From: Elsinoe ampelina
Lineage: Eukaryota
Reading direction: 5' to 3'
Assembly (NCBI GenBank): GCA_010093995.1
Contig: ML992512.1
Location: 529,736 to 574,182, forward strand
Length of the DNA: 44,447 bases
Shown here: positions 1 through 44,447 of the stretch, piece by piece
Numbering within the stretch: the stretch's first letter is position 1
Layout: each line of letters starts with the position of its first letter
Position numbers and translations under genes: made by a program
Notes under the pieces: model-generated
Databases searched by the model: none
What the model saw: the letters and a program-made list of their open reading frames with translations, nothing else
What the model was told of the DNA's origin: nothing

Positions 1-893
1 AAGACGTCGGCAAAGTGAGCATCGCGTTCCTTGGGGCTCGCTGGAGGGAAATTAAACTTGATTTCTGTGTTGTCGAGGGTCGGATGGCCTTCTGGCAGCA
101 TTGGTGAGTGCGATACCACGGCTTTGACGCCATTGTCTTTGGTAGCCTTCAAGACTTCAAGCGTCGGTTCCAAGCCGCCAGTGACTACCACATGAGCTGT
201 CTGGAGCTTGACACCATCCTTCTCGATGTCGTCAACGATCTGCTTCACAACGTCCGCGTCATGGTAGTCATAGATCTTGTCCGCGCCGAGGTCTTTGATG
301 TAAGCGTGATGCTTGCTGCTGGCGGTCGCGTAGACCGTGAACCCGAGGATCTTTGCTGTCTGGACTGCAAAGGTCCCGACACTGGCAGCGGCACCCCATA
401 CTAGGATCGCCTGCTTGTCCTTTGCCGAATGCCTGGTGTCGAGAGGGATGCCAACAGTCGTATAGGCAGTGAGAGCAGTCAACGCGGCGACTGGGAGAGA
501 AGCACCTTGCTCGAAGCTCAGCTGCTCTGGTAGCACGACTACGCACTCACTTTGCGCAAGAGCAAACTGTTGAAAAGCGCCATATTCAGGTCGACCATCT
601 TGGTAGAACGCCGAGGCAAAGGCAAAGACGCGAGTGCCAGGCTGCGGAGCGCTGGATGGGACCGCAGAGCCAACCTTGACTACTACACCAGCAGCATCTG
701 AGCCGAAACACGCAGGGTAGGAAGAAACGGGTGGCATGCCATAGTCGCGCTGGTAGTAGTCCACCGGGTTGATTGCCACGGCTTTGACTTCGATGAGGAT
801 CTCATTGGCTCCAGGTGTAGGGGTCTCTCGCTCCTGAATCGTGAGAGGTTCTCCCTTCTGCAGTGAGACTGCCGCTAGGTGTTTACCGGACAT
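1..893 (-). CDS. MDR-superfamily enoyl-reductase-like oxidoreductase (LovC/ToxD/zeta-crystallin-like); 3' end lies beyond the window
   Basis: Not in the ORF track because there is no stop in the window. Hand translation from ATG at 893: MSGKHLAAVSLQKGEPLTIQERETPTPGANEILIEVKAVAINPVDYYQRD...FGSDAAGVVVKVG...YGAFQQF...ILVWGAAASVGTFAVQTAKILGFTVYATAS...LGADKIYDY. This shows the GroES-like N-domain, the NPVD motif and the Rossmann GxxxxVG motif. Confidence 0.9.
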   Translation of the reverse strand, partial: MSGKHLAAVSLQKGEPLTIQERETPTPGANEILIEVKAVAINPVDYYQRDYGMPPVSSYPACFGSDAAGVVVKVGSAVPSSAPQPGTRVFAFASAFYQDGRPEYGAFQQFALAQSECVVVLPEQLSFEQGASLPVAALTALTAYTTVGIPLDTRHSAKDKQAILVWGAAASVGTFAVQTAKILGFTVYATASSKHHAYIKDLGADKIYDYHDADVVKQIVDDIEKDGVKLQTAHVVVTGGLEPTLEVLKATKDNGVKAVVSHSPMLPEGHPTLDNTEIKFNFPPASPKERDAHFADV

Positions 894-1103
894 CGTGTGA
901 GTGCGAGCAAATGCGACGCCTTGCGATTGGTGATTGTATGAGTACCGGTGTGGTCGAAAAGCAGCAAGAAATGCAATCGGACTTGAGGCACCATACAGCT
1001 CTTTATGGGAATTTCCGTCAAACAATTCATGCATTCATGGACTTACCATACATGCTTACAACGTGGGATGACCACATGAAAGACCAGAGTAAGCACACTA
1101 GTG

Positions 1104-1133
1104 CGGAGTTACCGGTATAGTATGGAGTTACGG
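1104..1133. promoter_or_regulatory. Candidate Zn2Cys6 binding site(s) in the divergent MDR/epoxide hydrolase promoter
   Basis: CGGAGTTACCG (CGG-N5-CCG) at 1104-1114. GGAGTTAC is directly repeated at 1105-1112 and 1124-1131. Confidence 0.3.
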
Positions 1134-1358
1134 GATGGAGATAGGCGGAGCGCTGACACACCTAGAGCAAGACATAACAACTCTTCACATTGTTATTCCT
1201 GACACAAACAATTCTAGAATTATATCGACGAATTCACATTCGCCTTCGCGGTCAGGGATTGTAGCTGATCAAGGTCTTGTCGTGTCTAATCAGCTGTTCT
1301 TCCGCGCACCGTCTTAGAAACACATGGTAAAGCCACCCAAGAAAGAGTATCCTCCATA

Positions 1359-2574
1359 ATGGCCAACGGCACCATTTCTCCTTTCCACCTATCGATCCCT
1401 CAAGCCGATCTCGACGACTTACAAACACGTCTTCGGCTGACTCGCTGGCCAGTCAGAGAGACTGTCGAGGACTGGTCTCAAGGCGTCCCGCTATCAGCGA
1501 TACAAGAGCTCTGCACTTATTGGCAGACAAAATACAATTGGCGGCGATGTGAAGACCTGCTTAACTCGTATCCTCAGTTTACGACCACCATCGACGGTGG
1601 GGATATCTATTTCCTGCACTTTCGTTCGAAGCACGAAGATGCTTTGCCTATGCTCATTACACACGGCTGGCCTGGCTCTGTCTTGGAGTTCAGGCATGTA
1701 GTCCCCAGACTTGTCAATCCGGAGGCTCATGGTGGCACCTCTGAAGACGCCTTTCATCTCGTCATTCCCGCACTTCCTGGACATGCCTTCTCTAGCAAAC
1801 CCACAGGTACAGGCTGGAATTACCACAGAGTTGCACGAGCATGGGGGACGTTGATGGAGCGACTTGGCTATAGTGACGGCGGATGGGTTGCCCAGGGTGG
1901 TGACTGGGGTTCTCACGTTACCTCGAGCCTTGGTCACCAAGCACCTAAAGGACTGGAAGGTGTCCACATGAATTCGATCTATTTCGAAACCAAGGTAGAT
2001 TCCATGTTTGAAGGCTATTTTTTTGCAGGTATCCTAAGTGTATTCATAGAAAGAGATTCAGACTCCAGCGAAGGATAAGAAAGGCGAGGAGCGAGCCATG
2101 CACTACGAACGTCATCGTGAAGCCTTTGGATATCGTGGATACTCTGGCCAACAATCCACCAGACCTCAGACTCTTGGTTACGGGCTTGCAGATTCACCTG
2201 TCGGCCAAGCCAGCTGGATCTACGAGAAGTTCAGAGACTGGTCTCAACACGATGGTGACGTTGGTACCGTCTTCAGCAAAGACGAGATGCTCGACACGAT
2301 CATGCTGTACTGGCTGACCAACTCAGCCACTTCTTCAGCACGATTCTACTGGGAGAACAAACCTAACACGACAGCATGGTCGATCGACTTGCCGGTGGGG
2401 ATCAGCTGGTTCCCGGGGGACACGAGCTATGCGCCTAGAGAGTGGTGCGAGCGGTACTGGAAGAATATTGTATACTGGAACGAGACAGAAAGGGGCGGTC
2501 ACTTTGCGGCATGGGAGCAACCGGAGTCGTTTGTTGCAGAGATCAGGGCGTGGAAGAGTAAGCTCGAGCTGTAG
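1359..2574 (+). CDS. Epoxide hydrolase (EHN/microsomal-type alpha/beta hydrolase); exons 1359-1994, 2050-2574
   Basis: HGWP oxyanion motif, QGGDWG nucleophile Asp, candidate lid Tyr residues (GYSGQQSTRP, ARFYWE), WFPGD acid and GGHFAAWEQP catalytic His. A 55-bp GT..TAG intron joins ORFs 1359 and 2098 in frame. Confidence 0.93.
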
Positions 2575-3001
2575 ATATCCTTCATGACCTCCAAAGAGCA
2601 TCGGAGGTTTGAAACAGATTCGTCTAGCACATCCAATCTCATCGGTGGTGATCTATGCCGCTGTTTAAAAACATACGCCCTGTCTTCCACAGATCGAGCA
2701 GCTCTTTCCCTGCGACCCGTGAAAATGACTTAGCCTAATCATGAGCAACACATAATACACATCAAAAGCTTGTTGACACGAAAGTCCGGAAATGCTAACA
2801 TCCGTGAATCTGACGGTCGTACAAGCAAGGGACAGAGCTCGGGTCAAACCAACGCGCGAGGGGCAACCCCTCCACGCTTCACACTCGCACAACACCACAC
2901 CTCCCCTCCCGTCTCCTTGATCCCACTTCTTTCCCCTCCCCTCTTCCCTCTTCTCCCCACCATTCCCATCCCACCCTCAATCCCAAGCTTCACCGCCCAT
3001 C

Positions 3002-3842
3002 ATGTCCTACCACTCCACCTCGGGCAAATCCGAACTAATCTCGCGGGGCGACAAAGGCCCCTCCCCCATAGGCACAGGGCTCTTCATCGGCCTGCGCACC
3101 GCCGACATCCTCCTCCAATACGCCATCCTGCGACACGACTACGGCTCCCGCCTGATCAGCTTCCTCGGCTCCAGCACGCTCCCCCACGGCGGTGGCGCCC
3201 CCCCCTCCCCGGCCCTCCTCCCCCTGGGCCTCTCCCCCTACCGCCTCCTCCTGCTCTCCTTCGCCGCCGGCTCGGCGCTCAAGCAGAATCTCTGGCTTGT
3301 GGGCCTGAGTTACGAGCGCATGCGGCCCGGTGCCAGCGTGGCGGTGAGTGCGTTCAATACCGTGGTCAATTCGGTCAATGATCTGCTTTTCATCTGTGCC
3401 GGGACGAGCGCGAGTGTGAACGGGGAGGCGTTTCCGCAGGCGCCGGTGCTGGTCGGGGCGGGGTTGTATGTGTTGGGCATGGCGGTGGAGACGTGGAGTG
3501 AGGTGCAGAGGTGGAGGTTTAAGCGGGATGAGAGGAATAGAGGGAAGGTGTATCAGGGGGGACTGTTTGGGGTGGCGAGGCACGTGAATTATACGGGGTA
3601 TCTGATGTGGAGGGTTGGATATGCGGTTGCTGCTGGGGGGTGGACTTGGGGGGCGGTGAATGTGGCGTTTTATTTGTTCAATTTCTCAAGGGCGATTCCG
3701 CCATTGAATCATTATTGTGAGGAGAGGGTGAGTAGGGGTGCTTCGTGGAAAGGAAATATGGCTGACATTCGGCAAGTATGGCGAGCAGTGGGAGCAGTAC
3801 AAGCGCAATACGCCGTACAAGATGATTCCGTACATCTATTAA
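3002..3842 (+). CDS. DUF1295 / steroid 5-alpha-reductase-like membrane protein; exons 3002-3727, 3777-3842
   Basis: Several TM segments, plus ETWSEVQRWRFK and GLFGVARHVNYTGY motifs. A GTGAGT...GCTGAC...AAG intron gives the C-terminus YGEQWEQYKRNTPYKMIPYIY*. Confidence 0.85.
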
Positions 3843-3901
3843 GTAGTGGTATCTCGGGTCGTCAAATCTATCGGGTCCAGTCCATCCCAGCTCTTGGTCA
3901 T

Positions 3902-4986
3902 CTATTTGCTCCGCTTGTAGATCTTGCGAAGGAACTCTTCAAACACTTCTTTCTTGAGGCCTTCACTCTCGTCCACGTTTGCGATCAGCTTCTTGATCGC
4001 GCCCACACGCTCCTCCTCGTACTCGTGGTAGACCTTGTCGAGCTTGAGCTCCTCAAACACCTTCTTTACTGTTGCCTCGTTGTCCTTGTTCTTCCTGCCG
4101 TAGTTTTCTTCCAGCACCTTTCTCTGCTCCGGGCTCGCCTTCTTGAGCGCCTGATTGATCAGCCAGCTGCACTTGTTGTCCATGATGTCCGTCCCAATCT
4201 TGCCCAGTGTTTCTGGATCCGCGTAGTTGTCGAGGTAGTCGTCCTGCACTTGGAAGTACTCCCCCATTGGAATCAGGATATCCTTTGCTTGCTTCAGATT
4301 CTTCTCCGTCGCCAATTCGCAGTAGTACAGCGCTAGCGCCACGGGCAGATAGAATGAGTAGAAGGCCGTCTTGTAGATTACAATGAAGCTATACTTCTCC
4401 AAGCTAAAATTGTCCAGGTCCACCTTGTCCTCTGGCGCTGTGAGCAGATCGCACTGCTGTCCCATCTCTGTTTGAAAAGACACCTCGTGGAATAGCTCGA
4501 TCAGATCGACGTAGTGTTTTGATTGCCGGAAGTACTTTTTGAGGAGGAGATATATCGAGGTCTCGAGCATGAATGCGTCGTTGATCGCGACCATACCCAC
4601 TTGCGGCATGAGGTACCAGCAGGGTGAGCCGCGGCGCGTTTTCGAGCTGTCCATGATATCGTCCGAGACTAAGAAGAAGGCTTGGAGTAGCTCGATCATC
4701 CAACCCAAGGTTGCAGATTTGAAGTATTCGTCTTTGCTAAGTGGGCGGCCGAGAAGGAAGGAAGAGGTATCGACAACCGACATGCCGCGATTGCATTTGC
4801 CGCCGACAGTGTTGTGAACGAGAGACTGAGGTGTCAGGGATAGTCACGACATGCAATTGGAATACTGCTTACCTTGCGGAACCATTCCAGGGGTTGCTCA
4901 GGCAGGTTGGACTGTTTGCATATTGCCGTCAGGTCCTCCACGAGCTGGGGGAAGACGGCCTCGAATTCCTTCAGTGTTGTGGGCAT
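3902..4986 (-). CDS. ERG20: Farnesyl diphosphate synthase; exons 4873-4986, 3902-4825
   Basis: [21 protein letters not shown] (aromatic residues upstream, FPP-length type), [26 protein letters not shown] and the C-terminal KRSK. One 47-bp GTAAG..CAG intron. Confidence 0.97.
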
Positions 4987-5284
4987 CTTGAGAGCCTCTG
5001 AAAGCCGCAGAGAGAGTGCTGAAGGGCGCGTCGAACTGAGTCTGACTGGTGTAAACGTCAAGCAGCGACGACAAGTTGTAACCGAGTTGAAGAACAGAGC
5101 AATGCGACTTTCAAAGCTGTGATGGTGCTTCAACAAAATATCGTCCCACTTCTTTCCAGGGACGTCGGCAATTGTCGGCCCGGGCAGCACTGTGTTCCTG
5201 CATGACTTTGTTAAGCAAGTTTAACCGCGTTTTGTTAAAGGCGCGTTTCTGGCGCACAAGAGCTTCACCATCGACACATGCAAA

Positions 5285-5313
5285 TCACGAAGTCACGAGG
5301 TTACGAATTACGA
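5285..5313. promoter_or_regulatory. Tandem array of four TYACGA hexamers in the ERG20/CDC23 divergent promoter
   Basis: TCACGA at 5285 and 5293, TTACGA at 5301 and 5308 (spacing 8, 8, 7). Confidence 0.4.
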
Positions 5314-5426
5314 CTTTACCTGGGCGTTTTCTTAGTTTGGCAGTCATCAGGAACTGAAACCCTGTAATTAAGAGGTCTACGCTCTTTGCGCTATTTCATT
5401 ACTCGTCCCGAATACTGGATCCAGCA

Positions 5427-7480
5427 ATGGCAGGCGGTCTCTCAGTAAGCCAATTGCGTGGTATTGAGCGTAACTTGCAAAAGACGGTGGTAGATTGCAA
5501 TGACAGGTGTCTATACAATGCTTCGAAATGGTCTGATCATTTTCCTCGTGCCTCATCTTGACATCGCTGATGGTAAGCAGGGCCGCGGAGCTGCTCAATT
5601 CATTTCCAGACGAGTTTGATCGAGACTCGGAGGATGATACGGACATCGAAGATGCAGACGACGAAACCTCCAAGGACAATGCATCAAGACCGACAGATGT
5701 GCAGGAAGCAAAGCTGCAGCGGCGAGAGCGTAACAAGTTTATGATGGCAAAGTCGTTCTTCGATTGCAAGGAGTATGATCGATGTGCTGTAACACTATTG
5801 CCAACACTGCTTCCTCAACAACCGATCAATCGAGATCCTCCAGTACCCGTGACGCCAGGCAAAGGCAAGGTCAAAGTTACTGCGTCCCCTAGACCACCTC
5901 GAACATGGAAACCAGATTTGCCAGAGATGAGCCAACGATCGCTCTTTTTAGCACTCTATGCTCGATACATTGCGGGTGAGAAGCGAAAGGAAGAAGACAG
6001 TGAGATGATTCTCGGGCCCTCAGATGGCCCAGTCACAGCAAACAAGGAGCTCTCTACCATAGCTGGTCTATTGGAAGACTACTTCAAGCAACGTGAAAGC
6101 GAACAACCAATCAAACGAAAGTCAGACGGCTTCCTAGAATACCTGTACGGCATCGTCCTCGTCAAGTCTCGCAACGAAGCCCTTGCCAAACATTGGCTTC
6201 TTCGCTCTGTCACCCTCAACGAATGGAATTGGTCGGCCTGGGTGGAGCTCGGCTCTCTCATATCCACGGTCGAAGACCTAGCAGCCATAACACCTCACCT
6301 TTCCCCCGGCCTCCCCTCCTTCATCTTCCAGATTTATATCTCTCAAGAACTATACCAAACCTCTGCAGCTCTTTACAACCGCCTCGACACCCTCCTCAAC
6401 CTCTTCCCTACCTCTGCCTTCCTCCTCACCCAACGCGCCCTCCTCCACTACCACGCCAAAGACTTCGACACCGCGTCACACATCTTCTCCAGCCTGCTGA
6501 CCACCCACCCCTACCGACTCGACAGCATGGAAATCTACTCCAACATCCTCTACGTGCTCCCCACCTCCCGCCCGCGTCTCTCCCACCTCGCGACCCTCGC
6601 CTCCTCCACCGACCGCTTCCGCCCCGAAACCTGCGTCATAATCGGGAACCACTACTCCAAGTCCTCCGAACACGAAAAAGCCGTCATCTACTTCCGCCGC
6701 GCCCTCGCCCTCGACCGCACCTTCCTCTCCGCCTGGACTCTAATGGGGCACGAGTACATCGAGCTCAAAAACACCCAAGCGGCCATCGAGTCCTACCGCC
6801 GCGCGGTGGATGCGAATCGCAAGGACTACCGCGCCTGGCACGGCCTCGGCCTTGGGTACGAGTTAATGGACATGCACTCCTACGCGCTGTACTACTACAA
6901 CAAAGCAGCTGCCCTCCAGCCTTGGGACCCCAAGATGTGGGCCGCGGTGGGGTACAGCTATGAGCGATGCGGCAAGGCGGAGAACGCGATCCGGGCGTTC
7001 AAGCGCGCTCTCGGAGCGGCGAGTATGCTCGACTCCCCCAATGCGGGCGGCGCGGGGCAGGGCGCGAGTTTCAACACCAACTCGTCCGGGGAGACGGATC
7101 CGTTGGCGGCGTGTGTTGGGGGGAGGTTGGATCCGGACGTGCTCCATCAGATCGCGTTACTGTATGAGGGCCTGGACGAGGTGGGGGAGGCGGCGGCTTA
7201 TATGGAGCTTTGTCTTGCGCAGGAGGAGGGGGCGGAGGAGGACGAGGGCGTAGGAGCAGGGACCGGCGCGGGCGCGGGACTGGGGGTGACGTTGACGACG
7301 AGTAAAGCCCGGCTGTGGCTGGCGAAATGGGCGTTCAGTCGGGCCGAGTGGAAGAGGTGTGTGGAGTTGGCGAATGAGTTGTGTCAGGATGGGTTTGAGG
7401 TGGAGGAGGCGAAGGGGTTGATCAGGGATGTGAGAGGGAGGATGGGGGCCGAAGGAGGGGAGGAGAGTTTTCTTGGTTAG
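5427..7480 (+). CDS. CDC23: Anaphase-promoting complex subunit 8 (Cdc23/Cut23); exons 5427-5530, 5581-7480
   Basis: Spliced N-terminus ...DRCLYNASKW|AAELLNS, AKSFFDCKEYDRC, and a TPR array including AWTLMGHEYIELKNTQAAIESYRRAVD and DYRAWHGLG. Confidence 0.96.
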
Positions 7481-7673
7481 ATGCCCACGAATAACACATG
7501 TCATGAGAACCAAAGATGTATAGTGTGATGTACATTGTACGATTATCTCCCATTTGTAACTTCCGTACCGAAACGATATCCCCCCGTCCAATCTGTCTTC
7601 CCCTCTCCCTTCCCCTATTGTTCTGTTCATCCCCTCCCCTTCCCTCCCTTCACCCTCCTCATACCCCCCCCAT

Positions 7674-8423
7674 CTAAACAAAACACAACGCCACAGCAGC
7701 CACCACACTCAACCCCACGGCCGCCCACCCACTCCTCTGCACACTCAGATTATTCACCCCCCTGCCCAAATCCCACATCAAATGCCTCACCCCATTAAAA
7801 CTATGATACGTGAAGAAAAACGCAAACGGCAGCTTGACCGCGGTCTTGGCCAACAGCCCCCACTTGGCGATCCCCGCCGCCATCACCGCGGTGCCCACCT
7901 GCCACCCGAACAGTGGCGCGACGAGGTACAGCGCGCCGTAGACGTAGAAAGCGCCCGACAGCATGGAGCCCGTGATGCGGTTGAGCGCCGAGCCGTACCA
8001 GGTGATTTGGGGTCTGTAGATGCTCAGGTGGGGAGCGACGGGGCGTTGGAGGCGTTGGCGCGCGAGGATCGAGGTTTGTTCTTCTGTGGTGGAGATTTTG
8101 GCGGTTTCGACGAGTCTGGGAGGCGGGGGAGGTTAGAGGGAGGTTGCTGGGTGAGGGGAAGGGGGTCGTGGGAGGGGTGGTGGAGGGTGGAGAGGGGATG
8201 GCTGGCTGGCTCTTGTGATGCGGTGGGAGGGCATGGGAGGGGGGTTACCTTCGCTGGCTGCTGTTGACTGTGCTGGCGATGATGGCGGCGGGGGTGCGGG
8301 AGAGGAGGGAGCTGCCGGGCTGGGTAGCCACTGTGAGACCGTCAGTACGAGTGGTGAGCGTGAAGGAGGTACATTCGACGTACGCCGGCGTGTGCTCTGT
8401 TGCATCAATCGTTGGGCAAGCAT
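7674..8423 (-). CDS. SDH3: Succinate dehydrogenase cytochrome b560 subunit; exons 8384-8423, 8249-8330, 7674-8115
   Basis: Mitochondrial presequence, LARQRLQRPVAPHLSIYRPQITWYGSALNRITG, YHSFNGVRHLMWD and three TM helices. Both introns are canonical and keep frame. Confidence 0.95.
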
Positions 8424-8982
8424 TGTGATGGACTGCGACGGTGTGGTGGTTGTGTCGTGTGGTCAATAGGTATGGATTTGGTGATGGAGGTTTAAGCCGA
8501 GGACCGGAATCGAGATGCCAAGCCTGACGGACAGCATCACGTCGATGTTGATTGGTCTATTGGACCGGCTTCGAAACGGGAAGCAGAGCCGCACAGCTCT
8601 GCACGGCAGGCACTTTGTTGATGGGATTGCATGTGCTGGCATGCATATGCCATAAAAGGAAGCTCAGACAAAAATGTACGGATATATGCCCAGATCGTAG
8701 TTCAAATTATTTGCAGGCACGGCCTGCTTCAGCCGTAGAAAGATACATGCGTCCATGGGGGCATCAAATTGTCGTTTCCGCCTGCCGTCATCCTATGTAC
8801 CCAACCAGACACATCCTCTCCAGTGTTCTATGTCATTGACTGCAGAAGCAGCCTGTCCGACCTGGCCATGGTCAGAGTGAGCCTCTACTTGAATGTCCCA
8901 GCCGGCGATCGATGAAGGCTCGCGATAGCCGTCGTGACCACCGACCGACGTTGAGAAGTATCTTGTTTCGTAGACGGTGTCG

Positions 8983-10935
8983 CTACGACGGTCTTGCTGC
9001 TCGCTTGCTGCCAGATGACCTGAATTTATTAGTCCATGTTGCATAGCGGCTGCAAGACAAATACTCACATGCTGATTCTCCTGGCGATACCTTGCACCTT
9101 GGTGTCATTGTCTGCATCCTTGACCGCCTTCTTGAGAGCTTCCTCCCTCGTCTGTGCGTGACTCCTTTCGACTTCATCGTGGCTCGGAGGAAGTCGCTCG
9201 TTCTGCAGATCCACCTTCCTCGCATCTTCAAAGTTGGTGATGGCTGCCTTGATGCCCTCTGCTCCCAACATGAGGGTCCCTGCTGGTAGACGGCCGCCGC
9301 TTGCAGTCTTGAGCTCGGTAACGCTCTCAGATTCCTCACGCAGGACCTGGAAGACACGCGACAAACGACCAATGGCCAGGATCTTGTTCTTGATGGCACG
9401 ACGCTTGTACTCTTGACTGTCCGGGTCCATACCAGCCATATTCGGGTTGATCGGCGGAGAGGAAGGACCTGATGATAGAGGTGTCTCATCGTCAAGCTCC
9501 TCCTTGGAGCATGTATTCAGAATTGCAATAAGCATGTCAGTGATCTTCTCGCCGACAAAAGGAAGCGACCATGTAAAGACATCCATGAAGTTGGGCAGCC
9601 AGTACGGATGCGGTGTGCAGTTGAATTGCCGAATATTCATGACATTGTTCTCGTACTTCAGCACCGCTGCTTTGTTGTTGTAGACATCGAGGTAGTTTGG
9701 GGCTGAGAAGATGGTCATGACCGAGGGGAAACCAGTTGTCCGTGTCTTGCGGTACATCCTGTAGCCAGCGTCCTGCGCTTCGTGTGCTCGGATGATGGAA
9801 AGAAGGTTATTCTTTTCCAAGAATGCGCATGCAGCGGGGTATGAGAAGAAGTAAGAGCATCCTCGGACATGGTTATGGATGAAGTATTCCTGCGTCTTTT
9901 CCTGACCAAAATCTTCCAGCGGATCTGCCCAAAGGATATCGCACATGAGGCCGTGTGTGGGGGGTTCGCGGAAACGGTTGATCTGGCCGATTTGTTAGAA
10001 TATGCATTGAAAGCTTGGGACAGATGACCTACGCTCTTCAAATCCTCGAGGGTGTGCAGCTCCGGACTCAGACCACCATGGATGCAAAGGAACTGTTTGT
10101 TCATGACTGCGGCCAGAGGCAGAGCACAGAAAGACTCCATGCATGCCTCGTACACGGCTTCTGAGTACTTGTGTTTGCACTCGAGCTTGAAAGTAAAGTA
10201 GTCTGTCAAGTGGCGACACTCGTGGTTGCCTCGAAGAAGCCAGAGAGTGTTTGGGTACCAGATTTTGAGCGACCAGAGGTAGAGGACACACTGTGGATAG
10301 TCAGTCTTCGCTGCAGTGCAGTAAAAAAGGCCGGCACTTCCGTACCTCTATACTGAAGTATCCTCTGTCCACGTAGTCTCCCAAGAACAAATATCTTGTC
10401 TCTGCTGGATCACCTCCAACTTCGAAGAGCTTCATCAGGTCAAAGTATTGTCCATGAACATCACCGCAGACTGTGATGGGTGCATCCATCTCCAGCAGAT
10501 TCGGCTCTTCACTCAACACCTCTGTGCCCTTCTTGATGATCCACAAGGCTTGATCCTCGGTCAGCCTGCCCTCGCGGTAGAAGTGCTGTTTCAGAAACTG
10601 AATGTTTGGCTTGGATCTGTCTTGGGGGGAGAAGAACTGCTCGTCGGTAGGGGTGTGGAATGCCGGAGCTTGTACATCTACGGTCTCGTCAGCGCTTCTG
10701 CTCGCCAAAGATGTTTCTGCGAAGGCTGTGTCGTGTGCTACTATCTTTCTGTGTGAAAGAGATTGTACTGAGTCGTGAACGAACCTTTGCAGACTCGTTC
10801 AAGAGTGCTGACTTGATTGCCGTCCTCCATAGTATGCAGGGTAAAGTCGATTTCCGGGATTGGCCTCTTGTTGGTGACCGCCCTGACCGCGGAGTCGATG
10901 TACTCCCGGTCCTGGCCAGGTTGAGAAGTATCCAT
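8983..10935 (-). CDS. cnaA: Calcineurin catalytic subunit A (PP2B), about 563 aa; exons 10785-10935, 10346-10677, 10033-10290, 9069-9982, 8983-9019
   Basis: GDVHGQ, GDYVDRG, RGNHE, SAPNYLD, CnB-binding [23 protein letters not shown], CaM-binding [15 protein letters not shown] and autoinhibitory [16 protein letters not shown]. Exon lengths sum to 564 codons. Confidence 0.98.
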
Positions 10936-12090
10936 GCTGGGCTGCGACTGTTTCCGGTTGTCACGTTATTGTACTCTGTGTTTGATGGTTGGCTGGAACG
11001 AGTTGTGATTGTAGGTCTCGTCGCAGGAATAGAGCCTCGGAGGCAGTGGCGGTAGAGCTAGCTCTCGAGCTGAAGCCGGTCCAGCTGATTCGAGGAAATG
11101 CCCTGTCGATTGACCACTGGATATCACTGGTACACTTTGAGATCCTTCTGAACAGTCTCTGATAGTTTGACCGTAGGCACTTGAAAATTCGCTCAAGTCA
11201 AAGTAGTGGGGTGATGATGAGCTCGCAAGGCAATCGAGGCCAAGTTTCGTGTGTGGATTGCGGCCAGCGGTCTCAGGCTCGGGCTCTCTCAGCAAAGCAG
11301 AAGCAGGGGCCGAAAATGCGGGCAGGCGGCGCGCGCCAAGGAAGGCCCTCGGTCACTGTCATCGCGTCTTATTCTTTGGTCGCTGGACCCCTCGAAGCTG
11401 AGCTCTGTCCTTTTGACACCAACTCAGGGCTGAACCGTGCCCTAGCAAATCACCAACATCGTGTTACAGAGTCTGCGACTTCATGTCCCAAGACTCGTCC
11501 CCTGTCATTCACAGGCATCATCACCATTGATCCCTCTCGACCTCGGTCTGCCCGTCTGACACGACGTAGACAAGGCCCTTGTCCAGACATGTGAAAGAGC
11601 ACAAAGACACCGAACAATCCCCTTCACGTCACACAAAGAATCGTCACAACGCAAGAAGGAACAATGAACATCTGGCGAACATTCGCGTGTATTTGTCAGA
11701 CCTCAAAGGCCCAAGCTATCTAAGTCTGTACTCTGGATACTGTATCCGCGTCAATACTCCGGACCAATCATTGTGTCGGAGTCTACTCCATCAGATCCAC
11801 AAGAATCTCTCAATGATCAAAATGCGTGCCAGAAAATTGCACAAGTTCATCACCATGAGCCGGATCCGAATCCATGCCAACAGTCTCCCAGCGCCCAGCA
11901 TCAGAAAACCCATGCTCCACCGGATCCGATCCGTTTCTGCCCATGCGATGAAGAAGAAAAAGGGGTATGTATGAAGTGAAGTGAATGCGCCGCCGATTGA
12001 TATTTGTTTTCTTGTGCAGGCCGTCTCAAATGAAATGTAAAGTCGTCATTGTCGCGTCTCTCATCCTAAGATATGTGGGTTGGAAAGAAT

Positions 12091-13416
12091 CTAGGACAGG
12101 TGTTGAGCGCCGTGGATGTGACGGGCGAGATGCCTCTTGTTCTTGGACTTGGCCCAGGTGATGGCGCCTTGTGAGCACATGGTGCCTGGAGCGACGGCCT
12201 GGGCGATGGCGCATCCGTTGTAGTCGCAGATACCGAAGTGGTTGTCATCGACGCAGACGACGCTGTTCACGCCGATGCAAGAGACGCTGCCGGCGGCGCA
12301 AGAGCCAGCGGTGGCAGATGGCATGGGGAGGGAGACGGCGCCAGTACCGGTGCTGCCAGCCTTGGTCTTCTTGGGCTTCTTGGACTTGGTGGTCTTGGTA
12401 GCGACGGGTCGCTTGCGGATGGTGCTAGTGTTGGGGCCGCCAGTGGTGCCTGGTGCAGCAGCGCTGGTCTGGAGGGTTGTGGATGGCTGGGAAGGAACAG
12501 GAGCCTGGCTGCTCGGTGCTGAGTCGGATGAAGGAGCAGGGGCAGCAGCAGAGGTGGTTGCGGGCTGGGAAGGAGCAGCAGCGGAGGTGCTTGGCTGAGG
12601 AGCACCAGTGGCATAGCTGCCAGTTGGGCATCCATCAGGAGTCTTGAGGGGGTAGTCGGAGGCAGAAGCGATGCGCATGTTGGGAGAAGCGACCTTCTTC
12701 ATGGCATACTTGCCTGGATTGGGAAAGCCGACGTTGGTCATCTCGGTGGTCTTGCAGGTACCGCCACCGACGGAAGCAAGGTTGGCGACGAACATGGGAG
12801 GGAAATCCTGGAGACCGGAGGCATCGGAAGCACCACCCTGGATGTTGACGGCAGCGCAGTTCATGTACATCTCGCGGTTGCCGATAGTGTTGAACCAGGT
12901 CCAAGCGAGAGTGGCCTGGCCGGTTTTGACACCCTCTGGGATAGTGAAGCGGAAAGCATTCACACAGTCGTAGCCGTTGGTGGTGGCGTCGCTGCACTGC
13001 CAGGAGCCGCTGTAACCACCGGATGGACCCTGGTAGCTGTCGGCAAGGTTGCCCCTGGAGTTGGTGGGGCAGCCTCCCTCAATGGAGTAGAGCACCCTCC
13101 AGCTATTAGGGTCCTTGAGCTTGGCTGGGTCGGTCTCGTAGGTGATGGAAACCTGGCAAGAACCACCGCCGTGGACGGCAGTGTTCTCGTGGGAGGCACC
13201 GGAGTCGAAGATCAGATCCTGCTGAGAACCGACAGCCATGTCAACACCGCCAGCTCCGGGAGGTGCGACGCCGTGGCAAGGGAAGTCAGACCCAGAGGGG
13301 TCGAGAGGGTTCTTGATCGCATTGCCCTGGATTGGCTTGGGCACCTGCATGAACAAGTGGGCGGAGGCGGAGGAGATGAGGGCGAATGTCGCCGCAGCAG
13401 TGGTAGCGTACTTCAT
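12091..13416 (-). CDS. AA11 lytic polysaccharide monooxygenase (chitin-active family) with S/T/P/A linker and C-terminal Cys-rich (X278-like) module, 441 aa
   Basis: Signal peptide MKYATTAAATFALISSASA followed directly by His1, second His in AVHGGGSCQ and axial Tyr in WTWFN..GNREMYMNCA. The true start is 13416, not 13668. Confidence 0.92.
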   Translation of the reverse strand: MKYATTAAATFALISSASAHLFMQVPKPIQGNAIKNPLDPSGSDFPCHGVAPPGAGGVDMAVGSQQDLIFDSGASHENTAVHGGGSCQVSITYETDPAKLKDPNSWRVLYSIEGGCPTNSRGNLADSYQGPSGGYSGSWQCSDATTNGYDCVNAFRFTIPEGVKTGQATLAWTWFNTIGNREMYMNCAAVNIQGGASDASGLQDFPPMFVANLASVGGGTCKTTEMTNVGFPNPGKYAMKKVASPNMRIASASDYPLKTPDGCPTGSYATGAPQPSTSAAAPSQPATTSAAAPAPSSDSAPSSQAPVPSQPSTTLQTSAAAPGTTGGPNTSTIRKRPVATKTTKSKKPKKTKAGSTGTGAVSLPMPSATAGSCAAGSVSCIGVNSVVCVDDNHFGICDYNGCAIAQAVAPGTMCSQGAITWAKSKNKRHLARHIHGAQHLS

Positions 13417-16254
13417 GTTGAAGATCTTGTGTGAGGTCTGAAAAATGAATGTGCGAATATCACCAGGATAGTCGAAGAGGAGTCTGTGCGACAAGGGCCG
13501 GCCTTGAAGAGAGACTGAAGGAGGGTTTGAGAAAGTGTAAAGAGTGTGTGAGTGTCTACTCAAAGGAGGTGAGGATGGATGGAATATAAGCTTTCGATGT
13601 GAGTCGCTGGAGCTATAATGCGGTGCGAGTGGATGCCTGGTCTCAGGTGCTTGGTGAGTGTTTGACAATGGGAGGTCAACAATGACTTTGTTTCAGTGAA
13701 TGGAATGTGTGAATGAATGTGGGTGTGTCAAAGGAATGACGGTGATTTTGAACCTGCAAAGATCGAGTTTGTCGCGTACGCGCTGGGTGGACGAAAAAAG
13801 AGTGGTCGGCGGGCAGTCGACGTTGTATTATACGATACGGGACGGTGGGCCCACGCGTCTGGAGTCTGGGAGACAGGAATCACAATCCCTTGTCCAGCCG
13901 CCGTTGCGCTCTCCTCGCCCGTCCTGAAACGGCCATGTACATAGTCTGGCCTACATTGTGCGCTGTCCAGGCGCATGAGTGGATGGATGCATCCAAGCAA
14001 GGGGCATACCCGGCATTGACTGGCGTGGACCGAGGGTCCCCGCAGCGCCAGATCCCAGATTCTTTCCCGGTACAGTAGGTACAGCTCACGGCGCTCGCCA
14101 GCATGTGACGATGTGGGCTCTGAAAATTTACAAGCGTGTGCGCCCTTCGCCAATAGCCACCCCGGCTCGCACATGCAACGGACACAGCGGACCAAACGGC
14201 GGGCGCAAGGGCATCCAGAAGACCCCCCATCACATTCTCGCAGTATGAAGTCCACTCGAACAAGCCGTCGTCGAAGCCTCTACTACGCGCCATGTGGTGA
14301 TCGGGTGTTTCAGAAGGCATCTGGCCGACTTGATGGAAGCCAATTCCCCTGAACCAAAGAACAGGCGGACCCAAAGTCTACCAAAGTCTCCACTTTCTGG
14401 GAGCAGATCCTCCAGCGATCACAGAATTTGGACTGCGCAGGGGTATGCACTGGCGTTGACATTCGTCCAATCACACCCGCGCCCGCTCCTTCTTTTTCCA
14501 CGGCTTGTGGCTCTAGCTTCCGCATCCAGGAACACTTTTCGAATCCCTGTCCCTCCATTGGTTCTCACAATTTCATCCCATCCAGACGGACACTCCTCAC
14601 AGACGTATCAGATATCCCCCGTCCCTGCGAACGACAGGGCCTTATTGCTACCTCACGTACCTCTTGATCACCTATCAACCCCAGCGCACATGCATTACCT
14701 TGGACATCCTCCCCACGAAAGCCATAGAACCTTCGGCGCATCCGAAATGATGACTGGTTGGTACAGTACCTACATCCTGGCCCATCTTCAGAAGCCGTGG
14801 GACTGGGATCCGTGTACAGTAGCGCCGACCCTCTATGCGGCCGGGTCGTCTTCCATGCATCATTCTGTGCCGTTGACCGTAGCTTGCATCGACCCATCTC
14901 GAGCAGGAAAAGGACATGGCCTGTTTCCACAGCCCAGGCGCATCGCGGTACTCTCCCGGCCACATCCAGCTCGCACAACGCGAGACCGTTGATCTGCACA
15001 GCCTGAACACGACAGACCGTTTCGTCGTCGCCGTCAACAACGCGAGAACGATGAGCAACACGACTGGCGTGCTCGGCCGCACAGCCGAATACTCTACGTG
15101 CTGAGAGTCCGACTGCTAGCCCTCGGTTGTGTCACAGGGTTCATCGTTGTCCCGCCACAACCTTCCGATGCCAGGGATGGACGGTACGTGCCCCATCTCA
15201 CTATCGACAGGAGTGTTTCTCATCTATCGATTGTCCTCGCGCACAAGCTTTACCGTGACTACCATACGATACAGTAGTGAGTAGACTATGTGCAGCGCAA
15301 TGTAACGTCGTCGGCATCGGTGAGTTGGTTGTTCCCTGCTCCTGTCATTTCATCGTATGCACTAGCACTCGTCATCTGAATGATCGCGACAAATCCTTGT
15401 TGGCTTCCTTTTTTTCCTTCGCGCGCGGAAATACGGATCTTCGTCCTGCAGCGCCGCTGGCAGGCGGGCTGGCAGGTAGGGCTGGATGCTGACGAGATGT
15501 TGCTGCAACGGTCGACCGTCGCCCGTCGCCTTGGTGCTCGTCATGACTTGCTCCGGCGGCAGTCTCTTGCACTTCTGCCTTTGTTCGTGGGTTATTCTAC
15601 GGTGCATACCAGTGGCTGGACGGCCTCTGTCATGGAGGGTAGTGAGGCTGGCGATACGAAGGCACCTCTACAGTACACCAACCTGTCAAAATGTCATGAC
15701 AATCTTTGTCAAAGTCGTCGGTGGCACGACGACCGCAAGAATGGGCCGGGCTTTGATCCTTCGGCCTGGATCCCCTCGTACTGTTACCCCTTGCTGCTTC
15801 GCCGTTGATACCCTCCAGCATGTCCGTTGCTGCTGCAGTAGTCCAGCCACTTGGCCACGTCAGATGATGGGCAGACTTGAGGGAGGACTGTTACAACAGG
15901 TGAGGTGCAGGTTGGGGATCTATTTCTGGTGCGAGAGATCGGGGCGTCGATGGCTTGGGCATCGTTGGATCGTGGGTGGCGGACAAGCATTGAGGCGAAT
16001 TCACGATAAGTTGTCTGGCTTTGCACATTTTGTCCCTCTTCTCATGGTCACATTGCAACACTGAGGAATAGTGTTTGCCACATGATGAATTTGTTTTGCT
16101 GGCTGCCCATGTCGGCAATGCTGCCTATGTCGCAATCGTCTTGCGCCGCAACCTGCTTCTTTCGCTTCGATAGTGTACAACTCATGCTCACTGCCTAGCC
16201 TAGGTCAACGAGCTCAGCCATTCCTCCAAAGGCGTGGGACAGCCGCTTGCGACT

Positions 16255-18535
16255 CTAGTCCTCAGCGTCCAGCATCACAAAATCGTCGTCGTCCATGTCG
16301 TTTGCTTCTCCATGCTCGACGAAATCATACTCATCTTCTTCCTCGCTTTCCTCTTCGACCATCCTGTAGTCCTCCTCTCGGTCATCCTCGATAGTTATAG
16401 CCGAGTCTTCGCTATTGCCAGGTCGTGTAGAAGCGCCACTGGTCGAAGCTGCGGGTGTCGGTAACATTCTGGGAATGACTACTGCCTCGAACCACCTGAC
16501 TCCATGTCTTGGGACATGAGTCTCTTGCGGCTCTTGACTTTCGTCTGTCCCCTCTTCATCGCTGCAATCGTCATATGCTTGCTCTTGCTGCCTCGCTAAC
16601 CCGTCATGTGCATTTCTTCTCCTCCTCTCCGACTCCTCAGCATGCTGCTGCTGTCTCCCCATTGCTGTCGTCCTCCACCACCTCTCAGTCCCGCTATTCA
16701 TCGTACCTTCGTACTCTGGTCCGATGGCCGTGAACCTCCTCTGTGGCGAGACGTTTTCATACGTGAATTGCCTGATCGCAGCCCTGATGGGATCTTCTTC
16801 GGCGGCGAACATGCTATCCGGACTTTTCAAACCGTATGCCTTTGCGTTGGCAAGCATCTTGTGCTTAAGCTTATCGTCCAGCTGCCAATTTGGCTCGCCG
16901 AAGCCGGAGAGGACACCGAAGAGGAAGGCCTTTGCGATAGTCCGGTCCGGGACTGCCGAGGCTGCGGGCAGATGGTTCTTCAGGATGGCAGCAAAGCGCG
17001 AGGCGAGCGAGAGCCAGTGTGTGCGGGTGAGCTCCTCACGAGGCTTGACGTGCCAGCCTTGGACGATGTCGGAGACGAACTTCGTTATGATCTCCGGCAG
17101 GGAGGAGGCGACAGGAAAGTAAATGGAGAAGACGCTGTTTAGAAGCATGCACACCGCACTCATGGATGCCTCGTCGATGACAGGATGGTCTTGGCGCATG
17201 AGACCACGAACGCGATGTGTAAAGCCAGGGAGCTTGAGATACTGTGGTCGAAAGACAGCGGCAAAGTTGGGGTCGATGTTGCAGATCGCCAGGAAATCGG
17301 CGACAGAGAAATCAGCCAAAATGGCCTCTTTAGGAATTTGGCCCCAAATTAAGAACTCCGACTGTTACATGTCAGCTCAATATTACACAATCGTTGAAAG
17401 AGTGACAAACCATTCCAGCCGGACGCCATCCACCACTTTCATAAGCGCGACGCTCACGAATCTGTCCACTGTAGGCTCGAAGATGATACGCCTTTGACCC
17501 GTCGTGCCCAGCAGCTTGCCTCCCATCGATGACGGACATGCGGAGTGGCTTGTCTCTGGTGGACAGCTTGATCGCTTGTCGGAGCGACCAGAAGAAGTCG
17601 TTCGCGACTGAGATGAAAGGCGATGGTATATTCGAACGATTTACGTGATGCTCGATCGCATTGAACAAGAACTCAGCATCATGCGGGAGCGGTGTCGCGA
17701 TGCCGCCTTTGGTGGACAAGAAGTAGCCAGCGATAAACCCTTTGGTTGCCGGTAGGTTACCTACATGTGTCGCATCTGGATAGTAGAATCTATATACCAG
17801 TGTCGAGGGAGGGGGCTGCGCTTGCTCCCTCAGAGGCGCTCTGTAAGGACCATGGATCATTGCTCTGGTCGCCTCGAGGCGTGCTGCAAGCTGCTCCCGT
17901 GAGGATCGCCCCATGCCAGGTCGATTCGATAATAGACTGAGTGAAGATACGAAGTGACGGGACCTTGTGAAATTCGTGCTCGTTGCCGGTGATCGTCCAC
18001 TGACCGAGCTTTGAGCTGTTTGTGACCGTGGTGTGATCGGAATAGTCATTCTAGAGCTGGCTGCGGTCTGAGATGTTGTAGCCGTCATTTGGATTTGGAT
18101 GTGACTAGTCTGGATGTGGTCCGCTGGTGATTGAGTTGGCAATGAGGAGGTGGGAGCGTCTGCGTTGGCCAACAGTCGCTTCATCTGAGCTATGAGGTTT
18201 GTGGCATGCCTCTCAAGATCGTCGGATGACTGAAGGATACCATCCCAGCTTTTCTTCTGTGGATTGAACTGTTCCCTCCAAGTAGCGTCAAGTCGGCTTC
18301 TCAGCTTTCGTCCAGCGGAGGTGACACGAGCGGCATCCTCAGGAAAGAAATGTGCCCAGAGCGAAGGCACTTGGGTCCAGTCCTTCTTTGCTACATAGAC
18401 AGCAACGTTGAGCGTCAGGCGCTTTTCCGGTGTCCATTTGATTTGAGTCGAGTAGTCGCGGCCGACTCTACGGTAGGCAGATGAGTGCTTCGCATTGCCT
18501 TGAGGCTTCTTGCTGCCTTGTCTGACCCTTCCCAT
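16255..18535 (-). CDS. 743-aa protein with a central ADP-ribosyltransferase-like (DUF7587-type) domain; exons 17411-18535, 16255-17361
   Basis: A 49-bp intron GTTTGT...GCTGAC...CAG (17362-17410) joins ORFs 17372-18535 and 16255-17319 in frame. Motifs LVYRFY, KGFIAG, HVNRSNIPSPFISVA, MSVIDG and spliced GM|SEFLIWGQIPKEAI. Acidic C-terminal tail. Confidence 0.78.
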
Positions 18536-18941
18536 GGCTCTCGTCGATTGCCTGTGGCGGGTTCAAATTTGTTGGCAATATGATTTCGATTCACCCAATA
18601 GTGTAGGTGTGCCGGTCGGGCGGCGTACATATGTGCTTAATGGCAATTGACTTTGGGTAGCTATGAAGCTCCACTCTCTCTGCTCCTCCAAGAAGAACTA
18701 CCTCTTCCTGACCAGGAGTGAGAGCAAGCGCTGGCGGAGCCTTGACACGGAGACGACGATGCTGATGCTCAGAGGAACGAAATTTGGTGCGCTCGTGTGG
18801 AAAGTAGAAGACATGTGAAGTTGATTAAGGTTTCGCCCATGCCAAGCCAGCGGCAGGAGGGGTCCTGTATGATCGACGCCAGGGTATCTATGCGATGATG
18901 TACATAGTGTACAAGTTATGCTTCATATCTCATGAAATTGG

Positions 18942-20323
18942 TCAAGCGGTCCACTCGTCGCCCATCTGAGCGAACTTGAACCAGTTTGGTCTACAATCCT
19001 CCTTGTTAAGCCAGGCCTCACCATCCGTGAATCTGCCAGTGACGCATCCTCGACACTTTGGTGAATTGGGGCAATTGAAGAAGGGGATGTGCTGATAGCC
19101 AATGTCCTTGAACCTAAAATGTGTGTTAGCAACGAAGCCAGCATCGGCAGGACGTGAGAGAGGCTTACCAATGTATCTTGGTCTTATCCTCGAACAGGCC
19201 AAGAGCGATGCTGTGGACAGGAGCGTCCCCCCAGCGTTCGTAAAAAAAGCCACCAGCTCGATCAAGATGCTGGAAGTAGTCCTCATATGGTTTCGATCTC
19301 CAGAAGTTGAGGTCTGCGATCTCGAAATTGCTCCAGAAGTGGCAGGTACTGTAGCCATTTGCCATTCTGTTGTGCTCGGGCCGACGTTCACGATCTGTCA
19401 GCCAATTCATAGCATTATTCTTGTGCTGATATTCGGGATGTGCTGCAATGAACTTGACGGTTTCGGGCCAGAGAGTTGAGATCGACTGAGGAGAATCGTA
19501 GAGATTGATGGTGAAGCCGTAGGTCTTATTGTGATCCTGCATAAAGCGGAAGACATCGTAATCAATGTCACAGAAGAAGTGGACCTTTGGCTCTACTCTC
19601 CAGTAGTATTGCATGTCTTTGAGAGCTTCGTGCTTGTAGAACATGCCAGAATTCCAACGGCACATCTTGTGGTAGCTTTCCATGTGGGCGTATTGCACAT
19701 CTTGCTCAGCTAGTATGTCTGCACTCTCCTTGAACAGGTCATGATTGATCCAGGATGGGGCGTCCCAATGCTCGCGAGGGATTAGCTCGTAGCGGACTTC
19801 GGCCTTTGTCAGACTCCTCGTCACTTCCTTGAATTTCTCGTCGAAAGGCTCATCGTTGAAGAAAGTCCAGGGATAGTTGAATTTATGATTCCATGTCCTC
19901 TCCAGATCTTTCATCGACTGTACTAAATCATTCAATTCGGAGTTCCTGACGAGCGAAAGGATGGTCGCGTTGATACGATCAGACTTTGGGTTGTCCGGCG
20001 CGTAGTTGTTCCCGGACACTCTGGCCAATGGCTCTGGTGGTTCTCCAGTCGCTATTACATGTCAGCAAGTGTACCACGAGGGCAGACAGGCGCATCTTAC
20101 GATCCAGGTTCGGGTCGCGAATCATTTCATCCAGTGCACTCGGCGACTTCTTCGGAAGGTCCAGCGTGGATGGTGCTCGAAAGATCTGAAATACCAGGAA
20201 GAAGAACATCAATAGCGTAGCACCAGCGAGTACGCGAAAGATCTTTGGAACAGGCATCTTGCCACTTCGTCCAGAGGGGTATCCGTTGGCTTCGCCGTAA
20301 TGCTTTGAAGATGCGGAAGACAT
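18942..20323 (-). CDS. GT15 (KRE2/MNT1/KTR family) Golgi alpha-1,2-mannosyltransferase; exons 20101-20323, 19169-20051, 18942-19113
   Basis: Type II membrane anchor, NATILSLVRN, YPWTFFND, SYHKMCRWNSG, YYWRVEP, CHFWSNFEI and GFFYERWGDAPVHS. Confidence 0.95.
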
Positions 20324-21181
20324 TGCGGAGACTGAGATGAGCCCTCAATGTCTCCACGGGTAAAAAGACAAGACCGAAGATGAGGCGGAGGTTTAAGTCA
20401 TGTGTTGCGCAAGCCCTAATGCAAGGTTCGGGCGAACATGTACAAAGACCGCAGAGCTGTCCCGTCTGCTTGAACGGAGATGACGACGCAAAATTACATT
20501 CAGATGAGCTTCTGATTCGAGTTCCTGCTCCGCGCAAATGACGGGATTCATGGCCTTGCCTGTTTCGGCCAAGGCTATCTTCCAACCACGTATGCGATTG
20601 ACAACAAAAAGGACACACGACATCAACAGGATGGCTTTTGGAGCATGGTCTCCATTCGGATCCACATTCTGGACAGATTTATGTGGTGACAGCGCATTTG
20701 CATGTACTGCAATACAGAAGTCACGTGCCCTGAACATCGGCGAAACGTGCATAGAAGAGCGCTGGGCTTGATCGGATGAGGCGCCAATCATTATAGAACG
20801 TCGATTGGTAGATTAAACCGAGCAGACTCCCCTCCCCTCTTCCTCTCAATCATGACTCCTTGAGGTCTTGTCTGTATCCCTGATATGAAACGCACCGCCC
20901 GGTAGGGATATCAGGCAGATGCGCGATTAACGACGGGAGAATTGGTCTCGGAGACATGGACGATCTGACAAAATGTCGAGACCAGTTTGTGTATCAGTTC
21001 AATCATGAAAAGAGCTTGAAGCGACTGTCAGTCTCCTGGTGAAAGAAGGAGGAAATGTAGATTCGCGGCGAAGATTTTATGCCTGGCGGAGGTCGGAGCA
21101 TTGCGGGCTGTGATTGGTCAATTGGCACTGCACCTCGGATGTCTTCAGCTTCGAGGTGCTCCGAGCAGGCCATGTCTTTCA

Positions 21182-23293
21182 ATGCCTTTGCGCCCAGTAG
21201 CGCATGGTGCGCTCAGCATCTGCCCGGATCACATTCTGCAGATGAAAGGCTTCACCATGTCCTCACGCACTCTCACGCCTGGACGGCGAGGATCGCAGCG
21301 GGTCTTACTCCTTCAACGCAGCCGAACACATGCGACCAGTTCTGGTAACGCTTTTTCGACCTATTTTAATGCACACCGGGTAGCCTCCTCACGGCCGAGG
21401 GGCAGTATCAGCGGCAGCTTCTACACACCATCTTATACTCGTCGTATTGTCTCTACAGCATACCGGGCAGCCTCAGTAGACGCTGTTCGTCCTACAGCTA
21501 CATTTGCACCGTTCCCTATCCAAAGTCACAGCATCCCACCTGCTAACGAGCCTCTGCACACGTCGTTACAAGAGCTCAACAATCTTGCTCCAGACTTGGT
21601 TAATCAGTCTCGTCTGCAATTGGCCTTGCGAGGTCTCGAGTCCACATCTCCAACCATCCGCATAGCTATCGTTGGCCTAGGACACGCCGGGGCTCGTAAA
21701 GCGAGGAGGCTGGCACGTCTCTTGGTGGCAGACCCACTTGGCAATGAAACAGAATCGGAGCGACTTCTGGTAGAAGCCGACTCGAGAGACGAAAGAGCGG
21801 TCTTGCTAAGGTACAGCCAAGTCGAAGAAGAGAATGGATTTGGTGGGGTGCGAGGTGGGCCCGAGAACCCGCTCCTGAGGACGGTCGATGTTGACAGCCC
21901 AATACTAAGTCGGAATGGGGTCGAAGTACTTGTCGCTGAGACCAACGGCAACCTTACCCTGCCAGGACAACAATCCGAGGATAATGCTCTTGAGACTGCA
22001 CTGCTCCCAGTGTTGAATAGTCCTCTGGCTGGCTCGGGTCGCGCAGGCTTTGTTCGATTCCCTGTACACAAAGCCATTGTAGTTGCGGAAGGCTTCGATG
22101 GTGCTCTGTTTCTGGCAGAATACACATCTCGAGTCGGAACAAATGAACAGTCAATGATCACCACGGCTTTGGACCTTTCAGTGTCTGACAAGTCGTTGAG
22201 TTCAGACGCGATCAATGTCGGAGCTGCGGAACAGGCTTTGAAGGACTTTAGGCGAGATGTAGGGACTGGTCCACGATTCAGTGAGACATGGCAGAGCAGC
22301 GGCATTGGCGACCTGGCCGATGTTCCCAAGGTGGACCGAACCCGCGCATTACCATTGCCACTCGAACAACATATCACATCGATCCTTTCGTCAAGCGAAG
22401 CAGCGATCGAGAGGTCTCAGGAAGCTGCAGAAAGGGATGTCGCGTCCCGCTCTGTTCCGGAAGAAACCCGCGAGGCGCTCCAGCAAGCTATCACATCCTG
22501 GTCAGAATATGCGCACACCGATTTGCAGGATACCATGGCGGCGGCTTTTGCCTCTGCGACGTGGAGAAGGACTTCTTTCCCGCGAGTACTATGGCGCATA
22601 GATGATGTGTCATTCTCTGCTACACAGCTGCTGCATTCCAACTTTCTTGTCGAAAGCGAGACCTATCTCGCCTTCCTGATCGGACGTATAGGAGAAGCCG
22701 GCTTCTTCAACAAAACACAGACGCCACCAGCGACACCATCATCACCGGCGGAGACAGCCCAAGCGGAGTTCAATCCAATGCAGGGCTTATCTCCAGCTCA
22801 ACTTGCGCAGACAGCGGAGGTGAGGGACAAGGTCAAAGCACAGACAGGTGTAGATCCCTTCGTGAGGAAGCCATGGCCTGTGGGTCTGACTGCTTGTCGC
22901 CACTCGCTTCTGGTCACACTTGTGCCAGCACTACATGCGAGGGCCCAAGCATTGGTACTTCAATGCCTAGGCCTCGTAGGAAGCACTTCAGCACTTGGGA
23001 TCTGGTACATCGTCGCCACAGCAGGCACCGGCATATACGAAGCAGGGGCCATCATTGGCTTGGGTACAGTGTGGGCTCTGCGGCGATTGCAAAAGGTCTG
23101 GGGCGCTGAACGTACCAAGTTTGAAGGGGAAGTAAAAGAACGAGGACGACTCGTCCTCAGCGAAGTCGAAGCAGGAATGCGAAAACGTGTCCGGCATGCA
23201 CAAAGACCACAGATCAGAACAGAAGATCTCGAGAGATGGGCACAAGCACGACAGCTAGTGCAAAAATGCCGCGAGCTTCTGAGCAAGCTCTAA
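21182..23293 (+). CDS. Conserved fungal protein, probably mitochondrial, with two C-terminal TM segments (Mmc1-like)
   Basis: Long intronless ORF. The first ATG is at 21182 and is followed by an R/S-rich presequence-like region. SRLQLALRGLES..IRIAI, VLWRIDDV, a C-terminal TM hairpin and a helical tail. The family name is from recall only. Confidence 0.75.
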   Translation: MPLRPVAHGALSICPDHILQMKGFTMSSRTLTPGRRGSQRVLLLQRSRTHATSSGNAFSTYFNAHRVASSRPRGSISGSFYTPSYTRRIVSTAYRAASVDAVRPTATFAPFPIQSHSIPPANEPLHTSLQELNNLAPDLVNQSRLQLALRGLESTSPTIRIAIVGLGHAGARKARRLARLLVADPLGNETESERLLVEADSRDERAVLLRYSQVEEENGFGGVRGGPENPLLRTVDVDSPILSRNGVEVLVAETNGNLTLPGQQSEDNALETALLPVLNSPLAGSGRAGFVRFPVHKAIVVAEGFDGALFLAEYTSRVGTNEQSMITTALDLSVSDKSLSSDAINVGAAEQALKDFRRDVGTGPRFSETWQSSGIGDLADVPKVDRTRALPLPLEQHITSILSSSEAAIERSQEAAERDVASRSVPEETREALQQAITSWSEYAHTDLQDTMAAAFASATWRRTSFPRVLWRIDDVSFSATQLLHSNFLVESETYLAFLIGRIGEAGFFNKTQTPPATPSSPAETAQAEFNPMQGLSPAQLAQTAEVRDKVKAQTGVDPFVRKPWPVGLTACRHSLLVTLVPALHARAQALVLQCLGLVGSTSALGIWYIVATAGTGIYEAGAIIGLGTVWALRRLQKVWGAERTKFEGEVKERGRLVLSEVEAGMRKRVRHAQRPQIRTEDLERWAQARQLVQKCRELLSKL

Positions 23294-23365
23294 TATACCA
23301 TTGTCGCCCCCTAGGCGCACTGTACAATACATAGATTCCACACCCTCCTGTCCCCCAGTGACGAC

Positions 23366-24082
23366 CTACCTCTTCTTCCCCTTCCCCCCTTTCTTCTGCT
23401 GCCCCAACCCAGCCCTCTGCCTCAAATACCCCCTCACCAACCCCTCCACCGAACCCACATCATGCTTCGGCGTCCGCATGTAATACAACCTCGCCCTCCT
23501 CGCCCGCTTCTCCTTCCTCTGCACAACCTCTATCCCCGTCACGTTCGGGCTGTACACCTTCACCCACACCTCCACCCCCACTCGTGTCAGCTGATTCCGC
23601 AGCAAGATCGCAGTGTCGATGGGCGTGCGGCGTCGGATGTTCAGCACCACGCCGCTAATAGGGTCGGAGTTGGAGAGGCGCACGAGGACCACGTCGCCGG
23701 GGTTGATGCGCTCGGGGTTCAAGGGGGAGAAGAGGCGCGTGCGTACGCCCGTCGGGTCGAGGGTGCTGAGTTGGGAAGTGGTGATGGCGCTGATGGGGTC
23801 CGGGCAGGTTTTTTTGATGGCGGGGAGGGGGGAGGGAACGGGGAGGGGTCGGAATTGGAGGGATGATTCTGTGGGAGTTTAGGTTGGGAGAAGGGATGGG
23901 GATATGGGAGGGAGCGTACCTCGGTGGCCGCGGTAGATGTTGCCTGGGTGGAAGTCTTGAGGGCGTGGGTACTTGGGGGTGGTCGAGGTGGCGTAGGTGC
24001 GGAGGGATGGTCGGGAGGGTCGGAGGGCGGAGAAGGTTTGGGTCAGAGAGGCCAGTGGCCGTATTGACGGTTGTGATGCCAT
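23366..24082 (-). CDS. IMG1: Mitochondrial ribosomal protein bL19m; exons 23920-24082, 23366-23868
   Basis: Presequence, PGDVVLV, GVVLNIRRR, LRNQLTRVGVE..KVYSP and RARRARLYYMR (L19 signature). Confidence 0.92.
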
Positions 24083-24258
24083 TGTGCTGTGTGGTGAAGG
24101 ATTGCGCGATGGGGTGCTGAAGATGAAGCTTGATGTGAAGTCTTGGCATTGACTTTTTTGCTCGAAGTGAGCTTCGGCGTCTCGGTACTGTACAACGACT
24201 TCACGCCCAAGCTGAACAGAGCGGCTGATACACATCTGGCAGTTGAGGAGAGCACATC

Positions 24259-25609
24259 ATGGCTGGCACTGAGGCAATCGGGTTCGTCTGCAGGTCGTGC
24301 GCGCGAAGAGCGCGAGCCATACCATCCTCGAGCGCAAGAAGCAGCATTGCATCGAGGCCGTTCTCTAGCACAAGCAGATCACGGAGAAGCCGTACGTAGC
24401 TCGATCGAGGAGGACAGAGCGCTTTCTAATCAACACAGATGCTGTCCCGGCCTTCCACCAGGAGTGTTCACCCGAGCTCAACACCATTCTCTCTACCATT
24501 CGCAACGACCACTTCCTCCCTGCCTACCTGAACGATACGCAAGAACGAATGGTCTTCCGCAAGAAATACCGATCAGAGCTCGAGAACAGCCCAGTATCAA
24601 TATCGATTGAAGACGAAGACTTCAACCTGAAGCCTCTCGACCGAGACGCTGTAGAAGGCGAGCGGAAAGCACTCCTGAAGCAAGCCCTCGAACTTATCAC
24701 GCTCGAGAAGGAATGGACGCAGTTGTTTCCGTTCCTTGAGGGTGTCGCAAAAGTTGGCAACTCATTGGATCAAGCGACCGTGGAGAAGCTGATCAGGAAA
24801 GCATCACTGGAAGAACACTTTGGGGTGATACTGCAAGCCCTCAAGGCGGCAGATCGCACCGGGTTGACAATGAAGGACAAGTTTGTCCTCCGTGGATCGA
24901 TCAGGGCTCTACGGACAACAGCTGAGAGAGCGAATTGGCAACAAGTAGGATTGAACAAGGCCATCAGATACGCGGATGATGTTGCAGCATTGCTGTCTGA
25001 CCGAAGTCACATGGATGCAGCCAAGATACCACGGCGAGAAGCAGTCACCGTGATGGGCAAGCCACTTTCGAGACCTTTCAACATGGCAGTATGGTTGGAG
25101 CTGCATGCTGTACGGTCATACCTGTACGGTGGAGGAAAGGACGAGGCAGGAAAGATTCGAGCATTGTACGAGCGGTTGATGTCGTGCTACGACCCGGAGA
25201 AGAAGGTGAGAGCAAACATGAACTTTATGGATGGCGATCACTGACATACGGCCAGCCAAAGTGGCTCAATAATGAGCGACTCGACATTTCCACGCAATTC
25301 ATGCACATCATGCCTCTGTGGCAAGGCGTTCTTCTGTCCACCAAGCTGCTCGGCACAGACACGCCGCAGGGATCCGAGCAACTTCAAGCGTTCGCCGCAG
25401 AGTGTGGCGAGGTACTCTCGAAAAATGTTGCCCAATTGAGAGATCAAGGAGAGCACAAGCCTGGTAGCTGGGCAGACACTGCGATTCAGCAGTATGGACT
25501 TGCGAGAAAGCATATCTACTCGAAATACAGGTTCTTGCCCGTCAAAATGGAGAAGAAGAAGCCCGCGAAAGCGTCGCGAGAGCAAGCGGCCACACCAGCG
25601 GAGGAGTAA
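24259..25609 (+). CDS. Hypothetical, probably mitochondrial alpha-helical protein; exons 24259-24391, 24439-25205, 25256-25609
   Basis: The N-terminus MAGTEAIGFVCRSCARRARAIPSSSARSSIASRPFSSTSRSRRS looks like a presequence. Two canonical introns (GTACGT..CTAAT..CAG, GTGAGA..CTGAC..CAG) keep frame. Confidence 0.8.
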
Positions 25610-25701
25610 TGAAAGCGGGATGTTAAACAGACCCCTATGGCAGACTCCTGTCTATTAGCTAGATGTATCATAACACACAACTTGAAGATCCTGTACCATA
25701 C

Positions 25702-26628
25702 TCAACTCTCCCCAACCTCCACCGCCCCCCTCGGCGCCGGCGTCCTCAACCTCGACGCAAAAAACTGCATGACAGGCATCATCTCATCTCTACTCTGCGG
25801 CATCGTATCCCCCTTGCGCTTGTACCTACTCACTTGCACGTGCTGGAAATTATTCTTCAGCTTCTCGATTGCTCCGTCGGTGACCCAGTGGCTGTCTACG
25901 CCCGAGACGCAGAGCACGGGGGTTTTGCTCTTGGGGTCTGAGGAGGCAGGGGCTGCGGCTGGGAGGGGGCCGCCGATGGTGATTACGCCGCCGAACTCTT
26001 TGGGGTGGGAGGCTGGAGGGGGGTTTAGTCTGGCGAGGTGGCGGAGGAGAAGGGAGGAGGGGGAAGGGGGAGAGGGGAGCATGGGGAGGAGAAGTACCTG
26101 CTACGTTCACGGCGGCCATCCCTCCTTGCCCAAGGCCGAAGAAGACGATGTCACGCGGCCGGTAGTTGCATTTCTCTAGCAGGCCATGGTCGATGATGTC
26201 CTCCTTCAAGAGTCTGGTGGTGGCTTTGAAGCCGCCATCAGGGTCGAGGCCGTTGGTGGTGGAGTCGAAGATGACGTCGTCACACCAGTGGAAACTTGTG
26301 TCCTCAAAGGGGAGGGCGATGGGGCCTCTGATGGCAATGCAGGCGGTGTTGGGGAGGTTGAGCTGAGTGCCCAGGCGGGCGAAGGGGAGATGGGTGTCGC
26401 CCAGGCCGTGGAGGAGTATGAGGATGTTGGTGGGTGGTTGGTCGTTGGGCGCTTGCGCATGGTTAGTAAGGATGCACGTGGGTGGGAGGTGTGGTTGTGG
26501 GGTTTCGGTGGTGATTTGGGAAAAAGGCAAACCTCTTTGTGGTACCTACCTGGCGTGATTGAGAGAGTGAGATTGGAGGGAAAGTCTGCAGCGGTGGGCA
26601 GTCTCTTCTCCTTTCTCGTTTGGGACAT
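25702..26628 (-). CDS. Phospholipase/carboxylesterase (Abhydrolase_2, APT1-like) family protein, apparently catalytically degenerate; exons 26550-26628, 26098-26451, 25702-26012
   Basis: ILILLHGLGDT, DIVFFGLGQGGMAA (GxSxG position reads GLGQG) and GGVITIGG. Canonical introns keep frame. Confidence 0.85.
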
Positions 26629-27321
26629 TGCATGGAATTGGTTTTGACCGCTATTCAGGTCGAGGCATGAGGCGGTTGCGAAATGGTCGATGAGGCGATG
26701 CGAGGGTGCAGCCAATCGGGGCAGAGTTTGATGCGCGACGAGCGAGGCCGAGGGCGAAGCTTTTGCCAAGCTACAGCCAAAGCTTGTTTCGTCTTGCCGA
26801 ACCATTATGATCCACAGCATTGTGGACATTCCTTCTCTGGGATGACTTCATGCCGGGAATAGGTCGTGTCATGATCAGCAGCTCAAAGACTTTGGACACT
26901 GCCTTTTCGGGTCTCTCTTCCCCAACCAACAAGGACATGACAAACTTGCTGCAGGAACACATGAACCCCTGGCAAACCTTGTACAGGCTAATCCGGCAAC
27001 CGGATCCGTGGATGATCGAATTCGATCTAGACTCCGGCGCCAGAGTGTGATGCAAATTGACTCCAGAGCCAATCGAAGACTGCGTTGTGGTGGCTCAGAC
27101 ACCGTGCTGCGTCGTCAGCTTCGCGTGCCCCTCCTGTTTACGGTCAATGGCCCCTCGTATGACATCGAAGGACCCTGACCATGTGGACCTGAGAGCTGTA
27201 GCTACATATAGAGCTTTCTGTCCTCTGCTCTGCCTTGCTGCTCAAACTCACTTACCTTTTCCGTCCTTCCGGCAACTGTTCACAAACTTATCAACTCAGT
27301 CAATTCTTCACAACAAGCAAA

Positions 27322-27806
27322 ATGTTCGGCTTCGGTTAGTGCCTGTTCGTATTGCTGCAAGGACTCAGCATTGACAAGATCACAGGAGAGTCCCAAGACG
27401 CATACAACCAGGTCTACAACAATGACCAGCCCAACGAGGGCAGCTTCGGTCACGAGCTTCTCGCTGGTGGAGCTGCCTTTGCTGGCTTCAAGGCATTCGA
27501 GGACCATCAGCGTGCCGAAGGTAGAGATATTTCCATTGATCAGACTCAAGCAAACCACTGACGATACCCATAGGCAAGCCAGTCAACCACCAATTCGCCA
27601 AGGAGCTGCTGGCCGGCTTCGCTGGTGCCGAGGTCGATAAGCTCTGCGAGACCAAGGGCATGGACTACATCGACCGCGAGAAGGCCAAGCGCCATGCTAA
27701 GGAGCAGTCCGAGAGGCTCTATGATGAGCACTACGGACAGGAGGAGCAGTACGATCCAAGGCGTGAGCCTCCCCGTCACATTCGGGAGCAGTTCGGTGGC
27801 TACTAG
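27322..27806 (+). CDS. cipC: CipC-like protein (DUF3759); exons 27322-27334, 27386-27520, 27574-27806
   Basis: Spliced MFGFGESQDAYNQVY...HELLAGGAAFAGFKAFEDHQRAEGKPVNHQFAKELLAGFAGAEVDKLCETKGMDYIDREKAK. CCCCT (STRE-like) at 27128 and 27151 and a TATA-like sequence near 27205 lie upstream. Confidence 0.92.
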
Positions 27807-28571
27807 ATGCATCCAACATCGTCGATAAGCACCGAGACAAAGCACAATCAATGAAACGAACAATAAATGAACCAGACCTACATGACCGACCTTGTACTTA
27901 TACCTAATCCCCGTTGATGTCTCGACAGGCGATGATGATCTCGCCGCTTATGTGACCATCTCTGTGCGGCAATTTCAAGATCGTAGCGTTCTGAGAATGT
28001 CAAGACAGTGAGGACGAGACGCACTTCCTCAACACGCCCTATACATGCGTGATTGAGTGACATGGCTCGTGTCCAGATGTCAGAAACGAAGGATTCCAAG
28101 ACGCTCGCATGAGTTGCGTCACTGGTCAGTATGTTTTCAGATGCCAGGGAGAACCCTAGCCTTTGTAGATTGAGTTGCGGGAGGAGGCTTCAACGCTGCA
28201 GACCCATTTGTATTATGTGGCGGTGTGCATTCAAGAAACAGTGTCAAATGTCAAGTCGAATACCTCGCATCGGGACGAGAAGAGATTTGGTGGCTGCGGA
28301 TCTACAGGAGAAGCGGGTGATTTGCAGAAAAATCCATCGTCATTCTGACCCGCCAAAGACGGGAAAACTCCCGCCAGCGAGCTCCCGAGAAGAATCCAGC
28401 GAACCAGCCGTGGGGAAACGCGATCTGGAGTGTCAATACCAAGCAATTTTCTAAAACAATTCTTGCTTTGTGACAGCCACAGAGCATTGGCAAAAGCTCT
28501 GTGCACATCGCTCACATTCATGCCAATCGTGAGCCCCGGCTGAGACTGGTGGCCTTCATTAATATGCAACC

Positions 28572-31500
28572 ATGAAGTTTGGCAAGTGAGTATCACTTTC
28601 AACATTCAAGATGAGGATGCAAAACGGGCTGACCTTCAACGAAAGAGAGTATCAGAACGAGATCATCCCAGAATGGAGGGTCAAGTACCTGGACTACAGA
28701 GTAAGCGATCCTTCTGCACTCCTACCACAACTGCTCACGTGTCCGCAGACCGGAAAGAAGAAGCTCAAGGCAGTCGGTCGAGCAATACGCAATGCGAACA
28801 AGAGCCCCGGTCATTTCAGTTCAACGCCTGATGCCAATGCGCAAGCACCTGTCTACAGCTTTCTCTCGCGAGGCAACCAAGGCTCAAGCGATGAGGAAGA
28901 TGACGATGTCGAACAAGGCAACAATGACAGGGACACTAACAATTCCGGCCCTGTACCGATCCCGTCTCGTACCGCCACGGAGCATTCTTCGCTCGCGCAG
29001 CATGCGGACAATCAAGGTAGAAACTATGGCGGCATGACAAGATATGGAAGCATCATTGGCACACCACCAGAGGACGACAACGAGCTCAACCAAACCCAAA
29101 GTCGGACGGCCCCGTCACTGCATCTCCCCGGTCCCGCTATGGGCAACGGGCAACAAGGACAACAAAGCAGTCTTCAAAGACCATCACCCGCCGGCCGGTC
29201 AGGAAGCGCACACAGCGAGAACGCTGCGCGTGGCGGATCATTACAACATGCTAAGCAGAGGTCGGACAATCCACACCGCATAGCAAACATGTTCGGACCG
29301 AAGAGAGTCAATTCGCTACCAGGTCCGCCATATGATTCGCCTAGAAGGCCGCTTCGAGAACGCATGTTGAGCTTCAGGTTCCGCAACTCTGCCAACAATG
29401 TATCACCGGATGCTATGCCGCTTGAAGCCTATCGAGAACTTGAGGCTCGCCAGAATGAATTCTTCGAATTTTTGGACAGCGAGCTCAAGAAGATTGACAG
29501 ATTCTACCGCGAGAAGGAAGACGAAGCCACGGATCGGCTCAAGACACTTCGAGAACAGTTGCATATCATGCGCGATCGTCGGATGGAGGAAGTCACTTCA
29601 AATGGTCATTCTAAGAGTCACAGTAAGACTGCGCATGGACAGGCCAACGGGAAAAATAAGGATGATTCCGAGCATGGTACAGATGTGCCGTGGTTGAAAC
29701 CTTTCGAGAGAACCTTTGACAGGGCCTTCGACAAGGCAAAACTTGGTCACGTCGGCAAGACATTCGAAGCGATGAAGGATCTAGGTACACCATCTGGTCC
29801 ATCTGCTGTCGATCTGTATCGTGATTATACCAAGAAACCGACACAAAAAGACGTTTCATACCGGACGGCGAAACACAAGCTGAAGATTGCCCTCGCCGAG
29901 TACTACCGTGGCCTGGAGTTACTGAAATCGTACGCTCTCCTCAATAGGACCGCTTTCAGGAAGATTACCAAGAAGTACGACAAGACTGTCAACGCGCATC
30001 CCACTGGCCGATACATGTCTGAAAAGGTTAGCACCGCCTACTTTGTCAACAGCGAGGTCATTGAAGGACACATGCATGCGGTCGAGGATCTCTACTCTCG
30101 CTACTTTGAGCGTGGCAATCGCAAAGTAGCGGTCAGCAAACTACGAGCCAAGGTCGCCCGAGCTGGAGAGTACAGCTCCAGTGCTTTCAACACGGGTGTG
30201 CTTCTTGCACTGGGGACTGTCTTTGGCGTCGAAGCAATTGTGGATGCCGCAAGATTACTCTCGGGTCCAGATCGCACGTTCACGGTGCAGACCCAGTTTC
30301 TGCTACAAATTTACGGAGGCTACTTCCTGATAGTCCTCCTCGCTCTCTTCTTCTGCTTGGCCTGTCGGACATGGCACAATAACAAGGTCAATTATACATT
30401 TGTTTTCGAGTTTGATACCCGCCGCCAAGTACTCGACTGGAGGCAACTTACACAGGTGAGGCAAATAGCAGCGCTGGAGATTCCCCATTGCTGACCTAGA
30501 CGCAGATTCCTTGCGTTTTCTATCTCCTTCTTGGGCTGATTGGATGGCTCAACTTCCGACAGATAGGTGGTGATGCCATGTACCTGTTCTGGCCGGTCGT
30601 TCTCGTTGCAGCCACGGCGATCATATTGTTCAACCCTCTGCCCATCTTTTATCCCAAGAGCCGTCACTGGTTCCTCGCCACCAATGCAAGTATCCCATTT
30701 GACGACCGTCGAGAATTACCAGCTGATTTCTTACAGTGGCGTCTGGTCTTTTCGGGAGTCTATCCTGTCGAATTCAGAGACTTTTTCCTCGGTGATCTCT
30801 TCTGCTCTCTGACCTATGCCATGGCCAATTTGGAGACATTCTTCTGCCTCTACCACCAGCGTCCAATCTGGTCAAGACCGCCAGTGTGCGGCTCGACACA
30901 CTCGCGGTTGCTCGGCTTTCTCACCTGTCTCCCTGGTATCTGGCGAGCTCTGCAATGTATTCGGCGGTACAAAGACACGCGCAACTTCTTTCCGCATCTT
31001 GTCAACTGTGGCAAGTACTTTTGTACGATCGCCTACTATCTCACACTCAGCCTCTATCGACTGAACCAGAACTCCCACATGAAAGCACTATTCATCACGT
31101 TTGCTCTGATCAACGCACTCTATGTGAGTGTGTGGGATCTGGTCATGGATTGGAGCTTGCTGGACCCGACTGCGAAACATAAATTCCTACGACAAAACCT
31201 GGCATTCAAGAGTACCTATCCCTACTACGCAGCGATTATCATTGATCCGATCATTCGAAACAACTGGATCCTCTATGCTTTCTACACTGAAGATCCGAGA
31301 CACGCGGCGGTTGTGTCTTTCTTTGTGTCCTTTACCGAAGTCTGCCGCCGAGGCATGTGGATGATCTTCCGCGTGGAGAACGAACACTGTTCCAACGTCG
31401 GTCGCTTCCGAGCTTACCGTGATGCACCACTTCCGTATGAGCAGGACGAGGACAAGTCGGCATCTACTACAGTTGTCAGCAGATCACCTGACGAGAGCGG

Positions 31501-31930
31501 AGACGAGCAAGCTCAAGCCAAGGCTCAGCGCATAACCGGCGAACAAGCTGTGGCCATGGAAGAAGGTCTTCCGCAAGCTGAGCATCAACACGGTGGCAGA
31601 GAACCGCTAGCACCAACGACTGGAGCCGACTACAGAAGGGCAGCAGCCAATGCTCCCAGCGAGAATGCAGAGATGAGACGACGCCGAGGTCAGCCAGTGA
31701 ATGATTCTCCAATTGCCGCAGCGTTGGTCAGAGCTGGCACCATGATGCATCTAGCCCACACGCAGGATTTTGAGAGACGCAAGAGACCAGGCCTGCGCGA
31801 CATGAACCAAGAGGAACAGGCAGATGATGAGGACAGCGATGACAATAGCGATACGGAGCTGGAGGAGGCTGCTATCGAGCGTGCCAGGGGAAGCAACAAC
31901 GCAGAGCCTTCGACTGGTCAAGGTCGATAG
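28572..31930 (+). CDS. SYG1: SPX-EXS domain protein (Syg1/XPR1/PHO1 family, putative phosphate exporter); exons 28572-28585, 28646-28700, 28749-30455, 30506-30685, 30737-31930
   Basis: MKFGK|EYQNEIIPEWRVKYLDYR|TGKKKLK, EFFEFLDSELKKIDRFY, LNRTAFRKITKKYDK (SPX Lys cluster), VEFRDFFLGD, HLVNCGKY, WDLVMDW and RRGMWMIFRVENEH (EXS). Confidence 0.94.
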
Positions 31931-32899
31931 AGGAGACCATGGAGTTGGATAGCAGCAATGACCAAGAAGCCGGTCGCATCGTAAAGTCTACGTCCATGCG
32001 CTCGGCATGATCGGGTCAAAGACGCAATGAAGATCCTATTTTCCGTCCTGAGACGCAATTGTCATCTGTGCTCGCATGTTTGAAGACTCCGAAACACGTC
32101 GCAGTAAATTGCATTTGCACTCATAAAGCTTGTGTGAGAGTGAGACAAGATTCTTGACCGAAGCCCTATTTGCGAATCTCCGATGGCCTTGTATCTGACA
32201 AGACAACATGGCTTGCACCGCCTGCATGTACTACCTCTGCCGTCCGTCAGAGCTATTCTTGGAGCAAACAGACACACGGAAGCGTTCACATGCCGGGAGG
32301 GGAATAGACGCCGTGTTGCAAAGGCGCATAGTGGGAGCGTGTGAGAGGTCCGGGCTGTAGCTCTGCGTCTTTAATCAAAGTGAGGACCAATCAGAGAAGA
32401 ATCAAGTTTGCGGCAAATGCAGATCTGCTGGTCTGACCGGGGCGAGCTAAACGGAACGGGGCAGTTGGTTCACTTGGAACTTCAAGCAATGCGGGGAGGC
32501 GACTTTTTTTTAATCAACCAGACGCGTGAATGGTGAGGCTTTTTGGGCCCTGTGAGAGGTGCTTTGGGTCGGACGAGTCGGGGGTTGATGCCCCTTGGCC
32601 TCTTTTCCTGCCTTGTGGTCGAGAGGACCGATCGGAGAGCTCGTGACTTGGTTGATAATTCCTCGACGCTCAATTGATTGTCATTCTTTCAGTTTGAGAT
32701 GCTTTGGTCGTTCACCGCGCGACTGTACTCGGGGCTGTATTGAACGCTCCGACGCCACACCTTAGTTGACCGTGCCCCTCTCACTCTCACCACCACGAAG
32801 AGCCTTTGCACAACATTGTGCGCCTCACTTTCAGCCTTCCACTCTGGACGACCTACTTTTCCACCTTCCTTGCTTCTCGACCCTCCATACACGCCCAAA

Positions 32900-34979
32900 A
32901 TGGGCTTCCTCAAACACCTCCGATCCAAATCGAGGATAAAGGCGCAGGAGGAATACTACGAGTCCCCGCAACAGCGCTACTACACAAACGGGAACGGAGC
33001 GAGCTACGGACGCGACCTGACATCACATCTGAGCGACGACTTATTACAGCGCATCTTCGTGTATGTCTGCCCGCATGCTACCGATTCTACATGCGTGTCG
33101 AGTGAGGATTCCGCGGTTGGAGATGGCTGCATGCTGTGCGACATGCGCGATCTCGCTAGGTCAGCCCAGGTCAATCGCAAGTGGTACAAGGTCGCGCAGA
33201 GTCTACTGTGAGTTGCGACGCAATGTCAAGAGAGGCCAATTACTGACAATTCACAGCTATCACAGTGTACGGATAGACGCCGTCCATTACTGCGAGCGCG
33301 AAGCGATCCTCTCCGAGAAGCGACACCAGCAGCGCAGATCATTCCGCCGTCCCTCCATCAACACCGCAGCAATCGAAGATGTCCCGGCCGCGAGGCTCAA
33401 CATGTTCTGCAGGACGGTGCGAGCATCGAGGACCTTGTCACAACAGGTGGAATACCTCAAGCTACCATACATGACGCGCGAGACGAGCAAGGGGGAATTG
33501 GCTGCGACAGTATCAGCACTACCGAATTTGAGATACGTGGACCTGCCGAGTGGAGCCTTCAATGGCGATCCGACATGTCTGACGCTCATGAATGAGCTGC
33601 AGGCGAGGTGTCCGGCGATCAAGAAGATGACGTACCAGCATGGGTCGGAACCATATCTCGAGTCGCTGACGAGGCGACACTGGCAGGGACTGGAAGAGCT
33701 GGACATTGATGGTGTGACGATCGAGCCTGGGATCTTGAGAGTGATCCTGGCTTCGTTACCGACACTACACCACCTCTCGATATCAAATCTCCCCTGGTTG
33801 GGAGATACGATATTCCAGTCTTCGCCAAACCTGCCCGAGTTTCCACCACTACACTCACTCGCGCTAGAGGACTGCCCTCACATCACAGGAGATGGCCTTA
33901 AGATGTACCTCGAAGCGCCAGCGAATCGAGAAGTCTTCTCCAGCCTCCACCTCCGCAACACAGGCGTCACCGTCTCCTCACTCAACTCCTTCCTCTTCGA
34001 CGCACCACATCTCCATACCCTCAGAATCTACTCCACCGTCTCCTTCACCGACACCCTTCCACTCAGCACCACCCCTCTCCTCTCCAGCATCTCTCTGCGC
34101 GAACTCCACTACGAAATCATCTCCGACATCGACACCCACACCGCCTCCTCCCCCTCCCAATCCTTCTACGCCTACCTCTGCCGCTCCCTCCACGCCAACA
34201 CCCTCCCCGGCCTCCACAGTCTCCACGTTCGCGACCCTCTCTTCCCAGACATGCTCCTTCTACCCCCACCCCCTCCCCTCCCCAACCAACGTCCCACCCA
34301 ACTCTCCACCCCGCTCGACGTCTACGCCAAAGGTCTCGACGAACAAGACCCCATCATCACGCACATCACCCCCGCCCTCGCCCCACAATCCACCTCCACC
34401 TCCGATCCCGGCTCCCCATCCTCCCTCACCCCGCCCAACGCCTTCGGCCTGCGCTCCACCGGCGGCCGCCCCCTCTCCGCATACAACGCCTCCCGCGGCC
34501 TCGGCCCACAATGGGGCAGCCCCGACTCGGTCGTCGTGGGCAACGGCTTCGGCGGCTTCCTCGCCGTGCCGAGGGAGGACGTACCCCGTCCGAAATCGGC
34601 GGGGAGCGACCGCGCCACGCTCTTGGGGCCGGGGTTCGCGGCCATGAACCTCGGCGCCGGAGCAGTGGGGAGTCCGAAGGGGAGTATCTCCTCTGCGGCT
34701 GGGGGGTCGGGGGGAGTCGGAGGGGGCCAGAGTTTGCAGGGGTCTGTGTATGGTGGGAATGGGTCCGTGGGGGGTGGGACGGGGAGTCAGTGGGGGAGTC
34801 CTTTGCTTGGGAACGGGAATGGGTTTGCGAATGGGAATGGTAACGGGGGCTGGTCGGCGGCCGGGAGTCCGGCAATGGGGAGTCCGGGGCAGGGACACGG
34901 GAGGTTGGGGGGGTTGGTGGCGAAGGTGGGGGCCAGGGGAGGAGGGAAGGATAAGAGGAAGTATGATCTTTGGCGGTAG
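32900..34979 (+). CDS. F-box protein with LRR/RNI-like repeats and a Gly-rich disordered tail; exons 32900-33207, 33257-34979
   Basis: F-box LSDDLLQRIFVYVC...MRDLARSAQVNRKWYKVAQSLL|YHSVRID, and LRR-like segments LPNLRYVDL, LEELDI, LPTLHHLSI and LHSLAL. Confidence 0.85.
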
Positions 34980-35156
34980 TATGTTAGGATCAGCTTTGGG
35001 TTTGTCGTTGATGGTGAGGGGGAGTTGGGAGGATGAAGGTATGGAGGAAGGGAGGCGAGGAGCGGTGCTGGATGGATGTGACTTTACGATCATGATGTTC
35101 TCCCCCGTCTAGCTGGGGTGGGTTTTAATGCGTGGTTCGGGAGTAGCTAGGCATGT

Positions 35157-35192
35157 GCAAGCGAGCGAGCGAGCAAGCAGGCAAGCAAGCAG
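35157..35192. repeat. Imperfect (GCRA/GCAG)n tetranucleotide microsatellite between convergent F-box and MFS 3' ends
   Basis: gcaa gcga gcga gcga gcaa gcag gcaa gcaa gcag. Confidence 0.7.
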
Positions 35193-35449
35193 GAAAAGCG
35201 CAATGGATACCCATGACTTTCTCATTCTCCGTGCTCCGTCGAACACTGCTCAACCCACGGTCATAACCCAATTGATACCGTCATCCCCATCGTCTTCGGT
35301 CCCCAACCCATGCTTCCATCACTAGAAACATTTCAGCCCTCGACTTGCCTAGACTCAACCAAGCACAAGCACCACACCACACAGCACACGACCCAGATGA
35401 AGCCAAACACACTCCACGGCTCTCCAAGCGTCCATTCATCGCTCTCATC

Positions 35450-37231
35450 CTACCTCCTAACCCTGTGACCCCACCCCCACATCCCGCCCATACCCCCCAC
35501 ACACCCCACCGTCGCCCCCGCCAAAACCACCACCCCATTCCTCACCCCTAGGTCTTCGTACAAAGGCTGACTGAACACGATGGCCCCTGCCGCCAGCGCG
35601 GCCCTCATCAGATCGTTGCCTGCCAGTAAGGAAGCGGCGTCGTGCGGGTGGGCGAGGAGGAGGTAGTTGGCGAGACATTGGAGGACGATGAAGACGCCGG
35701 CGGTTTGGATGGCGACGCCGGTGAGGCTGAGGGACCAGTGGTGGGTTGGAACGGTGGTGGTGGTGAAGGCTGGGGAGGGGTTAGGGCACTGGAAGTGGAG
35801 TAGGGGAGATTGACATTGAAAGGATGGGGGAGGAAGGGAGGGGCCAAGGATCGAGAAGGGGAGGGGAGAATAGGGAGGGAGAGGGGTGCAAGGGGGGAAA
35901 GGGAAGGATGCTTACCGAAGATGAATAGTCCGAGTGAGATGAGTATCGAGCCGGGAATGGCGGGGACAAGACAGGTTTCTGCTTTTGGAGGAGGGACTGA
36001 TGTGCGTGAGACTCGGCGCCACCATGCTGCCCAGGGAAGGTAGAGGAGTATGCCGATCACGGTGCCGATGCAAATTGCGAGGAAGGTCAGGCTGAAGTGC
36101 TGAAAGGTGAAGCCGTACACGTTGAGGTAGACGTGGGGAAAGGATTCGAAGAAGGAGTAGTAGATGGCGTAGATGAGGCAGGTGTAGAAGTTTGCGAAGA
36201 AGATGGCTGGGTTGGTGAACATGATGCGGAGAGGTTTCCAGACTATCATGACAGATGCGATGAGGATGTTTCGTGGACGGTGGTGATGGCCAGCGGTCTC
36301 AAGGAGGTTCTCCTCGCTGGGGACTGGTATGGTGGTTTTGTTTGCTTTGTAGAATATGGTTGAAGAGTATGTCTCTGGTAAAGCAATGAGCATGAGTGCA
36401 AGACAGCCAAGTGATAACCAGAACAAGAACCACATGGGCCATTTGTATCCGTAAGCCGTCACGCCGTAGATTGATATGGCTGGTCCAAAGGCTGGGCCGC
36501 AGGTGGCTGCTCCTACCCAGGCAGTGAAGGCGAATGGTAGTTCGGGCATGTGGTACTAACGGCGAGTTAGCGTAAGGACAAGCACTCGTGTGTCAGTGAC
36601 TGACTATGTCGGCAAGTGAACCACCGCCGGTGGCTAATGCAGGGAATCCAAAGAAGCCTTGCAGGAAGCGAGGAGCCAGTAACAAAGCGAATGTATCGGC
36701 ATAGCACAAACCCAAAGTGGTCGCCACGAACAGGGAAAAGGTGATCAAGTATGGTGGATTCCGTCCTATGCTGGACACCTCAGACAAGGGCGAGAGTAAT
36801 ATAGCCCCTAAGCCATCTGTGACGAGTCAGCTATGTCCGCTGTACAAGGTGGATAACCTACATCCTGCCACATACAATGCCATGGTCAGACTTGCTGACA
36901 TGAGCGTGACATGGTAGCGAATGATAAAGCTGCTGTGGGTTGAATGTAAGCTATGCAGCTGCTGAATGCTTGGGACGTGTCGTGAGCACATACGTGTACA
37001 TGCCCAAGCATAGTGTCGATCCTAGATATACCACAAACGTGTAGATGCTGCATGCTGTCAGTGCATGGTTTGATTTCATGTTCTCCAGGGATGTTACCAG
37101 ATGATGGTGGTCACCAGCAGTCTCTTACTCTGTGACCATTCTCGCGGGTCTGTTACAGTCTTCTCCGTCATTGCCGGTGTGGCCCCGAATCTGCCCGGCA
37201 TGTTAGGTAGGTATCGCAGGAGGCGATCCAT
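35450..37231 (-). CDS. MFS drug:H+ antiporter (DHA1; Flr1/Mdr1/Caf5-like), about 476 aa; exons 37098-37231, 36994-37047, 36862-36932, 36605-36816, 35916-36555, 35450-35769
   Basis: DPREWSQSKR, SPLSEVSSIGRNPPY, RFLQGFFGFPALATGGGSLAD, GPAFGP, LPETY, YSFFESFP..Y and ASLLAGND. Six exons sum to 477 codons with no internal stop. The start ATG is uncertain (37231, 37201 or 37171). Confidence 0.9.
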
Positions 37232-37993
37232 TACTGGCAATATGGGTGCTTTGCTGATCCTATGCGAATGAAAGCAGATCCCAGGTGGCGTCCAGCATAT
37301 GCCTCGCGAGAGATTGCTCGGTTAAAGACTGCATGTTTTCCTTCATGACAGCGTCGTCTCCTTCGTTATCAAGAAATGTCCCAAACCAAAAGGGTCCGAA
37401 ATGTGTTACCAAGAGCCGCTGGGGTAGCCATGGTTCATCCACGCCTCATCTTGTTGGAGTTCGCAACGGCAGATCTACGACAAACACGTTTGGTGCCACG
37501 AGCCTCAAACCTTGACGGATAGCTGGGTGATTCACAAATCAGATCTCGACCAAAGCGATGCAAAGGCATTGTCGACCAGAAGTGGACGAAGGCGTCGTGC
37601 CCAGAGAGAGGGCTTGCTTGAAAAGGGTCTTTGCCCCCCAATTGAGCAGAATCCTTTGCCGACTTCGGGGTGATTTGGGGGAAAAGCCCCCCTGAGTTTC
37701 TCGCGTCGACGCCCGTTGAAGTTGAAACCCCCAAACCACCTTCTCTTCACATGCCAGATGCACCGTTACCACCACTGAGGTATGGAGCTCTGTCAAGCGG
37801 TCCAATCAATGACATTGGGGCAATCACAGCCCATGGTCAACATGTCTCACTCTGCTCAATGGAGCCTCCTTCACCACGACAGTGGGCTTTGGTCATCTCA
37901 GGCAAGACCGTGCCATGCATGCATAATAGATCCCATGTTACAAGTACCGGCTGGGTCGCTCAATTCGCAAGATTCGTTCACCAGGTGTTGAAT

Positions 37994-39867
37994 ATGGCTG
38001 TGCTGCCTTGTGTCGACATCAGCATCTCTGCCGCATTGGCTGTGGTGGTATTGCTTTCCTACTTCTTCGGTCTTGCAATTTACAATCTCTACTTTCATCC
38101 GCTCGCCAAATTCCCTGGCCCAAAGCTCACAGCAGCCACGAAATTGTACGAATTCTACCACGATGTAGTCAGGGGTGGCCAGTTCTACAAGGAGATCCAA
38201 CGGATGCATGTCGAATATGGTCAGTCGAGACGTAGCTTCATGTATCACCCAGACCACAAGACTAATCTGGTTAAGGTCCAATTGTGCGAATCAATCCAGA
38301 TGAGATACACGTCAACGATGCTTCGTACTATGAGACGCTCTATGCAGGTGGCTCACATAAGAGGGACAAGTATGTTATTACCACTTCTGTCAAGATCAAG
38401 CAGCCTGACCACAAGACAGATATGTCTGATTCACCAATGCCGGCGACTCCCCCACTTCGGCCTTTGCAACTCAGCATCATGATCTCCATCGCATCAGAAG
38501 AGGAGCTCTCAACCCCTTCTTCAGCAAAGCGTCAGTTTCCAAGCTTGAGCCAATGCTGCGTGCCAAAGCCGACGACATCTGCCGGATCATGATGTTGAAC
38601 AAGAAGCACGACAGGGTATTCGAGTTTGGTGCCGCCTATATGTCCTTTGCTCTTGACACGGTGACACACTACGCATTTGGCAAAGCAGGCTGCTGGGGTT
38701 GCCTTGATGGCGACGACTTCTCTGGAGACTGGAAAGAAGCCATAATCAAGGCGTTTGAGAATGCTACCCTGATTCGATACATCCCATGGATGACAAAGGT
38801 GCTGCGCCAGATACCACATGAGTGGATAGGCTTCGTTCACAGACCCATGGGAATGTTCTTCAAGAGCGCTTGGGTACATTATTTCCAATAGCTTCGATGA
38901 AGAGGGTGCTGATACATTTCATAGCTGATAACGAAGACCGTAGATGACTTCTTCGCGTCAGAGGTCGACATGAAGTCAGGAGCCCTAGCAGAAGAGACCA
39001 TATTCTCCAGTCTCCGTGGTGGGAAACTACCAGATTTGGAGAAGACTCGAAAGCGACTCCTCGACGAAGGTACAATCCTCGTCGTAGCGGGAGGTGAAGC
39101 GATAACACAACTCCTTACCATCGTGTCCTACTTTCTCTGCGACAACCTGCACATCCTCGCGAGATTGCAGCAGGAGCTGAAGACCGCGTTCCCAGAAGGC
39201 AGCGACGATGTCACATGGGATAAAGCCCAAAACCTGCCATACCTGGTACCACGCATCCAAACCTGATCCATCATCTAATCGCTGACCCCAACGCCAGACA
39301 GCAGTAATCCAAGAAGGCCTCCGCATATCCGCCATTGTCACCACGCGTCTCCCCAGGATCTCACCAGACGAAGCCCTCATCTACGGCGACCACATCATTC
39401 CTGCAGGTGTGAGTTGACCCACCCTCAGTCTCCGTACCCCAAAAGTACTAACATATCAACCCCAGACCCCCGTCTCCATGACATCCCACTTCATCCACCT
39501 CGACCCCACCATCTGGCCTGACCCCTTCCAATTCGAACCCGAGCGATGGACGCCAGACGCCACTCCCGGCGTCACAAAGGGGCAGAAACAATTCCTAGTC
39601 CCGTTCTCGAAAGGGACGAGAGGGTGTTTGGGCATCAAGTAAGCCACAGCCGACCACTTACTTCTACGCAGGTGAGATGACTGACGATTTCCCAGCCTCA
39701 CCTACGCCCAAGCATATCTCGTCATTGCGAAAGTCTTTCGCCGATTCGACTTCGACCTGTACGAGACGGATCGGAGGGACGTGACGATCGTGAGGGACTG
39801 CTTCAATGGGCAGCCGTATGTTGGGTCCAAGGGTGTGAGGGCGAGGGTGATCAGGGTTTTAGACTAG
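37994..39867 (+). pseudogene. Cytochrome P450 (CYP58/trichodiene-oxygenase-like), 516 codons with one in-frame TGA at 38427-38429; exons 37994-38219, 38276-38369, 38420-38873, 38925-39245, 39298-39408, 39466-39638, 39696-39867
   Basis: [42 protein letters not shown] (I-helix), EGLR, PERW and FSKGTRGCLG (heme Cys). The spliced frame reads RDK-Y-V-*-FTNAG. The P450 identity is secure; pseudogene status rests on one base. Confidence 0.8.
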
Positions 39868-40147
39868 GCGAGGGTGATGATGGTAGTGAGGTCTGGTGAG
39901 GGGAACAGCTGTATAGACATGGAACTCGTGCATAAGCGGGTTTTGTGTGGCTGTAATGGTCAAAATCAATCGGACGGCGGCATGTACAGGCAGGAATTAG
40001 TAAATTGGCCTTATGTATGCGGTTCTTCTGTCCTCGTCTCGTGAGCGAAGCTTCCAATTCAAAAGAATCGGTTTAGGCTTCTGTCCAAAGTCCTAATATG
40101 AATCCGTCCAGGGACCGACAGCGATGGGCTAGAAGCTGGGTAAAGGT

Positions 40148-41088
40148 TCATCCTGCTCGTGGAACAAGAATGGCGTGAGTACGTCGTCGCCCCGAGATCC
40201 AAGGGTGGAAGGCATCAGGACCTCTAGACCAGCGGCCTGGATAGCCATCTCCTGGACCAATGGCCGACTTGGCGGAGGGAGGAGGTGAAGAGGTGTGATG
40301 CGAGGCGATTGAGGGATCTGTAAGGGCGGAAGCATTCGACGCTGATGGAGTGGACGGTGATGTACATGTAGAGGATATGAGGGGCCAGATTGTTGACCGG
40401 GAGAGTGTCGTCTGGTTGTGCTTCAGACCATTGGAGGATACTCTACAACATGATAAAAGACATTTGGAGGTCGCGCACATCTGTGGTGCGGGCCCTGCAA
40501 ACAGACGGCGAAGTTCTTGCTTGTTTCTGGGATCCGACAATATGTGATTAACATCATATCGGATGAAAGTGGCGTCCATGCCGTTCAGATGATTGTGGTC
40601 CTCAAAGCTACTCGTACGGAGAACATTGAGTATATCGGCGGGGCCTGCATCTGATCCCAGAACACGGTAGGTGCCACTAGCCTGCTCCTCTGGATGGCTC
40701 TGCAGCAAGTTGGAGAGCTCCCGCATGTCGTTCAGTCTTTCTTGCTGTAAATCGTGTTTCTGCATCAGAGCAGCCTGCCTAGAGAGCCCCGGTCCGGCAT
40801 CTCAAGGCTTGGGTCAATGACATGCGGCGCCTTGTTCTACCAAATTACGCACCGTAGACACAGATCTTGTCCATGTCCTTGCACGCATTACACGTGGGAC
40901 GGTCACGGCTACACTTTGATGGGCATCAGTCGCTCAGGCGTCATTCGCGTCCTGTCTTCTCTCACGCGGTGTTCCCTGGGCCGACATATGTTGCAAGTCG
41001 CTGAAGAGGCTGGAAGTCGCTTTTGACGTTGAGTGGTATCGATGTCTTCTGCTTTGGGCATGACCCACGAGCCCAGATTGGTCTCCAT
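40148..41088 (-). CDS. Zn(II)2Cys6 transcription factor, short form without an obvious middle-homology domain; exons 40966-41088, 40853-40913, 40148-40800 (3' structure uncertain)
   Basis: Spliced METNLGSWVMPKAEDIDTTQRQKRLPASSATCNICRPREHR|CSRDRPTCNACKDMDKICVY|DAGPGLSRQAALMQKHDLQQERLNDMRELSNLLQSHPEEQA fits C-x2-C-x6-C-x6-C-x2-C-x6-C plus a coiled-coil. Two 52-bp introns, the second with a GAG acceptor. Confidence 0.8.
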
Positions 41089-43320
41089 CTCCCTGCCTGT
41101 AGCGTATATGCGAAGGCAAGGTGGGGAATAGGTTGATCGATACTACAGATCTCCCAGACGATGGAGAGATTGGTGCATGAAGATCATCAAAGGATCGTCT
41201 TGCAATCGACAAACGCTCGTCGTCCGCTTGGTCGACTTGCAAGGAGTGTGACGCCAGGCAATGGGGTCTACTTCACTTCCTGCCAGGCGGGCGGCGAATA
41301 GCTCAAAAAACATGTAACCATTCTTTGCGAACGGGTGCGGGGCTTGTCTTGCAGGCTGTTGAAGCGCCCTGGGCAACAAGGCTATTTGGTGCCGCAGATT
41401 AGTCGACATGTAAGGTGCAGAGATGATGGAGATGGTGAAACTGAGCAGAGAAGGCGGCTTCATCGGCGCGTGTCATTGATTGATTGGCTGCGTGGCGGCT
41501 TTGTCATCAAATAGAAGACTTCAACATCAGTCTCGTCGAGAGACCCAATTATCTTTAAAACTTGGTCATCCTGTCAAGTCCTCAACTAAGACCCAAGCAG
41601 TGGATCAACCTTATGGTCACGCCTTCATGAGATGCGTGGGTCACGCCAGACTCGAGATCGTCGAGCACTCGGTCAACGCCAACGGTGTCTTCCGACTATT
41701 ATTCACGGTAGAAGTGAGAGATGGCCCAAGGAGGCATAGAAATAACCTCGATGCCCTACACCTTCCTGAGGATCAATGTGCATGCACTGCGAGTAAAACA
41801 TCTCTGAATCGACCGCCCTATCAATCAGGTAGAGCGACAGCTACACGACCTTGGGCCACAAGGCGAAGACCCTGCAGTGCTTATCTCCTCCTCCAAGATC
41901 TCATGCGCAGTGTCACATCAAAGCAACGCGATGTAGCCAGACATGCTCGCATGAGTCATCGCAAAAGCATAACGAGGAGCAACCAAGACCAGAGCAAGCT
42001 GCACAAGATATATCCCGCAGAGCACGCCCTTCCGTCCATCCAGCTCCGTCCCATATGGCACCAACACAGCCTACCAGATCATCCCAACCCTTTCTGCCAA
42101 TCCTACCATGTCACATCCCCCAGGTCACACGCGCGCACTGCCTACCTCGTAACAACCGATCCCCAAGTTGAATCTAGCAATACAGCTCCAAACCTACCTA
42201 CCACGAAATCCCCCCCTGAAGTCCACAGAACAACATCACATATGCCCCAACCTTTTCCGAAGTCTAGGAGATCCAAACGTAGCAATCCAAGCAACGCAGA
42301 CAATAAGAGACCCTTTCCTCTTTCCCCCCTAGTCTACCCATCACCCTGCCCGAACATGAACATGCACATGTCACGTGGGCAGAAAATCTGCGCGCCACCT
42401 TCGTGCGGGCAATTTAGTCAGTGGATGGCGCTGCCCACTCGCCTCGAGATGGACATGAGAACGAGTGTATCCTGGTTTTGTGGTACTTGACTCTTTCTCT
42501 TTTCGTGGCAAGGGGGATGGTCGTGGTGTTTGACGCGTCAGCATGGGTGGGTTGGCGTGTTGTGTCGCTGTGGTGGAAGAGGGAGGATAAGCATGGCTTT
42601 GCGGTGAGGAATCAGTGGACGGAGGGAGGTGCGTTCTAGATAGTATGTCGATGGCTACCGTCCCCTTGTGTAATGCCCAGTGTTGTCACTGCCATCGCCG
42701 TCGTCGTTGCGCGTGGGGTTTTAGATTTCAGTCGATTAAGGTTGGTGACGTTCCATGTGCTTGATACCCGATGCCTTGCTAGGGTCTGCTATTCAGTCTG
42801 CATTTGATTCGTCGTGGGCGAAATGAGGGCAATCGTGCCGTCTTGTCGCTGGTGAGACGTAGGTGGGCTAATGAAACGTGGTCTTCTTCTTACCGGCCCA
42901 TCGAGAGCGTTCAAGGATACTGAATCACCCGCGCGAGGTGTACTCGTCACGCATGCGAATCTCGAGCGATGAGAAGCAGGAAATACTTGCGTGCAGGAAG
43001 GACAAAAGTGAAATATACAGCCAGCCCTCACGCGTCGCCAATTTTGACTGACTTGTCGTCGAGTCAGGCAAGAAGGAGAAGAAACTTTCGGCTCTTCGAG
43101 CCCTTCTGACTTTCGAGTGGCATTCGGGTAGAACCATTGGAGAATAGGCGTTGGTCCAGAAATCTTCCTTGCATCTTTCGTGGAGTTACAGCTACATGTC
43201 AACCTCGGCAAGAGCTGTGGTGCCAAGAAGGACCCTGATTCAGTGTACCTAAGGTTGAACTGAGCACTTATCAACGGTTATACCAATTCATGATTAATTT
43301 AGACGGTTATTGTCTTATTC

Positions 43321-43454
43321 TGTTAAAGCTTAGGAGTTCTATTAATTTAGTTATCTCTTAGTTTATTAGGTTAAGTATTTATATAGGGAGAATCTACCTA
43401 ATTTTAGTGGATTAGGCAGTAATTAATCTCTTTCTCTCCCTACACAAGTTAACA
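43321..43454 (+). repeat. Putative 5' LTR (134 bp)
   Basis: Starts TGTTAA (43321) and ends TTAACA (43449-43454), an inverted pair. It is immediately followed by GTTATAAGCC (43455-43464), a RIP-type variant of the copia GTTATGAGCC half-tRNA-iMet primer-binding site. Confidence 0.65.
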
Positions 43455-44447
43455 GTTATAAGCCTAGTATAACTACCCCTATATAAGCATATTATTTAGT
43501 AGCTTCTCTACTCGATTTATTGGTTTATTCTCTATTATCTTGCTTTTTAAGCACTAGAATCTATCAAGTACTGCCTTATCTACTACTATAGGATTTAGGT
43601 GTTAATAAAGAGATAAACAACTATAGATACTAACACACTAATAGCTAGAACACCTATCATTCTTGCTACATTAGCTAAATAGGCTAGCTAGCTATATATT
43701 ATTAAGACTAGAGCTTTAAATACTAAGATCTAGCACCTTATTAATCCTTAGGAGAGTATTAAGCCTAAAGGGCTCTCTAAGCCTTAGAGGCTAGATGTAT
43801 TAGATCCTAACTTCTTAGCACTCTTCTAGATCTATAAGGAGGAGTAAGCTTAGTATAACAAATAGTATAAGGCCTTAGTAGATCTAGCTAGCCTTATTTA
43901 GTCATTAATTGCACTATAAGTTCTTATAGTTATCTAACTAGAGGGAGATCTCTATCTATAGGCTATCCTTAGAGCATTAAAGAACAGATTTGTACTATCT
44001 AATACTATAATTCAGCTTAAGGTTAAAGCTCTCTAGAGAAGATAGCTCTCTAGTCTATTATTATAGAACATAGACTATTAGCTTTAGCAATAGAAAGAGG
44101 TTATAGATAAGACTAGGAATTACAACCTACTAGAAGCTTAAGGCTTAAGGCTATAGAGAGACTTCTTACTCTCTATCTTAAGGACTAAACTAGCATTTGC
44201 TAATAAATATCTTATTAATCTAGATTTACTAACTCTGCTAACTATGCTTGAACTAATTACTAAGTTTAGACAGTTTTATAAACTTTATAAGCTATATAGC
44301 ACTATAAAGGCTAGTAAGGGAGTAATAGCATTCCCTATAGCTACTAAGGACTCTATAAAAGAGCCTAGTTCTACTAGGGAGCCTAGATGTGTATACTAGA
44401 AGCGGCATAAGTAAAGCAAGTGCTATTACTTAAATAAGTATCTAAGG
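43321..44447 (+). mobile_element. RIP-mutated Ty1/copia-like LTR retrotransposon (5' LTR, PBS and gag remnant), truncated by the window end
   Basis: Abrupt shift to AT-rich sequence with TpA excess and CpA/TpG/CpG depletion. Reversing C>T/G>A changes gives gag-like peptides (approx. PVILATSAEWASWLYIIKTRA..IWHLVDP, LRALKNRFAPSD, IDHWLQQWEEV..LPEAQG.RP.RDFL). Confidence 0.8.

What the first reader, a model, noticed from the sequence alone, without database searches (positions are those of the whole stretch)
16255..18535. Split 'hypothetical' ORFs form one intracellular toxin-like ADP-ribosyltransferase protein with an atypical catalytic loop
Seen: a canonical 49-bp intron fuses two ORFs into a 743-aa protein. 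The region at about 17320-17805 has, in order, LVYR, GF.A, H...SPFISVA, a beta strand (MSVID) and SEFLIWGQIPKEAI. Known: this order matches the R-S-E clade of ARTs (cholera/LT, pertussis, pierisin/scabin: YR..GF..H..S.FVSTS..E.EV..GGIP..I). Seen: the putative catalytic Glu is reached only across the splice junction (GM|SE), so intron retention would delete it. The -2 position is Met rather than the Glu or Gln that sets target specificity. There is no signal peptide. The N-terminus (IKWTPEKRLTL..W..W..FF) looks like a Myb/HTH-type helical module, and the tail is acidic. Inference: a nuclear or cytosolic ART or NADase, possibly acting on nucleic acid or chromatin or in fungal immunity/cell death. 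It is the best candidate here for an uncharacterised system.
Basis: partly seen in the sequence, partly recalled or inferred. Interest (0 to 1): 0.8.

Follow-up and report, generated by a model that had tools for sequence, protein, structure and literature searches.

The report
Fungal intracellular pertussis-toxin-like ADP-ribosyltransferase gene
This is one two-exon gene of the grapevine fungus Elsinoe ampelina whose central domain, so far filed only as a domain of unknown function, is predicted to fold like the enzyme part of pertussis and cholera toxins and keeps their key catalytic residues, so it is probably an uncharacterised enzyme that uses NAD inside the fungal cell.

Summary
Window 16255-18535 (minus strand) is one two-exon gene. 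A 49-nt GT..AG intron (17410-17362) joins two ORFs into a 743-aa protein. That protein is identical to the NCBI model BDZ85DRAFT_28781 of Elsinoe ampelina. Assembled contigs from two studies skip exactly this intron.

Residues 244-398 match Pfam DUF7587 (E 8e-29), and the match runs across the junction. An AlphaFold model of the domain (pLDDT 92.3) hits pertussis toxin S1 best (Foldseek E 1.7e-5; VIA Z 11.1). EcPltA, TreX, scabin, LT/CT and pierisin follow.

Among 37 homologues, R249, H297 and S309 are invariant and E377 is kept in 36. The position two residues before the Glu is Q or E in only 3 of 37. No signal peptide is apparent.

An unassigned helical domain (about 400-577) travels with the ART domain family-wide.

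My reading is an endogenous intracellular R-S-E-type ADP-ribosyltransferase or NADase with an unknown target. Enzyme activity, the Myb-like nature of the N-terminus and any immunity role remain untested. No paper naming DUF7587 was found.

The parts
16255..18535 (-). Whole coding region of the 743-aa protein (ATG at 18535, stop codon 16257-16255)
   Evidence: identical to NCBI protein P0003
17411..18535 (-). Exon 1 (residues 1-375)
   Evidence: Pfam DUF7587 profile positions 3-118 on residues 244-368
17362..17410 (-). 49-nt phase-0 intron: GTTTGT...CTGAC...AACAG. If retained, it adds 12 codons and then a TGA stop
   Evidence: skipped exactly by contigs of runs X1 and X2, from two studies
16255..17361 (-). 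Exon 2 (residues 376-743 plus stop)
   Evidence: first 23 residues match DUF7587 profile positions 124-146
18146..18448 (-). N-terminal helical module (residues 30-130, pLDDT above 90) with conserved Trp residues. It evolves fast and is found only in a subset of relatives
   Evidence: no Pfam match at E up to 10
17918..18145 (-). Ser/Thr-rich linker predicted to be disordered (residues 131-206)
   Evidence: pLDDT below 50; 32 S/T in residues 131-229
17287..17830 (-). ART-fold domain = DUF7587 (residues 236-400, interrupted by the intron)
17789..17791 (-). Codon of Arg249 (on strand beta-1; the R of R-S-E)
   Evidence: 37 of 37; falls on PT Arg9 / LT Arg7 by alignment offset
17645..17647 (-). 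Codon of His297 (invariant His at the end of the helix that precedes the Ser strand)
   Evidence: 37 of 37
17609..17611 (-). Codon of Ser309 (in the strand FISVA, which is followed by a helix; the S of R-S-E)
   Evidence: 37 of 37; strand 307-311 and helix 314-325
17356..17358 (-). Codon of Glu377 (second codon of exon 2, first residue of strand 377-381; the E of R-S-E)
   Evidence: 36 of 37, with one Asp; falls on PT Glu129 by alignment offset
16756..17286 (-). Conserved all-helical C-terminal domain (residues 401-577, pLDDT above 90) that accompanies DUF7587 in most relatives. No known family
16573..16692 (-). Long single helix (residues 599-638)
16258..16566 (-). Disordered acidic tail (residues 641-743), 93% identical in E. 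batatas

Best explanation
The locus is a single expressed two-exon gene for a non-secreted 743-aa protein. Its central DUF7587 domain is a divergent member of the R-S-E (cholera / pertussis / scabin-type) ADP-ribosyltransferase fold.

Inferred mechanism, by analogy with the solved toxins: NAD+ binds in the cleft formed by Arg249 on beta-1, His297, the Ser309 strand-helix element and Glu377 at the start of the strand after the active-site loop. Glu377 promotes cleavage of the nicotinamide-ribose bond. ADP-ribose then passes to an acceptor or to water.

The family does not have the Q/E-x-E pair of the classical toxins. It has its own conserved loop, F..GaWrY.G[T/S]xE. The acceptor is therefore probably not the arginine typical of ExE toxins, and NADase activity is possible.

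The conserved helical domain that always follows the ART domain is inferred to be the family's substrate-binding or regulatory module. The fast-evolving N-terminal helical module, the basic N-terminus and the acidic tail are inferred to set localisation or partners.

Shown: gene structure, splicing, fold similarity, residue conservation. Inferred: NAD+ binding, catalysis, acceptor, localisation.
For: Gene and splice.

Family: Pfam DUF7587 at 101.1 bits against a cut-off of 27.

Fold: domain model with pLDDT 92.3 and pTM 0.88. Foldseek against the PDB gives 16 matches with E of 0.001 or better; the listed rows among them are pertussis toxin S1 and its E. coli relative EcPltA, best E 1.7e-5. VIA against 48,161 chains gives PT S1 Z 11.1, EcPltA 10.8, TreX 10.1, scabin 9.3, LT 8.3, CARDS 7.5 and pierisin 7.1. 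The full-length model reproduces this (PT S1 Z 11.2, model 241-394 on chain 1-146). The ESM Atlas's own model independently finds enterotoxin-A, pertussis-S1 and scabin-like clusters at TM 0.56-0.62.

Catalytic residues: R249, H297 and S309 in 37 of 37, E377 in 36 of 37. Their places in the secondary structure are as in R-S-E ARTs.

Selection: the ART domain is 95% identical between E. ampelina and E. batatas, against 29% for the N-terminal module.

Intracellular: no hydrophobic N-terminus.

Loop chemistry: in ExE toxins the first Glu is needed for transfer and the second for both NAD+ hydrolysis and transfer (PMC11606950, passages read).
Against: No sequence-level link to any characterised ART was obtained.
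- A profile of the 37 sequences against PDB sequences found nothing relevant at E up to 10.
- None of the 37 members matched a Pfam ART family at E up to 10.
- hhalign of the profile against LT-A gave probability 0.14.

TM-scores to solved toxins are modest, 0.40-0.50.

The residue equivalences rest on alignment end offsets, not on a residue-by-residue superposition, which the tools do not print.

The second Ser of the S-T-S element is Ala311 here (Ser in 22 of 37). The -2 residue is Met. A His that 32 of 37 relatives have before beta-1 is Gln240 here.

No activity, NAD+ binding or localisation data exist. The run types are only guessed to be RNA.
Confidence: 0.7

Rival explanations
1. It is chiefly an NAD+ glycohydrolase, a NAD-depleting or signal-generating enzyme used in fungal conflict or cell death, rather than a transferase with a macromolecular target.
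For: The catalytic Glu is kept, but the residue two before it, which ExE toxins need for transfer (PMC11606950), is Q or E in only 3 of 37 family members. ART-fold NADases and NAD phosphorylases (RES toxins, MbcT) appear among the weaker fold matches at Z 4-5.
Against: The best fold matches are transferases. A conserved extra domain and long lineage-specific modules suggest recognition of a partner. None of the 57 relatives scanned carries NACHT, NB-ARC, HET or a similar death or immunity domain. The neighbouring genes are housekeeping genes.
Confidence: 0.2
2. It is a pseudoenzyme or an NAD+/ADP-ribose-binding scaffold that has kept the fold but does not catalyse.
For: The loop before the Glu is atypical. 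The second Ser of S-T-S is Ala and a widely conserved His is Gln in this protein. There is no sequence match to active ART families.
Against: R249, H297 and S309 are invariant and the Glu is kept in 36 of 37 proteins that share as little as 25% identity. This is hard to explain without catalytic constraint. The deviations of this protein lie outside the R-S-E triad.
Confidence: 0.1
3. It is a toxin or effector that the plant pathogen exports to act on host cells, like the secreted enterotoxin-A-like ARTs of insect-pathogenic fungi.
For: The fold is closest to bacterial exotoxin A subunits. Secreted LT-like ARTs exist in Beauveria (PMC12099005, passages read). The organism is a crop pathogen.
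Against: There is no signal peptide or hydrophobic N-terminus. The protein is 743 aa long, with long disordered regions and an acidic tail. No B-subunit or receptor-binding module was found. The gene lies among housekeeping genes.
Confidence: 0.05
4. The two ORFs are separate genes, or the region is a pseudogene, and the motif order is a coincidence.
For: None beyond the stop codons in the unspliced sequence.
Against: Spliced contigs come from two studies. The Pfam profile runs on across the junction. Orthologues in E. batatas, E. australis and Sphaceloma murrayae are full length.
Confidence: 0.01

Closest known systems
Pertussis toxin S1 subunit and E. coli pertussis-like toxin EcPltA
   Same: These are the best structural matches (Z 11.1 and 10.8; Foldseek E 1.7e-5 and 2.1e-4). 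Arg on beta-1 and the catalytic Glu fall at equivalent offsets. A conserved His lies between Arg and Ser.
   Different: Aligned identity is only 14-16%, with no sequence-profile match. There is no Q-x-E, no signal peptide and no B subunits. The domain sits inside a 743-aa intracellular fungal protein with a family-specific helical domain.
Scabin, pierisin and ScARP (guanine/DNA-directed R-S-E ARTs)
   Same: ART fold at Z 9.3 (scabin) and 7.1 (pierisin), with 19-20% identity to scabin. In the ESM Atlas, one bacterial 'scabin-related' cluster has members that carry DUF7587 (50%), Scabin-like (40%) and Enterotoxin_a (30%) hits.
   Different: Those enzymes have Q-x-E (recalled) and are secreted toxins. 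Nothing here shows a nucleic-acid target.
Cholera toxin A1, heat-labile enterotoxin A, and TreX/Tre1 (arginine-specific ExE ARTs)
   Same: Same fold (LT Z 8.3, TreX Z 10.1). R249 falls on Arg7 of LT by offset. The S-x-S strand is followed by a helix.
   Different: The family lacks the first Glu of ExE (E at -2 in 1 of 37). hhalign against LT-A found no relation.
Secreted enterotoxin-A-like ARTs of entomopathogenic fungi
   Same: They are fungal proteins with an LT-like ART fold (PMC12099005, passages read). Zhang et al. 2012 list Tox-ART-RSE in Ascomycota and Basidiomycota (PMC3482391, table passage read).
   Different: Those are small secreted proteins that match known ART families. This protein is non-secreted, has several domains and matches only DUF7587.
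Known fungal ADP-ribosylation writers (two PARPs, Tpt1, SirTM Mfs1)
   Same: They are endogenous intracellular NAD+-using transferases. Tpt1/KptA also appears among the fold matches (Z 6.4-9.3, about 92-96 residues aligned).
   Different: Those belong to the H-Y-E / H-H clades or to the sirtuins. A 2026 review states that only these four writers have been described in fungi (PMC13720257, passages read). An R-S-E-type endogenous writer would be a fifth kind.

Membership tests
Pfam DUF7587 (PF24494) | Profile match above the gathering score | tested here: met
   101.1 bits against a cut-off of 27, E 8e-29, residues 244-398 on profile positions 3-146 of 146. 53 of the 57 other proteins scanned also match at E of 0.01 or better.
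R-S-E clade ADP-ribosyltransferases (cholera / pertussis / scabin type) | ART fold | tested here: met
   Predicted model only. Foldseek prob 1.00, E 1.7e-5 to PT S1. VIA Z 11.1, rmsd 2.9, 128 aligned. All 16 rows with Z of 6 or more belong to the ART superfamily.
R-S-E clade ADP-ribosyltransferases (cholera / pertussis / scabin type) | Conserved Arg on strand beta-1 | tested here: met
   R249 in 37 of 37 and in strand 246-251. By offset it falls on PT Arg9 (model 241 = chain 1) and LT Arg7 (model 246 = chain 4). Arg9 is recalled; Arg7 is named in the title of entry 1ltg.
R-S-E clade ADP-ribosyltransferases (cholera / pertussis / scabin type) | Ser of the S-T-S strand, followed by a helix | tested here: met
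   S309 in 37 of 37, in strand 307-311 followed by helix 314-325. The second Ser is Ala311 here (S 22, A 7, T 5, C 3 of 37). Superposition on the toxin Ser could not be read from the tool output.
R-S-E clade ADP-ribosyltransferases (cholera / pertussis / scabin type) | Catalytic Glu at the start of the strand after the ARTT loop | tested here: met
   E377 in 36 of 37, with one Asp. It is the first residue of strand 377-381. By offset it falls on PT Glu129 (model 394 = chain 146; Glu129 is named in the title of entry 7u6z).
R-S-E clade ADP-ribosyltransferases (cholera / pertussis / scabin type) | Q or E two residues before the catalytic Glu (Q/E-x-E of the ARTT loop) | tested here: not met
   Met375 here. 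Across the family: T 13, S 8, N 5, M 2, K 2, Q 2, and one each of C, R, V, F, E, out of 37.
R-S-E clade ADP-ribosyltransferases (cholera / pertussis / scabin type) | Sequence-profile membership in a curated ART family (Enterotoxin_a, Pertussis_S1, Scabin-like, ART, ADPrib_exo_Tox) | tested here: not met
   0 of 37 members at E up to 10. The profile against PDB sequences found no ART. hhalign against LT-A gave probability 0.14. Whether Pfam places DUF7587 in its ADP-ribosylation clan could not be looked up.
R-S-E clade ADP-ribosyltransferases (cholera / pertussis / scabin type) | NAD+-dependent ADP-ribosyl transfer or NAD+ hydrolysis | not testable with these tools
   Needs biochemistry.
Secreted AB-type ART toxins | Signal peptide and a receptor-binding or translocation component | tested here: not met
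   The best 10-residue Kyte-Doolittle mean in the first 40 residues is -0.99, and the first 30 residues hold 8 K/R (a simple hydrophobicity test, not a dedicated predictor). No such domain appears in Pfam or the fold searches.
Myb/SANT-like helical DNA-binding modules (N-terminus) | Profile match or three-helix Myb fold with regularly spaced Trp | tested here: inconclusive
   No Pfam match at E up to 10 for residues 26-130 or in nine relatives; the only hit in that region is a sub-threshold DUF6818 hit in P0008. No PDB sequence match. The model shows helices 36-48, 56-63, 65-70 and 75-90, with conserved W34, W53, W60 and W/Y86. This is compatible with the reading, but the module was not folded or searched on its own.
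Fungal NLR / HET-type cell-death architectures | Fusion to NACHT, NB-ARC, HET or repeat sensor domains | tested here: not met
   None in P0003-P0005. None in the 53 DUF7587 proteins among the 57 scanned. The two proteins with other domains (ankyrin; low complexity) did not match DUF7587.

The most novel reading that the evidence does not exclude
DUF7587 proteins would be the first endogenous, intracellular cholera/pertussis-toxin-type ADP-ribosylation 'writers' of fungi, with three further features.
- They would modify something other than arginine (a nucleic acid or an unusual residue), using a family-specific loop in place of Q/E-x-E.
- The obligatory helical partner domain would choose the substrate.
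- A conserved intron placed two codons before the catalytic Glu would let splicing decide whether an active enzyme is made.
Probability: 0.15. Interest if true: 0.85.

Novelty: new variant of a known kind. Interest (0 to 1): 0.6.

Why it matters
A 2026 review of fungal ADP-ribosylation counts only four described writer enzymes: two PARPs, Tpt1 and a SirTM. It notes that further ARTs are only suspected (PMC13720257, passages read).

This analysis makes a whole Pfam 'domain of unknown function' family a testable candidate. The family is mostly in Ascomycota according to the Atlas summaries. It would be a fifth kind of writer, of the cholera-toxin type, working inside the fungal cell. The analysis also names the residues to mutate: R249, S309 and E377.

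It shows in addition that the ART domain is always followed by a second conserved domain of unknown fold family. That domain is an obvious candidate for substrate choice or regulation.

If the enzyme is active, it opens a new branch of NAD+ signalling or NAD+ consumption in fungi, plant pathogens included. If it is inactive, it is a clear case of a conserved ART pseudoenzyme.

Tried and rejected
Sequence bridges to known ARTs all came back empty.
- Profile of the 37 sequences against PDB sequences.
- Pfam scan of the 37 members at E up to 10.
- phmmer of exon 1 against the PDB: only chorismate mutase, E 0.11.
- hhalign of the profile against LT-A of E. coli H10407: probability 0.14.

Searches that gave little or could not run.
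- The search for homologous proteins with the alignment gave one extra fungal protein. With residues 230-590 it gave only five proteins. Its word index evidently misses this family.
- The search for related loci with the alignment in bacterial genomes could not run: no stretch was conserved enough.
- The bacterial 'scabin-related' bridge seen in the Atlas was therefore not followed up.
- No whole genome is held for this window, so paralogues in E. ampelina were not counted.

N-terminal and C-terminal parts.
- The C-terminal helical domain gave only weak matches: Z 5.1-5.5 to TERT and eIF2B-epsilon fragments, and Atlas TM of 0.45 or less outside the family. I read these as generic helical similarity.

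Expression. No RNA holder is on record for the stretch; run kinds are guesses. Contigs cannot give expression level or the share of intron retention.

Neighbourhood. A weak tblastn hit of one homologue at 22004-22111 (E 0.003) lies inside the Mmc1-like ORF and was taken as chance. No macrodomain, ARH or NUDIX gene was found among the 15 ORFs I selected from the 51 ORFs of 130 aa or more listed for 6-30 kb.

Literature and earlier notes.
- Aravind et al. 2015 (PMC6126934) is not held. Whether it already lists this fungal clade could not be checked.
- No paper holds 'DUF7587' or 'PF24494', or 'Elsinoe' together with 'ADP-ribosyltransferase'.
- Earlier-findings look-ups returned nothing.
Full report
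**1. The observation.** On the minus strand two long ORFs (stop-to-stop 17372-18562 and 16255-17364) are separated by 49 nt with all the marks of a fungal intron. It starts GTTTGT, has CTGAC with the branch A 10 nt before the acceptor, and ends AACAG. Exon 1 (18535-17411) ends in phase 0 with ...GCT GGA ATG. Exon 2 (17361-16255) begins TCG GAG. Together they give 375 + 368 = 743 residues.

The spliced product is letter for letter a protein already in NCBI and UniRef. NCBI calls it hypothetical protein BDZ85DRAFT_28781 of Elsinoe ampelina; UniRef calls it 'DUF7587 domain-containing protein'. So the 'split ORFs' are an ordinary annotated two-exon gene.

Splicing is supported by sequence data. 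One 4801-nt contig of run X1 (study P1, word depth 71) and one 435-nt contig of run X2 (study P2) skip exactly 17362-17410. The run types are only guessed to be RNA, and the GT..AG skip itself is the argument that they are cDNA. Contigs cannot say how often the intron is retained.

**2. What the protein is made of.** Pfam finds one family, DUF7587 (PF24494), at residues 244-398 with E 8e-29. Exon 1 alone matches profile positions 3-118 and exon 2 alone matches positions 124-146, which independently confirms the junction.

A full-length AlphaFold model, built on 42 aligned full-length relatives (mean pLDDT 73.3), shows these parts:
- a confident helical module at residues 30-130;
- a disordered Ser/Thr-rich linker at 131-206;
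- the alpha/beta DUF7587 domain at 236-400;
- a confident all-helical domain at 401-577;
- a long helix at 599-638;
- a disordered, very acidic tail at 641-743 (27 D/E against 2 K/R in the last 54 residues).

The N-terminus is basic (8 K/R in 30 residues) and has no hydrophobic stretch. No 19-residue window scores above 1.65 on the Kyte-Doolittle scale. A non-secreted, soluble protein is therefore the simplest reading; this rests on a simple hydrophobicity test, not on a dedicated predictor.

**3. Is DUF7587 an ART fold?** I searched 1.84 billion representatives with residues 236-375 and found 57 proteins at E of 0.001 or better. From them, and from the two Elsinoe orthologues found, I took the 38 that carry a complete domain and aligned 37 (P0030 was left out). 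The domain model built on that alignment has pLDDT 92.3 and pTM 0.88.

- Foldseek against the PDB gives 16 matches at E of 0.001 or better. The listed rows among them are pertussis toxin S1 and EcPltA, best E 1.7e-5 with prob 1.00. Cholera toxin A1, MTX, TreTu, LT-IIb, typhoid toxin PltA, ScARP and scabin follow. TM-scores are only 0.40-0.50.
- A search that does not depend on Foldseek (VIA, 48,161 chains) ranks PT S1 first (Z 11.1, rmsd 2.9 over 128 residues). Next come EcPltA 10.8, TreX 10.1, scabin 9.3, a KptA/Tpt1 8.9, LT 8.3, CARDS 7.5, pierisin 7.1, MTX 6.9 and DarT 6.8. All 16 rows with Z of 6 or more are ART-superfamily enzymes. The tool's own note puts the typical best Z of unmatched models at 7-8, so 11 is above that but not overwhelmingly so.
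- The full-length model reproduces the result.
- The ESM Atlas's own model of this protein finds enterotoxin-A, pertussis-S1 and scabin-like clusters at TM 0.56-0.62. One of these is a bacterial 'scabin-related' cluster in which 50% of members carry DUF7587 hits and 40% carry Scabin-like hits.

Against this, I obtained no sequence-level link to a characterised ART.

**4. Catalytic residues.** In the 37-sequence alignment, where identity to the query goes down to 25%, R249, H297 and S309 are invariant. E377 is present in 36, with one Asp. Their places in the predicted secondary structure are those of R-S-E ARTs. Arg lies in the first strand (246-251). Ser lies in strand 307-311, which is followed at once by helix 314-325. 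Glu is the first residue of strand 377-381, after a less confident loop at 362-376.

The tools give only the ends of the structural alignments, but the offsets agree.
- PT S1 chain 1-146 lies on model 241-394. This puts Arg9 on R249 and Glu129 on E377.
- LT chain 4 lies on model 246, which puts Arg7 on R249.
- Scabin 67-178 lies on model 239-395, which puts Arg77 on R249 and Glu160 on E377.

Glu129 and Arg7 are named in the entry titles shown. The other residue numbers are recalled. The mapping assumes no gaps near the alignment ends.

**5. The atypical loop.** The residue two before the Glu is Met here. Across the family it is T 13, S 8, N 5, M 2, K 2, Q 2, and one each of C, R, V, F and E, out of 37. 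The Q/E-x-E signature is therefore absent from the family as a whole, not only from this protein. In its place the loop has a conserved pattern of its own, F..GaWrY.G..E (G368 in 31, W370 in 24, G374 in 33 of 37).

In ExE toxins the first Glu is needed for transfer, and the second for both NAD+ hydrolysis and transfer (PMC11606950, passages read). From this I infer that the family either transfers to an acceptor other than the classical arginine or mainly hydrolyses NAD+.

This protein and its E. batatas orthologue also differ from the family consensus at Gln240 (His in 32 of 37) and Ala311 (Ser in 22 of 37). Neither position is part of the triad.

**6. The rest of the family architecture.** The helical domain after the ART domain (residues about 400-590) is recognisably conserved in 34 other proteins of the set. 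Outside DUF7587 proteins it has no Pfam, Atlas or convincing PDB relative. ART plus this domain is the conserved core of the family.

The N-terminal module is found in only about ten relatives. It has conserved Trp and aromatic positions (W34, W53, W60, W/Y86, W99) on predicted helices. However, it has no Pfam or PDB sequence match, and it was not folded or searched alone. I leave that point open.

Between E. ampelina and E. batatas the regions differ sharply in identity: ART domain 95%, helical domain 86%, tail 93%, N-terminal module 29%. Constraint is therefore concentrated on the enzyme-like core and the tail.

None of the 53 DUF7587 proteins among the 57 scanned carries another Pfam domain above its cut-off; in particular none has an NLR, HET, macro or ARH domain. 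The neighbouring genes are housekeeping genes: APC8/Cdc23, a metallophosphoesterase, a GT15 mannosyltransferase, Mmc1 and an SPX-EXS protein.

**7. Intron position.** Six shorter representatives (P0007, P0008, P0009, P0011, P0045, P0053) lose similarity at the position of this exon junction. They continue with a short unrelated tail that starts with Val, as expected if a gene caller read into a GT... intron. This suggests that the intron two codons before the catalytic Glu is conserved in distant relatives. It is an inference from protein models only.

**8. Comparison with what is known.** The protein works like, and by fold belongs with, the R-S-E ARTs. It fails two membership features of the classical toxin families: the Q/E-x-E motif and any curated sequence profile. 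It also lacks secretion and B-subunit features.

R-S-E ARTs in fungi are known in general terms. Zhang et al. 2012 list Tox-ART-RSE in Ascomycota and Basidiomycota (PMC3482391, table passage read). Secreted LT-like proteins exist in Beauveria (PMC12099005, passages read). A 2026 review counts only two PARPs, Tpt1 and a SirTM as described fungal writers (PMC13720257, passages read).

No paper in the library contains 'DUF7587' or 'PF24494'. Aravind et al. 2015 could not be read, and Pfam's clan assignment could not be looked up. Prior recognition of this clade as an ART therefore cannot be excluded.

**9. Verdict.** It is a real, spliced gene for an intracellular protein with a toxin-like R-S-E ART domain and a family-wide atypical loop. 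It is not a newly found gene, because it is annotated, nor a new family, because Pfam already lists it as a DUF. What is new is the functional assignment and the two-domain core.

I put 0.7 on a catalytically competent NAD+-using enzyme. The rivals are:
- an NADase rather than a transferase, 0.2 (this overlaps with the main reading);
- a pseudoenzyme, 0.1;
- an exported effector, 0.05.

Target, localisation and any splicing control are open.

Noticed in passing
P0007, P0008, P0009, P0011, P0045, P0053 (representatives): Six truncated gene models of relatives stop being similar exactly at the position of this gene's exon junction. They continue with short tails that start with Val, as if the caller read into an intron. 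This suggests a conserved intron two codons before the catalytic Glu, and frequent mis-annotation of the family.
   Followed up: partly
P0005 (Elsinoe australis orthologue, 686 aa): One source names it 'ERAD-associated E3 ubiquitin-protein ligase HRD1'. Pfam finds only DUF7587 in it, with no RING or HRD1 features at E up to 1. The name looks like an annotation error.
   Followed up: partly
window 18146-18448 compared with 17287-17830 (residues 30-130 and 236-400): Between E. ampelina and E. batatas the N-terminal module is 29% identical while the ART domain is 95% and the acidic tail 93%. This is an unusually steep contrast within one orthologue pair: either very fast evolution or module replacement at the N-terminus.
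   Followed up: no
window 16756-17286 (residues 401-577): A confident all-helical domain follows DUF7587 in 34 other family members and has no Pfam family of its own. It is a candidate for a new domain definition.
   Followed up: partly
window 12091-13692, minus strand: An open frame of 533 codons with no Pfam match at E of 0.001 or better. It was not examined further.
   Followed up: no
window 5537-7480 (+), 9065-10347 (-), 19165-20061 (-), 21020-23293 (+), 28590-30494 (+): The neighbours are ordinary housekeeping genes: APC8/Cdc23 (E 3.9e-84), a metallophosphoesterase split over two ORFs, a GT15 alpha-1,2-mannosyltransferase (E 1.6e-113), Mmc1 N and C domains, and an SPX-EXS protein. No ADP-ribose eraser gene lies nearby.
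   Followed up: yes
run X1 contig: The 4801-nt spliced contig runs about 2.2 kb beyond window position 18700, into the region of the same-strand GT15 gene. Adjacent transcripts may overlap or may have been merged by the assembler.
   Followed up: no
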